Virus record (IMG/VR): IMGVR_UViG_2718217859_000009
Direction: 5' to 3' (one strand)
From: a virus
Lineage: Duplodnaviria > Heunggongvirae > Uroviricota > Caudoviricetes
Length of the DNA: 37,279 bases
Shown here: piece after piece, positions 1 to 37,279 of the stretch
How positions within the stretch are numbered: the first letter of the stretch is position 1
Layout of the letters: every line of letters begins with the position of its first letter
The notes under the pieces: generated by a model
Told to the model about the DNA's origin: nothing
The model's database searches: none
What the model saw: only the letters and a program-made list of their open reading frames with translations
Translations under genes and position numbers: made by a program

Positions 1-258
1 ATGCAAACCGTTATTTTTGGTCGTCCGGGTTGCCCTTACTGTGTGCGTGCAAAAGATCTGGCTGAGAAATTGAGCAATGAACACGATGATTTTCAGTATC
101 ACTATGTAGATATTCGTGCGGAAGGGATCACTAAAGAAGATCTACAACAAAAGGCAGGTAAACCCGTAGAAACCGTGCCGCAGATTTTTGTCGATCAGCA
201 ACATATCGGCGGCTATACCGATTTTGCTGCATGGGTGAAAGAAAATCTGGACGCCTGA
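1..258 (+). CDS. grxA: glutaredoxin 1
   Basis: 85-aa ORF with the CPYC active-site motif (GRPGCPYCVRAK); recognised as E. coli GrxA; followed by a hairpin terminator. Confidence 0.93.
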   Translation: MQTVIFGRPGCPYCVRAKDLAEKLSNEHDDFQYHYVDIRAEGITKEDLQQKAGKPVETVPQIFVDQQHIGGYTDFAAWVKENLDA

Positions 259-267
259 TCGTCTGAC

Positions 268-300
268 AAGCCCTCGCGTTGAGGGCTTTACTGATTTTTT
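268..300. terminator. bidirectional rho-independent terminator between convergent grxA and ybjM
   Basis: stem aagccctc / gagggctt with 5-nt loop, then T-run 295-300. Confidence 0.6.
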
Positions 301-665
301 CTGTGCTGTGGTTTAAACAAACTACTGATAAATAAGAAACACAGTGCCCCCAGCGCACACCAGAACACCGCACTTAATAACCATGCCAGCTCTTGCCAGA
401 ATGAGCGCGTCGGTGAAAAAAACAGCCGCATAATGAGCATCGAACAGGGTGCCGCCAGCATTGCGCCAAACAGAGGTTTCAGGACTTCTCTACGCTGTGA
501 AAAGAAGCTGGCGACTGCTCCAGGAAGAATGAAAAATAGCAAGCCGATTTCAGGATGCCCGGCAGCCCGAAAAGCGCCTTTCATGTGCGTCGCCAGAAAA
601 AGGCACACCACAATGAAGAGGACAAAACAGCAGATTGCCCCCGCCCAACGTTGTTTATGTTTCAC
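288..665 (-). CDS. ybjM: inner membrane protein YbjM
   Basis: 125-aa hydrophobic ORF convergent with grxA; size and position match E. coli ybjM. Confidence 0.8.
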   Translation of the reverse strand: MKHKQRWAGAICCFVLFIVVCLFLATHMKGAFRAAGHPEIGLLFFILPGAVASFFSQRREVLKPLFGAMLAAPCSMLIMRLFFSPTRSFWQELAWLLSAVFWCALGALCFLFISSLFKPQHRKNQ

Positions 666-934
666 TCGTTCCTCCTGACACTGCGTCTATCGAACACATT
701 TTTCGCCAGTGTGGCATTCAGTAAGATAAAGCCGCTTCGCATTCCATGCTAATATAGGCCAACGCAATTCATATAGCCGTTGATACCTAATGTGATTACA
801 CTAGTAAAATATATTGTTACTTTACTATCGTTTAGGTGCGCTGAATGAATCTGCGCCCTGAATTCTGGTAAAAAACATTATCGTAAATTACCATTTCTTT
901 CAACAGCTTACTAGTAAACAAGAAGTTAGCCTCC

Positions 935-2620
935 GTGAATATAAACGTCGCCGAATTGTTAAATGGGAATTACATTCTGTTATTATTTGTGGTCCTCGCG
1001 CTTGGGCTATGTCTCGGAAAGTTACGACTTGGTTCGATCCAACTGGGTAATTCCATTGGCGTTTTAGTCGTATCGCTGTTATTAGGCCAACAACATTTCA
1101 GCATTAACACCGATGCGCTTAATCTTGGCTTTATGCTGTTTATTTTCTGCGTCGGGGTCGAAGCCGGACCGAACTTTTTTTCCATTTTTTTTCGCGATGG
1201 GAAAAATTACCTAATGTTAGCACTGGTGATGGTTGGCAGTGCGCTGGTGATCGCCTTAGGGTTAGGTAAGCTGTTTGGCTGGGATATTGGCCTGACGGCC
1301 GGTATGTTAGCAGGCTCTATGACGTCGACACCGGTTCTGGTCGGTGCTGGCGATACACTGCGTCATTCCGGCATGGAAAGCAGGCAGCTCTCACTGGCAC
1401 TGGATAATCTGAGCCTCGGGTATGCCTTAACCTATTTAATCGGTCTGGTGAGTTTGATTGTTGGTGCGCGTTACTTGCCGAAATTGCAGCATCAGGACTT
1501 ACAGACCAGCGCCCAGCAAATCGCCCGCGAACGTGGCCTGGACACTGATGCCAACCGTAAGGTTTATTTACCGGTGATCCGCGCCTATCGCGTCGGCCCG
1601 GAACTGGTGGCCTGGACCGACGGCAAAAATCTGCGTGAACTGGGTATTTATCGACAAACCGGCTGCTACATTGAACGTATTCGACGTAACGGGATTCTGG
1701 CAAATCCAGACGGTGATGCCGTGCTACAAATGGGCGATGAAATAGCGTTGGTAGGCTATCCCGACGCCCATGCCCGACTCGATCCCAGCTTCCGTAACGG
1801 TAAAGAAGTTTTCGATCGTGACCTTCTCGACATGCGTATCGTCACTGAAGAAGTGGTCGTTAAAAACCATAACGCTGTAGGTAAACGTCTCGCACAACTG
1901 AAGTTGACCGATCACGGTTGCTTCCTTAACCGCGTCATTCGTAGCCAGATTGAGATGCCGATAGATGACAACGTCGTGCTTAACAAAGGTGACGTTTTAC
2001 AAGTCAGCGGCGATGCCCGCCGCGTAAAAACCATCGCCGATCGCATCGGCTTTATCTCGATTCACAGCCAGGTCACTGACCTGCTGGCATTCTGCGCCTT
2101 CTTTGTTATTGGGCTGATGATCGGGATGATCACCTTCCAGTTCAGCACATTCAGTTTCGGCATGGGGAACGCTGCCGGGTTGTTATTCGCCGGAATTATG
2201 CTGGGCTTTATGCGTGCTAACCACCCGACCTTCGGTTACATTCCGCAGGGTGCATTAAGCATGGTGAAAGAGTTCGGCTTGATGGTGTTTATGGCAGGCG
2301 TTGGTCTGAGCGCCGGTAGCGGTATTAATAACGGCCTGGGCGCGATTGGCGGTCAGATGTTGATTGCCGGATTGATTGTCAGTCTGGTGCCCGTGGTTAT
2401 CTGTTTCTTGTTCGGTGCTTATGTATTGCGAATGAACCGCGCGCTGTTGTTCGGCGCAATGATGGGCGCACGTACCTGCGCGCCGGCAATGGAGATCATC
2501 AGTGATACAGCTCGCAGTAACATCCCGGCGCTGGGCTATGCGGGCACCTATGCAATCGCCAACGTCCTGCTGACGCTGGCAGGGACAATCATCGTCATGG
2601 TATGGCCAGGATTAGGATAA
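935..2620 (+). CDS. ybjL: putative transporter YbjL (AAE family, two membrane halves with central TrkA-C-like domains)
   Basis: 561-aa ORF with GTG start ([20 protein letters not shown]...), hydrophobic N- and C-terminal halves; recognised as E. coli YbjL. Confidence 0.88.
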
Positions 2621-2732
2621 AACTGAAGTTGCCCTGAAAATGAAATTTTTTTGCACAACCGCAGAACTTTTCCGCAGGGCATCAGTCTTAATTAGTGCCA
2701 CTGCTTTTCTTTGATGTCCCCATTTTGTGGAG

Positions 2733-2776
2733 CCCATCAACCCCGCCATTTCGGTTCAAGGTTGATGGGTTTTTTG
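2733..2776 (+). terminator. rho-independent terminator downstream of ybjL
   Basis: stem cccatcaacc ... ggttgatggg followed by tttttt (2770-2775). Confidence 0.5.
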
Positions 2777-2855
2777 TTGCCTGAAATTTAAGATGTTTAA
2801 AATCATGATGTTAGAAGCACTGTTTTTTAACGATGGCGACAAAATGGCGGCAGCG

Positions 2856-3074
2856 TCAAAGAGAGAGCGCCACCTGTCCTGATTTCATTGGATGCGGCTG
2901 AACTGGATTAGACTCTTTTGGTGTTGCAATCGAACGAACAAAAGTTTCATGGGTAACAAAAGTATGGCTGCAGTTAATGTTCTGGCACTGGTTATAACGC
3001 TCTTTGGTCAATGAAGATACCTGAAAACTGCTGCGAGTATGGGCGGCACTTCCACACAGTGGGCAAATCATCAT
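2856..3074 (-). CDS. ogr: Ogr/Delta-family zinc-finger late transcription activator (equivalent to 186 B)
   Basis: MMICPLCGSAAHTRSS...YNQCQNINCSHTF: C-x2-C...C-x4-C zinc-finger pattern typical of P2 Ogr; the tabulated ORF has an N-terminal extension, true start probably at MMICPLCG. Confidence 0.8.
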   Translation of the reverse strand: MMICPLCGSAAHTRSSFQVSSLTKERYNQCQNINCSHTFVTHETFVRSIATPKESNPVQPHPMKSGQVALSL

Positions 3075-3164
3075 TTTTCGAGTTCTCCCCATTTTTGCTA
3101 AATTCACAACAATGATACCGTATTATTCCATTTTGCAAACTTAAAAGTTCTCCATTGCGAAGAA

Positions 3165-4265
3165 TCATTCCATTTCGAAATCATCAATCCTCACTTCAAG
3201 CTCCAGACTGGTCGTAAAACCGTTATCCGGGCTGACGGTATGTGTCAGAGTCGTAATGGTCCATTCCGCATCATCTATCGGCTGTTTAAAACCACTGACC
3301 TTCACAGGCATTTCCGTGTAGAGATCTGCCCGCCCTTCCGCCAGTTGTAGCGAGAATGACGCAACGCCACGTTGCAGGCGTTCCCACTGCATTTTCGCTG
3401 CCCGTTCAGCGTTGCTCCGGTTGGCATAAGTGCGATTAAGTACCAGCACGTTTTCATCCGTCCCCACCAGGTAATCGCCCTGCTTCGCTTCCGGCTCTTT
3501 CTTCTGCTTCTTAGTCCTGCGCTTACGCTTCACCGTAGTGCTTTCTTTCTTCGCGGGTTCGCGGGTATGCAACCAGCTGGCAATTACCCCCGTGTAAGCT
3601 CCGCGATCTGCCAGGGTAAAGCGGTGACTGTCGCCGTCCTTACGTGTGATAGTAATCACCGGCAGTGGTTTACCGCTGGCGCTTTTGCCCTGTCCCTGCC
3701 GGATGAATAACAGATTGCCATTTTTCACCGATGCAATGGCACCGTACTGGCGCGCCAGCCGCATCAAAAAACTGCCGTCACTCTCATTAGTCTGGTCTAT
3801 ATGCTCCACGGGCTTATCCGACAGGTCTTTACCCAGTGCCATCTTCAGCTTGTGACGTACGGCTATTTCCTTCACCACTTCCCCGACAGTGGTCTTGTGC
3901 CACGATTTTTCGCGGCGGGTATTTAGTGTTTCACGAAAATCAGCACTTCGCGCCCGGATAGTCAGGCGGTCCGGTGCGCCAGTGTGTTCAATCTCGTCCA
4001 CCGTGAATGCCCCTTTCGGGAAAAGCGGCTGCCCCTTCCAGCCCAGCGCCAGAGTAATGACCGCACCACGGCGCGGCAGCACGATTTTTCCATCGGCGTC
4101 GTCCAGCTCCAGATCAAGCTGGTCCGCTTCAAATCCCCGGTTATCCGTCAGCGTCAGCCCCATCAGGCGGTTGTCCAACACAGTGGTGATATCCCTGCCT
4201 TCAATACTGATGCTGAATGCCGGAGTTTTGTTGCCTTTGTTAAGCAGTTCAGAGCTGAAATTCAC
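3165..4265 (-). CDS. tail protein gpD (late control D family)
   Basis: 366 aa, position downstream of U and T; resembles P2 gpD; 4-nt overlap with U. Confidence 0.85.
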   Translation of the reverse strand: MNFSSELLNKGNKTPAFSISIEGRDITTVLDNRLMGLTLTDNRGFEADQLDLELDDADGKIVLPRRGAVITLALGWKGQPLFPKGAFTVDEIEHTGAPDRLTIRARSADFRETLNTRREKSWHKTTVGEVVKEIAVRHKLKMALGKDLSDKPVEHIDQTNESDGSFLMRLARQYGAIASVKNGNLLFIRQGQGKSASGKPLPVITITRKDGDSHRFTLADRGAYTGVIASWLHTREPAKKESTTVKRKRRTKKQKKEPEAKQGDYLVGTDENVLVLNRTYANRSNAERAAKMQWERLQRGVASFSLQLAEGRADLYTEMPVKVSGFKQPIDDAEWTITTLTHTVSPDNGFTTSLELEVRIDDFEME

Positions 4266-4747
4266 GACAGAAGCCCTCCTACCGTTTTACTGATATCGCT
4301 TAAGGCAGATGTTGCCGTTCCCTGCAGATTATTCAGTTGAGTACTGAGATCACCGAACATATCGGACAGGGATTCATCCACCCGTTTTAGCGACAGGGTG
4401 AACTCAATCCGGCGCGGCATACCGTCGCGGAAAAACTCCGTTTTAGTCTGATTCAGTCCCTCAATCACATACATGCCGTAAATCGTGCCGCTGCCTTCAA
4501 TCAGAGGCCATGCTTTCCCCTGTTCTGCCATCTGCTCCAGTGCCAGCAACGACAGCCTGCCGCCTGTTATCTCCGGCATAAGAACACCAGAAAGCGTCAG
4601 CATGTCATTGTCCGGTCCCAGAAACTGCGTTGACGGGCGTCGGTTAACCCGGCTGTTAGCCGCATGTCGCCAGCTGCGCTGATACTGCAGCTCCTGATAC
4701 GGCACGGTGCGCAGCATAAACACGTACAATCCCAGCACCATCATCAT
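4262..4747 (-). CDS. tail protein gpU
   Basis: 161 aa, between T and D as in P2; overlapping start/stop codons. Confidence 0.8.
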   Translation of the reverse strand: MMMVLGLYVFMLRTVPYQELQYQRSWRHAANSRVNRRPSTQFLGPDNDMLTLSGVLMPEITGGRLSLLALEQMAEQGKAWPLIEGSGTIYGMYVIEGLNQTKTEFFRDGMPRRIEFTLSLKRVDESLSDMFGDLSTQLNNLQGTATSALSDISKTVGGLLS

Positions 4748-7700
4748 GCGTCGTATCCCCCCTGATCGCTGTAGTTACTCCTGGCTTTTGCCTTCAGCCT
4801 GCGTTCACGTTCATCAAGCTGGCGGGCCACCTCCCGCGCAATATCCTGCGCACTTTGTCCTGGCTGCGTCTGAATGATGATCTGCGTCGGTGCCTCAATC
4901 CGTTGAACGGGCGGCACAGCAGCTGCGCGACTCACCATCGCTTCACCGCCTTTCGCGGGAAGCGCCAAAGGATGCAACGGTGGAAGCTCTACTGGCGCGG
5001 CAGCAACGCCCATCATTCCGGCAACAACGGCAGCCAGTGCAGCTGTATTTCTCCGGCTGGTCACATTTGCCGGGCCGTTAACAATTTCCGGCCCGTTTTC
5101 ACCGACGATGCCAAACTGCCCGCGCGGGATATACCCGCCGCTGTCATACATCCCCGCAAAGCCATATCCCCATGACGGAAAACCACCTGATGGCATCATC
5201 ACTTTGCCGTCTGCATTCACTGTTGCGGGTTGCTGACGCGTCACGCTTTCCGGCAGTTTCGCCTTTGCAGCCTCTTTACTGATAATGCCGAGTTTCTCCA
5301 GCAACCAGGAAACGCCGGATTTCAGGGAGTCCAGCGGATGCATGACCATATTCAGCCCTTCCGCCAGTGCCTCCCCGAATCGTCGCCCCATTGCCGCTGC
5401 GCTCTGCAGTTCGGCAGAGGTCGACTTAACGGGCGTCAGCAGATCAGTAAACCAGCCCCACAGCGCCTGTACTTTGTCGCCAATCCACTGGAACACGGGC
5501 TTAAGCGGTTCGAATGCTGCACTGACGGGACCTGCCGCCGCTTTGAATCCTTCCACCACGCCACCAAGAAATGCGGTGATGGGTTGCCAGTATTTCCAGA
5601 CAACCAGCGCCACGCCCGCCAGTGCAGTAACCACAAGACCTATCGGACTGAGCAGAGCACCTAACAGACCAGATACGGCATACAGGGCAATGCGCAGCAT
5701 CGCCAGTGGACCAGATGCCAGTACTCGCAGCACCGTGCCTGCGGCGGCCAGTCCACCGCGCAGTACCGCCAGAGGATTCATAAACATCACAGCAACAGCA
5801 CGTAAACCGGATAATCCAGACCGCAAAAGTGCAACCGGCGCACCTGCTACAGTTTTCAGGACATTTCCCGTCAGTGATGCCGTGCGGCGCAAAGACGACA
5901 ACGGCGCAGTAAGTAAACCTGCGGCGTTGCCCGATGAAGCAAGCCCGCGTCGCAGCAGTGCCAGTGGTGCGCCAGCCAGCCAGGACAACGCGCTGCTGGT
6001 TCGAGTTACTGCTGCCGTAACGGAAGGTAACGTTTTGATACCCAGCACAGAGAATCCCAGACGGATCACTGCCAGCGGCCCCAGAACTGCAGCCAGCGCC
6101 ACCGCTAAGGTGCCGAGGCCTACGGTAACCGCAGCCACAACAGCCGCTACTTTCATCAGTGTGCCTGTCAGTTCCGGGTTAGCTTCCACCCAGCGACGCA
6201 ACGCCCCCGTGACGCTTTTCACCGTGTACAGAATATCCATCAGCGGCTGGCGCAGCGTTTCGCCCAGGCTGCTGAAAGTGTTCTGTGCTCCGGTTTTGAC
6301 CAGCAACCACTGAGCAGAAAGTGAGTCTTTGTTGATGTCGGATTCTTTCTGCATGGAGCCGAGCGCATCATTGCCCGCAGTCAGTTTTAGCTGGCGCTGA
6401 AGTTCCGGCAGGTTGTTTGCCAGTTTCGCCGCGTCATCGCCAAACTCTTTACCAAACAACATGGTCATGGCAGACAGACGCTTGTCCTGCGGCAGTGCGT
6501 TCACCTTCTCCAGCACACGCTGGATAGTTCCCATCGCATCCTTCGTCATCTGCTTTTCAATCACTTCAGGATTGAGTTTCAGCAGATTCATCCCTTCAAA
6601 GAAACTCTTGCTTTGCATGGTGGCAATGGATAATTCACGCACCATCGCGTTTGCTGCACTGGCTGCAACCTCCGGCGCAGCGCCCAGTGTCAGAAAGGTG
6701 GAACCCAGTGCCGCCGCTTTACGATAATCCAGACGGTCAGCCACACCGCCCAGACGTTGCATGACATCAATGATGTCTGCCCCTTTCGACATGGCGTTAT
6801 CATCCAGATAGTTCAGTGCATCGCCGAGCTGTTCAATATTGCGGGTAGGTATTTTGTAGAGCTGGGCGATTTTCCCCAGACTTTCTGACAGTTCATCCGC
6901 TGGCAGCTCAAAGGCTGTTGCCGCCTTTGCTGCCGTGCTGGCGAAGGCCAGCAGGTCACGTTTCTGGTCTTCCCAGCTGTCGTCAGGATTTGCGACGTTC
7001 ATGCGCGCACCACCTTCAACCAGTGCGGCAAAGTCCACAGCACCGTTTTCCATCGGCAACTGTTCGCTGGCACCCTTGATGGCATCCTGCATTTCGTAAA
7101 AACGCGCGGTGCGGTTGCCATTATCGTCACGCAGACCATTGACCTGCTTTGCCACACCTTTCATGGCATCTTCCATGCTGGTATAGCTTTTTACTGCCGC
7201 CATCACTGGTGCGCCCATTGCCAGCCCTGCAGCCGTGGTGGTGGCTCCGGCTCCTGCGATGCGATCGCGCACTTCAAGCCGTCTTGAGTATTGTTCTCTG
7301 GCAGCGTTCATCCGTGCCTGTTGTTCACCCAGACGTTTAAGTGCTTTTTGCTGGCCCTCCAGTGCCTGCCTTGTTTCTTCAGCATTTTTCTTAAGTTCTC
7401 GCTGGGCACTACTGAGTTGTCTGGTATCAATCCCTGATTCTTTAAGTGCCTGACGTTGTCTCTGGACCGCCCCCAACAAGCCGTTATAGGTCTGCTGAAG
7501 TTCCTGTACTCGTGTTTTGGCCTGACTGAATAACTTTGCCTGCGCGGCGGTTGGCCTGTTAGTGGCAGCAAATTGTGTGGCGAGTTTTGCCGCCTCTTCG
7601 CGGGCTGCGTTCAGGTTGTTGGCTGTTATAGCTAGTTGCGAGCGCGTCTTGCGAAATTCATCAATTCTGCCAGCCTGCTTATTCAGTTCTTTGAGGCTGT

Positions 7701-7821
7701 TTCGGGTATTCTGAATTGCGCCAGCCAGCTCTTTCGAACTGGCCTGTGCAGCACGGAATGGGCGGGTGAGTTTGTCAACCGCATTAAGAATGACCTGCAG
7801 GCGCAGGTTATTATCACTCAT
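4744..7821 (-). CDS. tail tape measure protein gpT
   Basis: 1025 aa, N-terminal coiled-coil-rich region and Ala/Gly/Leu-rich hydrophobic repeats, immediately downstream of E/E'. Confidence 0.9.
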   Translation of the reverse strand: MSDNNLRLQVILNAVDKLTRPFRAAQASSKELAGAIQNTRNSLKELNKQAGRIDEFRKTRSQLAITANNLNAAREEAAKLATQFAATNRPTAAQAKLFSQAKTRVQELQQTYNGLLGAVQRQRQALKESGIDTRQLSSAQRELKKNAEETRQALEGQQKALKRLGEQQARMNAAREQYSRRLEVRDRIAGAGATTTAAGLAMGAPVMAAVKSYTSMEDAMKGVAKQVNGLRDDNGNRTARFYEMQDAIKGASEQLPMENGAVDFAALVEGGARMNVANPDDSWEDQKRDLLAFASTAAKAATAFELPADELSESLGKIAQLYKIPTRNIEQLGDALNYLDDNAMSKGADIIDVMQRLGGVADRLDYRKAAALGSTFLTLGAAPEVAASAANAMVRELSIATMQSKSFFEGMNLLKLNPEVIEKQMTKDAMGTIQRVLEKVNALPQDKRLSAMTMLFGKEFGDDAAKLANNLPELQRQLKLTAGNDALGSMQKESDINKDSLSAQWLLVKTGAQNTFSSLGETLRQPLMDILYTVKSVTGALRRWVEANPELTGTLMKVAAVVAAVTVGLGTLAVALAAVLGPLAVIRLGFSVLGIKTLPSVTAAVTRTSSALSWLAGAPLALLRRGLASSGNAAGLLTAPLSSLRRTASLTGNVLKTVAGAPVALLRSGLSGLRAVAVMFMNPLAVLRGGLAAAGTVLRVLASGPLAMLRIALYAVSGLLGALLSPIGLVVTALAGVALVVWKYWQPITAFLGGVVEGFKAAAGPVSAAFEPLKPVFQWIGDKVQALWGWFTDLLTPVKSTSAELQSAAAMGRRFGEALAEGLNMVMHPLDSLKSGVSWLLEKLGIISKEAAKAKLPESVTRQQPATVNADGKVMMPSGGFPSWGYGFAGMYDSGGYIPRGQFGIVGENGPEIVNGPANVTSRRNTAALAAVVAGMMGVAAAPVELPPLHPLALPAKGGEAMVSRAAAVPPVQRIEAPTQIIIQTQPGQSAQDIAREVARQLDERERRLKAKARSNYSDQGGYDA

Positions 7822-8250
7822 CGTTGGCCCCGCTTCTCTGAATCGCTTTATACCGCCATTCCAGCACTTCGGTCAGCGGCATAACGTCAGTAACGGATGG
7901 CGGCCAGTGAAAGATGGTGGCGATATCAGCCACCAGATCGTCAACCGTCAGGCTGTCGGTAAACCGGCAAGCACCGACTTCTTCAACAAAAAAGTGACAA
8001 CCTCAACCGACATAGCGGTGAGATCTGCCGGGTCCATCTCTGCAATTTCCTGTGTAGTCAGTGCCGGGCTGGAGATGCGGGGGATCACGGTCATCATCGC
8101 GTTCACATCCATATCCATAATGGCCTGCAGGCGTGTACCGCGCAGTGCACCGGACTGCGGTTTACGCAGCACAATTTCGGTGATTTCAGTTTTACCACGC
8201 ATGATGGGGGTATCCAGTTGAATGGTCTTTTCAGTCTGCTTATCGCTCAT
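7814..8250 (-). CDS. gpE+E' tail chaperone fusion made by programmed -1 frameshift
   Basis: Minus-strand heptamer T-TTT-TTG (plus 7987..7993); the -1 frame then reads VEEVGACRFTDSLTVDDLVADIATIFHWPPSVTDVMPLTEVLEWRYKAIQRSGANDE and stops at a TGA overlapping the T start codon. Confidence 0.65.
7948..8250 (-). CDS. tail assembly chaperone gpE
   Basis: 100-aa ORF upstream of T, ending ...VTFLLKKSVLAGLPTA across a TTTTTTG slippery heptamer. Confidence 0.8.
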   Translation of the reverse strand: MSDKQTEKTIQLDTPIMRGKTEITEIVLRKPQSGALRGTRLQAIMDMDVNAMMTVIPRISSPALTTQEIAEMDPADLTAMSVEVVTFLLKKSVLAGLPTA

Positions 8251-8304
8251 TTTGCTGTCCTGTAAATTAGGTTCTGGCGCGGCATTCCGCGCCGTTCAGA
8301 TACA

Positions 8305-8819
8305 TCAGAGGCCGAGGGCGTTGCGGTGCGCTTCCATCAGGTCCACACCGTCCACAATTTCCACCATGTTGATAAGGTCCACTTCATAGAGCACCTCACC
8401 ATTGATAGTCAGCTTCGCGTAGCTGTTGGTACTGGTCACTTTAGTGGTGTTGCTTTCGCCCGTCTTCCACTCGCCGGAATCCACTTCTTTGTGACGTCCA
8501 CGCACCACAAGCTCCACGGCCTGCACTTCCCCGGTATCATCACGCTGGATAGAGCCGGTAAAGCGCAACTGGATGCCATCCACCGTGGCTTTGCCCATCT
8601 GCTTAAACAGCAGCAGCTCAGTACCACCAATGGAAAATTCTGTGTCCAGAGCACTGTCATCAAGCCCCAGATCCACATCCACCGCCCCGGCATTCCGCCG
8701 CCGCGATACTTCTCATATTTGCGGGTGAATTTCGGCAGCGTCAGCGACTCAACGATCCCCTGCCAGTTGTTCCCGTCGTTAAACAGGTTCAGGTGTTTTA
8801 ATTTGCGTGGTAAAGCCAT
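8305..8819 (-). pseudogene. tail tube protein gpFII, split by a 1-nt frameshift
   Basis: N-terminal part MALPRKLKHLNLFNDG...YRGGGMPG is in one frame (ORF 8436..8819) and the rest (A)VDVDLGLDDSALDTEF...HRNALGL is in another (ORF 8305..8682); the join lies at a C4 run at plus 8684..8687; adding one nt restores about 171 codons. Confidence 0.75.
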
Positions 8820-8828
8820 GTTGTCCCC

Positions 8829-10001
8829 TTACGCGCTGACCTGGCTGGAGAAATTCACCAGGTACTGATCGGTGATGCGCTGACGCAGCATCAGGTTTTC
8901 AAGTGGCGGCACTGGCGTGTAGTCGTAGTCGATGGTGAGCTTCCCGGCTTTCAGAGTATCTTTGTCGTTCACCGACTCATCCAGCCAGCAATCACCACCA
9001 ATGAGATAGCCCTGACTGACCAGGCTGCGCATTTTGGCGCGGATACCTTCGATAATGTCGCGGGCCAACGACGGGTTCAGCGGTTTGTCCACCGCCCACA
9101 TATGCGCTTCTGCCATTGTGTCCATAAGTACTTGCGCCGTGCGGGTGTAGTTTTCGAAGGCAAAGAGCGGGTCATCACTCAGGCAGCGGGAACCCCAGAA
9201 GCGGAAACCGTCTTTGCGGATAAGGGTGGTGACGTCGTTCTGGTTCAGCAGTCCCGCATCTGTTGCCGTGTCCTGCAGATCCCAGAACACATCAGCAGAA
9301 ATTCCGGTGACACCGTTCACGCCCACGTTGGACAGGCTTTTGTGCCACCCGGTCTGCTCATCAATTTTGGCACGCAGACCAAGTGCACGGGCGGTGGCAT
9401 ATGCCGTTGCTTCGGCATTCAGCACCGTGTCCCAGCCAGTAAAGTCGGGCCAGATCAGCATTCCTTCGCGCTGGCTGAAGTTTTCACGGTAAGTGATCGC
9501 CTCCTGTACCGTCTTGCAGCCATACGCTGACAGGTAAGCAAACCCACGCAGGCTTTGCGCCACGCTCAGCAACTCAGTCGCAACGGCTTTGTTATCGTGA
9601 CCTGGCACGCCGAGAATGCGCGGTTTAACGCCGAGCTGTGACTGGGCAGATAACAGAGCTTTCATGCCTGTTTTTTTACCTTCAGCAGTCACTGCGCCGA
9701 TGATATTGGTCGTGGTTTCTTCTTCCGTTTCACCCTGCGGCACACGCACAACAACGGTCACGGGTTTTGCCTGGTCAGCGATGGCATCCAGCGAACGGGC
9801 CAGCGTGCCGGACTCACCCGCTTTACCGCTGGCAGTCAGCACATCAGTGATCAGCACAGGTTTGTTAAGAGGAAACATTTTTGCATCGGCATCATCGCCC
9901 GTGCAGACCATGCCCACGATGGCGGTGCTCACCGTGGTAATGGATCGGGTGCCTTCGTTGACTTCAACAACGCGCACCCCGTGGTGGTAATCCTGAGCCA
10001 T
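8829..10001 (-). CDS. contractile tail sheath protein gpFI
   Basis: 390 aa ([24 protein letters not shown]...); size and sequence resemble P2 FI. Confidence 0.9.
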
Positions 10002-10077
10002 AGTGGCGAACCTCCTGATTGGATTAGGCTTCGCCCTATGTTGAAGTGATTGTGCCTGACAAACAGCTAAGCGCAGT

Positions 10078-10095
10078 TGTACCGTTATTCACACA
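10078..10095. promoter_or_regulatory. Ogr-binding dyad of late promoter P_F (TGT-N12-ACA)
   Basis: tgt accgttattcac aca about 85 nt upstream of the FI start codon. Confidence 0.55.
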
Positions 10096-10143
10096 AAATG
10101 ACGGTATTTGTCTACTTGCAGGGATAATCAAAATAATGCTGAT

Positions 10144-10710
10144 TCAGGGGGATTCATTACTCTTATTTGCCGGAAATTTTCTATAAATTGTGGAAACACC
10201 CACATCAAAAATCAGTGCAATACGCTGTCTTGATTCTCCGGCCTCGAGTAAACGCCCAATCTGTGCCCACTGTTCGGTGGTCAACTTAGGACGGCGTCCA
10301 CCTACTCTGCCTTTGGCACGAGCTGCAGCCAGCCCTGCCCTGGTACGTTCAACTATCAGTTCGCGTTCCATTTCAGCCAGGGCACCCATGACATGAAAAA
10401 AGAAACGGCCCATTGGGGTACTGGTATCAATACTGTCAGTCAGGCTTCGGAAATTCACACCACGCTGGCGCAACTCCTCTATCAGCGTAACAAGATGCCG
10501 CATACTGCGCCCCAACCTGTCCAGCTTCCAGACAACCAGCGTGTCTCCTGCCGATAGTGTCCTGAGCAGCTTTTTCAGCCCCGGTCTGTCGGACTTAGTG
10601 CCACTGATTTTATCCTCAAAAATCCGCTCACATCCCGCGCAGTTCAGTGCATTACGTTGCAAATCGGTGTTCTGGTCATTTGTTGACACGCGTACATAGC
10701 CAATAAGCAT
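10144..10710 (-). CDS. serine DNA invertase (Gin/Pin/Cin/Hin family)
   Basis: MLIGYVRVSTNDQNTDLQRNAL...DRLGRSMRHL...C-terminal HTH; near-identical in pattern to Mu Gin; catalytic Ser in VRVSTNDQ. Confidence 0.92.
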   Translation of the reverse strand: MLIGYVRVSTNDQNTDLQRNALNCAGCERIFEDKISGTKSDRPGLKKLLRTLSAGDTLVVWKLDRLGRSMRHLVTLIEELRQRGVNFRSLTDSIDTSTPMGRFFFHVMGALAEMERELIVERTRAGLAAARAKGRVGGRRPKLTTEQWAQIGRLLEAGESRQRIALIFDVGVSTIYRKFPANKSNESP

Positions 10711-10765
10711 GATCATCCCCCTGAATAAAAACCGGAGATGATGCCAGTTAGCCGTTATCTCTGCA

Positions 10766-10791
10766 TTTTCATAAACGTTGGTTTGGGAGAA
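10766..10791. repeat. gix/hix-like recombination site (right boundary of invertible segment)
   Basis: ttttcataaacgttggtttgggagaa; its reverse complement shares the 14-mer TTCTCCCAAACCAA with the site at 12604. Confidence 0.7.
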
Positions 10792-11136
10792 GCGGCAAAA
10801 AGGGATGTTGGCACAGGTGCAAATCAGATCCCTGATATGAGTTCGTGGACAAAGGGAATCTCAACGGATGCAATCTGGATCAGGTTTCCAGACGGGACGA
10901 TTATCCAGATGGGGGCGGGTGGAGGTTCAAACACAGAGATTACCTTTCCCATACCGTTTCCAACACAGTGCATGATTTTTATAGCAATGCCACGTAGTTC
11001 AGCATCAACGGCTTTCATTGGCACTGTTCAGGAGGACTCATTACAGCGGTCCAGAACAGGGACACGAGTGCTGGGTTTTAGCGGCGTAACGCCAGTAACG
11101 ACAGCTGCTTTCGGCTATTTAGCGATCGGAAGATAA
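10766..11136 (+). CDS. silent alternative tail-fibre C-terminal cassette (Sv'/Hv'-like)
   Basis: Reading frame continues from the crossover motif GLGE into ...AAKRDVGTGANQIPDMSSW...GYLAIGR; would be fused to the constant part of H after inversion. Confidence 0.65.
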
Positions 11137-11139
11137 ATA

Positions 11140-11583
11140 ATGACTCAATATTACTACAGTGCGTCTGAAAACGCGTTTTTTCCCGCAGTGCTGGAAGAAC
11201 AATACAAAAAGGCTGGAACATTCCCGGATGATGCCAGGGAGATTGATGATGATGTGGCCGTTACTTTTATAGGGAATCCGCCTGATGGCAAAATTCGTAT
11301 TGCCGGGAGTGACGGGATGCCGAGGTGGGGAGATATTCCACCACCAACCCATGCAGAAATTATTGCTGAGGCTGAACGAGAAAAACAACGCCGTATTGAT
11401 GTCGCAAACGAATTCATGAATAACAAGCAGTGGCCCGGTAAAGCCGCTATTGGTCGTCTGAAAGGCGAGGAACTGGCGCAATATAATTTGTGGCTAGATT
11501 ATCTGGACGCACTGGAACTGGTTGATACCTCCAGTGCTCCAGATATTGAATGGCCTACGCCTCCGGCAGTTCAGGCCAGATGA
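11140..11583 (+). CDS. tail fibre assembly protein, alternative copy (Tfa'/U'-like)
   Basis: 147 aa; C-terminus ...LWLDYLDALELVDTSSAPDIEWPTPP matches the conserved Tfa C-terminal pattern also seen in the minus-strand copy. Confidence 0.75.
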   Translation: MTQYYYSASENAFFPAVLEEQYKKAGTFPDDAREIDDDVAVTFIGNPPDGKIRIAGSDGMPRWGDIPPPTHAEIIAEAEREKQRRIDVANEFMNNKQWPGKAAIGRLKGEELAQYNLWLDYLDALELVDTSSAPDIEWPTPPAVQAR

Positions 11584-12157
11584 CATCCGGCGCGGTGCTG
11601 GTATCTGTTGCCGTCACCGCGTCAATGTAATCCAGCGCAGCGTTAAGTCGGGCGGTTTCTGCCTGCGTCAGATTCCGTCCGGCCTGCAATTTCAGCTGAA
11701 TCAGACTAATGGAAGCCATTGCAGTATCAATCAGCGACTGGCGCTGTGCTTCTGCTGCATCTACTGCGGCGCTATGCTGTGCCCCGGTATCCGTCACCCA
11801 TTTCTCACCATCCCATTTATCATATGGCGTTAACGGGGCGATAGTGGTTGTATTTTCAGGGTAATCACCCGGAGCTGTGATTTCTTTCGATTCTCCTGTT
11901 TCGGTGCTATAGATGATTTCACCGCGATGGTCTGGCACATATTCCCATGAGTTAAAATCTGCAGAACGGCAGATTGCATAACCAGCTTTATGTGTAACTG
12001 GTGCATCTAAACAAGAACATGCCGGTATACCGACGCCAACCGCAAGATATTCAGTTGATGTGGAAATATATTCCCGCGTTTCACCATCATAATTATAAAC
12101 GGTTATGTCTCCCGCTTTTATGGCAATGAGTTCGTTATTTAATACGGCTTTATTCAT
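11555..12157 (-). CDS. tail fibre assembly protein (gpG/Tfa), expressed orientation
   Basis: 200 aa immediately downstream of H with ATGA overlap; C-terminus ...LDYIDAVTATDTSTAPDVIWPELPEA. Confidence 0.8.
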   Translation of the reverse strand: MNKAVLNNELIAIKAGDITVYNYDGETREYISTSTEYLAVGVGIPACSCLDAPVTHKAGYAICRSADFNSWEYVPDHRGEIIYSTETGESKEITAPGDYPENTTTIAPLTPYDKWDGEKWVTDTGAQHSAAVDAAEAQRQSLIDTAMASISLIQLKLQAGRNLTQAETARLNAALDYIDAVTATDTSTAPDVIWPELPEA

Positions 12158-13665
12158 CAGGCAGCCCTCACGATATAATTAAAGGCAATGTTACGAGGTC
12201 GGTTTTCGTTTGCAGTTGGAACAACTCTGGAAGCATCGAATGTTACTCGCCTTGCATAACCACCTTTAATTGAATCAGATGAAGCATCTCCGATGACGCT
12301 GGTTGTAAAAGCACCAGAATCAGAAGGATAGGAATTAAACCTGACATCCACTAATGCACCAATTATATTTCGAATGGCATCGCCCTGTGATGAAAGCAAG
12401 CTACGGTTAGTATCAATTCCTCTTCCGTCATCCCAGCCGCGAATAAACTCACCACGTAAATCAGGCAATTTATTTGTCGGGTAAACTTTTGCCAGTTCCG
12501 GGTATTCTTCAGCAGAAAAAGCCGCACCATTGCATTTCAGCCAGCCTGTTGGCGGAGTGGCTGAAGGCCACGGAACAGGGACACCAACAGGTAATGCAGA
12601 GCCTTCTCCCAAACCAAGGTATGCGAGAAGACCAGCTACATCCTTTCCACTCAAATTAGTCAGCGTATTGTCCAGCGGTTGTTTACCTGCCAGTGCATTA
12701 AGCATTGTCGTGGCAAAGTTCGGGTCATTCCCCAGCGCCGCAGCCAGTTCGTTCAGTGTATCCAGTGCAGCAGGTGCAGACCCCACCATTGCCGCAATTG
12801 CCGATTTCACAAAAGCCGTGGTGGCAATCTGTGTATTGTTAACTGACTGTGCGGCAGTGGGGGCTGTTGGCGTTCCGGTGAGTGCCGGACTTAACAGCGG
12901 CGCTTTCAGTGCCAGCGCATTGTTAATGGTGGTACTGAATTTCGGGTCATTATTAATGGCAGCGGCAATTTCTTTCAGCGTATCCAGTGTGGCTGGCGCA
13001 CCATTAATAAGGGCCATCAGTGCCGCCTGAACAAACGCGGTGGTCGCAATCTGCGTGGTGTTATTCCCCTCCGCTGGCGTTGGCGCTTTGGGTGTTCCGG
13101 TCAATGTCGGGCTTTCTTTGGGTGCATACTGTGAATGCGGGTCCGGTGCGGCAAGATGTTTTGCCATCTTATCATCCACGAACACCTTCAGCTCCAGTAC
13201 CTTGTCATCCACATACTTGCGGGTTGCCAGCACGACGGCAGGGTCGATTTTCAGGGTGATATTGTCCGTGCTGCTGGTAATCAGCACCATGCGCACGGTC
13301 TGGGTGCGCCCGCTGCCTTCAGCCAGTTGCGGCTTATAGCTTTCCGGGCAGTTGCCTACGGCAATCAATGCCCCGGACTCATCAAACAGACCCACTTCAC
13401 GTATCCACCAACCACCCTCATTTTCAGGGATCACCTGTTCAGCAATAATCTGGCTGCTGTTCTGCGGGTCGATATAGAGCATATTCAGCGCAGCCCGGCG
13501 TTTCTCATTTACCAGTGCCGTCTGCTTTGCGTCCGGCGTTGGCAATGTTCCGCCGCCATCGCCCACCGCCATATGGGTAATTTTTAGCGGCACACCGAGC
13601 GCGGCGGCGCTGGCAAGTTTCGCCGCGCCAATATCCGTCAGCAGGGTATAAAATTTTGTGCTCAT
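12157..13665 (-). CDS. tail fibre protein gpH (constant N-terminal part plus invertible C-terminal part)
   Basis: 502 aa, repeated collagen-like/T4 gp37-like motifs (NTTQIATTAFV twice), crossover site inside the coding sequence at the GLGE motif. Confidence 0.88.
   Translation of the reverse strand: MSTKFYTLLTDIGAAKLASAAALGVPLKITHMAVGDGGGTLPTPDAKQTALVNEKRRAALNMLYIDPQNSSQIIAEQVIPENEGGWWIREVGLFDESGALIAVGNCPESYKPQLAEGSGRTQTVRMVLITSSTDNITLKIDPAVVLATRKYVDDKVLELKVFVDDKMAKHLAAPDPHSQYAPKESPTLTGTPKAPTPAEGNNTTQIATTAFVQAALMALINGAPATLDTLKEIAAAINNDPKFSTTINNALALKAPLLSPALTGTPTAPTAAQSVNNTQIATTAFVKSAIAAMVGSAPAALDTLNELAAALGNDPNFATTMLNALAGKQPLDNTLTNLSGKDVAGLLAYLGLGEGSALPVGVPVPWPSATPPTGWLKCNGAAFSAEEYPELAKVYPTNKLPDLRGEFIRGWDDGRGIDTNRSLLSSQGDAIRNIIGALVDVRFNSYPSDSGAFTTSVIGDASSDSIKGGYARRVTFDASRVVPTANENRPRNIAFNYIVRAA
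12604..12629. repeat. gix/hix-like recombination site (left boundary, inside gene H)
   Basis: ttctcccaaaccaaggtatgcgagaa; inverted partner of 10766..10791. Confidence 0.7.
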
Positions 13666-14267
13666 GGATTCACTCTCATTGTGTCAATAACATGGACCGC
13701 CCCGCCTTCATGCGCGGTGCCGCCGGAAATAATTGTTTCGTTGATATACGGATAGATCGTGATTTCTTCGCCAAGATAGCTGGCGGCCCCCACCCAATGC
13801 GGACCGCTGGTCTGCAGATTGATGGACATGCCGATCATGTGACGGCTACATGGTTTGGCATCGCTTATCAGCCGCTCAAGTTCCAGATAGGTATCTTCAG
13901 TGATGCCCTGGTCCTGCACGCCGATATCCAGGCGAAACGTGCCCGGTGTTTCTCCGGTCTGCCACCACTCAATAATGCGGATCAGGAATCCGAACGGTTC
14001 CACCACCCGCCGCACGGCACTGGTAGTTCCTTTATGCTGATGAATATAAAAAGCATCCTTCACTACCTGGCGTTTGACGCTTTCTGTCCAGCCCTCGTCC
14101 CAGCGATCCACAGAGAACGCCCAGGCGAGATAAGGCAGGAAGCTGACCGGACAGGTAGCCGGATTCCACAAGTCACGCAGCGGCACCTGCAGATCAGAAA
14201 TCCCGCTACAGGTTTGCGCCAGTCGGCGCTCCAGTGAAGTTGAACCCGGTGGCAGCAGACTATTCAT
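13662..14267 (-). CDS. baseplate protein gpI
   Basis: 201 aa, position between J and H. Confidence 0.8.
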   Translation of the reverse strand: MNSLLPPGSTSLERRLAQTCSGISDLQVPLRDLWNPATCPVSFLPYLAWAFSVDRWDEGWTESVKRQVVKDAFYIHQHKGTTSAVRRVVEPFGFLIRIIEWWQTGETPGTFRLDIGVQDQGITEDTYLELERLISDAKPCSRHMIGMSINLQTSGPHWVGAASYLGEEITIYPYINETIISGGTAHEGGAVHVIDTMRVNP

Positions 14268-15168
14268 CCGTTCCTCCGTTGGTTACGCTCCACTGCGTAC
14301 ATGATGCCGCCTGTGTTTTGTTCAGGACCACATCCGCCAGCGGAGAAGCCAGTTCCACACGTTGAACACCCTCAACATGCAGAGCAGCAAAGATGGCGCT
14401 ACGGCGAATATCCCGACCAAGCCTCGTCTGGCTGGCAATGTACTTCTGCAGACTGGCTTTTGCCGCTGCCATTACCGGCTCTGCTTCCGGTCCCGGATAG
14501 AGAAAAATGGTGGCTTCCACGCGATACGGGATGATTTCTGCGCTGCGAACCGTAAGACGGTCAGCCACCGGGCGGACGTTCTCACTGTTCAGAGCTTTTT
14601 CCACCACGTCCAGCAGGTCTTTTTCTGCAGTTCCATCGCCTTCGCGGCTAAGGACAGTCAGCACCACCTCTGCAGGTGCCGGGCTGGTTGCACTGGCATC
14701 CGCCACCCGACCGTCGGCGCTTCGGGCATGAAATTCATAAGCTGCAGTTGGCCCCGCAACTGAAAGCCCTTCAAAGGCTGCAGGCACACGCAGGCGTAAC
14801 GCTTCATCGCTTTCCATCACAGCTGCAACGGGCGGCACAGCGTCATTATCAGCAGGCGTCACCGTCAGGCGTTTCACGTTGTAGTTGGCGGCGAGCTGGT
14901 CCAGATCGCCCCCTATGGCATAAGCCACCATCACCGCCTGCGCGGCTTCGTTAATGCGCTGGCGCAGAAGCAACTCACGGTAAGCATTCTCCTGCAACAA
15001 TTTGGTGACGGGTTCAGATTCCAGTTCCAGCGTGCGGATCACTGCTTCCTGCTCATCTTTCGGATGAAGCGCCACAAATTCTGCCTTGCGTTCGGCAAGC
15101 AGCGTCTCAAAGTCCGGCACATCCACAATCTGCGGCGCAGGCAACTGCGAAAGGTCAATCACTGCCAT
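14260..15168 (-). CDS. baseplate assembly protein gpJ
   Basis: about 302 aa from MAVIDLSQLPAPQ...; the tabulated ORF has a short upstream extension. Confidence 0.85.
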   Translation of the reverse strand: MAVIDLSQLPAPQIVDVPDFETLLAERKAEFVALHPKDEQEAVIRTLELESEPVTKLLQENAYRELLLRQRINEAAQAVMVAYAIGGDLDQLAANYNVKRLTVTPADNDAVPPVAAVMESDEALRLRVPAAFEGLSVAGPTAAYEFHARSADGRVADASATSPAPAEVVLTVLSREGDGTAEKDLLDVVEKALNSENVRPVADRLTVRSAEIIPYRVEATIFLYPGPEAEPVMAAAKASLQKYIASQTRLGRDIRRSAIFAALHVEGVQRVELASPLADVVLNKTQAASCTQWSVTNGGTDE

Positions 15169-15514
15169 TCTCTGCTCCTGTTGATACGGAAAGGGAAACA
15201 GGCACACCGTTATTACGCCGCCCGGTCAGCTCCACCACCATTGAACCGTCAAAATTGCTGTTAATGGTGATGGAATCCAGCGTCAGCCGTGGCTCCCAGC
15301 GACTCAGCGCCACATACACTGCCGACATGACCTGCAGGCGTAATGCCGGATTTTGTGGCTGGTCTATCAGTGCCGACAGCAGGGAACCATATTCCCGACG
15401 GGCAATGCGGCTACCCTGCGGCGTCAGCAAAATGTCCCGCACCGACTGGCGCAGATGATCAATATCAGTAATGGCTTTACCGCTGGTATTGTTCATCCCG
15501 CTATAAAGCGTCAT
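15155..15514 (-). CDS. baseplate wedge protein gpW (GPW/gp25 family)
   Basis: 119 aa, between V and J. Confidence 0.8.
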   Translation of the reverse strand: MTLYSGMNNTSGKAITDIDHLRQSVRDILLTPQGSRIARREYGSLLSALIDQPQNPALRLQVMSAVYVALSRWEPRLTLDSITINSNFDGSMVVELTGRRNNGVPVSLSVSTGAENGSD

Positions 15515-16089
15515 ACCGGGCCTCCGGTTGTGTCGCCGCCTTTCAGGACGCCAGTATGCTGATGCGCATCAACCACGATCCCGTTAGAACTCATCGCTCC
15601 GCCGCCCTGGGTAACGCCACCATTGATCACCACTTCGCTGTTAATGCGCGTGCGGTCAGCCTCCAGTACAAACTCACTGGTTTTCATGGTGATGTTGTCA
15701 GCAGCCTCAATGACCATTGATTTGATGCCCCTGACATACCAGCGCCCGGTGGCGGGTTCGTATTCAAACCAGCCACCGTCAGGATGTTCTGTCACGCAGG
15801 CGTCCGCCGACGTCGACGGTGGTGCGAACTGATTCGAATAGACAGCGGGCAGCGCAAAGGCGGTTTCCAGATTGCCGCCCAGACTCAGCAGCACCACCTG
15901 CTCACCTTCCGATGGTCGCCACCATGTACGGGCATTCCCGGCACGCAGCGTCAGCCAGCTGATCCAGTTGGTTTCAAGCTCGCCCGTTTTCACCCGGCAA
16001 AGCCAGTTTTCCCTGTCCACTTCGGTGACTACCCCTGTGCGGATCAGGTTGGTGATAAGGCGCATGATTTCGGTTAATTGTGCGTTCAT
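15511..16089 (-). CDS. baseplate spike/hub protein gpV
   Basis: 192 aa, first gene after the late promoter dyad, Gly-rich C-terminus. Confidence 0.8.
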   Translation of the reverse strand: MNAQLTEIMRLITNLIRTGVVTEVDRENWLCRVKTGELETNWISWLTLRAGNARTWWRPSEGEQVVLLSLGGNLETAFALPAVYSNQFAPPSTSADACVTEHPDGGWFEYEPATGRWYVRGIKSMVIEAADNITMKTSEFVLEADRTRINSEVVINGGVTQGGGAMSSNGIVVDAHQHTGVLKGGDTTGGPV

Positions 16090-16135
16090 AGGGAAAGGTT
16101 GCCATCAGGGGAAGAAAGGCGGCAGTGCTGCAACT

Positions 16136-16153
16136 TGTATCAGTGCTGATACA
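16136..16153. promoter_or_regulatory. Ogr-binding dyad of late promoter P_V (TGT-N12-ACA)
   Basis: tgtatcagtgctgataca, near-perfect palindrome between S and V. Confidence 0.6.
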
Positions 16154-16157
16154 AAGA

Positions 16158-16604
16158 TCACCCCGCCAGCCATTGCAGAATCATGTCGCGGGTCATTGCC
16201 TCAACATCATCATTTACACCCAGAAGGCGACGCTCTGCGTAACGCACCTCCGGTCCCTTACGACTGACGCGATCTCGCAGGCCGTAATGGTGAACGCGGG
16301 CAATGCGCTGCACCTTGCCTTCAAACTGCACGCTGGCAGAGTCGGTGCTGGCGGCAGTTTTCAGGTATTTTGTGGTGCGCAGCTTTGCAAACATCTGACG
16401 TTTGATACGGCCTTTTTTACTGCGTGCTGTTACCCGTCGCGGTTCATAGCTGCTGCCGTCAGGGTTGCGCTGCATCCTGATATTCTGCTGCTGTGTCCGG
16501 CGAAGTTCCTGCGCCAGCTGGCGCATCATGCGGCTTCTCGAGGCTGGTTCCAGATTCGCCAGCAAGGCACTCAGCCAGTCGTCCACCTTCTGCAGTTCAG
16601 CCAC
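16158..16604 (-). CDS. tail completion protein gpS
   Basis: 148 aa, synteny R-S-V. Confidence 0.8.
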   Translation of the reverse strand: MAELQKVDDWLSALLANLEPASRSRMMRQLAQELRRTQQQNIRMQRNPDGSSYEPRRVTARSKKGRIKRQMFAKLRTTKYLKTAASTDSASVQFEGKVQRIARVHHYGLRDRVSRKGPEVRYAERRLLGVNDDVEAMTRDMILQWLAG

Positions 16605-17049
16605 GTTTCACCGTCCACATTTCTTCAGGTGCATCAGGTTCCGCTATAGCTTCAACGCTCGACACACTGCCGTCAGTGCTGACCAGCACACGTTCCGTCA
16701 GTTGCAGGTTCAGGCTGATATCACAGACATCGTTGCGCAGAATATCCACCTCAAAGGTGAATAGCTTTTCCCGTAACGCCGGGTTATTGATGGCATCGGG
16801 CTGGTTATCCCTCAGCCACAGCAAAACCGGGGCCATCAGCAGATTCTGGTCGCCGCTGAAATCCTCAATCACCGCGTTCAGTGTGTAACGGTACTCCCAC
16901 GACATGGAGCTGGCCCCCGTGGCAACCAGCGAACCGTTATCCACAAACAGATGCAGTTTGTCCGGGTTATTGCGGACATAAGGCACCGCTTTATTGAGGG
17001 CGTGGCGCAGGGATTGTGGTTTGTTCACTGTTTCGCTCCTGACACGCAA
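16597..17049 (-). CDS. tail completion protein gpR
   Basis: 150 aa, synteny lysis-R-S. Confidence 0.8.
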   Translation of the reverse strand: MRVRSETVNKPQSLRHALNKAVPYVRNNPDKLHLFVDNGSLVATGASSMSWEYRYTLNAVIEDFSGDQNLLMAPVLLWLRDNQPDAINNPALREKLFTFEVDILRNDVCDISLNLQLTERVLVSTDGSVSSVEAIAEPDAPEEMWTVKRG

Positions 17050-17281
17050 TAATCATGTCCACTTTGTCTGCACAGACCGCCCAGGCGGCCTCCGTTTCAT
17101 CCAGCAACGCGTTCAGATCACCGTTAGTGCGCGGCGCTGCCTGATCCAGCCGACACGGCGTCACTCGCGGACAACCACTGACGGTAAGCTGCACCTCCGG
17201 TGAGCGTCGGACGTTCCCGCAGCCGGATAATGTCAGCAGGCAAAGGAGTATCAGCCCAGCGGCGTAAATCCTCGTTCTCAC
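16991..17281 (-). CDS. outer-membrane lipoprotein spanin (LysC/Rz1-like)
   Basis: Signal peptide plus lipobox LTLSGC, Pro-rich, overlaps the end of lysB in another frame. Confidence 0.65.
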   Translation of the reverse strand: MRTRIYAAGLILLCLLTLSGCGNVRRSPEVQLTVSGCPRVTPCRLDQAAPRTNGDLNALLDETEAAWAVCADKVDMIIACQERNSEQTTIPAPRPQ

Positions 17282-17552
17282 GTTTCAGTTCCTCTATCCG
17301 GTGTTGTCGTTGTCTCAGCAGCGCGCTGGTCTGTTCTGCTTCGGCATAGAGCCGCGCCTGCTCCCGGTTATTGGTTTCAGTCAGAATGGACAGGCTGATA
17401 AGCTGGCTGTTGCTCTTTGCCAGTGCCTGGCTTTTGCTCTGCAGCTCGTCTGCCTGCGTGCTGATGGTCTGGCTGGCATCAGCCAGCCGCCACGTCTGCC
17501 AGCCCAGCGCCGCCAGTAATAACGCCAGCATAACCAGCAGCAACCGGTTCAT
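17124..17552 (-). CDS. inner-membrane spanin (LysB/Rz-like)
   Basis: N-terminal TM helix followed by coiled-coil periplasmic domain, 142 aa. Confidence 0.75.
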   Translation of the reverse strand: MNRLLLVMLALLLAALGWQTWRLADASQTISTQADELQSKSQALAKSNSQLISLSILTETNNREQARLYAEAEQTSALLRQRQHRIEELKRENEDLRRWADTPLPADIIRLRERPTLTGGAAYRQWLSASDAVSAGSGSAAH

Positions 17553-17926
17553 GCTGCTACCTGTTGCGCCATCTGATTACGGGTGATCCAGAAGGCAATA
17601 ACGGTCAGTAGATAAAAGACCAGGGTAATAGCCCACCCCGTCCAGGCGAGACTTACGACAATCAGCAATCGCATCACCCAGCTGATAAATACGTTTTCTT
17701 TTCGGGTAATGGTCTTCAGCAAAGATGCCCTCAACTCCTGCCAGAGCGGGCCATTCTTAATTAACGCAGCCAGTGCTACCGGAATTACCGCCCATGTCAG
17801 TAAACAGGCTACCCAAACGCCGGACGCTGCCAGTACCGGAAAAATCCCCTGCGGATACACCATTGCTGCGATTAACAGCGCCATCCATAACATCAGAAAC
17901 AGCCCGCTGATTAATTTCTTTTTCAT
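17549..17926 (-). CDS. LysA-like membrane lysis regulator
   Basis: Polytopic small membrane protein between endolysin and spanins; start at MKKKLISG assumed. Confidence 0.65.
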   Translation of the reverse strand: MKKKLISGLFLMLWMALLIAAMVYPQGIFPVLAASGVWVACLLTWAVIPVALAALIKNGPLWQELRASLLKTITRKENVFISWVMRLLIVVSLAWTGWAITLVFYLLTVIAFWITRNQMAQQVAA

Positions 17927-17927
17927 T

Positions 17928-18440
17928 TCAGTTTGCTCCCTGTAAACACCAGGCCATCTCCCGCGCACGGCGGTTATCCAGCCCCTGATTAAACACACCT
18001 TTCACATAAACCCAGCGCGGCAACTGTCGGCACGCATCCGCCCAGCGCCGCTGATTGAGTAATTTCATCAGCGTGGAACTGCAGGCATTGCCCGTTCCCA
18101 CGTTGAAGGCAAACGACACCACCGAGTCATACACCTTTTGTGGCGGCTGTTGCTTCACACATCTTTCCAGCGCCCGCTCCACACGCAGCACGTTGGAGAT
18201 AAGCCCTTCTGCTGCCTGTCGTTCCGTAATGGTTTTGCCGGGAATGACGCCCGACGTATTACCAATGCCGTCAGTCCATACACCCGCGCTGCACTGATAC
18301 GGCTGCAGACGACAGCCTTCGTAATCGGCAATCAGTTTCAGCCCCTCCACGGAGGTGTGAAGCTGCTGAAAACCCGGCAGCGTGGCAGCAATAGCCAGCA
18401 CGGTCCCGACAAGGCAGCGTTTAACGATTGATGGATTCAT
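17928..18440 (-). CDS. SAR endolysin (GH24 T4-lysozyme-like, P1 Lyz / phage 21 R type)
   Basis: Hydrophobic N-terminal SAR segment then EGCRLQPYQCSAGVWTDGIGNT catalytic region. Confidence 0.88.
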   Translation of the reverse strand: MNPSIVKRCLVGTVLAIAATLPGFQQLHTSVEGLKLIADYEGCRLQPYQCSAGVWTDGIGNTSGVIPGKTITERQAAEGLISNVLRVERALERCVKQQPPQKVYDSVVSFAFNVGTGNACSSTLMKLLNQRRWADACRQLPRWVYVKGVFNQGLDNRRAREMAWCLQGAN

Positions 18441-18636
18441 AGTCCTCCCGCGAGATCTGCCCGTCGCGCAGAAGCTGGTAGGCTTTGTGTTTGTAGTACC
18501 AGTTGATAGCCAGCATCAGCACACCAATCATCAGGCCGCCCAGCGTTGAGGCATCCTTGATGGACAAATCGCCCAGCCAGGCCAGCACGACGGCGATGCA
18601 ATACGTGATAAAGGCGCTGATTCGCTCAAGCGTCAT
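18421..18636 (-). CDS. holin, pinholin-like (two TM helices, 71 aa)
   Basis: Two hydrophobic helices and a charged C-terminus, directly upstream of the SAR endolysin. Confidence 0.7.
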   Translation of the reverse strand: MTLERISAFITYCIAVVLAWLGDLSIKDASTLGGLMIGVLMLAINWYYKHKAYQLLRDGQISREDYESINR

Positions 18637-18639
18637 AAT

Positions 18640-18843
18640 TCAGTCCCATAGCTGGACGGTCTGCACGGTGGTGGTGGTCGGAATGTCCGGCAGCTCCACC
18701 TGCAGCCCGTGAGGTAAAAAGGGGCCGTATTCGGCAAGCCCCGGATTTGCCTTCAGTACCTGCTCCGTGACACCCTGCGTGCGCCCGTAATGACGCCAGC
18801 AAAGCGCGTCCACCGTGTCATACTGATGCGCACGCACTTTCAT
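18640..18843 (-). CDS. tail protein gpX
   Basis: 67 aa, same size and position as P2 gpX. Confidence 0.75.
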   Translation of the reverse strand: MKVRAHQYDTVDALCWRHYGRTQGVTEQVLKANPGLAEYGPFLPHGLQVELPDIPTTTTVQTVQLWD

Positions 18844-19307
18844 CAGATAAGCTCCACTGTGCAGTGCGGCGCATCCTGCACCCGGCTGATGGCCCAGCGT
18901 GCGTCACGCCACAAATCACCGCTTGCTTCCGCCAGTTCCTCGCCCCGCTTCACACCGGACGCCGTGGCGTCATAGTCCTGGTAACGTTCGTTGAGCATGG
19001 CGCGTGCCCAGCAGTAAACCGCGTTGAAATAGTGCTGAATGCGCTCACTTTTGCCGTCCAGCTGTTCCGCCGGAACCTCTGCCAGCGAGGCATACCCCAG
19101 CATCTGCTGGCGTCTGCGAAACTCATACAGCTCTGCGTTGACCTCCGAAATTGCCGACAGCGCAACCTGCTTTAAACGCGGCTGCGTCACCGTGCCGTCA
19201 GTGCGCATCACGCTGCGAAACTCCGACAGGTCCACATCAGGCCAGAACGGCGTATTCCTGATGATTTCCGCCTGTTCCGGTGCCTGTTCTGGCGCAACAA
19301 ACTTCAT
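18843..19307 (-). CDS. head completion protein gpL
   Basis: Start at MKFVAPEQ preceded by AGGAGA; the tabulated ORF is extended upstream. Confidence 0.8.
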   Translation of the reverse strand: MKFVAPEQAPEQAEIIRNTPFWPDVDLSEFRSVMRTDGTVTQPRLKQVALSAISEVNAELYEFRRRQQMLGYASLAEVPAEQLDGKSERIQHYFNAVYCWARAMLNERYQDYDATASGVKRGEELAEASGDLWRDARWAISRVQDAPHCTVELI

Positions 19308-19401
19308 GCTGCTTTCTCCTGAAATAGAGGGCGGTGGACGGGGTTTTGATGTGGCAGTGCCTTTCGCCACCCCGTGCCGCCCGTGCGCGGGGCACGTTCT
19401 G

Positions 19402-20052
19402 TCAGCGGCTGTCATTGCGCAGTCTGCGCTCCAGCTGCTGTTTGTCTTTTTTCACGCCACAGCGGGGATCGAGCTGTAACGCATGGTTGAGATGATTAAG
19501 GGCGGAAGCCGGGTTGCTTTCACTCAGGACAGCGCCAATCGCTTTATGCAGACGCGCCCGTGACTGGTCCGGCATATCCAGACCGTCTGTCAGCTCCAGC
19601 GTCTGCAGCAACAGATCGGCATCAAAGCCGGTGGCGGCAAGCATTGCGCTCTGCGCCGCGTCTGCCATTTCCTCTGCCAGCACGGTCTGCACGTTGCGGT
19701 TACCCAGCGGCATCACCCAGCCATGACGCAGGGCATGACGCCCGATCTCCAGCGCCCCGGCATAATCTCCGGCATCAATGCGCCACAGCATCACGTACAT
19801 CAGCACGTCATCCTGTTGAGCGCCTCCGGCAGCCAGGACACCCTCTGCCCAGGCGGCGTACTTCGGCAGCAGCTCCACCTTGATTTCCGCTTTTTTGACC
19901 GTGGACTGAACGCCCTTGAGACGGCGGCGGTCTTCCGCCAGTTGCAGCAGCATCAGGTCATAGCCCGATGCGTGGCGAACACTGCCGCCCTCGCGGGCGG
20001 CCTGTTCAGCCTGAACGCGCAGGCGATGCTGCCGTGCGGGACTCAGGCTCAT
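19402..20052 (-). CDS. terminase endonuclease (small) subunit gpM
   Basis: 216 aa, between N and L. Confidence 0.8.
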   Translation of the reverse strand: MSLSPARQHRLRVQAEQAAREGGSVRHASGYDLMLLQLAEDRRRLKGVQSTVKKAEIKVELLPKYAAWAEGVLAAGGAQQDDVLMYVMLWRIDAGDYAGALEIGRHALRHGWVMPLGNRNVQTVLAEEMADAAQSAMLAATGFDADLLLQTLELTDGLDMPDQSRARLHKAIGAVLSESNPASALNHLNHALQLDPRCGVKKDKQQLERRLRNDSR

Positions 20053-20055
20053 GGA

Positions 20056-21114
20056 TTACGCTCCGGTTTCGGCTGCGGCGGCGCTGAAATCACCAATCTG
20101 GATGTTTTCCACCAGTGCGGCGCAGCGGTAGTCCTCAACCACATAGGCTTCATTAACGGATTCAAAGTTTTCAATCCGGTCACGTTTCGGGTTGTCGATA
20201 ATTGAACGGCGGCGGGTGTCTTCCTGCCAGTAGATGGACAGGTTATCCAGACGGGTGATCAGCAGCGCATTCGGCGGGAAGAACGGCGCACGCACGGCCT
20301 GCAGGCCACCCATGCGTTTCTGGCTGATGATCATATCGGCAGCCAGTTTTTCACTGTTTTCCTGCTCTTTGTTGACCAGCGGGAAATACTTGTCAGACAA
20401 CAGTTCACGACCGCAAATCACCACCAGATCGTCATCGTCCTGGTAAACCACGTCGATAAGCTCATTGACGGCATCCATCACCACAGCGTCCAGGTTGGCA
20501 TATTCGCCACCTTTCCCGACTTTCACCGCACCCGGTGTGGTTTCACCGCCCGTGGTGGTGCTGCCCATGACGTGATCCGGTGCATCTTCACGGATTTTCT
20601 GCAGCCAGCCTTTGTTCACATCCTGCAGCAGCGGGTTTTCGCTACGGTTGGAGGTTTTCGCACGCTTCACGCCGTTAAAGCCGATCATGATGCGGTCCAG
20701 AGCCTGACGTTTCACGATGGCGTCACGGATGCGCACCTGGAAATCCTGAAACTTCGCCCACAGGTCCAGCTTCGCGTAGGTCAGCACCGTGTCAAAGTTG
20801 GTCTGCTCGCATTTATATTCCACATCGACCATCAGCGTCGGATCGACAGGTTCACGCTCTTTCGCGGTGGTGTCAGTGGTTCCGGCAATGGTGCTGCCAA
20901 CTCCCAGCCCCAGCAGCTGACCGGACTGCTCAGTCACTGGCGTGACGTTAATCAGCGTCAGGAAAGCGGCGGACTGCTGGATCTGGTCTTCCAGCGTCTG
21001 CTGCACAGACGGCTCCACGGTGAACTTGCTGGACAGTTCTTCAACTGCCACACCGTTCAGACGCGCCAGCTGCTGCAGGTAAGCGTTAAAAGCAAAGCGG
21101 GTATTCTTCTTCAT
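20056..21114 (-). CDS. major capsid protein gpN
   Basis: 352 aa, MKKNTRFAFNAYLQQLARLNGV... Confidence 0.9.
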   Translation of the reverse strand: MKKNTRFAFNAYLQQLARLNGVAVEELSSKFTVEPSVQQTLEDQIQQSAAFLTLINVTPVTEQSGQLLGLGVGSTIAGTTDTTAKEREPVDPTLMVDVEYKCEQTNFDTVLTYAKLDLWAKFQDFQVRIRDAIVKRQALDRIMIGFNGVKRAKTSNRSENPLLQDVNKGWLQKIREDAPDHVMGSTTTGGETTPGAVKVGKGGEYANLDAVVMDAVNELIDVVYQDDDDLVVICGRELLSDKYFPLVNKEQENSEKLAADMIISQKRMGGLQAVRAPFFPPNALLITRLDNLSIYWQEDTRRRSIIDNPKRDRIENFESVNEAYVVEDYRCAALVENIQIGDFSAAAAETGA

Positions 21115-21130
21115 CGGGTTTTGTGCTCCA

Positions 21131-21964
21131 TCAGCAATTGGTCAGAGTGTCAGCGGGGGCGTTACCGCCTGTTGCACGCTGGCGGTAGTCCTGGCGACTG
21201 TCTTCATGACTCAGCTTGTCCACCAGTTCGTTAAAGGCGGTTTGCTGTGCCTGCAGGGCAGTCTCCAGCTCAGACAGGCGTTCTTCCTGCTCAGACAGGG
21301 ATTTTTCGGTGCGTGCGCTCAGGTTCTGCTGCTCAGTGGCGACCAGCTCCACGGCCTTATGCACATCAGAGAACCGGGCGTCATCGGACTGCTCTTTTTT
21401 GGTAAACAGCGCCGTGACGCGGGCAAACAGGGACGGTTTGTCGTCCTGGATTTCTTCCAGTTCGATCACCGTTTCCTCTGCAGCGGTAAAGAGATTGGCA
21501 GGATTCTGCTTGCGGTTTGCCAGCGGGTTATGGGCTGCACTGGCGCTGAATGTCAGCATTTCCGTACCCAGACTGGCAGGGTCATCAGTGGCAGCCAGGC
21601 CGACCAGATAGGCTTTGCCCGTATCAGCGAACTTCGGGCTGACTTCCATAGAGGTGAATAATTTCTGGCCTTTTTTCACCAGTTCCACCAGGGACTCCGT
21701 TGGCTCAACGTCGGCATACAGCGCCATCTTGCCTGCCAGCGGACCTTCCGTGATTTCTTCAGCAAACAGCGCCGTCACCTTGCCGTAGCGGTTAAAGGTG
21801 CTGTCCGGCAGATAAGACTTGATGTGCTCAAGGTTAATCAGCGCGGTATACACCGCCGGGTTGTAGCTGGCTGCCATCTGTTCCAGCCATTCACGCTGGA
21901 TTTCGCGTCCGTCGGTGGTGGCACCTTCCACCCCGATGCGAAAACGCTTTGCTTTCACTGTCAT
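21131..21964 (-). CDS. capsid scaffolding protein gpO
   Basis: 277 aa, MTVKAKRFRIGVEGATTDGREI...; resembles P2 gpO. Confidence 0.9.
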   Translation of the reverse strand: MTVKAKRFRIGVEGATTDGREIQREWLEQMAASYNPAVYTALINLEHIKSYLPDSTFNRYGKVTALFAEEITEGPLAGKMALYADVEPTESLVELVKKGQKLFTSMEVSPKFADTGKAYLVGLAATDDPASLGTEMLTFSASAAHNPLANRKQNPANLFTAAEETVIELEEIQDDKPSLFARVTALFTKKEQSDDARFSDVHKAVELVATEQQNLSARTEKSLSEQEERLSELETALQAQQTAFNELVDKLSHEDSRQDYRQRATGGNAPADTLTNC

Positions 21965-22042
21965 GAGCCGTGCTCCGTTAGAAAAAACTTACTGGAGCCT
22001 TATGGTTGCGGTGATGGGGGCAGTGAAACAATGCGCGGTATT

Positions 22043-22060
22043 TGTACCGACAACCACACA
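22043..22060. promoter_or_regulatory. Ogr-binding dyad in the divergent P_O/P_P late promoter region (TGT-N12-ACA)
   Basis: tgt accgacaaccac aca in the 142-bp O/P intergenic region. Confidence 0.55.
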
Positions 22061-22106
22061 AACCGCAGGCGGGGAAAGCCTTCATTCAAGGCTGTAGGTT
22101 TGTGCC

Positions 22107-23873
22107 ATGAACACCACACTGACACCCGCAGATCTCGATCCCCGTCGGCAGGCCATGCTGCTGTACTTTCAGGGATACCGCGTAGCCCGCATTGCTGAAA
22201 TGCTGGGCGAGAAAGTTGCAACCGTTCACAGCTGGAAAAAACGCGACAAGTGGGGTGACTATGGGCCGCTGGATCAGATGCAGCTCACCACCGCCGCACG
22301 CTACTGCCAGCTCATCATGAAGGAGCACAAAGAAGGGAAAGATTTCAAAGAGATTGACCTGCTGGCGCGCCAGTCTGAGCGCCACGCGCGGATCGGCAAG
22401 TTTAACAATGGCGGCAACGAAGCCGACTTAAACCCTAACGTCGCCAACCGCAACAAAGGCCCACGCCGTCAGCCTGAAAAGAATGTTTTCACCGATGACC
22501 AGATTGAGAAGCTGGAAGAAATTTTCCATTCCTCCATGTTCAACTACCAGCGCCACTGGTGGGAAGCCGGAAAAACCAACCGCATCCGCAACCTGCTGAA
22601 GTCACGCCAGATCGGCGCGACCTTCTATTTTGCCCGTGAAGCCCTGATTGACGCCCTGCTTACCGGACGTAACCAGATTTTCCTTTCTGCCAGTAAGGCA
22701 CAGGCCCACGTCTTCAAACAGTACATCATCGACTTTGCCAAAGAAGTGGAGGTGGAGCTGAAAGGCGATCCGATGGTGCTTCCCAACGGGGCCACACTGT
22801 ATTTCCTCGGCACCAATGCCCGCACTGCCCAGAGTTATCACGGCAACCTGTATCTGGATGAATATTTCTGGATACCGAAATTCCAGGAGCTGCGCAAAGT
22901 GGCTTCCGGTATGGCTATTCACAAGAAATGGCGACAGACCTATTTTTCCACGCCATCCAGCCTGACCCACAGTGCTTATCCGTTCTGGTCCGGTGCGCTG
23001 TTCAACCGTGGGCGCAACAAAGCCGATAAGGTGGACATCGACCTGTCCCACAGCAATCTGGCTCCCGGCCTGCTGTGTGCAGACGGGCAATACCGCCAGA
23101 TAGTCACCGTGGAAGATGCGGTGCGCGGCGGATGTAACCTGTTCGATCTCGACCAGTTGCGCATGGAGTACAGCCCGGACGAATACCAGAACCTGCTGAT
23201 GTGCGAGTTCGTGGACGATCTCGCGTCCGTGTTCCCGCTCAGCGAACTGCAGGCGTGCATGGTGGACAGCTGGGAAGTCTGGACCGACTTTCATGCACTG
23301 GCCCTGCGCCCGTTTGGCTGGCGCGAAGTGTGGATCGGTTATGACCCGGCAAAAGGTACGCAGAACGGCGACAGTGCCGGATGCGTGGTGGTGGCTCCGC
23401 CAGCCGTGCCGGGTGGTAAGTTCCGCATTCTTGAGCGTCACCAGTGGCGCGGGATGGACTTCCGCGCCCAGGCTGACGCCATCAAAAAACTGACCGAACA
23501 GTATAACGTGACCTATATCGGTATCGACTCGACCGGCGTCGGTCACGGGGTTTACGAGAACGTGAAAGCGTTTTTTCCTGCCGTCAGGGAGTTTGTCTAT
23601 AACCCCAACGTTAAAAACGCCCTGGTACTCAAGGCCTACGACATTATCAGCCACCGCCGTCTGGAGTTTGACGCCGGGCACACCGACATTGCGCAGTCAT
23701 TTATGGCAATCCGTCGCGCTACCACTGCCAGTGGCAACCGCCCGACCTATGAAGCCAGCCGCAGCGAAGAAGCCAGCCATGCCGATCTGGCCTGGGCAAC
23801 AATGCACGCACTGTTTAACGAACCACTGCAGGGCGAGTCCGCCAATACCAGCAATATTGTGGAGATTTTTTGA
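22107..23873 (+). CDS. terminase large (ATPase) subunit gpP
   Basis: 588 aa, divergent from O as in P2. Confidence 0.9.
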   Translation: MNTTLTPADLDPRRQAMLLYFQGYRVARIAEMLGEKVATVHSWKKRDKWGDYGPLDQMQLTTAARYCQLIMKEHKEGKDFKEIDLLARQSERHARIGKFNNGGNEADLNPNVANRNKGPRRQPEKNVFTDDQIEKLEEIFHSSMFNYQRHWWEAGKTNRIRNLLKSRQIGATFYFAREALIDALLTGRNQIFLSASKAQAHVFKQYIIDFAKEVEVELKGDPMVLPNGATLYFLGTNARTAQSYHGNLYLDEYFWIPKFQELRKVASGMAIHKKWRQTYFSTPSSLTHSAYPFWSGALFNRGRNKADKVDIDLSHSNLAPGLLCADGQYRQIVTVEDAVRGGCNLFDLDQLRMEYSPDEYQNLLMCEFVDDLASVFPLSELQACMVDSWEVWTDFHALALRPFGWREVWIGYDPAKGTQNGDSAGCVVVAPPAVPGGKFRILERHQWRGMDFRAQADAIKKLTEQYNVTYIGIDSTGVGHGVYENVKAFFPAVREFVYNPNVKNALVLKAYDIISHRRLEFDAGHTDIAQSFMAIRRATTASGNRPTYEASRSEEASHADLAWATMHALFNEPLQGESANTSNIVEIF

Positions 23874-24898
23874 TGGGAAAGAGTAAGAAGAACCGCGCTG
23901 CGTCGACGAAACAGATCCAGCATAAAGGCCAGACTTCAGCCGAAGCATTCAGCTTCGGTGATCCCGTTCCTGTTCTGGACCGCCGCGAACTGCTGGACTA
24001 TGTGGAATGCGTACAGATGGATCGTTGGTATGAGCCGCCTGTGAGTTTCGACGGACTGGCGCGAACTTTCCGCGCCGCCGTGCATCACAGCTCACCGATT
24101 GCAGTGAAGTGCAACATTCTGACCAGCACCTACATCCCTCACCCGCTGCTCAGCCAGCAGGCTTTTTCGCGTTTTGTACAGGACTATCTGGTTTTTGGTA
24201 ACGCCTACCTGGAGAAACGCACGAACCGTTTCGGTGAAGTTATCGCCCTTGAGCCTGCTCTGGCAAAATACACCCGACGCGGGTTAGACCTGGATACCTA
24301 CTGGTTTGTGCAATACGGTATGACAACCCAGCCGTATCAGTTCACGAAAGGCAGCATTTTTCATCTGATGGAACCGGACATCAACCAGGAGATCTACGGC
24401 CTGCCAGGTTATCTTTCTGCCATTCCGTCAGCCCTGCTCAACGAGTCCGCCACGCTGTTCCGCCGTAAGTATTACATTAACGGCAGTCATGCAGGCTTCA
24501 TCATGTACATGACCGATGCCGCGCAGAACCAGGAGGACGTGAACAACCTTCGCAATGCGATGAAAAGTGCCAAAGGACCAGGTAACTTCCGCAATCTGTT
24601 CATGTACTCGCCTAACGGCAAAAAGGACGGGCTTCAGATCATCCCGTTGTCAGAAGTCGCGGCGAAGGATGAGTTTCTGAATATCAAAAATGTCAGCCGC
24701 GATGACATGATGGCTGCGCACCGTGTACCGCCACAAATGATGGGAATCATGCCGAGTAATGTTGGGGGATTTGGTGATGTTGAAAAAGCCAGCCGCGTCT
24801 TTGTCCGCAACGAACTGATGACGTTACAGAAGCGACTGCAGGAGCTTAACGACTGGCTGGGCGAAGAAATAATTCGCTTCGAACCTTATATGTTTTAG
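23870..24898 (+). CDS. portal protein gpQ
   Basis: 342 aa, overlaps the end of P by 4 nt. Confidence 0.9.
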   Translation: MMGKSKKNRAASTKQIQHKGQTSAEAFSFGDPVPVLDRRELLDYVECVQMDRWYEPPVSFDGLARTFRAAVHHSSPIAVKCNILTSTYIPHPLLSQQAFSRFVQDYLVFGNAYLEKRTNRFGEVIALEPALAKYTRRGLDLDTYWFVQYGMTTQPYQFTKGSIFHLMEPDINQEIYGLPGYLSAIPSALLNESATLFRRKYYINGSHAGFIMYMTDAAQNQEDVNNLRNAMKSAKGPGNFRNLFMYSPNGKKDGLQIIPLSEVAAKDEFLNIKNVSRDDMMAAHRVPPQMMGIMPSNVGGFGDVEKASRVFVRNELMTLQKRLQELNDWLGEEIIRFEPYMF

Positions 24899-24916
24899 AT
24901 ATAGATTAGGCTCAGA

Positions 24917-24945
24917 AAGCGCCTGCTACTGCAGGCGCTTTGTTT
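24917..24945. terminator. bidirectional hairpin terminator after Q
   Basis: aaagcgcctgc-tac-tgcaggcgcttt hairpin followed by gtttact. Confidence 0.55.
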
Positions 24946-25237
24946 ACTCTTTAACAAGTGTGCCCCACACCGAGTCTTCAACCTCTTCAACAACAATATT
25001 GATGTTGCAAATAACATGGTCTTCACTTACTCGAGTATATCTGAATAACCTTGATTTCACTTTCCCACCAAACGACTCACGGTCTTCATTGTTGGTAATG
25101 TCGACATAATCCCCAACATTCGGAAGCATCAGGAGTGGATTGTCTTCCGAAGAACATCTTACAATCTCTCCATCATCAAGAGGTCGCGTATCCCCTTTAC
25201 GTAAGTATTGAAAGTCATAGTTGTATATGGTTTTCAT
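24944..25237 (-). CDS. hypothetical small protein (AT-rich cargo gene between portal and cos)
   Basis: 97-aa ORF with AAGGA ribosome-binding site 7 nt upstream of the ATG; no recognisable family. Confidence 0.55.
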   Translation of the reverse strand: MKTIYNYDFQYLRKGDTRPLDDGEIVRCSSEDNPLLMLPNVGDYVDITNNEDRESFGGKVKSRLFRYTRVSEDHVICNINIVVEEVEDSVWGTLVKE

Positions 25238-25415
25238 TGTCTATCCTTTTGAAAGTAACATCGCTGACGTATGTTGTTTCACAGTTCCATTTCCACATTA
25301 AGTCAATGAAATCAACATCATTTAATGTGTGCCAATATATTGCAACACGATCCCGAAAACTTCAAATCAATCTCTCCAATACGCGGGATTATTACTTTTT
25401 CGCCCCGTTACGCGC

Positions 25416-25435
25416 GCTCGTATCCCCGCCACGCC
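25416..25435. other. putative cos (cohesive end) site
   Basis: Minus strand reads GGCGTGGCGGGGA..., matching the first 13 nt of the 186-type cos sequence as I remember it. Confidence 0.35.
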
Positions 25436-25653
25436 TGCCCGCTTTGTGTAGTGGTTTTCATGCACCTGCATGACATAAGTAAAAGCCCGCCAGAACTGGC
25501 GGGACTGAGCAAAAACGATCCTTTTGCGATCATTCATTTTCATGCGCTATAGTCATGCAACAAACGCATACGAACCATATGGTTAGATTACTCATCAAGT
25601 CAGATGGATTTTCAGGCAGATTGCCACAGCAATTGTAAAGGAGCGAGATTGAA

Positions 25654-26655
25654 ATGGGTGGAGAGACTTCGGCTATACAACGAGTCGCGGGTAAGATTTC
25701 TGATGATATTTTCTCAGTGTTCAAATGGGATCGTGCCGCTAGAGCGGACATGAATTGGGATTGTTGCCAAGAGGCTCATTCCAAGAAAACACATCCAAGC
25801 GATGTTGTATTTTTCTACATAGATCCATATGAGGAGGAAATGGTCTATCTCAACACAGACCTCAAAAGCTATGCAGAAGGTACTATTGGGAAAAAAATAG
25901 TCGAGGGAGCTTTAACATCGCTTGCTTTAGCTACCGAATGTGCAAATGTCAGTGAAGAATGGCGATTGAAATATGTTCATGATGATTCTTTAGGTTATAA
26001 CGTAAGAGGGTTATTATTCTTATATAACCATGATAATTTATATGATAAAGACTTCTATGAGAATATTACAAAAAAATTAGATCACTCATCTATAAATTGC
26101 CCTCCAAACATCAAACTACATTTGCTTGACCCTTATAAAATATCAGATTTGATAAACATATCTTCTGACATAACTAAGTTAATTGGTTCAGGCAAACTTC
26201 CTCAACCTGATAAGTTCACATATTATTATCCAGATCTTTCCCTAACAAGAATAAAGCACCCTATTAATCAGACAACACCTGCAACAATTGAATTATTAAC
26301 ATCACCATACATTATAATAAAGCATGAGGCTTTCAGTTGGCTCAGGGATAAAAACCCTGAGGGATATGTTGTTTATTACAATCAACCGGGGGATTCAGTA
26401 GACGAATTCGTTTACTTCTTTGATATGTTATCAACTTATCAGATATTAACCGAAGGTAAACCAATCGTATTACGCCATTGTCACATTCACCCAAATGAAA
26501 ATGCCATTCATCATTTTGAAAGAGCGAAAAAGAAATACAGCACAGACTGGCTCTTAGGCGAGGATGAAAGACTTTTTCTTAAAATTGACTTCGACAAGAC
26601 AGACAAAATTGTTGTTGAATATAATCTTGAACAAATCGGCATGGAGCAACGATAA
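25654..26655 (+). CDS. hypothetical protein, gene 1 of AT-rich three-gene cargo operon (candidate defence system)
   Basis: 333 aa, AAGGAG ribosome-binding site, stop overlaps the start of gene 2 (TAATG); possible D...E-x-K nuclease-like motif (FFYIDPYEEEMVYLNTDLK), unverified. Confidence 0.7.
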   Translation: MGGETSAIQRVAGKISDDIFSVFKWDRAARADMNWDCCQEAHSKKTHPSDVVFFYIDPYEEEMVYLNTDLKSYAEGTIGKKIVEGALTSLALATECANVSEEWRLKYVHDDSLGYNVRGLLFLYNHDNLYDKDFYENITKKLDHSSINCPPNIKLHLLDPYKISDLINISSDITKLIGSGKLPQPDKFTYYYPDLSLTRIKHPINQTTPATIELLTSPYIIIKHEAFSWLRDKNPEGYVVYYNQPGDSVDEFVYFFDMLSTYQILTEGKPIVLRHCHIHPNENAIHHFERAKKKYSTDWLLGEDERLFLKIDFDKTDKIVVEYNLEQIGMEQR

Positions 26656-27734
26656 TGGCTAAAAAACTATATTTCGCAACTGATAAAAATATTTATGATG
26701 CATTACATCATAAAAGGATAACCGCTGCAAAGTTGCATGAATTATTGTTGAATCGAGGTGTGTTTTTATCACCAGAACTCGACAAGGAAATACTAATCGA
26801 GGAAATATCCAAACTTCCTCACGGATTTAATGAATTAGAACACATAAAAAAACTGGTCAAAACATATGACCCAAGGGAAAGCACTACTAGTGTGAGCTTC
26901 CAAACCTCAACAAATCAGGCCGAATTAAAAAGTGCTGCTGAAGCACTAAAAAAAACATGCTCCCCTAGTAAAGGTCAAAGCCTGAATATTGTAGCTAAAA
27001 AAGATGGCTCGCTTACAGTAGAATACAAATATGAAGAAATAGACCTGTCTAAAACTGCATTACGTCAGATCGACAAGCGGAATGTTATAATAGAACTTCG
27101 CCCTGGAGCTGACAAAGTTGAAGTACGTATGCCTCAAAACCCCGAGGCAAAAAAAGTTATTGAGAGCTTGCAAAACGAGCTATCTAAAATCAAGTCCGAA
27201 CCTATCGAGCGCTTCGAAATATCATTACTAGCAATAACTGATCCTACATTGCGAAGTCAGTTTTTTCAGGAATTAATGAATGGTCTACGCGGTTATGAGA
27301 CTGATGACGTAACAAAAGTCGAATTAAATCGCAGTACTGATGCTAGTGAGGATGAAGACAAGGAAGAAACTATTGATACCGGATTTGTTAAGAAAGCCGT
27401 CCTTAATGGTGAAGGGGTAAATAGTTCAGCTATATTTTCTCAACTACATGAGAAAGGTTATTATATCGGGCGTATTGCATGGTCTTCAAAGCCGACAAGT
27501 GGAATTGGAGACAGAATCAACGTCGAAGCATTTTTCAAAGACTCAGAAAAATGCTGTGACTTTGCCTATCAAATTAAAGGTATAAACAATCAAAAAGAAG
27601 ACGGTTTCAATGTAACCATTCGCGCGGCAACGGCACAAGAGAAAAAACATATTAGTGAATTAATTGAGTCCGCCGCTGAAAATGCCTATAATATAATAAT
27701 AGGATCAGAGGTGAACGAAGATGAAAAAGGTTAA
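26655..27734 (+). CDS. hypothetical protein, gene 2 of cargo operon
   Basis: 359 aa, Lys/Glu-rich, translationally coupled on both sides. Confidence 0.7.
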   Translation: MAKKLYFATDKNIYDALHHKRITAAKLHELLLNRGVFLSPELDKEILIEEISKLPHGFNELEHIKKLVKTYDPRESTTSVSFQTSTNQAELKSAAEALKKTCSPSKGQSLNIVAKKDGSLTVEYKYEEIDLSKTALRQIDKRNVIIELRPGADKVEVRMPQNPEAKKVIESLQNELSKIKSEPIERFEISLLAITDPTLRSQFFQELMNGLRGYETDDVTKVELNRSTDASEDEDKEETIDTGFVKKAVLNGEGVNSSAIFSQLHEKGYYIGRIAWSSKPTSGIGDRINVEAFFKDSEKCCDFAYQIKGINNQKEDGFNVTIRAATAQEKKHISELIESAAENAYNIIIGSEVNEDEKG

Positions 27735-28404
27735 ATGGCTTAAGTTAAACATACGGCTTGAGTTTGAAACAGCCGTTAGACGTCTTTCTCTTGATTCTTT
27801 TACAGAGGATAAAGGGAAAGGGTTCATTTTTGATAAAATACGCCATGATTTTGCAAATGGTCGCTTTGTCGAGCGTATTGTTTATCATGATAAAATATTA
27901 AGCTTTGACGGAAGCGAAACTACCGTTGAAAGAATCGAATATCGCACCACAAATTTTAGCGTGGCTTTAGACTCTCTTCCTGTAATGCAGATTACCAACC
28001 CACCCAGAACTTTAAAGCCTTTTTCGCAGGCTTTGGTAAAAAATCTTGGCTTAGGTGTTAGTTTGGAAGAAATTGACATAAACCCTATAGACTGGCTTAA
28101 TGAAATATCTTCAAGTGTAAATATCAATTTAACACAACTTGATATTTCAAGGGTTAGAGTTTCTGATTACGCCACAGCTAAAATGCAAATAATTGGCAGC
28201 AATGATCTTAGGAAGTATTATAAAGAAGAATTAGAGGGTAAAAAAATAAGAATTGACAGGCTTGTTTGCTCTGTTAATTCATTAGAATATTCCGGTAAGC
28301 TCAAGATCACCAATAGCGGCCTTGCTTATATTGATGTTAGAAATGAGAATGAGTTTACGAAAATCGTTTTTGATACGTTAAAAAAAGTCACCCTTCAATC
28401 ATAG
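27721..28404 (+). CDS. hypothetical protein, gene 3 of cargo operon
   Basis: 227 aa, start overlaps the end of gene 2 by 14 nt. Confidence 0.65.
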   Translation: MKKVKWLKLNIRLEFETAVRRLSLDSFTEDKGKGFIFDKIRHDFANGRFVERIVYHDKILSFDGSETTVERIEYRTTNFSVALDSLPVMQITNPPRTLKPFSQALVKNLGLGVSLEEIDINPIDWLNEISSSVNINLTQLDISRVRVSDYATAKMQIIGSNDLRKYYKEELEGKKIRIDRLVCSVNSLEYSGKLKITNSGLAYIDVRNENEFTKIVFDTLKKVTLQS

Positions 28405-28460
28405 ATGGCTTATAAGGAGTTACTTCACCTAACGCCTCGCCTTACTCGTTGTTCAACCTC

Positions 28461-28491
28461 GTAGGCGTCAGAATCAAGTTCTGACGCCTAC
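28461..28491. terminator. 13-bp perfect stem-loop between convergent cargo operon and DinI-like gene
   Basis: gtaggcgtcagaa-tcaag-ttctgacgcctac. Confidence 0.5.
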
Positions 28492-28499
28492 AATGTTTC

Positions 28500-28733
28500 T
28501 TAATGCAGCCAGCTATCGTCCTCCCACACCTTCTGCATAATTTTCATCACTTGTTTTCTTTCTTCGTCCAGTTGCAGTCCGGTCAGTTCCACACCGTTAG
28601 AGCTACCTTTGCGGATACGAATTACCGTTTTGGGATACAGGGGGCGCAGATTGCGGTAAAGCTCGGATTCAAGGGCGTCCAGGGTAGACTGGCTAATTTT
28701 CTGCTCTTTATCGATCATTATTTCAATGCGCAT
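28500..28733 (-). CDS. DinI-like protein (186 orf97-like)
   Basis: MRIEIMIDKEQKISQSTLDALESELYRNLRPLYP...WEDDSWL resembles DinI; GAGGTGA ribosome-binding site before the internal ATG. Confidence 0.75.
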   Translation of the reverse strand: MRIEIMIDKEQKISQSTLDALESELYRNLRPLYPKTVIRIRKGSSNGVELTGLQLDEERKQVMKIMQKVWEDDSWLH

Positions 28734-28743
28734 AAAAGTCACC

Positions 28744-28932
28744 TCAGCTGATGACATCCATTGAGCGGTTGTATTCGTGGCTTCTGATTTTTGCCATGAG
28801 TTCATCAGTCAATTCAGAAACCCACTGCAGAGCCAGCCCCTTCTCTTCATCACTACACTCACTAGCCGCTACAAGCTTAAGAAAAAAATCAATGCGCTGG
28901 AGCTTCAAAGACTCCAAAAAATAGTCCTGCAT
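28744..28932 (-). CDS. small SOS-controlled protein, possible Tum-like antirepressor
   Basis: 62 aa from MQDYFLESL with AGGAGG ribosome-binding site; LexA box in its promoter; position matches 186 tum. Confidence 0.45.
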   Translation of the reverse strand: MQDYFLESLKLQRIDFFLKLVAASECSDEEKGLALQWVSELTDELMAKIRSHEYNRSMDVIS

Positions 28933-28975
28933 TTTTCCTCCTATGACACCACAAGCAATACTGTACACATAACCA

Positions 28976-28991
28976 CTGTTTATATTTACAG
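28976..28991. promoter_or_regulatory. LexA (SOS) box
   Basis: CTGT-ttatattt-ACAG, a perfect CTGT-N8-ACAG match, about 45 nt upstream of the small ORF. Confidence 0.65.
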
Positions 28992-29085
28992 TATATAATA
29001 ATCTTACTGATGTAAAACGTTTTTTTACGTTCATCAGCCTGATATGCCTGGTATTATTAAGAGCACGAATTGTTAACCCGCGTAA

Positions 29086-31500
29086 TTAATACAGATCCCG
29101 CCACTTATCATCTTCCTGCAAACGCTGGTTCCGATAGAAGATACGCAGGCCTGCTCCTGACGGAATACTGCCGCCGCGAAGGAGTAAATCGACCTCTTTC
29201 TCGCTGCCATCAAATCCTCTGGACTTCAGTTCATAGACGAGCTGCTGTCGTTGATGGTCTGTAATTCGCTGTTTGTAGTCTCTACGCCGTTTCGGTTTCA
29301 CCAGGCGTAACCTTGCAGCCAGTTCCCGGCGTTCTTTTTTGTTCATACTGTGCAGGTAATCGTGCAACTCCTTGTCATCCATACGGGTGATATCCGTTCT
29401 GGTATCCCCATCAGCTGATTTGTCTTTCCCTTGTTGGTACAAATTTTCAGCAAGGGGACAGTTATTGCCACGAGTCCAAGGGGCGCAAGCGCCCTGGTCG
29501 GCTGCCGCCTCCTGAACATCAACGGCCTTACGAACCATTTTCCACTTCACGGCATGAGTGCAGATCTTGCCCTCTGCAATAGGTGACCAGATGCCATAAA
29601 TACGAATGCCGTGATCGCCATAGGCGGTCGGCTCTTCGTTGATTTCATAAGCGGTTCTGATGAGGTGATATTTGCGGGGAACCAGTACGCCGCCCTGCTT
29701 CATGATGTAGGTGGCAAAACAACCAGCATCAGCAGCAGCCAGGATGGCATCAAGGCGTGGGTTATCCAGTACCGGCGCACCTGCTTTTTTGTCCCCCTGT
29801 TGCCTTGCCGCCTGACCAGCCAGCAATCGCAGTTCACGGTAAGCCTGACGCCCCGGAATGCCAAAGAAGCGGAATTGCTGAACACGATGCAGAGACGCCC
29901 AGGCATTAACGTATTCAGCATTATCACGCAGGGATTTCCCCGTTTCCTTGCTGATCTCGCCAGCCAGACCACGCCCGTCAATGTTCTTACTGATGTATTT
30001 CGCGATGTAGCTTGTTGGCGTTCCTTTGCGCGGGTTAATCAACTCAGACTTAAAGCGCGGCCCAGTGTTATTGCCCAGCTCCTCGCGGTCTTCACGGATG
30101 GCAAACTTACGCAGTAATGCAGTGATGGCACGGCGGTCTTTTTTGCGCATGAAACACAACAGGTGCCAGTGAACTGTGCCGTCATGATGCGGCTCAGCCA
30201 CCCGCACGCCATACCAGCGCAACCCGGCTTTGTGCATCGCCTTACGAAATGCAGCAAACATGCCGACCAGATAATCGCTGCTTTGTCTTACCGTCGCGTT
30301 TGTCCAGGTCGGGTTTGGTCTGCCGTTATTGAGCGTGGAATGGAAACGTGACGGACAGGTGATGGTGTAGAAAACGGCGCAGTCACCGCGCATTTCCGCG
30401 ATAAGCTCCAGACCTTTAACACAGGCCATCATCTCATTGCGGCGATGCGTCGGGTTGCTGCTGCTGGCGTTTACCACATCCTCCATGTCCAGCGTGTCGC
30501 CGTCTTCGTTCACCAGTTCATGAGAACGGAAAAACTCCAGCGACTTACGGCGCTGCTCACGTTTATGCATCACGGCTTCATAGCTGACATAGGGAGATGC
30601 TTTTTTGCTGACCAGGCAGACAGCACGCAACTGCTCTTCCCGCCATTCGCAACGCATCTTCCATAATTTCCGATACCACCAGTCGGCGCACAACATACGC
30701 GCCAGCGAACCCGGAATGAGTTCATAGGGCACGGGTTTACGGCGGTTTCTTTTCCGACGGAGTTGCTCAAACGCAGGAGGGATTACATCCAGACGCAGGG
30801 TTTCCGCTGCCACCTTTTCCCATGTCTTGCGGATTTCTTCTGGCTTAACGTCATCGGTGGCATACAAATCACCACAAGCTGCATCAAGGCACATGCTCAT
30901 ATGCGCGGCAACAAGGGTAGACAGGCGCTTCACCTGATCCTGACTCATTTCAGGCAGGATCAGCAGGCCGTCCAGCCCTTCATGGCTTGCCATAAAGCGA
31001 AAAGAAGTGGATAGCTGACTCTCGCGTACATGCTCCAGTCGTTCCAGACATGGCTTAATCGTCTCACGCAAATAGCGGGAATAAGCCTTTGGCCTGCCCA
31101 GGCTGCTGAAGTATTCAATACGTTGCATCAGCGGCTTGCTGATATGGGAAGGCTGGGCGTTGACGTCCGCCAGAATGACCATATCCGGATTAAAACGCTG
31201 CTGCTCATGCGCCAGCTTTGCCCGACTAATGAGCTTATCCTGCTCGATTTCGCGCTGGACAGGATCACGGGATTCATTAAAGAAATAACGCTCCCAGACC
31301 TGATCACTCAGCGCCTCACGGCGCAGCTGTTCCTGCTCGTTATCGGCAGCGTACAGAGTGATCAGGTTTGAAAGCGCAGAAACCGGCGCAACTTCCGCCG
31401 GGTCCAGATAAGGGTTAATGGCCTTTTTCGGGCTGCTCCATGAGAATGCTGCTGCGACCTCGTTAAAGCCGCTGCAGTTGTTCATATCAGCATGGCTCAT
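29086..31500 (-). CDS. replication initiation endonuclease gpA (rolling-circle HUH relaxase)
   Basis: 804 aa; motifs [15 protein letters not shown] and [12 protein letters not shown] typical of P2 A protein. Confidence 0.92.
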
Positions 31501-32354
31501 GCACGCACTCCGTACACGGCAGAACTATCCACGCCACGCGAAGGATCAAATCCCACCCAGCAGCGCGGCCCGGAAACAGCGATGATTTCTGTTGCTGATT
31601 TACACTCGCCAGCTGCCACACCGATGCTGCGTTTTACCTTGATATAGTGGTGAGTAAAATTGCGATACAGCGAACGAATCAGGGATGTGTCACTGTTAGA
31701 AACAATGACCGGATGTCCTTCAGATGATCGATGTTCAAGAACGGATGCCAGGTGATACTGGTCATCTTCAGTGAAACCATCAGTGTGATAGCCGGAAAAC
31801 GTACCGTCATAAGGCGGATCGCAATACACCACATCCCCCGCCTTCAACATCGCCAGCGTTTCATCAAAGCTGGCGCAGATAAACGTTGCCCGCTGGGCTT
31901 TTTCTGCAAATGCGCGAATTTCTTTTTCAGGGAAATACGGATTTTTATAATTCCCGTAGGGAATGTTGAAATGTCCGCTCTTGTTATAACGACATAACCC
32001 ACGGTAACCGTGACGATTGAGATACAGGAAATATACTGCTTTCATGAAATCAGTAATTTCAGATGAGTAATTAAACTCCTGCCTTATGTTGTAATAAGCC
32101 ACCTCCCTGTTTGCTTCCCCAAATAAGACTCTGGCACGAGATATAAATGATTCGCAATCAGCGGCAATCTTTTTATAGAGGTTGATTAAATCAGGATTAA
32201 TATCAGCAACCAGATAGCTGGGGTAATCCGTCGCCATCATCACAGCACAGGAACCCGCGAAAGGTTCAACCAGTCGCGGGCCAGCAGGAAGGTGTTTTTT
32301 CAGTTCGGACATAATGGCGGTTTTATTACCCGCCCATTTCAGGATGGTGCTCAT
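31497..32354 (-). CDS. DNA adenine methyltransferase (Dam family)
   Basis: LKWAGNK N-terminal motif and DPPY catalytic motif; ATGA overlaps with neighbours. Confidence 0.85.
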
Positions 32355-32578
32355 ACAGCACCTCCGTTGTAATGTTTGCCTTTCAGCTCTGCGATTTCCT
32401 GGCAGGTAATGCAAAGCTGCACTCCCGGAATGGCGCGGCGTCGTGCTGGCGGAATTGGCGCTTCACATTCAATACAAAGCACGCGAGACACGCCCGGTGT
32501 TTTGGCACGGGCAGCACGAATATGGCGCTGGCGTTCTTCTTCAACGCGCTGCTGTACGAGATCCATTGCATCAGCCAT
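32351..32578 (-). CDS. TraR/DksA-family C4 zinc-finger protein
   Basis: CIECEAPIPPARRRAIPGVQLCITCQ. Confidence 0.75.
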   Translation of the reverse strand: MADAMDLVQQRVEEERQRHIRAARAKTPGVSRVLCIECEAPIPPARRRAIPGVQLCITCQEIAELKGKHYNGGAV

Positions 32579-32817
32579 TAGTGGATCTCCTGCGCTTCGT
32601 TCTGGATTGCTTCAGCAGTTACACGCAGCAGTTCTGCCGCTTCGACGTGGTTTAGCTGGCGGGATGTGATATGACACGCCAGGCTATCAAGGCGAGCTGC
32701 CATTGCTTCAGCCCTTGCCCGGCGTTCTTCCAGACGAGCCTCTGTCAGTAAAATATTAAGCCCTGCGTCATCCGGTCCGGTTTTAGTCGTGAGGATTTCA
32801 ATATTACGCATAATCAA
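32578..32817 (-). CDS. hypothetical early protein
   Basis: 79-aa ORF in the early operon with overlapping stop/start. Confidence 0.5.
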   Translation of the reverse strand: MIMRNIEILTTKTGPDDAGLNILLTEARLEERRARAEAMAARLDSLACHITSRQLNHVEAAELLRVTAEAIQNEAQEIH

Positions 32818-32878
32818 TTCTCCTGAATTTAGATAAAGGGATGCCCGGCGGGTTTACGCCATTAATTTCATTAGTTGG

Positions 32879-33232
32879 TTAATTCGGCATGGTTAGCCGT
32901 CTGGGAAATAAGCTCACCACCGCACGAAAATGATTCATTGCTTTAATCAGCCCCCGCTTTTCGTCAGTGGTCAGCTCATTAATGCTGATGCTATGACGTT
33001 CAGCTGGAATTTTTGCCATAAAGAATATAGCAGCCAGTGCCCGTTTATTTTGTTCATTATTGATATCCCGTGGATCACGCATATCTTTAATAAACCGCTC
33101 AAGCTCTGACTCAATATTCAAACCAAAAACTTTCGCCCTTAACTCCGCAATATGATTAAGTCCATTCAGGCGTTCACCGGGTCTTAATGGAACAGTCGCC
33201 GCAGCGCCTTCAATAGCCATTTGTTCCCCCAT
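32879..33232 (-). CDS. hypothetical early protein
   Basis: 117-aa ORF; start codon uncertain. Confidence 0.45.
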   Translation of the reverse strand: MGEQMAIEGAAATVPLRPGERLNGLNHIAELRAKVFGLNIESELERFIKDMRDPRDINNEQNKRALAAIFFMAKIPAERHSISINELTTDEKRGLIKAMNHFRAVVSLFPRRLTMPN

Positions 33233-33384
33233 TTTTTCGTAGATAGTTCTGCCAGCAATTCATCTTGTGAACGGCACGGATGCCAGCGTTTACCATCCTC
33301 ACCCATGATCCAGCCGTGACCGTAGTGCATTGCCGGACTTTGTTTTACCAGCAGCGATGCAAATGATGGTTCTTTCGTCAGCAT
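33184..33384 (-). CDS. hypothetical early protein
   Basis: 66 aa from MLTKEPSFA, GAGGTG ribosome-binding site. Confidence 0.5.
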   Translation of the reverse strand: MLTKEPSFASLLVKQSPAMHYGHGWIMGEDGKRWHPCRSQDELLAELSTKKWGNKWLLKALRRLFH

Positions 33385-33391
33385 AAGCACC

Positions 33392-33901
33392 TCACAGCAA
33401 ACCGAATGAAGCACCGAGGCCAGTCACGGTATCAACTGCATTCGCCATCGCAGGATTAGCCTGTAAACGGGCCTGCAATGAAACAGCGGCCAGCGCCATC
33501 AGTCGTGTTACAGAGTTAATGCTGCTGATAGCATCACGACGACCTGCACTGGTTTTTACATCGCCAGATACCGCACCTGCAGCAACACGCCCGATCTCTG
33601 CGGTTGCACTCATGACGTAATGCGGTAGTTTCTCTTTTGCCACCTCATTAATCGGAACACATGGCAGACAATGAATCTGTGCCAGAAAACCATCTACCAG
33701 CGTTGAATCTTCAGTCAGATCGGTAAGCAACCAAATTTCTGGTGCGGTTAATAAATGAGGTTGAGCTGGGTTCAGTTTGTTCCGCAGAATCTGCACATTC
33801 ATGCCTGCACGTTCTGCCAGTTGCACCAGATTGTGGCGCAGTGCGAATGCACGACAGGCTTCATCAAAATGTGGATGTTTGGAAACTTGGTAATCAAACA
33901 T
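33392..33901 (-). CDS. CII-like transcriptional regulator (186 CII family), or alternatively P2 gpB-like
   Basis: 169 aa from [19 protein letters not shown]... with HTH-like [17 protein letters not shown]; AGAGGTG ribosome-binding site. Confidence 0.6.
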
Positions 33902-33933
33902 GGTCGACACCTCTGATGTATCCCAAAATGGAA

Positions 33934-34155
33934 CTAGTTGAATACAACATTGCAATCAGTAAGTGCATCAACGGTAAGAGCAGCAAGGTTGATCATTACC
34001 TTTTCTCTTTTCTTGTCTTTCCGAAGGCGATGCCGAGGGATGCGACCGTCAGCCAGCATATCGTTAATTGTGTCGATTGAAAGACCAGTAAGTTCGCTAT
34101 AACGCTCAATTGTGACATGTGGCGTATTCAGGGTTATTGAAATGTTAGGGGTCAT
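33934..34155 (-). CDS. Cox/Apl-like excisionase and lytic-switch regulator
   Basis: 73 aa, first gene of the early lytic operon, HTH-like [22 protein letters not shown]. Confidence 0.6.
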
Positions 34156-34243
34156 GATGCAACATCTCCTATTGGCTTGTGGTGAGTCAGTTTTAATCGT
34201 GGCTTTAACTTCACATTTCGGAGAATAGGATCACAAATCGGTT
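34156..34243. promoter_or_regulatory. divergent immunity-switch promoter/operator region
   Basis: 88-bp gap between divergent Apl-like and repressor genes. Confidence 0.5.
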
Positions 34244-35179
34244 ATGTCAACACATGAAATCACATTTCGCCATGTGGACGAAAAAAAGAAATCCTTAATC
34301 ATGCAGAATCGCGGAGGGCAATCGGTTATAGATCGGATACTGAAAGCCTATGGTTTTTCTTCCCGACAAGCATTCTGTAATCACCTAGGTATATCGCAAA
34401 GTACAATGGCGAACAGGTATGCCCGTGACACTTTCCCTGCTGATTGGGTTGTTATCTGTAGCATGGAGACTGGAGTGCCGGTCGAGTGGTTGGCATTTGG
34501 CACTGATACCGAGAAGGGAAGCATTACAAATAATGCAGAAAAAAGTCACAACAATTGTGACAGCAAGCATCAACATCTCAATAGAGAACAAGACATCCAA
34601 AATGAGAACTCTTTTACTATTAACCAAGGTGGAAAAGCAGCAATAGAGCGAATCGTTTTGGCTTATGGATTTAAGACAAGACAAGCTTTAGCTGATCATA
34701 TTGGTGTATCAAAAAGTACATTAGCCAATCGTTACATGAGAGATACCTTTCCTGCTGACTGGATTATTCAATGCTCACTGGAAACCGGTGCTTCATTAAC
34801 ATGGCTAACCACTGGTAACGGGGCAATGTTTGAAAAGCCTCGAAACGATACTATCACTATCCCATATCATAAAATAATTGATGGATCTCTTGCTCAAGAA
34901 ACCTTCTTGACTTTTGACTCTAAGTTGTTAGAAGGAACCTTTCTGCAACCTTTAGCAGTATTCATTGATGAGGAAATATATATTGTAGAATCAAAATTTA
35001 ATGAAGTTACTGATGGCAAGTGGCTTGTGAATATTGAAGGGAAAATAAGTATCAAAGATTTGACTCGCATACCCGTTGGTATGGTTAAAGTTGTAGGCAC
35101 TAACGCAAGTTTTGAATGCTTACTTACTGACATTATCGTTTTGGCAAAATGTAAAAGAGTTTTTACTAAAAATGTATAA
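34244..35179 (+). CDS. putative immunity repressor with tandemly duplicated CI-like DNA-binding domain
   Basis: Two copies of ...R(L/V)(L/V)xAYGF(S/K)(S/T)RQA(F/L)...IS(Q/K)ST(M/L)ANRYxRDTFPADW(V/I)(V/I)xCS(M/L)ETG..., then a distinct C-terminal domain; AT-rich. Confidence 0.65.
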   Translation: MSTHEITFRHVDEKKKSLIMQNRGGQSVIDRILKAYGFSSRQAFCNHLGISQSTMANRYARDTFPADWVVICSMETGVPVEWLAFGTDTEKGSITNNAEKSHNNCDSKHQHLNREQDIQNENSFTINQGGKAAIERIVLAYGFKTRQALADHIGVSKSTLANRYMRDTFPADWIIQCSLETGASLTWLTTGNGAMFEKPRNDTITIPYHKIIDGSLAQETFLTFDSKLLEGTFLQPLAVFIDEEIYIVESKFNEVTDGKWLVNIEGKISIKDLTRIPVGMVKVVGTNASFECLLTDIIVLAKCKRVFTKNV

Positions 35180-35190
35180 AGAGAAACATC

Positions 35191-36135
35191 ATGACTGAAC
35201 CAACCAATAAAGATAGCGAAATAAAAAAACACCTATTAGAATTTCTTGATTCACAGTCTGAAAATATAGCAAAACACTTCTACTCTCATATAAAAGACTT
35301 AATAGAAGCAGGAGAGCTTTCTGAAGCTCATAATAACCTAGCGCTAATTGAAAAATACATAACTAGGCCACCGATGGATGAAGAACCCAATATAAATGAA
35401 AATAAAGCCAATAAAAGAAAAAATGTAAAATCACTTGAACCTAATAATTATGTAGAACATATAATACAATTAGAAGAACGAAACAGCATATTAACTCTAC
35501 AGTTAGAGCATTATACTCAGGATCTTAATAGAAAAAACGCAATAATCGAAAACAACGTAAAACAAATTAATTCATTGATTAGTGAAAATAAGGAACTCCG
35601 TAGCCAAGTACAGCAACAAAGAATCGATGATAAAATCCCCACCTATGTTAACGATGTTAAATCAGATCTTGGTAGTGATGACAAACATTTTATATTGATG
35701 TCTATTATCTGGTCTATTGCAGGGGTATTTTTTGGCTTCCTTGCAGTAGTATCTGCTTTTTTTACATTATACATGAACTTAGATTTAAAAAATCTCACTA
35801 ACCTTCAGTTAATATATATCTTCACGCGAGGATTAGTTGGAATCGCCATTCTTTCATGGCTATCATATATCTGCCTTAGTAACTCAAAAAAGTACACACA
35901 TGAATCGATCAGGCGAAAAGATCGTCGACATGCTTTGATGTTTGGTCAAGTTTTTTTGCAGATATACGGTTCTACAGCAACTAAAGAGGATGCAATAGAA
36001 GTCTTTAAGGATTGGAATATTTCAGGTGACTCTGCATTTTCAGGTCAGACAGAGCAACCACCGAGTTTTGCGTCATTTTTGAATACAATCAAAGACAAAG
36101 TTAAAGTAACTGGAAGTGATAAAGAAACAGATTAA
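35191..36135 (+). CDS. coiled-coil membrane protein (moron between repressor and integrase)
   Basis: 314 aa; N-terminal coiled-coil region (LQLEHYTQDLNRKNAIIENNVKQINSLISENKELRSQVQQQ) then two hydrophobic helices; very AT-rich. Confidence 0.65.
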   Translation: MTEPTNKDSEIKKHLLEFLDSQSENIAKHFYSHIKDLIEAGELSEAHNNLALIEKYITRPPMDEEPNINENKANKRKNVKSLEPNNYVEHIIQLEERNSILTLQLEHYTQDLNRKNAIIENNVKQINSLISENKELRSQVQQQRIDDKIPTYVNDVKSDLGSDDKHFILMSIIWSIAGVFFGFLAVVSAFFTLYMNLDLKNLTNLQLIYIFTRGLVGIAILSWLSYICLSNSKKYTHESIRRKDRRHALMFGQVFLQIYGSTATKEDAIEVFKDWNISGDSAFSGQTEQPPSFASFLNTIKDKVKVTGSDKETD

Positions 36136-36201
36136 TCATGAACATGTATGCTACTAAGTAAAAAATACATTGAATACTGTTTTTATATACAGTTAAATTT
36201 A

Positions 36202-36226
36202 GCCCTCTGATATGAGGGCATTTTTT
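36202..36226 (+). terminator. rho-independent terminator abutting the int start
   Basis: gccctc-tgatatg-agggc then tttttt, directly followed by ATG. Confidence 0.5.
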
Positions 36227-37279
36227 ATGGCAGTACGAAAACTCACCACAGGAAAATGGCTTTGCGAATGTTACCCCGCCGGACGTAGCGGACGCCGTGT
36301 GCGTAAACAATTCGCCACCAAAGGCGAAGCACTGGCCTTCGAGCGATACACCATGGGGGAAATAGAAGCAAAACCCTGGCTGGGCGAATCAGTGGATCGT
36401 CGGACACTGAAAGATATGGTTGAGCTATGGTTCAAATTACATGGCAAATCTCTTACTGCCGGACAGCATGTCTACAACAAGCTGCTGTTGATGGTTGACG
36501 CCTTGGGAAATCCCCTTGCAACTGATCTCACCTCAAAAATGTTTGCTCACTATCGAGATAAACGCCTGACAGGCGAGATCTACTTCAGCGAGAAATGGAA
36601 GAAAGGAGCAAGCCCGGTCACCATTAACCTGGAGCAAAGCTATCTAAGTAGTGTTTTTAGCGAACTATCCCGTCTGGGCGAATGGTCGTATCCGAACCCA
36701 CTGGAGAACATGCGAAAATTCACCATCGCAGAAAAAGAGATGGCATGGCTTACCCATGAGCAGATTGTTGAATTGCTGGCTGATTGCAAACGTCAGGACC
36801 CAATTCTGGCACTGGTAGTTAAGATATGCTTAAGCACAGGCGCACGCTGGCGTGAAGCCGTAAATCTTACCCGCTCACAGGTGACCAAATACCGAATTAC
36901 CTTTGTCAGAACGAAGGGGAAGAAAAACAGAAGCATCCCTATCAGTAAAGAGCTTTACGAAGAGATCATGGCGCTCGATGGGTTCAATTTCTTCACAGAC
37001 TGCTATTTTCAATTTTTATCCGTGATGGAAAAAACGTCTATCGTGCTCCCTCGCGGTCAACTCACACACGTTCTGCGCCATACGTTTGCAGCGCACTTCA
37101 TGATGTCGGGTGGAAACATTCTGGCCTTACAAAAAATTCTCGGACACCACGATATAAAAATGACTATGCGTTACGCACATCTGGCACCGGATCATCTGGA
37201 AACGGCGCTCCGTTTCAATCCTCTGGCAACGCTGCCAAGTGGCGACAAAGTGGCGGCAGCGGTTGGCATTACCCCGTAA
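36227..37279 (+). CDS. int: tyrosine integrase (P2 Int family)
   Basis: MAVRKLTTGKW... parallels P2 Int N-terminus; C-terminal R...HxxR...Y catalytic pattern (LTHVLRHTFAAHFMMSGG...MRYAHL); the tabulated ORF starts 15 nt earlier inside the terminator. Confidence 0.9.
   Translation: MAVRKLTTGKWLCECYPAGRSGRRVRKQFATKGEALAFERYTMGEIEAKPWLGESVDRRTLKDMVELWFKLHGKSLTAGQHVYNKLLLMVDALGNPLATDLTSKMFAHYRDKRLTGEIYFSEKWKKGASPVTINLEQSYLSSVFSELSRLGEWSYPNPLENMRKFTIAEKEMAWLTHEQIVELLADCKRQDPILALVVKICLSTGARWREAVNLTRSQVTKYRITFVRTKGKKNRSIPISKELYEEIMALDGFNFFTDCYFQFLSVMEKTSIVLPRGQLTHVLRHTFAAHFMMSGGNILALQKILGHHDIKMTMRYAHLAPDHLETALRFNPLATLPSGDKVAAAVGITP

Follow-up and report, generated by a model that had tools for sequence, protein, structure and literature searches.

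The major tail tube gene FII of a P2/186-like prophage of E. coli is broken into two reading frames by the shortening of a run of five guanines to four, and this contraction is private to the sequence analysed here among otherwise identical genomes. The comparison of the available sequences makes a homopolymer consensus error, introduced in sequencing or assembly, the probable origin of the four-base run, and we hold this reading with good confidence. The assembly would have undercalled the G5 run as G4, so that the frameshift of FII would be only apparent, and the organism probably has an intact FII ORF of 171 aa, as does every sister prophage copy. The split is real as text but most probably absent from the organism.

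Table 1. The tail tube gene, its two reading frames and other features of the window.
Feature	Coordinates	Strand	Remarks
FII, major tail tube gene	8305..8819	-	two frames in the window; single 516-nt ORF (171 aa) in relatives
Upstream FII ORF, 127 aa	8436..8819	-	45 native FII residues, then 82 out-of-frame residues
Downstream FII ORF, 125 aa, GTG start	8305..8682	-	corresponds approximately to FII residues 47-171
G4 run on the coding strand (C4 on the + strand)	8685..8688	-	contracted by one base here; all close relatives have G5
Tail chaperones E (7948-8250) and E' (7814-7933)	7814..8250	-	neighbours of FII; canonical P2 layout
Hin/Gin-type invertase	10144-10716	-	Pfam Resolvase + HTH_7
Second private G5-to-G4 contraction	19389..19392	.	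gpM-gpL intergenic region; G5 in clone-mates

The window (the whole stretch of 37,279 nucleotides that was analysed) consists of a segment of the E. coli chromosome followed by a complete P2/186-like prophage. The proteins encoded by grxA, ybjM and ybjL are 100% identical to those of an ETEC strain. The genes of the prophage come in the order ogr, D, U, T, E'/E, FII, FI, then an invertase of the Hin/Gin type with an invertible tail-fibre segment, followed by H, I, J, W, V, S, R, the lysis genes, X, L, M, N, O, P and Q, and by a three-gene cargo, DinI, A, dam, the 186-type early genes, CI, an ORF of 314 aa and the integrase. When the 34 annotated proteins of a relative, from grxA to gpQ, are compared with the window by tblastn, 33 of them give one full-length HSP each. 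The sole exception is FII, which is split into two HSPs (frames -3 and -2). A general decay of the prophage was considered and rejected, since the lengths of the ORFs elsewhere in the prophage agree with those of relatives and the invertible segment is found in both orientations among clone-mates.

Remnants of the prophage left by deletions are present at the same ybjL site in several E. coli genomes (L035, L043, L064-L066 and L069). In these remnants, for example, a portal fragment is fused to FII, the sheath gene is fused to FII, or ogr lies beside terminase or portal genes. This indicates that real decay in this prophage family proceeds mainly through large deletions.

The two parts of FII are complementary. 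The 127-aa ORF opens with MALPRKLKHLNLFNDGNNWQGIVESLTLPKFTRKYEKYRGGGMPG and then continues out of frame as RWMWIWGLM..., and the 125-aa ORF reads (M)DVDLGLDD...HRNALGL; the junction between the frames on the coding strand is ...AUG CCG GGG CGG UGG.... The initial annotation had placed the N-terminus of FII (MALPRKLK...YRGGGMPG) and the remainder of the protein in different frames, which is borne out by the ORFs and by the way they match the Pfam family Phage_tube (PF04985). Indeed, the 127-aa ORF matches positions 1-44 of the profile (49.8 bits) and the 125-aa ORF matches positions 45-165 (134.8 bits). The two halves abut exactly in the profile, so this is not a chance arrangement. The 171-aa protein of the relatives covers positions 1-165 with a score of 201.7 bits (E = 8.8e-60), which is above the gathering score. 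The frames do meet at a homopolymer, as had been proposed, but the run was first located at 8684..8687, one base away from its actual place. That one added G would give a tube protein of 171 aa is confirmed by the relatives, which have G5 and that very ORF. FII sits between the sheath gene FI and the chaperones E/E' of the FETUD operon, which is where the family has its tube gene, according to the tblastn map and to the annotations of the relatives. Members of the family also have one uninterrupted tube ORF of ~170 aa, and this the window lacks.

The run of five is the rule in the relatives of the prophage. In a 651-nt segment centred on FII, CCGGGGGCG in the 11 nearest E. coli complete genomes is replaced by CCGGGGCG in the window, and this is the sole difference; NZ_CP021288.1 is an example among the aligned relatives. 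The tract was searched in E. coli complete genomes, phage records, IMG/VR, metagenomes and GTDB representatives. Of the ~760 records from 5,426 E. coli complete genomes that match a 61-nt probe with G4, none does so exactly over the full length. With a pattern that allowed either G4 or G5, all the matching contigs have G5, both in IMG/VR (20/20) and in the metagenomes (10/10), and the exact 31/32-mer of the tract has no match among GTDB representatives. In these collections, G4 was not found beyond a handful of singleton assemblies, each copy being on a haplotype of its own. The same picture is obtained with proteins. The 171-aa protein clusters with sequences from E. coli, Salmonella and Klebsiella (2,537 in the cluster), and in the protein collection the intact form is present on at least 1000 contigs, compared to 20 for the 125-aa fragment; no record of that collection holds the exact 127-aa product, and a contig identical to the window was not found either. 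The initial annotation had also considered that orthologues might share the two-frame layout as a conserved feature. No such conservation was found, and the single ORF with G5 is essentially universal.

The most informative comparison is with clone-mates, which were located by an exact look-up of the 1025-aa tape measure protein and the 502-aa tail fibre protein H of the window. The same prophage occupies the same chromosomal site in five draft assemblies, and all those that cover the FII tract have G5. Among RefSeq complete genomes no clone-mate was found, the best match being 98.6%. Along 21,509 nt, the assembly L074 (GCA_029205605.1) matches positions 2158-23664 of the window without a single substitution; there are only two differences, the FII tract and the intergenic tract listed last in Table 1, at each of which the window is one base short of a G:C five-run. 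In the assembly L061 (GCA_032899025.1), the FII G is all that separates 10,792 + 1,824 nt from the window, and in L060 and L062 1-2 SNPs come on top of that G. At the intergenic tract, G5 is found in the clone-mates L074, L075 and L070, and also in the more distant L067, L068 and L071-L073. Among 983 E. coli complete-genome records, just 6 have G4 at that position; these are of unrelated haplotypes and include no clone-mate. When the window is compared with the clone-mates, 2 of the 27 G/C runs of at least five bases are contracted and the 25 others are unchanged, and the ~146 A/T runs of at least five bases all agree.

Clone-mates are base-for-base identical to the window except for G5 at two tracts, without substitutions, and this is what favours an artefact. 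Two deletions in G:C runs and no substitution make a spectrum of differences which resembles what long-read or flow-based sequencing leaves behind as consensus errors, and we infer that it stems from base calling or polishing, not from mutation. PMC8812927 names homopolymer length as the most frequent kind of error left in long-read bacterial assemblies, and PMC12007338 describes how such errors fragment or pseudogenise genes. Like these errors, the contractions of the window are private, lie in G:C runs, come without accompanying substitutions, and one of them fragments a gene. They affect only 2 of the 27 G/C runs, however, and none of the A/T runs. The same FII contraction is also found on other haplotypes in assemblies that are rich in indels relative to the window and whose neighbouring genes are fragmented (L037, L038 and L040). 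It is also found in L041, where three G/C five-runs are contracted within 4.8 kb, and the FII tract is garbled in the NCTC assembly L036.

Several observations count against an artefact. The window is clean apart from the two sites, so its assembly was not grossly unpolished; a generally error-ridden assembly was rejected, as 33 other genes are intact and the A/T runs agree with those of the clone-mates. One-base deletions in a G5 run are common spontaneous mutations, and the host can do without prophage genes. In addition, L034 and L039 have G4 in FII on other haplotypes, in clean neighbourhoods, which could point to a true hot spot of mutation and not to a systematic artefact.

These observations lend some weight to a very recent deletion by replication slippage, which would have inactivated FII in the source isolate. 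We consider this unlikely, although it is the foremost alternative to a consensus error. The frameshift is present in the sequence, the truncation past residue 45 loses positions 45-165 of Phage_tube, the contraction in the otherwise clean L034 and L039 suggests that the tract may be mutable, and deleted or remnant forms of the prophage exist elsewhere (for example L035 and L043). Since FII of P2 is essential for tail assembly, induction would then lead to filled heads and lysis but to neither tube nor sheath, and no infective particles would be formed; the loss of FII would be an early step in the domestication of the prophage. On the other hand, the contraction is private with respect to at least five otherwise identical clone-mate assemblies, no other gene shows decay, and a real event in FII needs a second, independent deletion in an intergenic G:C run, with no substitution over 21.5 kb. 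In mutation accumulation experiments with E. coli, substitutions are about tenfold more frequent than indels, in wild-type and mismatch-repair-deficient lines alike. Two indels and no substitutions are therefore improbable (of the order of 0.01 or less). A broader version of the same idea is that FII has a recurrent, real hot spot of mutation at its G5 run (codons 45-47), which repeatedly turns off the tails of P2/186-like prophages, and that a trace of tube protein might still be made by -1 slippage on G_GGG before CGG; we regard this as very improbable.

It is even harder to believe that the G4 allele is functional or regulated, either through -1 slippage of tRNA-Gly on G_GGG, through transcriptional slippage, or as a phase-variable switch of the tail. 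Inspection of the sequence shows that a P-site tRNA slipping back by one base, from GGG onto the GGG that overlaps it, would re-pair perfectly and would then give the native frame GCG GTG GAT. The next codon in the zero frame, CGG, is rare in E. coli, which favours slippage, and G4 recurs on several haplotypes. A review of frameshifting (PMC5009743) also notes the translational "correction" of indels. However, the orthologues that were found do not conserve the two-frame layout. The X_XXY_YYZ heptamer is absent at the FII tract, whose zero frame AUG CCG GGG CGG allows only a single-tRNA slip on G_GGG. The 75 nt downstream of the tract (8610-8684, - strand) fold with -23.1 kcal/mol (z = -1.27), a value that 23 of 200 shuffled sequences equal or better, so there is no significant structure; a frameshift-stimulating RNA structure was rejected on the ground that the fold does not rise above the shuffled background. 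Known tracts of slippage or phase variation are far longer than 4-5 bases. Phase-variable loci have a long tract, both lengths of which are common in close relatives, whereas the run in FII is of five bases and G4 is absent in the clone-mates. Moreover, the tube protein is needed in hundreds of copies per virion, an amount which low-level slippage could not supply, so that a trace of product would be obtained at best. Of the three explanations that the initial annotation left standing, the sequencing error is thus the favoured one, a tail-defective prophage is less likely, and a tract that slips by design is not upheld.

The main value of the result is a quality flag on FII. If G4 is an error, as we favour, the window holds a complete and probably inducible P2/186-like phage, with an active tail-fibre inversion switch and a cargo of defence genes, and to call FII a pseudogene would be to count this phage among the defective ones by mistake. 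A real G4 would be an ordinary inactivation, in a single step, of a structural gene of a prophage in one isolate, and the prophage would be tail-less and non-infective. Neither outcome alters what is known about tail tube genes or frameshifting.

The tail-fibre region of the prophage (10144-12629) is invertible. Bases 10794-12617 (1.8 kb) are 100% identical in the clone-mate L061, yet inverted, and inverted repeats flank the invertible segment on either side (10766-10792 and 12603-12629). The flipped segment in L061 indicates that the adjacent invertase is active in the clone. Alternative C-termini of the fibre and assembly proteins are encoded on both strands of the region.

The cargo (25654-28404), which separates the portal gene from DinI/gpA, consists of three genes, encoding proteins of 333, 359 and 227 aa. 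These proteins match the PADLOC models Hp1/Hp2/Hp3 over their full length, and in relatives the counterparts of the genes for the 333- and 359-aa proteins bear the tags PDDEXK_GAPS4 and GAPS4b_N. In several relatives (L056, L069 and L070), IS1 has interrupted the first of the three genes. Further on (34244-36135), the prophage encodes a 186-type CI repressor of 311 aa with two Phage_CI_repr HTH stretches, compared to 189-198 aa in other relatives. The 311-aa CI protein is very common (it is indexed in 2993 blocks). The 314-aa ORF that follows CI has no match in Pfam or PADLOC, and a 314-aa gene is present after CI in 6 of the 6 relatives shown.

The tube gene can be compared to that of known systems. 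The order FI (sheath), FII, E/E', T, U, D and ogr is shared by the prophage of the window and P2. The relatives that were examined have one ORF of 171 aa each, whereas the ORF of the window is broken after codon 45. Residues 1-168 of the tubes of R-type pyocins (FIIR2, PDB 3j9q/5w5e; PA0623, PDB 6pyt/6u5b) align with residues 1-171 of the restored protein (E = 1.8e-29), a likeness which is one of sequence homology only. These tubes are parts of bacteriocins and not of phages. This end-to-end alignment indicates that both halves of FII belong to one fold.

P2 does use a programmed -1 frameshift close to FII, at the sequence T_TTT_TTG, to produce E and E+E' (PMC3091744). The E/E' site is a tandem-slippery heptamer which is conserved across P2-like phages, unlike the FII tract, which has no heptamer and whose two-frame layout is not conserved. 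In the window, the T_TTT_TTG heptamer is intact in gene E, near 7988-7994, ~700 nt downstream of the FII tract, and it is this site that is the real programmed frameshift of the operon.

Follow-up and report, generated by a model that had tools for sequence, protein, structure and literature searches.

Switching of tail-fibre genes by inversion of a DNA segment is an already known device. It is found in e14, a cryptic prophage of E. coli K-12, in Mu, in P1, in Fels-2 and in other P2-like prophages. In e14 the invertible region is called the P segment, and the repeat TTGGTTTGGGAGAAGG has been shown experimentally to be its inversion site (PMC12529663). The invertase gene pinE reads away from this segment. 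Next to it follow a site, a leader ORF, a fibre tip and a chaperone gene. The other half of the segment is made up of a convergent chaperone gene, overlapping the first by 29 bp, a second tip and a second site.

In Mu, the constant part of the fibre gene (Sc) lies outside the 3-kb G segment, and the alternative pairs Sv/U and Sv'/U' lie inside it. The gene for the invertase, Gin, is located outside, reads away from the segment and has an enhancer in its 5' end. The C segment of P1 is 4.2 kb long. Its invertase gene, cin, reads towards the segment, and the site cixL overlaps the 3' end of cin.

An example from the same phage type and locus as the one reported here is the Salmonella prophage Fels-2, where inversion of the tail-fibre gene beside the pin homologue fin was inferred from the genomes of LT2 versus LT7 (PMC7953296). 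Coexisting orientations have been found in P2-like prophages by sequencing clonal cultures, and the four variants of a complex locus were confirmed by PCR (PMC4272514). The P2-like prophages of EPEC E2348/69 also agree in phage type and locus; like Fels-2, they are compared here by description.

The window, that is, the whole stretch of viral DNA analysed here (37,279 nucleotides), contains a module formed by a serine invertase gene and an 1838-bp segment bounded by two inverted 26-bp sites. That we are dealing with an invertible tail-fibre segment of the Pin/Gin/Cin type, in a P2-like prophage of E. coli, is given a probability of about 0.9. The combination holds nothing new, since invertases and inversions at the P2 Z/fun hotspot have already been published. 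As a discovery it is minor: the switch falls within the classic Hin/Gin/Cin/Pin family, it uses the sites of the e14 P segment, and its occurrence at the hotspot has been published and is annotated in many genomes.

The tail module of the window runs in the order V-W-J-I-H-G, cargo, FI-FII-E-T-U-D, which is the P2-like (Peduoviridae) order. Pfam recognises in it Phage_base_V, GPW_gp25, Baseplate_J, Tail_P2_I, the tail-fibre N-terminal domain, sheath, tube FII and GPD. The invertible module lies between the tail-fibre genes and the tail-sheath gene FI. This is the Z/fun hotspot of P2, where the original prediction had placed it: the order H, chaperone, segment, invertase, FI corresponds to H-G-fun(Z)-FI in P2. 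The predicted Mu G-style arrangement within a P2-type tail module also stands, with Sc outside the segment, two opposed tip/chaperone cassettes inside it, and in-frame fusion both ways.

The constant N-terminal part (Sc) of the tail-fibre protein H comprises 354 residues ending in GLGE (12604..13665, minus strand) and contains the Pfam Phage_tail_fib N-terminal domain (E 4e-65). Nearly all of it is located outside the segment, and the crossover falls in its last codons, which inversion leaves unchanged. Residues 181-340 of H are 81% identical to residues 253-412 of P1 S. The variable tip now expressed (Sv) forms the C-terminal 148 residues of H (12157..12603, minus strand). It belongs to Pfam Collar, matches positions 483-638 of 673 in PHROG 523 (tail collar fibre) and is 60% identical to e14 stfE. 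It is followed by the assembly chaperone now expressed, a 200-residue protein equivalent to P2 G (11555..12157, minus strand; Pfam Caudo_TAP, E 5e-32) and 91% identical to TfaE of e14.

The second cassette faces the first. Its ORF (10741..11136, plus strand; Pfam Gp53-like_C, E 4e-13) carries the silent alternative tip (Sv'). The ORF consists of a 13-residue leader that starts outside the segment at 10741, the GLGE codons (10780-10791) within the proximal site, and 114 residues that can be fused to H (10792-11133). Beginning 4 nt past its stop codon is the gene for an alternative assembly chaperone of 147 residues (11140..11583, plus strand; Pfam Caudo_TAP, E 4e-32), 50% identical to e14 TfaP. 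The two chaperone genes are convergent and overlap by 29 bp.

Inversion in silico keeps the reading frame, joining Sc (354 residues) to the 114-residue tip to give a 468-residue H'. The exchange, foreseen as about 150 residues for about 115, is exactly 148 versus 114, and 11140-11583 comes to lie directly downstream of H', which bears out the claim that an alternative assembly gene would be brought into register. Each tip is followed by a Caudo_TAP gene within 0-4 nt, and both fusions read through the GLGE codons. In one family, PHROG 2557, Sv' matches positions 417-533, and the end of the constant part of H matches the directly preceding positions 323-416. Contiguous Sc-Sv' fusions exist, as this family has both parts side by side. 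Because the two tips come from different families (Collar and Gp53-like_C), different specificities are plausible for them.

The DNA invertase gene (10144..10710, minus strand) encodes 188 residues. Its ORF, 10144-10716, contains the Pfam domains Resolvase (E 2e-53, residues 5-137) and HTH_7 (E 1.5e-15, residues 140-183), and it matches PHROG 125 (DNA invertase) with E 9e-101. The best match among solved structures is Mu Gin (PDB 3uj3, E 8e-93, residues 1-184). Translation is likely to start at the ATG at 10710, not at the extended ATG at 10716, because the former has better Shine-Dalgarno spacing and agrees with the RefSeq annotation of relatives. The product has the make-up of a serine recombinase of about 190 residues, with a catalytic serine domain and a C-terminal helix-turn-helix, and Ser9 is present within YVRVSTNDQ. 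Equivalents of Hin residues 47, 48 and 51 (K47, R/K48, R/K51) are conserved in invertases, and only in that subclass (PMC3798978). The window's invertase, whose numbering trails that of Hin by one, has these enhancer-contact residues of helix B as K46, K47 and R50. Judging from its domains and residues, it is a Din-family serine invertase. A Gin-like invertase outside the segment had been predicted. The gene is intact and lies 56 bp outside, but it is of the Pin/e14 type and not specifically of the Gin type: its product is 85% identical to PinE, 77% to Cin and 74% to Gin.

The invertase ORF is framed exactly by a perfect 12-bp inverted repeat (10142-10153 and 10715-10726), which might have marked a mobile cassette. 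By our own estimate, about 0.5 such perfect pairs are expected by chance in the scanned region. The Shine-Dalgarno sequence lies in one arm and the context of the stop codon in the other.

The invertase-proximal recombination site (10766..10791, minus strand) has its crossover dinucleotide at 10778-10779. The distal site, inside gene H (12604..12629, plus strand), has it at 12616-12617. The invertible segment, 10779..12616, comprises the 1838 bp between the central dinucleotides, an extent that is based on inversion in silico and on inversions that the homologous segment has undergone naturally. Written in one sense, the two 26-mers are TTCTCCCAAACC-AA-CGTTTATGAAAA and TTCTCCCAAACC-AA-GGTATGCGAGAA. 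They are imperfectly dyad-symmetric, identical at 21 of 26 positions, and have the central dinucleotide AA in common. Each arm of the inverted repeat (10766-10792 and 12603-12629) spans 27 nt, and the two arms show 81% complementarity. Both sites fall on GLGE codons, as had been proposed, at residues 351-354 of H and 15-18 of the alternative ORF. In P1, whose cixR matches the sites at up to 21/26, the annotated crossover falls on the equivalent central dinucleotide.

A 14-mer had been reported as common to the two sites. The inverted match is real, although the exact common stretch is one longer, at 15 nt. It also exceeds what coincidence would give. The 14-mer has two exact matches in 37 kb, one on each strand; with at most two mismatches there are three matches where 0.36 are expected, and 0 of 100 shuffles reached three. 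The next match, at 28058-28071, was rejected as an extra site, having two mismatches and lying 15 kb off within an unrelated gene. The dyad-symmetric pattern of invertase sites, with at most three mismatches, matches these two places only (0.03 expected), a pattern written with the sites already in view and so not independent of them. Comparison with e14 serves as the independent test: the proximal site is identical to the site beside pinE at 26 of 26 positions, and the distal site agrees with the second e14 site at 23 of 26; both have the central AA. A third site, or a shufflon with multiple inversions as in one EPEC P2-like locus, was sought in the window and not found. Three repeats and four variants are known from that EPEC locus, whereas the window has two sites only.

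A putative Fis-dependent recombinational enhancer can be placed by homology in the 5' end of the invertase gene (10621..10692, minus strand). The Hin enhancer consists of two Fis sites with a spacing of 48 bp. In the window, Fis-like 15-bp cores, assigned by the Fis consensus, lie at 10674-10688 and 10626-10640 (gene positions 23-37 and 71-85) with their centres likewise 48 bp apart; the distal core has a G/C-rich centre. In P1 cin the annotated enhancer occupies the colinear position, at gene positions 19-90, and the stretch in the window is identical to cin at 56 of 72 positions and to pinE at 63 of 72. It is not additionally conserved, with 78% identity to cin compared with 64-78% in the other 72-nt blocks of the gene, so that it is the colinearity and the Fis-like cores which point to an enhancer. 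An enhancer about 100 bp from one site has been described (PMC3798978); here, about 97 bp separate the proximal core from the centre of the nearer recombination site.

The following mechanism can be proposed. Dimers of the 188-residue serine invertase would bind the two 26-bp sites and bring them into synapsis, most likely on a Fis-bound enhancer in the 5' end of the invertase's own gene. The reaction would thus probably depend on Fis and the enhancer. The DNA would be cut at the central AA, rotated by 180 degrees and religated, leaving the 1838-bp segment flipped. Transcription and translation of H begin outside the segment. In the present orientation, Sc (354 residues) would carry Sv (148 residues, collar type) and be assembled with the 200-residue TfaE-like chaperone. 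In the other orientation, Sc would carry Sv' (114 residues, gp53-like tip) and be assembled with the 147-residue TfaP-like chaperone, which would be co-transcribed with H' after inversion. A lysogen population would then give rise to particles of two receptor specificities, with the two tips presumably differing in host range.

By alignment, the nearest named relative is Pin with the e14 P segment, rather than Gin with gix. Identity of the invertase and agreement of the sites are 85%, 26/26 and 23/26 for e14, compared with 74% and 17/26 for Mu. The layout of the e14 P segment is repeated in the window, as are its TfaE-like chaperone and its StfE-like tip. However, e14 is a degraded lambdoid element with truncated fibre genes, whereas the segment in the window is joined to a full-length P2-type H within a P2-like tail module that is otherwise largely intact. 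A further difference lies in the second cassette, whose chaperone is only 50% identical and whose tip is of another, gp53-like, type.

Mu shares with the window the constant part outside, the alternative pairs inside, and an invertase gene that lies outside, reads away and has an enhancer, putative in the window, in the 5' end. It differs in its longer segment, in the central GA of gix instead of AA, in tips that give no BLAST match to those of the window, and in its phage backbone. P1 shares the central AA, an annotated enhancer colinear with the putative one of the window, and the likeness of S to the constant part of H; it differs in the direction of cin, in the overlap of cixL with that gene, and in the length of its segment.

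A different function for such a module is suggested by e14, where inversion creates a chimeric protein that blocks adsorption of T2 (PMC12529663). The main selected function in the lysogen could then be defence rather than host range, with the ORF from 10741 producing a free receptor-binding fragment that blocks adsorption, like StfE2 of e14. A start codon at 10741 is present with GGAG 4 nt upstream, the leader MPVSRYLCIFINVGLGE resembles that of e14 stfE, MPFACYFFIFINVGLGE, and RefSeq annotates the ORF from 10741 in relatives in both orientations. However, the recombination site itself dictates part of the leader, and the remainder shares its DNA with the stretch upstream of the invertase gene, so that conservation of the leader may have causes other than coding. 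In a scan of 9950-12700, no promoter-like match was found upstream of the ORF. Promoter-like sites in this region are at background level (4 versus 3.7 expected), and terminator-like sites are not clearly above it (6 versus 2.7 expected, sd 1.8). Defence as the main function is considered unlikely, and it is in any case compatible with a host-range function.

It is a similarly slim prospect that the module doubles as a switchable anti-phage decoy in the lysogen, besides switching the host range of virions. The ORF from 10741 would always read into the silent tip, and a free fragment of 131 residues, or about 165 in the other orientation, would mask the surface receptor. If so, phase-variable superinfection exclusion would be a trait of P2-like prophages, which are very common.

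Against a working host-range switch it may be held that the module is a relic, intact in appearance and no longer usefully flipping in this strain, the frozen remnant of a defective prophage. In the tail-tube gene FII a deletion of 1 nt near 8685 leaves 515 nt in place of 516, and the prophage may be defective through this frameshift. If it is real, tails are not built, and the switch is without effect on virions. A relative, NZ_CM196107, has a frameshifted invertase. Yet the FII indel adjoins a G homopolymer and may reflect a sequencing error. Relative to homologues, nothing is truncated in the invertase, the two sites, the two tips or the two chaperones. Furthermore, the e14 segment still flips despite far heavier degradation of its prophage (PMC4272514, PMC12529663). 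A relic is very unlikely.

Evidence for the invertible switch is provided by relatives. Modules nearly identical to this one, and annotated as such, occur in more than 100 E. coli genomes. In the complete E. coli genomes, at a coverage of at least 80%, the native arrangement occurs in 106 records and the arrangement inverted in silico in 82. Two pairs of sibling strains differ only by the inversion. In NZ_CP149565 and NZ_CP149553, the flanks are identical and the middle 1905 bp are reverse-complemented. In NZ_CM125675 and NZ_CM125665, which are strain 2020N21-246 and its derivative 2020N21-246-1, the flanks are again identical and the middle 3080 bp are the exact reverse complement. The breakpoints of both pairs lie in 26-bp sites identical to those of the window, and their invertases are 99.5% and 98.4% identical to the window's. 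Inversion has therefore occurred in vivo in near-identical relatives, and from them it may be presumed for this strain. In these relatives, the presence of both orientations in a population, as predicted, is borne out by the sibling pairs and by the counts of records. Inversion by general homologous recombination at the short repeats, without the invertase, is formally possible for any inverted repeat and has nothing specific in its favour, but it is a negligible alternative: the exact repeat measures only 15 bp, and the breakpoints lie in dyad-symmetric 26-bp sites that agree with those of e14 and with P1 cix, the central AA of the annotated P1 crossover included.

For annotation, H and the ORFs downstream of it are best treated as one phase-variable unit, and a "hypothetical" or "gp53-like" ORF beside an invertase as a silent alternative fibre tip. 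Prophage assemblies may differ, or hold consensus errors, merely because cultures were of mixed orientation.

For the phage backbone, the closest records are those of Klebsiella phages (96.8%). A Klebsiella host was nevertheless rejected, as the flank matches E. coli ybjM-ybjL with 99.9% identity. In strain 504239, the prophage at the same insertion site is rearranged.

The window carries an invertible tail-fibre switch within a P2-type tail module. The original prediction had described such a switch, and the recombination sites, an in-frame fibre after in-silico inversion and inversion among relatives confirm the observation and support its interpretation. The switch is real and was correctly read, but it is already known, not new, since P2-like cases have been published and hundreds of E. 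coli genomes carry this gene set in their RefSeq annotation. In EPEC E2348/69, sequencing of clonal cultures revealed coexisting orientations in two P2-like prophages (Goldberg et al., PMC4272514). One of these loci is a simple two-state switch like that of the window, while the other has three repeats and four variants, confirmed by PCR (PMC4272514). For Fels-2, inversion of a tail-fibre gene beside the pin homologue fin has been described (Zaworski et al., PMC7953296). In the proposed mechanism, a serine invertase assisted by Fis would flip the segment, exchanging the tip of the tail fibre together with its chaperone.

The tail fibre is encoded by gene H (12157-13665, minus strand; 502 aa), which has a P2-type tail-fibre N-terminal domain and a Collar domain. 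Downstream lies a chaperone gene of 200 aa (11555-12157, minus; Caudo_TAP). On the opposite strand are the silent-tip ORF (10738-11136, plus), matching a Gp53-like C-terminal tail-fibre domain, and a second chaperone gene of 147 aa (11140-11583, plus; Caudo_TAP). The convergent chaperone genes share 29 bp at their 3' ends (11555-11583), so that both C-termini, …WPTPPAVQAR and …WPELPEA, are encoded by one stretch of DNA. The e14 pair tfaP/tfaE has a 29-bp overlap too.

The invertase ORF (10144-10716, minus) contains a Resolvase catalytic domain (E 2e-53) and a resolvase helix-turn-helix. Its preferred start is the second ATG, at 10710, which is better spaced from an AGGGGGA Shine-Dalgarno sequence, is the annotated start in relatives and gives a protein of 188 aa. 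A perfect 12-bp inverted repeat, ATTCAGGGGGAT / ATCCCCCTGAAT, exactly flanks the ORF (10142-10153 and 10715-10726). Chance alone would give about 0.5 such pairs over the 3.9 kb scanned, and the repeat is probably coincidental, with the Shine-Dalgarno sequence at one end and stop-codon context at the other.

A repeat search found that the longest inverted pair within 9900-13800 has arms at 10766-10792 and 12603-12629 (27 nt, 81% complementary). Two inverted 26-bp sites thus lie where they had been predicted, the proximal one beside the invertase gene (10766-10791) and the distal one inside H (12604-12629). In the same sense the 26-mers read TTCTCCCAAACC-AA-CGTTTATGAAAA and TTCTCCCAAACC-AA-GGTATGCGAGAA. 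They agree at 21 of 26 positions, each is partly dyad-symmetric with AA at its centre, and both cover the GLGE codons, again as predicted. The 14-mer originally noticed in both has two exact copies in the 37-kb window, one per strand; at up to two mismatches it has three matches there against 0.36 expected, and none of 100 shuffles gave three. A generic dyad-symmetric pattern for invertase sites, allowing up to three mismatches, matches only these two sites (0.03 expected). Because this pattern was composed with both sites already in view, the independent test is the comparison with real sites of other elements.

In e14, the site beside pinE is identical to the proximal site at 26 of 26 positions, and the other site matches the distal one at 23 of 26. 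Experiments on e14 established that its repeat TTGGTTTGGGAGAAGG, which includes the 14-mer, delimits the 1797-bp P segment (PMC12529663). P1 cixR is identical at 21 of 26 positions and shares the central AA, the dinucleotide on which the P1 crossover is annotated. Mu gix is identical at only 17 of 26, with GA at the centre instead of AA.

The invertase shares 85% identity with e14 PinE, 77% with P1 Cin and 74% with Mu Gin. Its best match among solved structures is Gin (E 8e-93, residues 1-184). It carries the catalytic Ser9 and the basic residues K46, K47 and R50, equivalent to Hin 47, 48 and 51, which are uniquely conserved in the invertase subclass and contact the enhancer (McLean et al., PMC3798978). 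The system had been called Gin-like; a serine invertase with inverted sites is indeed present, but judged by sequence e14's Pin/P-segment system, not Gin/gix, is its nearest relative. Among the cassette products, the expressed pair resembles TfaE (chaperone, 91% identity) and stfE (tip, 60%); identity of the silent chaperone to TfaP is 50%. The invertase gene points away from the segment, an arrangement shared with Mu and e14 but not with P1. In the constant part of H, residues 181-340 (12646-13125) match residues 253-412 of S, the tail-fibre protein of P1, at 81% identity, an instance of the mosaic exchange by which unrelated phages are known to share fibre modules.

When the 1838 bp between the central dinucleotides (10779-12616) are inverted in silico, an unbroken H' of 468 aa results, in which 114 new residues replace the present 148 after the 354-aa constant part. 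The 147-aa chaperone gene then begins 4 nt downstream. The predicted exchange of about 150 for about 115 residues, with the alternative assembly gene coming into register, is thereby reproduced. PHROG family 2557 has the alternative tip (profile positions 417-533) directly after the end of the constant part (323-416), indicating that proteins with exactly such a fusion exist.

Complete E. coli genomes were searched with the native and then the inverted arrangement, counting coverage of at least 80%; the former was found in 106 records and the latter in 82. NZ_CM196107 has the window's own cassette pair in the inverted state (96% coverage). The chromosomes of strains 1504D004 and 1604D011 are equally long and carry the locus at matching coordinates. 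Between identical flanks of 2393 and 2696 nt, the central 1905 nt of one strain are the reverse complement of the other's (1889/1905). Likewise, 2020N21-246 and its derivative 2020N21-246-1 have identical flanks around 3080 nt, including an IS1203 insertion, that are exact reverse complements. In both pairs the breakpoints fall in the 15-mer common to the two sites, inside 26-bp sites identical to the window's, and the invertases are 99.5% and 98.4% identical to the window's. Since both orientations occur and some siblings differ in orientation only, the originally proposed search for both states has a positive outcome for close relatives, though not for the window's strain itself.

The 16 mismatches in the first pair all lie in the half with the alternative tip and its chaperone (1504D004 extract 2465-3350), and the second pair has none; the mismatches may stem from errors in polishing with reads of mixed orientation, or from cross-mapping to another prophage. 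Strain 503440 has two such prophages in opposite orientations, with module copies about 36 kb apart in NZ_CP025881.1 (2446452-2450345 and 2482443-2486336). Presumably, each copy's invertase could also act on the other copy.

A putative Fis-dependent enhancer lies at 10621-10692, the stretch colinear with the Cin enhancer annotated in the P1 record at cin positions 19-90. It is identical to cin at 56 of 72 positions and to pinE at 63 of 72. As it is no more conserved than the rest of the invertase gene, the enhancer is proposed by homology only. Within the stretch, TGTCAACAAATGACC and GCGCGGGATGTGAGC resemble 15-bp Fis cores, and 48 bp separate their centres; the choice of cores and this spacing follow the Hin enhancer and the Fis consensus. 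The first core is about 97 bp from the centre of the nearer recombination site, matching the distance of roughly 100 bp in Hin (PMC3798978).

A short ORF starts at 10741, outside the segment and behind GGAG, and reads into whichever tip is silent; its leader is similar to that of e14 stfE. In the window (10741-10791), e14 (4106-4156) and Mu (5526-5554), the silent-tip ORF starts just outside the segment, between site and invertase gene, so either orientation could allow translation of a truncated tip. The corresponding e14 chimera is claimed to block T2 adsorption (2025 paper, PMC12529663); by analogy the window's ORF might have a comparable defence role, which we regard as improbable.

Gene H lies among P2 tail genes, with V, W, J and I to one side and, to the other, FI (sheath), FII (tube), E, T, U and D. 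Compared with the P2 order H-G-fun(Z)-FI, the invertase and extra cassette occupy the Z/fun position, as had been proposed. The left flank (1-2880) is 99.9% identical to E. coli ybjM-ybjL and an integrase gene lies at the right end. These features argue that the window is essentially one P2-like prophage of E. coli, despite a backbone closest (96.8%) to Klebsiella phage records.

The tail-tube gene FII (8305-8819, minus) has 515 nt instead of 516. One base is lost beside a G run near 8685 (CCGGG-GCGG against CCGGGTGCAG in a relative), putting the first 45 codons out of frame with the remaining 125. Either the prophage is defective or this is a sequencing error. If it is not an error, the prophage could not make tails and the switch would have no effect on virions; even then the segment could still flip, as that of e14 does.

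The P2 old/tin hotspot, flanked by the portal gene and replication gene A, holds three co-directional genes of 333, 359 and 227 aa (25654-28404, plus). They lack Pfam matches and match PADLOC PDLC03004/5/6 ('Hp1/Hp2/Hp3') over their full length (E 1e-239, 3e-248 and 2e-157), and the second of them matches GapS4b weakly, below threshold. The trio is probably candidate anti-phage defence cargo. Between the genes for the CI-type repressor and the integrase, an ORF of 314 aa (35191-36135, plus) without a match in Pfam or NCBIfam may represent cargo of the third P2 hotspot that the literature mentions. The repressor ORF itself (34244-35179, plus) is, at 311 aa, unusually long for the P2/186 type. 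Two stretches of it match the Phage_CI_repr helix-turn-helix domain, and its length may reflect a duplication or a start called too early.

Follow-up and report, generated by a model that had tools for sequence, protein, structure and literature searches.

A split tum operon behind a LexA box: the probable SOS switch of a Fels-2-like prophage of Escherichia coli

The stretch of DNA analysed here (the window; 37,279 nucleotides) is a Fels-2-like prophage of E. coli (Felsduovirus, P2/186 family). Its genes follow the order int, cI, apl-like, cII, fil, DUF2732, DksA-like, dam and A, in agreement with the gene orders of 186, PsP3 and Fels-2, and gene A, which encodes a gpA-like replicase (replication endonuclease; 29086..31500, minus strand), is directly followed by two small genes on the same strand. 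The upstream gene, tumA (28744..28932), encodes a protein of 62 aa and is preceded by the Shine-Dalgarno sequence GGAGG (28937..28941), with four A residues between this sequence and the ATG at 28932. The downstream gene, tumB (28500..28733), encodes a protein of 77 aa, and is separated from the first by the tumA stop codon and 10 nt. 186, PsP3, Fels-2 and E. coli HS likewise have this gene order; in E. coli HS, the genes belong to DuoHS, a P2-like prophage located beside rcdA. DuoHS and the window are collinear over most of their common regions (~93-97% identity), and close relatives of the window prophage are located at the same rcdA-side site. Four complete E. coli chromosomes contain the 701-nt tum region with 100% identity, its identity to Fels-2 is 97% across the part that the two have in common, and DNA resembling the tum module was present in 1124 of 5426 complete genomes. 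An alternative form of tumA, a 96-aa ORF extended upstream (28744..29034), was rejected because it would enclose its own promoter and LexA box; in addition, conservation extends to the Shine-Dalgarno sequence and the ATG (28932) of the 62-aa form, which is also the form used by PGAP and in the study of DuoHS (PMC12055606).

The original prediction, made from the sequence of this region, held that the promoter of the minus-strand gene pair contains a perfect CTGT-N8-ACAG palindrome, and that the 62-aa ORF is followed by a DinI-like ORF. Both features are present as claimed. The core of the palindrome, CTGTTTATATTTACAG, is located at 28976..28991, upstream of the pair. The 20-mer that contains it, TACTGTAAATATAAACAGTG (28974..28993; 28993..28974 when read on the minus strand), begins 60 nt upstream of the tumA ATG and agrees at 17 of its 20 positions with TACTGTATATATATACAGTA, which we take to be the LexA-box consensus. 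A -35 hexamer, TTTACA (29011..29016, minus strand), was read from the sequence at a distance of 17 nt from TACTGT (28988..28993, minus strand), which constitutes the -10 hexamer and, as in the annotated 186 genome, doubles as the left arm of the LexA box. The window therefore has the architecture TTTACA-17-TACTGT-N8-ACAGT, in which the LexA box overlaps the -10 sequence. In the case of 186 (NC_001317), the p95 promoter is annotated with the -35 sequence TTCACA, an 18-nt spacer and a -10 signal, TACTGT (29044..29049), that forms the first six bases of the annotated LexA site (29044..29063). The tum promoter of the window, the equivalent of p95, was assigned by comparison with this annotation; a generic sigma-70 promoter scan returned no promoter at either of the two LexA-type sites of the window, because both -10 hexamers resemble TATAAT only weakly, TACTGT fitting it at three of six positions.

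The stretch from the -35 sequence through the LexA box is identical in the window, E. coli HS and Fels-2, and a box is found at the equivalent position in 186, PsP3, Fels-2, the Yersinia phage vB_YenM_06.16-2, the Cronobacter phage ESSI-2 and ESSI2_ev015, which represent six genera of Peduoviridae. For a wider comparison, 36 genomic loci from different Enterobacterales species were collected that could be found with a TumA alignment, and a box was sought within 150 nt upstream. A perfect CTGT-N8-ACAG was present in 28 of them and CTG-N10-CAG in five more, giving 33 of 36, and one locus is interrupted by a contig end. The full arrangement TTTACA/TTCACA-N16-18-TACTGT-N8-(A/C)CAGT is kept in 27 of the 36 loci, with variable spacers. 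By analogy with DuoHS, which has an identical promoter core and whose induction is blocked by lexA(Ind-) (see below), the box probably functions as a LexA operator, and LexA would thus be expected to bind at 28974..28993. There may also be a weak second site, CTGTACACATAACCAC (28961..28976, plus strand), which overlaps the main box by one base. As read from the sequence, one of its arms (CTGT) is perfect and the other poor; the downstream TACAGT recurs in HS, in Fels-2 and in the loci L009 and L013. We consider this second LexA site a candidate, with low confidence.

The 62-aa protein is identical to WP_001154431.1 and to ECHS_RS04495, the gene product removed as "tum" in DuoHS. It has no Pfam family and corresponds to PHROG 698, which is labelled "unknown function". 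Pairwise BLASTP of the protein against 186 Tum gave no alignment, and the demonstration of homology therefore requires profiles. A TumA family HMM, which takes in ESSI-2-type relatives at 41-49% identity, matches residues 6-48 of 186 Tum with a score of 17.5 bits, where the highest score among 3000 shuffled sequences was 9.5 bits, and matches the "tum protein" of the Yersinia phage at 21.5 bits; the PsP3 TumA scores 3.8 bits in the same register. Aligned with hhalign to a profile of the 186 Tum N-terminal half, Yersinia Tum and PsP3 TumA, the TumA family gave a probability of 95% (E=3.8e-8, columns 6-43). These profile comparisons identify the 62-aa protein as a homologue of the part of 186 Tum that acts as the antirepressor, its N-terminal half. 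The AlphaFold2 model of TumA is a two-helix hairpin (helices 2-23 and 28-61, pLDDT 89.9), and the nearly invariant Cys26 sits in the predicted turn. The "hypothetical protein" WP_001154431.1 and PHROG 698 can now be named TumA.

TumB is identical to ECHS_RS04500 and WP_001217575.1. It belongs to the DinI family as defined by Pfam PF06183 (E=6.6e-23; a score of 81.3 bits, where 24.2 is the cut-off; coverage of all 63 profile positions), and a further match is E. coli DinI (PDB 1GHH), with E=2.7e-6. The C-terminal half of 186 Tum is likewise homologous to TumB: the two show 41% identity over 75 aa (residues 71-145 of 186 Tum; E=3e-24), and TumB aligns to positions 71-148 of the 151-position PHROG 189 profile. 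Membership of the DinI family suggests that TumB may bind RecA filaments and modulate their co-protease activity. Among the 36 loci, the dinI-like gene is intact in 20, truncated in two and missing in 14; it is missing in the ESSI-2-type phages, the Yersinia phages and L009. The presence of a LexA box and tumA without a dinI-like gene in many loci implies that these two elements form the conserved core of the module and that tumB is optional. A short hairpin with a terminator-like match (28738..28755, minus strand), consisting of a 6-bp stem followed by TTTTAT, covers both the stop codon of tumA and the ribosome-binding site of tumB.

Because TumA corresponds to the N-terminal half and TumB to the C-terminal half of 186 Tum, the gene pair of the window is tum split in two. 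The proposed likeness to the 186 p95 operon thus held for the position, the promoter and the LexA box, but not for the gene assignment "tum, then orf97": Orf97 (243 aa) does not resemble the DinI-like protein, a tblastn search of the window with 186 Orf97 gave no match, and the pair matches the two halves of the 146-aa 186 tum product instead. The window shares with 186 the location after gene A, the double use of TACTGT as -10 sequence and LexA-box arm, and a 186-type CI as the presumed target. It differs in that tum of 186 forms a single ORF of 146 aa, with internal starts, and that orf97 is present in 186. The DinI-only products that 186 makes from internal starts (one of them a GTG) are annotated as modulating SOS induction.

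The split arrangement is also found in relatives. Fels-2 (STM2728 and STM2726.1) has the same layout of tumA and a DinI-like gene, with a TumA 97% identical to that of the window and an identical promoter and LexA box, whereas its CI is only 38% identical and the downstream genes (STM2726, STM2723.1) are different. PsP3 has an annotated tumA/tumB split, an upstream LexA box and a TumB of the DinI-like fold family, but its TumA is very divergent. As stated by Lemire et al. (PMC3121763), who cite Bunny et al. 2002, tum is split by a stop codon in Fels-2 and PSP3, and the antirepressor activity of PSP3 resides in the upstream gene; the title of Bunny et al. 2002, as cited there, reports that Fels-2 makes the lexA-null state lethal. 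The Gifsy dinI-gfoA/gftA operons are comparable in that they are LexA-repressed and combine a DinI homologue with a small antirepressor (PMC3121763), but dinI comes first in them, so that the order is reversed, and they belong to another phage type with another repressor family.

The presumed target of TumA is the product of cI (34301..35179, plus strand), a 186-type repressor of 292 aa whose start codon was taken as in the PGAP annotation of L009. The Pfam families Phage_CI_repr (twice) and Phage_CI_C were detected in it, with helix-turn-helix (HTH) domains at residues ~9-75 and 113-177, and the Pfam scan gave no match to Peptidase_S24, the feature of autocleavable repressors of the lambda type. 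The repressor is thus of the 186 CI type, without an autocleavage-domain match, and its duplicated HTH domain is a variation on that type: the CI proteins of 186, Fels-2 and E. coli HS have a single HTH domain and 189-210 aa. Window CI is 47% identical to that of DuoHS and B2C, 38% to that of Fels-2 and 35% to that of 186. Across the 36 loci, TumA is 47-98% identical (at least 65% in 33 of 36), while CI, where it was detected, is 34-53% identical. This conservation of TumA alongside a diverged CI suggests recognition by TumA of a feature conserved among 186-type CI proteins rather than of an immunity-specific surface.

The immunity region of the window (34171..36164) is not common to the window and DuoHS; 114 complete E. 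coli genomes carry it. Between cI and int lies a gene of 314 aa (35191..36135) whose translation contains hydrophobic stretches and is probably membrane-spanning; it matches PHROG 2628 (unknown function) and gave no match in PADLOC. In 186 and Fels-2, unlike the window, cI and int are adjacent. At the locus L009 (E. coli WCHEC035148, 3558..3863), the same tandem-HTH CI as in the window is combined with a different TumA allele and a perfect LexA box, and a dinI-like gene is lacking, which indicates modular shuffling of tumA, tumB and the immunity region.

DuoHS provides the closest experimental counterpart. In the Phollow study of E. coli HS (PMC12055606), an in-frame deletion of tum (ECHS_RS04495) led to the loss of mitomycin C-induced lysis and of virion foci, while the SOS reporter response remained normal, and both lysis and foci were likewise lost in a lexA(Ind-) strain. 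DuoHS is like the window in that the TumA and TumB proteins, the -35 sequence, the spacer and the LexA box are identical and that the pair occupies the same place after gene A; it differs in having a 189-aa CI with a single HTH domain instead of the 292-aa tandem-HTH CI followed by the 314-aa gene for a probable membrane protein, and in having two hypothetical cargo genes downstream. The requirement for tum and for cleavable LexA was therefore shown by others for an identical protein and promoter core, which bears out the original prediction of a Tum-like antirepressor module under LexA control and, by analogy, would apply to the window. It should be noted that window CI is 47% identical to DuoHS CI and has an additional N-terminal HTH domain, and that SOS inducibility of the window prophage is therefore a conclusion by inference. 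As for the interaction itself, 186 Tum acts by sequestering CI (PMC7708051), and in the accounts of PMC3121763 and PMC7708051, both citing Shearwin et al. 1998, binding of Tum to CI has been demonstrated for the 186 protein only; TumA would be expected to bind the unusual tandem-HTH CI of the window in the same manner.

Having shown the sequence anatomy, the homologies and the conservation of the tum module, we consider it very probable that the module is the SOS operon of a Fels-2-like prophage, in which a split tumA-tumB pair constitutes a LexA-controlled antirepressor switch. In the lysogen, host LexA would occupy the box that overlaps TACTGT and the promoter start region, keeping the operon off. 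Upon DNA damage, activated RecA would stimulate self-cleavage of LexA, and the tum promoter would fire. The two-helix, 62-aa TumA would then build up and sequester the 186-type CI stoichiometrically, so that a repressor without an autocleavage-domain match would be titrated, the early lytic promoter derepressed, and lytic growth started. The co-transcribed TumB would have an accessory role, probably in tuning RecA-filament activity and the SOS signal, and the switch would work without it.

Three other explanations were weighed against this one. That the palindrome is a chance match in AT-rich DNA, and the genes LexA-independent, would be in line with the number of CTGT-N8-ACAG sites in the whole window, since two sites against 0.43 expected, with at least two in 6 of 100 shuffles, is weakly significant. 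The site count is by itself weak evidence, and the case for a LexA box therefore stands on position and conservation: in 33 of 36 loci and in six genera, the arms are conserved at one and the same place in the promoter while the spacer varies, we estimate that ~0.002 sites would be expected by chance per 150 nt at equal base frequencies, and lexA(Ind-) stops induction from an identical promoter core (PMC12055606). The chance of a fortuitous palindrome is accordingly close to nil. Only slightly more credible, and still very improbable, is the view that the effector function lies in the DinI-like protein, the 62-aa ORF being a leader peptide or an accessory. A recognisable family exists for the DinI-like half alone, and 186 also makes products that consist of this half only; yet DuoHS is no longer induced once the 62-aa gene alone is deleted in frame (PMC12055606), PMC3121763 places the antirepressor activity of PSP3 in the upstream gene, and the box and tumA occur without a dinI-like gene in 14 of the 36 loci, in ESSI-2-type phages and in Yersinia phages, with a truncated copy in two more loci.

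The remaining alternative concerns the target. The operon could be SOS-induced but TumA inactive on the tandem-HTH CI of its own prophage, as a result of a recombination event that brought in the immunity region. In that case the role of the module would be limited to modulating the host SOS response or to the cross-induction of other Fels-2-like prophages, and its own prophage would not respond to SOS induction. An identical or almost identical TumA is indeed paired elsewhere with CI proteins 38-47% identical to that of the window, the immunity region 34171..36164 is absent from DuoHS, and across the 36 loci TumA and CI have diverged to the different extents given above. However, this same pattern argues that TumA sees a conserved feature of 186-type CI, and the promoter, the box and the ORF are intact in prophages with a tandem-HTH CI, such as that at L009. 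Moreover, antirepressors that act in trans across heteroimmune prophages have been documented (PMC3121763). We therefore regard inactivity of TumA on its own repressor as unlikely, and retain the antirepressor switch directed at the resident CI as the preferred reading.

This reading accounts for the expected inducibility by DNA damage or DNA-damaging antibiotics of a prophage of the P2 family, unlike P2 itself, and SOS inducibility is relevant to phage release and gene transfer in E. coli. The module as such is already known: the mechanism is textbook 186 biology that has been tested experimentally in an identical copy, DuoHS, and the value of the present analysis lies in the correct annotation.

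The second LexA-type palindrome of the window, TACTGTTTTTATATACAGTT (36175..36194, with CTGT-N8-ACAG at 36177..36192), is located just upstream of int, where it forms the 17-nt spacer of a sigma-70-like promoter with the -35 sequence TTGAAT (36169..36174) and the -10 sequence TTAAAT (36192..36197). In a comparison of 80 IMG/VR loci with a nearly identical int, which comprise 31 upstream variants, the CTG-N10-CAG arms and CATTGA were invariant in all 31, and the spacer and all sequence further 5' were variable; most copies, including that of E. coli HS, have CTGG instead of CTGT. The element is kept where the int proteins are 76-88% identical (Dryocola, Raoultella and Klebsiella) and is missing beside int types of ~50% identity. 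From these sequence features, control of int by LexA is possible; among the papers covered, a literature search for LexA-controlled prophage int promoters returned nothing relevant. Downstream of the promoter, a hairpin, GCCCTC-tgatat-GAGGGC, followed by a T-run (36202..36226), extends directly to the int ATG (36227) and includes the ribosome-binding site, GAGG. In related loci its pairing is kept by compensatory variants (GTCCTC/GAGGAC and GCTCTC/GAGGGC), and its role could be attenuation or translational control of int.

As a tentative proposal, which we consider possible but doubtful, SOS control of this prophage might act at two points, the tum operon and an int promoter that combines a LexA-type palindrome with a 5'-UTR hairpin hiding the ribosome-binding site, and one conserved TumA might neutralise many heteroimmune CI proteins, the tandem-HTH form among them. 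If true, the use of one TumA against many CI proteins would permit cross-induction among co-resident Fels-2-like prophages.

At its other end, the tum unit meets a converging operon of cargo genes, and a hairpin with a 14-bp stem lies between this operon and tumB (28461..28491), at the end of the unit. The hairpin was scored as a plus-strand terminator; since a T-run is lacking on the minus strand, the tum transcript may be terminated only in part. The three cargo genes (25654..28404, plus strand; 333, 359 and 227 aa) have no Pfam families, and match PADLOC PDLC03004-6 (Hp1, Hp2 and Hp3) end to end with E ~1e-157 to 1e-248. Together they presumably constitute "3HP", a candidate defence system from P2-like phage hotspots. 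The spot beside tumB holds other cargo in other prophages, as in L009, where it is occupied by a gene for an HsdR-N-domain protein and one for a P-loop NTPase.

Follow-up and report, generated by a model that had tools for sequence, protein, structure and literature searches.

The immunity repressor CI of the 186/P2-like prophage described here (virus record IMGVR_UViG_2718217859_000009; the whole stretch of DNA analysed, of 37,279 nucleotides, is referred to below as the window) bears two HTH DNA-binding domains, designated D1 and D2, which are heterotypic, and on the simplest reading the cI gene is a natural chimera of two immunity types. The explanation which we consider probable is that a cassette encoding D1 was joined in frame before a D2-type CI of the 186 kind, and that D1 sets the immunity of the phage itself while D2 constitutes a second head. 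The original prediction for this gene was of an immunity repressor with a tandemly duplicated DNA-binding domain. Of this, the presence of two HTH domains stands, and both are under purifying selection, but a simple tandem duplication does not, as D1 and D2 belong to different specificity classes and the gene is a mosaic at the DNA level. The parts of the gene are as follows.

34244..35179, + strand: cI, immunity repressor of the 186 type, with two HTH domains in its N-terminal part (ORF of 311 aa, ATG start; Pfam 2x PF07022 and PF16452)
34244..34312, + strand: N-terminal extension (aa 1-23, MSTHEITFRH...), kept in the main clade and in the D1-type single-domain CIs
34313..34507, + strand: D1, the first HTH (aa 24-88), recognition helix ISQSTMANRYARD (hmmsearch domain 24-89; five-helix domain in the AF2 model)
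34508..34621, + strand: inter-domain linker (aa 89-126, 38 residues), predicted disordered, hypervariable
34622..34828, + strand: D2, the second HTH (aa 127-195), recognition helix VSKSTLANRYMRD (hmmsearch domain 129-194)
34841..35167, + strand: C-terminal beta-rich oligomerisation domain (CTD, aa 200-308; PF16452, Foldseek match to 2FKD)

The ORF of 311 aa, divergent from the Apl/Cox-like gene, is real, and both the motif string quoted earlier for its two internal copies and the comparison of its length with that of 186 CI (192 aa) are correct. When the protein was aligned to itself, aa 9-86 matched aa 114-191 with a score of 235 and 40 of 78 positions identical, as compared with 26.8 +/- 4.5 and a maximum of 49 in 500 shuffles, which confirms the repeat. 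In Pfam, Phage_CI_repr (PF07022) was matched twice in the protein (E 3.9e-58; cutoff 22 bits) and Phage_CI_C (PF16452) once, at aa 206-304 (E 1.6e-26), and the CTD superimposes on the wheel-forming CTD of 186 CI (2FKD) with a TM of 0.90 and an rmsd of 1.7 A (Foldseek). The PF07022 HTH and the PF16452 CTD with a wheel-building fold are both characteristics of the 186-type CI proteins. However, the canonical members of this type carry a single N-terminal domain (NTD) per chain and are of ~190-210 aa, whereas the protein described here has two NTDs. The structure of 186 CI (2FJR) is aligned with aa 133-308 of this protein, i.e. with D2 and the CTD (E 2e-28). The AlphaFold (AF2) model, for which the input was a 61-sequence alignment, consists of three folded units, viz. 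D1 (24-88), D2 (127-195) and the beta-rich CTD (200-308). Its pTM is 0.42, the pLDDT of the linker (89-126) is below 50, and no fixed packing or interface of D1 and D2 is predicted, so that the model is uninformative as to the inter-domain geometry. With respect to other repressor types, the Peptidase_S24 domain (PF00717) is absent from the protein in Pfam, which sets it apart from the self-cleaving LexA/lambda-CI type, and the resemblance of LexA chains to the CTD is that of a distant fold only, with 10-12% identity. The label 'peptidase S24 domain' given by JGI to relatives of this protein is without Pfam support. To the P2 C-type repressor (~99 aa, single domain, direct repeats) there is likewise no kinship in sequence, the matches being to PF07022/PF16452 and 186 CI only.

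That the repeat in cI could be an assembly artefact is excluded by the divergence of its copies and by their recurrence. Between the coding copies of D1 and D2, nucleotide identity is 54% overall and 31% at third codon positions, indicating an old event and no duplication in assembly. Of 5,426 complete E. coli genomes, 112 carry the gene in full length at >=99% identity, and it recurs at 98% in Klebsiella phage ST11-OXA245phi3.1, a deposited prophage. Further, 47 of the best 120 protein-database clusters (at 90% identity) that were compared with the protein have the two-NTD architecture, with lengths of 290-330 aa. Their hosts are E. coli, Klebsiella, Salmonella, Citrobacter, Enterobacter, Kosakonia and Edwardsiella, and the names of all of them are 'phage repressor protein CI' or similar, a generic name under which the two-headed form is hidden in the databases. 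No description of a tandem-HTH or duplicated 186-type CI was found in the literature covered, which included only a minority of subscription-journal papers, so that an earlier mention is possible; in a 2011 survey of the regulatory genes of P2-like phages, the only variants mentioned are longer linkers or CTDs. A 186-type CI with an added, heterotypic DNA-binding head is thus widespread in the databases but apparently undescribed.

The type of operator that is present at the lytic promoter is informative regarding the domain which acts there. The relevant features of the control region and of the flanking genes are as follows.

34222..34250, - strand: predicted pR-like early lytic promoter (-35 TTGACA at 34250..34245, 17-nt spacer, -10 TATTCT at 34227..34222; consensus scan, 10/12 matches)
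34211..34220, + strand: candidate operator site 1, TCACATTTCG, over the predicted pR start region (exact TCACAWWTCG; offset -33 from the ATG)
34231..34240, + strand: candidate operator site 2, TCACAAATCG, within the pR spacer (exact TCACAWWTCG; offset -13)
34260..34269, + strand: candidate operator site 3, TCACATTTCG, within cI codons 6-9 (ITFRH), on the upstream side of the pR -35 (exact TCACAWWTCG; offset +16)
33934..34155, - strand: apl/cox-like excisionase-repressor gene, 73 aa, first in the lytic operon (phrog_575, E 9.6e-32)
33392..33955, - strand: cII (CP76), lysogeny-establishment activator (PF06892, E 4.4e-42)
36212..37279, + strand: int, downstream of cI

The predicted pR, which is sigma-70-like, reads toward apl and cII and coincides in position with the pR annotated in 186. 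Exact matches to TCACAWWTCG are found only three times in the 37-kb window, where ~0.3 are expected by chance, and these are clustered on one strand within 60 bp, bracketing pR, with the TCACA repeats spaced 20 and 29 bp apart. Thus, at the sequence level, the clustering of operators over pR that is characteristic of 186-type CI is found here, with three sites bracketing the predicted -35 and -10. The codons of the N-terminal extension overlap both the pR -35 hexamer and site 3, and in this part of the gene pS is unusually low (0.08-0.65, against 0.5-0.9 elsewhere). This depression of synonymous change points to constraint at the DNA level, as is expected where a promoter and operator overlap codons. 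The same TCACA cores are present in the same places in six other two-domain loci of the main clade, and the offsets of -33, -13 and +16 are identical in three single-domain phages of the D1 type (from Buttiauxella, Salmonella and Klebsiella), in which apl is different.

The distribution of these operators among other loci follows the sequence of the recognition helix. Loci with the SQSTMANRY helix have a mean of 2.25 same-strand TCACA per pR region; those with the SKSTLANRY helix have zero at pR and show instead CCCAAWTG[AG]G, with 1.75 A-type elements. The D2-type single-domain phages, which differ in this regard from the phage described here, are without TCACA repeats, and their pR is bracketed by 186-like CCCAAATG(G/A)GA sites, viz. 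GTCCCCAAATGGGAAC at -42 and TACCCAAATGAGATC at +17, both of which correspond to the annotated pR operator of 186, TCTCCCAATTGAGAGA, read on its reverse strand. In L087, which belongs to a second group of two-domain proteins, the D1 helix is 186-like (SSSTLANRY) and pR has TCAC-N5-GTGA palindromes of the 186 FL/FR type. These co-occurrences, which are among related and non-independent phages, suggest that the pR operators of two-domain phages correspond to the type of D1. D1 and D2 may overlap in specificity, because in the 186 record operators of two kinds are annotated for a repressor with a single NTD, and because some D1-type single-domain phages have one-mismatch, A-type-like matches near +320 in cI.

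The two domains are related to two different classes of single-domain CI. A contig scan, covering one genome per species, gave mostly single-domain CI loci, and these served as controls. D1 is up to 83% identical to the NTDs of the ~207-aa CIs of Buttiauxella (L076), Salmonella diarizonae (P0091/L092) and K. pneumoniae (P0105/L093); in these loci, which were fetched from genomes, the D1-like NTD has the same SQSTMANRY helix, and the N-terminal extension and the three TCACA sites are also in common with the window. They differ from the two-domain form in that the one NTD is joined directly to the CTD, D2 is lacking and apl is a different gene (78 aa). D2 is 86% identical to the NTDs of the ~198-aa CIs of Raoultella (L021), K. 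michiganensis (L015), Silvania (L014) and Citrobacter pasteurii (L083), with an identical recognition helix, VSKSTLANRYMRDTFPADWIIQC, and in these phages the apl/cII flank is homologous to that of the window. In a tree of the NTDs (NJ, 66 residues, no bootstrap), the D1s of the main clade, inclusive of that of the window, adjoin the NTDs of the ~207-aa CIs and the D2s interleave with the ~198-aa CIs. Other groups of two-domain proteins carry unrelated D1s, there being at least three two-domain groups with unrelated D1 types.

The joints between these parts can be recognized both in the protein and in the DNA. Residues 1-74 of the protein align with the D1-type single-domain CI from residue 1 of the latter, the extension MSTHEITFRH included, and the D2-type single-domain CI, from its residues 4-8 (KYPNEIKINPNQGG), aligns onto the end of the linker, D2 and the CTD; the last ~15 residues of the linker are homologous to the N-terminal extension of the D2-type proteins. 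In the DNA, positions 33302-34201 (cII, apl and the pL side) match the D2-type phages at 76-79%, positions 34210-34473 match the D1-type phages at 70-74%, and positions 34622-34815 match the D2-type cI genes (of L014, L015, L021 and L083) at 71-72%. The apl gene of the window is homologous in DNA to that of the D2-type phages and non-homologous to apl of the D1-type phages.

If one NTD had been duplicated in place and the copies had then diverged, the single-domain classes could have arisen later by deletion of either domain. Homologous recombination between the repeats would readily yield such derivatives, and the NTD of L076 is D1-like up to the conserved CS(M/L)ETG motif and D2-like from there on, so that its C-terminus resembles the C-terminus of D2. 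Due to this, the ~207-aa D1-type CIs could be deletion derivatives of two-domain genes, and the direction of evolution is uncertain. However, the D2-type single-domain CIs have an ATG of their own that overlaps their own pR -35, and their own operators at -42 and +17, as in 186; at its apl flank the window groups with the D2-type phages rather than the D1-type ones; and the unrelated D1 types of the different two-domain groups favour repeated fusion. An origin by duplication in place is on these grounds unlikely.

The original prediction further proposed that a single chain acts as a pseudo-dimer on a bipartite operator, in which case D1 and D2 of one chain would lie on the two halves of each operator and create a new, bipartite specificity. 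Site 1 can be read in this manner (TTCAC-ATTTCG-GAGAAT), with TCAC as one half and a GAGA-type half after it, similar to the hybrid second pB site of 186 (ATTCAC-GAATT-GAGAAT), and the length of the linker suffices to reach any adjoining half-site. However, the single-domain D1-type phages share the sites, their offsets and even the GAGAAT, which is also the -10 hexamer of pR. As the same sites are present at the same offsets in phages that possess only one NTD, D1 alone would account for the control of pR and an intramolecular pseudo-dimer is unneeded. In addition, no second half-site is conserved beside the TCACA cores of sites 2 and 3, and the bases following TCACA vary across the loci; the D2 helices vary among the main-clade proteins but the pR sites do not; the linker is predicted to be disordered and the AF2 model has no interface of D1 and D2; and the protein has retained the 186-type oligomerisation domain, which makes it unlikely that it acts as a monomer. 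It is therefore quite improbable that D1 and D2 are paired in this manner. Further, as the pR specificity is common to the D1-type single-domain phages, the earlier suggestion that the two-domain form defines a distinct immunity specificity is not borne out.

The patterns of substitution show which parts of the protein are constrained. For D1, pN is 0.03-0.12 against a pS of 0.56-0.90, and its recognition helix is nearly invariant; for D2, the corresponding values are 0.11-0.20 and 0.50-0.94, and in its helix S156, S158, T159, R163 and Y164 do not vary among 26 two-domain sequences. In the linker pN is about equal to pS, indicating near-neutral evolution. The purifying selection on D2 and its invariant helix residues therefore indicate that this domain is in use. 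It has also to be considered that D2 and the CTD might form the working repressor, with D1 being either an accessory (e.g. one by which a Tum-like antirepressor is decoyed or sensed) or a non-binding vestige, a reading which agrees with the part of the protein that aligns with 186 CI and with the presence of a Tum/DinI-like ORF, at 28500-29034, preceded by a perfect LexA box, so that an antirepressor must target some part of CI, but which is very hard to reconcile with D1 being the more strongly constrained domain and with a pR that carries D1-type operators and no D2-type ones.

For the fusion of a D1 cassette to a D2-type CI, the candidate targets of the protein other than pR are also of interest. 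Two of these are within the linker codons.

34545..34561, no strand (palindrome): perfect palindrome GTCACAACAATTGTGAC with two D1-type cores, a candidate FL-like auxiliary operator, ~310 bp from pR
34594..34608, + strand: ATCCAAAATGAGAAC, a degenerate copy of the 186-pR-type operator element (YCCCAAWTGAGA), located before D2 (motif scan)

With up to one mismatch, CCCAAWTGRGA is found at +302..+365 in 7 of 10 two-domain loci, as well as at the pR of 186 and at -42 and +17 in the D2-type single-domain phages; there are three such matches in the whole window. In the window the element is degenerate (CCAAAATGAGA), and it appears to be a remnant of the +17 operator from the 5' end of an ancestral D2-type cI. 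Compared with the D2-type phages, the -42 site is gone from the window and the equivalent of the +17 site is now ~350 bp from pR. Scans of the rest of the window for D2-type operators (CCCAAATGGG-like) gave matches at chance level, the linker relic excepted. The palindrome at 34545-34561 is the only instance of TCACA-N(0-12)-TGTGA in the 37-kb window and lies 48 bp upstream of the relic; it is present in this phage and its near-identical relatives only and is not conserved in other two-domain loci. In 186, FL is at +270, a distance close to that of this palindrome. In the pB region (3075-3165, minus strand), the predicted start has a TGTGA core, and AATGG(GG)GAGAAC, which is found nowhere else in the window, is present in two copies. 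However, this region is nearly identical in 4LV2017, the only other complete two-domain phage compared, and it is thus ambiguous as to D1 or D2. A further candidate, the FR-like operator CCCAAAATGG at the apl/cII junction (33922), was rejected as an immunity operator, as conservation of the element TCYCARAATGGAAC extends to the loci of all CI types; it more likely belongs to the pE promoter or to the leader of cII.

Based on these results, the chimeric protein probably arose and may act as follows. A cassette consisting of the pR operators, the 23-residue N-terminal extension, D1 and part of the linker (~34210-34590) would have come from the ~207-aa class of single-domain CIs and have been joined in frame ahead of an almost complete CI of the ~198-aa class, which would have supplied the end of the linker (its former N-terminal extension), D2, the oligomerisation domain and its own apl/cII flank. 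The chains would dimerise and oligomerise through the CTD, as in 186 CI, and the D1 heads would occupy the three same-strand TCACA sites over the -35, the spacer and the start of pR, thereby turning off the lytic operon and setting the phage's own immunity. As to the role of D2, we infer that this domain, on its flexible linker of ~38 residues, is a second DNA-binding head with a 186-pR-like (CCCAAWTGRGA) preference, and that it may bind auxiliary sites, for example the relic at 34594-34608, or the operators of D2-type phages that enter the cell, or both. In the latter case, the action of D2 on the D2-type phages would lead to one-way (asymmetric) cross-immunity. As the pR of the window is without D2-type sites, the repressors of D2-type phages should not silence this phage, even though a D2 head has been retained in its own repressor. 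Phages of the D2 type with the identical helix are found in the same hosts, viz. Klebsiella, Raoultella and Citrobacter. A broader proposal, which we put forward only tentatively, is that the two-headed CI is a dual-specificity protein conferring one-way immunity, such that a lysogen would be immune to both the D1-type and the D2-type 186-like phages, and that repeated, independent fusions of heterotypic heads to the wheel scaffold, with at least three D1 types, are a general route by which a temperate phage may widen its immunity range while escaping that of its relatives.

There are partial parallels for such a protein in known systems. [quoted passage not shown] The window is similar to coliphage 186 (CI structures 2FJR and 2FKD) in having three clustered candidate sites over pR and a candidate flanking site ~300 bp off, and it differs from 186 in having two HTH per chain in place of one (311 vs 192 aa), so that a 186-like 14-mer of this protein would bear 28 heads. 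Further, the pR sites of the window are same-strand TCACA repeats, whereas the annotated pR sites of 186 centre on a palindrome, and the window, unlike 186, has an extra cargo gene between cI and int. In the engineered lambda-186 hybrid repressor (PDB 7JVT), a foreign HTH is placed on the C-terminal scaffold of 186 CI, as in the protein described here, which indicates that this scaffold tolerates the swapping of heads; however, 7JVT is engineered and in it the NTD was replaced, not added. A mycobacteriophage immunity repressor is reported to be monomeric, with two DNA-contacting domains of different kinds in one chain (PMC9283540), and for Cluster A phages an asymmetric, non-reciprocal immunity between related temperate phages is reported (PMC6550527). 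These are conceptual precedents only; that repressor is of an unrelated family, with no homology implied.

The 186 CI protein is a leading model of cooperative gene control by a DNA-wrapping protein wheel, and a natural and widespread form that adds a different head to each subunit raises the questions of how a 28-headed wheel chooses its sites, whether one repressor can enforce two immunity specificities, and whether the fusion of heads is a common means of changing or broadening immunity in the P2/186-like prophages of E. coli, Klebsiella and Salmonella. These questions have a bearing on the competition between prophages in clinical Enterobacterales and also on engineering, in which the 186 scaffold already serves for hybrid repressors.

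The genetic context of cI is also that of a 186-type repressor, as the gene is the first of the lysogenic operon, is oriented opposite to apl-cII and has int downstream, and this layout is the same in all of the related loci. The true ATG of cII is likely at 33901, judging from the sequence. The ORF between cI and int gave no PADLOC or Pfam match. Ahead of a set of ORFs, one of which encodes a DinI/Tum-like protein, lies a perfect LexA box (28976-28991), and the induction of this prophage is thus probably 186-like.

In some records, the two-domain architecture of the repressor is masked by misannotation of the start codon. In L003 (MK416020.1), a cI locus with the same repressor, the deposited start is an internal Met, and the resulting protein of 257 aa lacks most of D1, the first of the two HTH domains. 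On the lytic side of cI, the following element is found.

33920-33934: element TCCCAAAATGGAAC (consensus TCYCARAATGGAAC) at the apl/cII junction

An immunity operator at this position is disfavoured, as the element is conserved across every CI type, being kept in most loci of each, with only a few outliers in which it is weak or missing; it probably belongs to the pE promoter or else to the leader of cII. The phages with single-domain CIs of the D1 type (viz. L076, L092 and L093) contain direct repeats of ACTATTC, with a spacing of about 21 bp, upstream of the early promoter pR on its apl side, and their apl is a different gene, of 78 aa. These repeats are probably binding sites for their Apl; they are absent in the window, where the apl flank is instead of the D2 type. 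Candidate CI sites are present in a region distant from cI.

3075-3165 (-): pB-like region, upstream of the B/ogr homologue (2856-3107)

A TGTGA core lies here at the predicted start, and AATGG(GG)GAGAAC, which occurs nowhere else in the window, is present twice (at 3082 and 3147); the core and both copies are possible sites of this kind.

Two perfect matches to the LexA box are present in the window, versus 0.43 expected.

28976-28991: perfect LexA box, CTGTTTATATTTACAG, inside the 5' part of ORF 28744-29034
28500-29034 (-): region with this LexA box and a DinI/Tum-like ORF, phrog_189
36177-36192: second perfect match, CTGTTTTTATATACAG; the start codon of int (36212) lies 20 nt downstream

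The likely start of ORF 28744-29034 lies further in than the part holding the box. The DinI/Tum-like ORF matches phrog_189 (E 1.5e-30) with the box upstream of it, an arrangement which resembles the SOS-controlled operon for the Tum antirepressor of coliphage 186.

Other genes carried by the prophage are as follows.

35191-36135 (+): 314-aa ORF in the cI-int interval, phrog_2628 match
25654-28404 (+): three adjacent ORFs (333, 359 and 227 aa), PADLOC candidate defence models

The 314-aa ORF has a low GC content (0.33), possible membrane segments and a possible coiled-coil; phrog_2628 is annotated as of unknown function, and PADLOC gave no match and Pfam no significant match. Because most related loci (L002, L084-L089, L093) hold a different, unannotated ORF (about 290-385 aa) between cI and int, with two small ORFs in L092, this slot is suggested to be a variable cargo hotspot, which would be co-transcribed with cI. 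The trio matches Hp1, Hp2 and Hp3 (PDLC03004-03006) over the full length (E 1e-157 to 1e-248) and looks like three-gene anti-phage cargo.

1-2620: host flank
1-258: glutaredoxin-like ORF in this flank
935-2620: membrane transporter ORF (561 aa) in this flank

The prophage end, attR, should lie between about 2620 and 2856.

Follow-up and report, generated by a model that had tools for sequence, protein, structure and literature searches.

A 314-residue membrane protein encoded between cI and int of a 186-like Escherichia coli prophage is a candidate for a new phage-defence protein

Results

Gene content and organization of the cI-int region

The 37,279-nucleotide stretch of phage DNA that was analysed, referred to here as the window, carries prophage genes encoding a 186-type CI repressor, a CII protein of the CP76 family, an Apl/Cox-like protein, Fil, the replication protein A and a tyrosine integrase. 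Since 186-type CI, CP76-family CII, Apl/Cox and Fil were all present, the backbone was classed as 186-like, and the window was assigned to a 186-type prophage of E. coli and not to P2 proper. The region from 35100 to 36250 was 100% identical to a prophage that is integrated next to rcdA in E. coli S43 as well as in other strains. Among 5,426 complete E. coli genomes, 902 matched some part of the region searched and 153 contained DNA of the gene X module that is described below.

Gene X, as it is designated here, is located between cI and int (Table 1). The open reading frame was found exactly where the preliminary description had placed it, in the same orientation as the repressor gene, and its start codon lies 11 nt downstream of the cI stop codon. 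A Shine-Dalgarno-like site (AAGAGA, 35179-35184) precedes it, and neither a terminator nor a promoter was detected between cI and gene X in a consensus scan of the + strand. Because of this close spacing and the lack of a detected terminator or promoter between the two genes, the simplest expectation is that gene X is most likely co-transcribed with cI from the lysogenic promoter, cI being the upstream gene of this presumed lysogenic operon. The product of gene X is identical to RefSeq entry WP_001678408, which is labelled 'hypothetical protein'; the RefSeq name for the CI product is 'phage repressor protein CI'.

Gene X had a GC content of 0.328 (GC3 of 0.26), compared to 0.507 for the window and 0.489 for int, in keeping with the earlier claim that its GC content is much lower than that of the phage core. 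However, the GC content of cI was 0.386, which indicates that the AT-rich block starts within cI and not at the start of gene X.

A regulatory block adjoins int on its upstream side. It includes a perfect LexA box at 36175-36193 (the LexA pattern gave four strand-hits, with 0.28 expected) and a terminator-like hairpin, GCCCTC-N6-GAGGGC (36202-36219), which is followed by T6. The whole terminator-like element spans 36202-36226 and begins 66 nt after the gene X stop codon. A terminator does therefore follow gene X, as had been proposed, but it is part of the int regulatory block, which is also conserved in phages that carry other cargo. This block marks the right-hand end of the cargo cassette.

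Table 1. Positions of the genes, protein segments and regulatory block at the cI-int locus (window coordinates).
Feature	Position	Strand	Basis
186-type CI repressor gene, 311 aa; CI HTH domain twice in tandem and a CI C-terminal domain	34244..35179	+	PF07022 (two matches), PF16452 (one match)
Gene X open reading frame, inner-membrane protein of 314 aa	35191..36135	+	ORF list; full-length phrog_2628 member
N-terminal helical bundle, residues 6-57	35206..35361	+	AlphaFold2 helices 7-39 and 43-57; pLDDT 85-91
Linker, residues 58-83, rich in N/K/E/P, low-confidence, probably disordered	35362..35439	+	pLDDT 49-71; gappy alignment
Coiled-coil helix, residues 84-166, unbroken into TM helix 1	35440..35688	+	Heptads; single helix 84-195 in both models
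TM helix 1, residues ~167-195; conserved W174 and G178	35689..35775	+	Kyte-Doolittle 1.6-2.35; invariant columns
Periplasmic loop, residues 196-204 (~9 residues)	35776..35802	+	Hydropathy, AlphaFold2
TM helix 2, residues ~205-230; conserved R213-G214 pair	35803..35880	+	Hydropathy, alignment
Conserved cytosolic C-terminal region, residues 231-293	35881..36069	+	Column conservation 0.86-0.92; pLDDT >90
int-adjacent regulatory block: TTGAAT, LexA box, TTAAAT, hairpin, T6	36170..36226	+	Terminator scan, LexA pattern, conservation
Tyrosine integrase gene, reaching the window end	36227..37279	+	Int_N and Phage_integrase domains; start as in RefSeq

The cI-int slot is a site of cargo exchange

The preliminary description had taken P2, in which the repressor and int genes are adjacent, as the reference for an insertion at this position. 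The insertion is real, but the nearest reference phage is 186, in which cI and int abut and gene X is absent. Sister phages carry unrelated genes in the same slot. In Klebsiella phage 4LV2017 the occupant is an unrelated gene encoding 349 aa. In E. coli phage vB_EcoM-813R9, which has int DNA 95% identical to that of the window and the same rcdA attachment site, it is a gene encoding 558 aa, the product of which matched the PADLOC PD-Lambda-1 model (E value of 3e-120) and contained both DUF4041 and T5orf172. PD-lambda-1 is an experimentally validated defence system (Vassallo et al. 2022, PMC9519451); later work identified it as SNIPE, a membrane-bound nuclease by which phage DNA is cut as it is injected (Nature 2026, PMC13190303). 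The same flanking core genes are therefore found around unrelated occupants, one of them a validated defence gene, as is expected of a hotspot. A hotspot between cI and int has also been reported in K139-like Vibrio phages (Rousset et al., PMC9122126), and in a 2026 census the interval from int to the primase gene accounted for 8% of the defence systems found in P2-like phages (PMC13586616).

DNA comparison placed the left edge of the exchangeable cassette within cI and the right edge at 36144-36167, just past the gene X stop codon. The related Klebsiella 'phage' records are prophage predictions that end at the cI stop codon or 3 nt after it. Taken with the unrelated genes in the sister phages, the absence of gene X from 186 bears out the proposal that it is accessory cargo of the cI-int slot. 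A conserved core gene with a morphogenetic role, which had been named in advance as a finding that would speak against this proposal, was not what was observed, and gene X is best classed as an accessory gene, not a core gene.

Predicted architecture of the gene X protein

The preliminary description had noted a long coiled coil followed by two transmembrane (TM) helices, and both were recovered by heptad analysis, hydropathy and structure prediction (Table 1). That outline was correct as far as it went; an N-terminal helical bundle and a conserved cytosolic C-terminal region had been overlooked, the latter being more informative than any other part of the protein. The heptad register was unbroken over residues 87-142 (about 55 residues), and the last 30 or so residues of the coiled-coil helix were conserved, with the pattern QQxRIDxKIPxYVxxVKxxLxxDD. 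The C-terminal region, residues 231-293, was characterized by the motif Y-T-H-E-S-I-R-R-K-D-R-x-H-A-L-x-F-G...L-Q-I-Y-G...V-F-K-D-W-N...A-F.

AlphaFold2 gave a mean pLDDT of 74 with the close family and of 86.6 with 112 diverse homologues, the values for the latter exceeding 90 over the module. The better model comprised the bundle (residues 7-57), the linker (58-83), a single long helix (84-195), a second long helix (204-259), in which TM helix 2 extends into the cytosol, and some short helices at the C-terminus. Because the two TM helices are followed by the basic segment KK...RRKDRR, the positive-inside rule predicts that both ends of the protein, that is, the N-terminal 165 and the C-terminal 80 residues, are cytoplasmic. 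Since the periplasmic loop is so short, the working parts of the protein face the cytoplasm and the membrane. Neither a signal peptide nor a surface-exposed domain was found. The pre-TM helix, the two TM helices and the cytosolic region (residues ~136-293, positions 35596-36069) make up the module that defines the family.

Family membership and distribution

The gene X protein matched phrog_2628, a PHROGs family of unknown function, over its full length (E value of 3.8e-215, with all 314 residues aligned to the 314 positions of the profile), whereas no family in Pfam, NCBIfam or PADLOC fitted it. In every source searched the protein was labelled 'hypothetical', and WP_001678408 was absent from the main texts and the DefensePredictor supplements that were searched. 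A tblastn search of the INPHARED phages with the gene X protein gave no match.

Close homologues formed 160 clusters, all of them from Enterobacterales. A close-family scan of the genome collection returned eight species loci, and the gene order cI-X-int was observed in E. coli, Dickeya, Enterobacter roggenkampii, Dryocola, two Brenneria species, Yersinia rohdei and an Enterobacteriaceae isolate. Close homologues were located between cI and int in every 186-like prophage that was examined. The CI proteins encoded beside genes of this family differed in architecture, with lengths of 187, 199 and 311-312 aa.

Two other settings were observed. In a decayed Enterobacter prophage remnant both cI and int were broken and the gene X homologue was intact; the copies of this remnant were near-identical in DNA and are consequently uninformative on long-term selection. 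In three Chimaeribacter species a lone homologue lay on a large replicon, surrounded by metabolic genes and with neither phage nor defence genes nearby.

A variable N-terminal part and a constrained module

Mean pairwise identity was 20% over residues 1-135 and 67% over residues 136-293. Conservation climbed from residue 136 onwards, and the segment that follows TM helix 2 was almost invariant. The dN/dS ratio of the module was 0.01-0.11, which points to strong purifying selection. For the N-terminal part, dN was 0.6-1.4 and the apparent dN/dS ratio was 0.4-1.3, values that are unreliable due to saturation of dS and poor alignment. This contrast in identity and in selection fits a protein in which the sensor varies and the effector is constrained; alternatively, the variable N-terminus could reflect relaxed constraint on the coiled coil, and not an arms race.

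Comparison with a sister allele (P0034), which lies in the same prophage backbone, located the boundary between the two parts at the level of DNA. Identity was 94% up to position 34496, was undetectable from 34497 to 35601 (the rest of cI together with the N-terminal 137 codons of gene X) and returned to 85% from 35602, exactly at the start of the module. Because the divergent block also covers the 3' two-thirds of cI, the N-terminal variation may travel with an immunity-type exchange.

The C-terminal module occurs in other protein architectures

A profile search of 1.84 billion representative proteins with the module recovered 417 clusters at E values of 0.001 or lower, 227 of them at 1e-10 or lower. 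In 111 distant homologues the module, which was 150-177 aa long, was always C-terminal, and was preceded by N-terminal regions of 96-263 aa. Three residues (G252, F272 and W275) were invariant in a set of 112 distant homologues, and a further seven (E238, R245, H247, A248, F251, G260 and N276) were at least 90% conserved. Domain matches and precomputed annotations revealed no Pfam model over the module in the homologues.

Several kinds of N-terminal partner were detected. A TIR group accounted for 19 of the 111 distant homologues, 18 of which matched TIR_2 and six of which matched TIR (E values of 0.001 or lower), and an EAD11 group accounted for seven; the others included an MgtE_N-like group and many coiled-coil regions without a known domain. 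A TIR-module gene was found inside a MoxR(AAA_5)/vWA/DUF5691/DUF5682 operon that adjoins genes for an AAA_15+DUF4276 protein and a PemK toxin, and on a Sinorhizobium plasmid a TIR-module gene adjoins patatin and nucleotidyltransferase genes. On three independent contigs an EAD11-module gene was located immediately upstream of a gene for an Mrr_cat-nSTAND3 NTPase; a local HMM search detected no EAD11 domain in this nSTAND3 neighbour. Short stand-alone forms of the module were found near resolvases, an OLD-TOPRIM ATPase and a type I restriction-modification system. Architectures and neighbourhoods of this kind have been described by Kaur et al. (2020, PMC7159879) for conflict systems that are centred on NTPases and in which effectors are tethered by effector-associated domains.

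The N-terminal bundle of the gene X protein was also considered as a divergent EAD11 domain, with which it shares an 'LIxxGxLxEA' motif; this assignment was not supported, the hhalign probability being 6%.

The family looks new, as do its module and the links of the module to TIR, EAD11/STAND and MoxR-vWA systems, since neither the family nor the module is named in the libraries that were searched. Gene X is a real gene: it was present on at least 1000 contigs, its module was represented by 417 clusters and strong purifying selection was indicated for the module. The suggestion that it might not be a gene was rejected on the grounds of this conservation and selection.

Comparison with known defence and exclusion systems

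The TIR-2TM and EAD11-2TM proteins are true homologues of the gene X protein over the whole C-terminal module (25-33% identity). They differ in their N-terminal halves, which are TIR or EAD11 domains, and in belonging to multi-gene systems, whereas gene X has its own bundle and coiled coil and has no partner gene. SNIPE (PD-lambda-1), in the sister prophage, shares with gene X the cI-int slot, the integrase type and the rcdA attachment site. Its architecture is different, however, with an N-terminal TM segment, DUF4041 and a C-terminal T5orf172/GIY-YIG-type nuclease, whereas the TM hairpin of the gene X protein is in the C-terminal half. The gene X protein gave no match to PADLOC PD-Lambda-1, DUF4041 or T5orf172, and neither sequence similarity to SNIPE nor a nuclease was found.

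In its architecture and its associations the closest functional analogue is the SLATT two-TM effector, which is predicted to oligomerise and breach the membrane (PMC7159879; bioRxiv 10.64898/2025.12.03.692087). Like SLATT, the gene X module combines two TM helices with a cytosolic helical region that is conserved; like SLATT, it occurs in distant homologues as the membrane partner of TIR domains and in NTPase-centred conflict systems. The similarity in TM helices and cytosolic region is architectural only. No SLATT Pfam model (SLATT_1 to SLATT_5 and the fungal models) matched the gene X protein at an E value of 1 or lower; SLATT was not among the 25 most frequent families in the 112 homologues at the same threshold, nor in precomputed Pfam annotations; and the three SLATT-annotated viral proteins among the weak Foldseek matches in BFVD had non-significant E values of 0.4-2.1. 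Since the profiles do not match and the Foldseek matches are not significant, gene X was not filed as SLATT. A nucleotide-signal-producing partner gene is absent beside gene X; some of the distant homologues are fused to TIR, and one is encoded beside patatin and nucleotidyltransferase genes.

In position, gene X resembles the rexA-rexB genes of phage lambda, which also lie behind cI in the lysogenic operon. Rex is a defence function that is transcribed with the repressor gene in the lysogen, and its membrane component is considered to depolarise infected cells. It consists of two genes, and RexB has four TM segments, whereas gene X is a single gene that encodes two, and there is no sequence similarity between them. 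Searches with the Pfam families for RexA/RexB, SieB, Imm and other exclusion proteins or holins gave no match to the gene X protein at an E value of 1 or lower; among the 112 homologues, five had sub-threshold matches to Phage_holin_3_6.

The exclusion gene glo of K139 and the Vibrio hotspot are alike in that exclusion or defence cargo occupies the same slot in P2-related phages, and glo is said to have been placed by Nesper et al. in 1999 in the region that corresponds to the cI-int slot. Glo itself has been described as periplasmic, whereas the gene X protein is a cytoplasm-facing TM hairpin.

The dynamin-like LeoBC system (PADLOC 'Dynamins') was rejected as a relative. LeoC gave an E value of 0.011 over residues 85-189 and the gene X protein has no GTPase domain; in one homologue (P0170) the LeoBC match spans the coiled coil and TM helix 1 only, and so reflects architectural or compositional similarity. 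Fold searches returned generic long helical hairpins only, and a search of solved structures with the family profile returned generic coiled coils only (for example GCN4, myosin and tetherin).

Discussion

We consider it somewhat probable that gene X encodes a single-gene membrane defence protein that is expressed in the lysogen. This explanation gains support from the slot, which holds SNIPE in a sister prophage, from the module, which is fused to TIR and EAD11 domains in conflict neighbourhoods, from the order cI-X-int, which is kept across genera, and from the location of the gene close behind cI, as for rexAB. Against it stand the lack of a match to the defence models of PADLOC, Pfam and NCBIfam, the generic outcome of the fold searches and the lone Chimaeribacter homologues. 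From the partners of the module, the very short periplasmic loop and the selection contrast between the two halves we infer a three-part protein, with N-terminal sensing and C-terminal membrane disruption. The hypervariable N-terminal part would sense the infecting phage, either directly or indirectly, and set specificity; the coiled coil would transmit, or drive, a change in oligomeric state; and the conserved two-TM module would then perturb the inner membrane, by depolarisation or permeabilisation, so that infection is aborted. In a non-lethal variant of this scheme the gene X protein would instead block genome entry at the membrane.

A more specific form of this explanation is put forward tentatively, and at somewhat less than even confidence. 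Residues ~136-293 would constitute a membrane effector domain that is not described in the libraries searched, with the signature Y-x-H-E-S...D-R-x-H-A-x-F-G...F-x2-W-N...A-F, deployed in at least four formats: fused to TIR, fused to EAD11 beside STAND NTPases, within MoxR-vWA operons, and as a single protein in Enterobacterales prophages. The last of these would be the prophage defence protein, in which the hypervariable N-terminus takes the place of a separate sensor and recognises phage components directly. In the TIR fusions, however, the module could be a mere membrane anchor and not an effector.

The main rival to a lethal defence protein is superinfection exclusion without suicide, in which an inner-membrane protein occupies or alters an entry factor, as P22 SieA, HK97 gp15 and T4 Imm do. 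The nature of the product and the position of its gene behind the repressor, in the same orientation, are consistent with such a role. SNIPE, from the same slot, does its work where the phage injects its DNA (PMC13190303), an exclusion gene, glo, is present in K139 (PMC4870250), and a cytosolic region as highly conserved as this one would be in keeping with binding to a host membrane protein that is itself conserved. Exclusion is nevertheless judged unlikely, given a periplasmic loop of only about nine residues and the lack of a match to SieB, Imm and the other exclusion families in Pfam. Furthermore, TIR and EAD11 fusions occur in alpha-proteobacteria and other phyla, beside STAND and MoxR-vWA genes, a distribution that fits a generic effector better than a protein that blocks a single, host-specific route of entry.

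Less likely again are functions unconnected with infecting phages. A role in lysogenic conversion or host physiology, for example in envelope stress tolerance or colonisation, or as a toxic membrane protein that stabilises the prophage, would account for prophage cargo that is probably expressed in the lysogen, for the solitary Chimaeribacter homologues, located among metabolic genes on the chromosome or a secondary replicon, and for the intact gene in the Enterobacter remnant with its broken cI and int. We regard this role as improbable: the survival of the gene in remnant copies that are near-identical in DNA says little about selection, the fusion partners TIR and EAD11 and the gene neighbourhoods are of the type found in conflict systems, and the protein has no signal peptide, surface-exposed domain or similarity to known virulence or conversion factors. 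A part in the phage life cycle, as a membrane-tethered modulator of CI or Int in the lysis-lysogeny decision or induction, or as a holin-like lysis timer, appears highly improbable. It is true that gene X lies in the immunity-integration operon, that the divergent block 34497-35601 reaches from within cI, whose 3' part it covers, into the 5' part of gene X, so that the N-terminus of the gene X protein and the CI C-terminal domain are co-inherited, and that a few distant homologues have weak matches to holin families. However, 186 and many of its relatives do without gene X, sister phages carry unrelated replacements, genes of the family are paired with CI proteins of differing architecture, and the module is widespread outside phages. 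The lysis genes of P2- and 186-like phages are also located elsewhere.

Gene X is thus a good candidate for a new phage-defence gene, although its existence would not be very surprising to a specialist: the cI-int slot has itself already been noted in print, and membrane proteins that probably serve in defence are familiar as cargo of prophage hotspots. Should gene X prove to act in defence, the known systems of E. coli and Klebsiella prophages would be joined by a compact one that consists of a single gene. It would also offer a way into a two-TM effector module that is found in at least 417 protein clusters and is linked to TIR, STAND and MoxR-vWA immunity. The natural alleles, in which a conserved module is joined to very different N-termini in near-identical prophages, could make sensor specificity testable by domain swaps. 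With SNIPE and gene X as alternative occupants, the case for a defence hotspot between cI and int in 186-like coliphages becomes firmer, and the slot should be useful for the mining of further systems.

Divergence of the cI–gene X region

Comparison of the window with the sister prophage L006 showed that the two prophages were 85–94% identical outside positions 34497–35601, while within these positions the sequences had diverged beyond detection. This divergent block was uninterrupted and comprised the 3' two-thirds of cI together with codons 1–137 of gene X, the gene for a two-transmembrane-helix protein located between cI and int. Its 3' edge coincided exactly with the start of the conserved C-terminal module of gene X (residues ~136–293). 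The module may act as an anchor for recombination, or the N-terminus of gene X may be co-inherited with the immunity type. The CI repressor of phage 186 has approximately 192 aa; in relatives that carry X-family genes CI has 187–199 aa and one HTH domain. The corresponding protein of the window is described in the table.

Features of the window
Feature	Position	Strand	Description
CI repressor	34244–35179		311 aa; two tandem 186-type CI HTH domains and CI C-terminal domain
Block upstream of int	36170–36227		Order: TTGAAT, LexA box, TTAAAT, hairpin and T-run, int ATG
LexA box	36175–36193		TACTGTTTTTATATACAGT; perfect match
TTAAAT	36193–36198		-10 element of putative SOS promoter
Terminator hairpin	36202–36219		Followed by T-run
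int start codon	36227		ATG
Three co-oriented ORFs	25654–28404	+	333, 359 and 227 aa
Replication gene A ORF	29086–31500	-	

Distribution of gene X homologues

No copy of gene X was found by tblastn in the phage genome collection INPHARED. Five Klebsiella records in that collection (MK416020, MK416009, MK422454, MK433580 and MK433582) are prophage predictions that end at the cI stop codon or 3 nt past it, and therefore leave out both gene X and int. These early ends probably explain the missing tblastn match, despite the presence in K. pneumoniae of a copy of gene X that is 95% identical.

In Yersinia rohdei (L035) and Brenneria corticis (L036), approximately 1.6–1.8 kb of additional sequence was present between the X homologue and int (positions 4700–6700 of the compared loci); evidently, the slot between cI and int can take a second cargo gene. 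In E. coli FAHZZU6014 (NZ_CP182912) the matching region was in two pieces, split by the IS5-like element IS903B, which was inserted in or beside gene X.

The Enterobacter loci L010–L013 contained, at positions 5000–8000, the remnant of a decayed 186-like prophage. In this remnant no structural genes were present, cI persisted only as fragments of 52–99 aa, int was truncated or missing, and the X homologue was intact (318 aa). An intact prophage of the same type was found in E. roggenkampii at the same arsRBC-proximal site. Chimaeribacter (L037–L040) had a 359-aa X homologue, solitary amid metabolic genes on a 352-kb replicon; the homologue occurred in three species of this genus, with neither cI nor int within 4 kb of it.

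Other probable cargo and LexA boxes in the window

The preliminary description had termed gene X an apparent second cargo locus. The first locus thereby implied is probably the group of three ORFs that has the putative portal-side genes on one side and replication gene A on the other, a region that we take to be the canonical P2 defence hotspot. Apart from the LexA box before int, the only one in the window was at 28974–28993, approximately 90 nt past the 3' terminus of the ORF for replication gene A; this placement resembles that of the LexA-controlled p95/tum SOS operon of 186.

The block preceding int, with its LexA box and hairpin, was also retained in phages with different cargo. Because its -10 element does not have the usual A at position 2, the SOS promoter remains putative. 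Its predicted transcript start (approximately 36204–36206) would lie within the left arm of the hairpin stem, and an SOS transcript could therefore escape the terminator that halts read-through from cI and gene X. If it does escape, int would be SOS-inducible.
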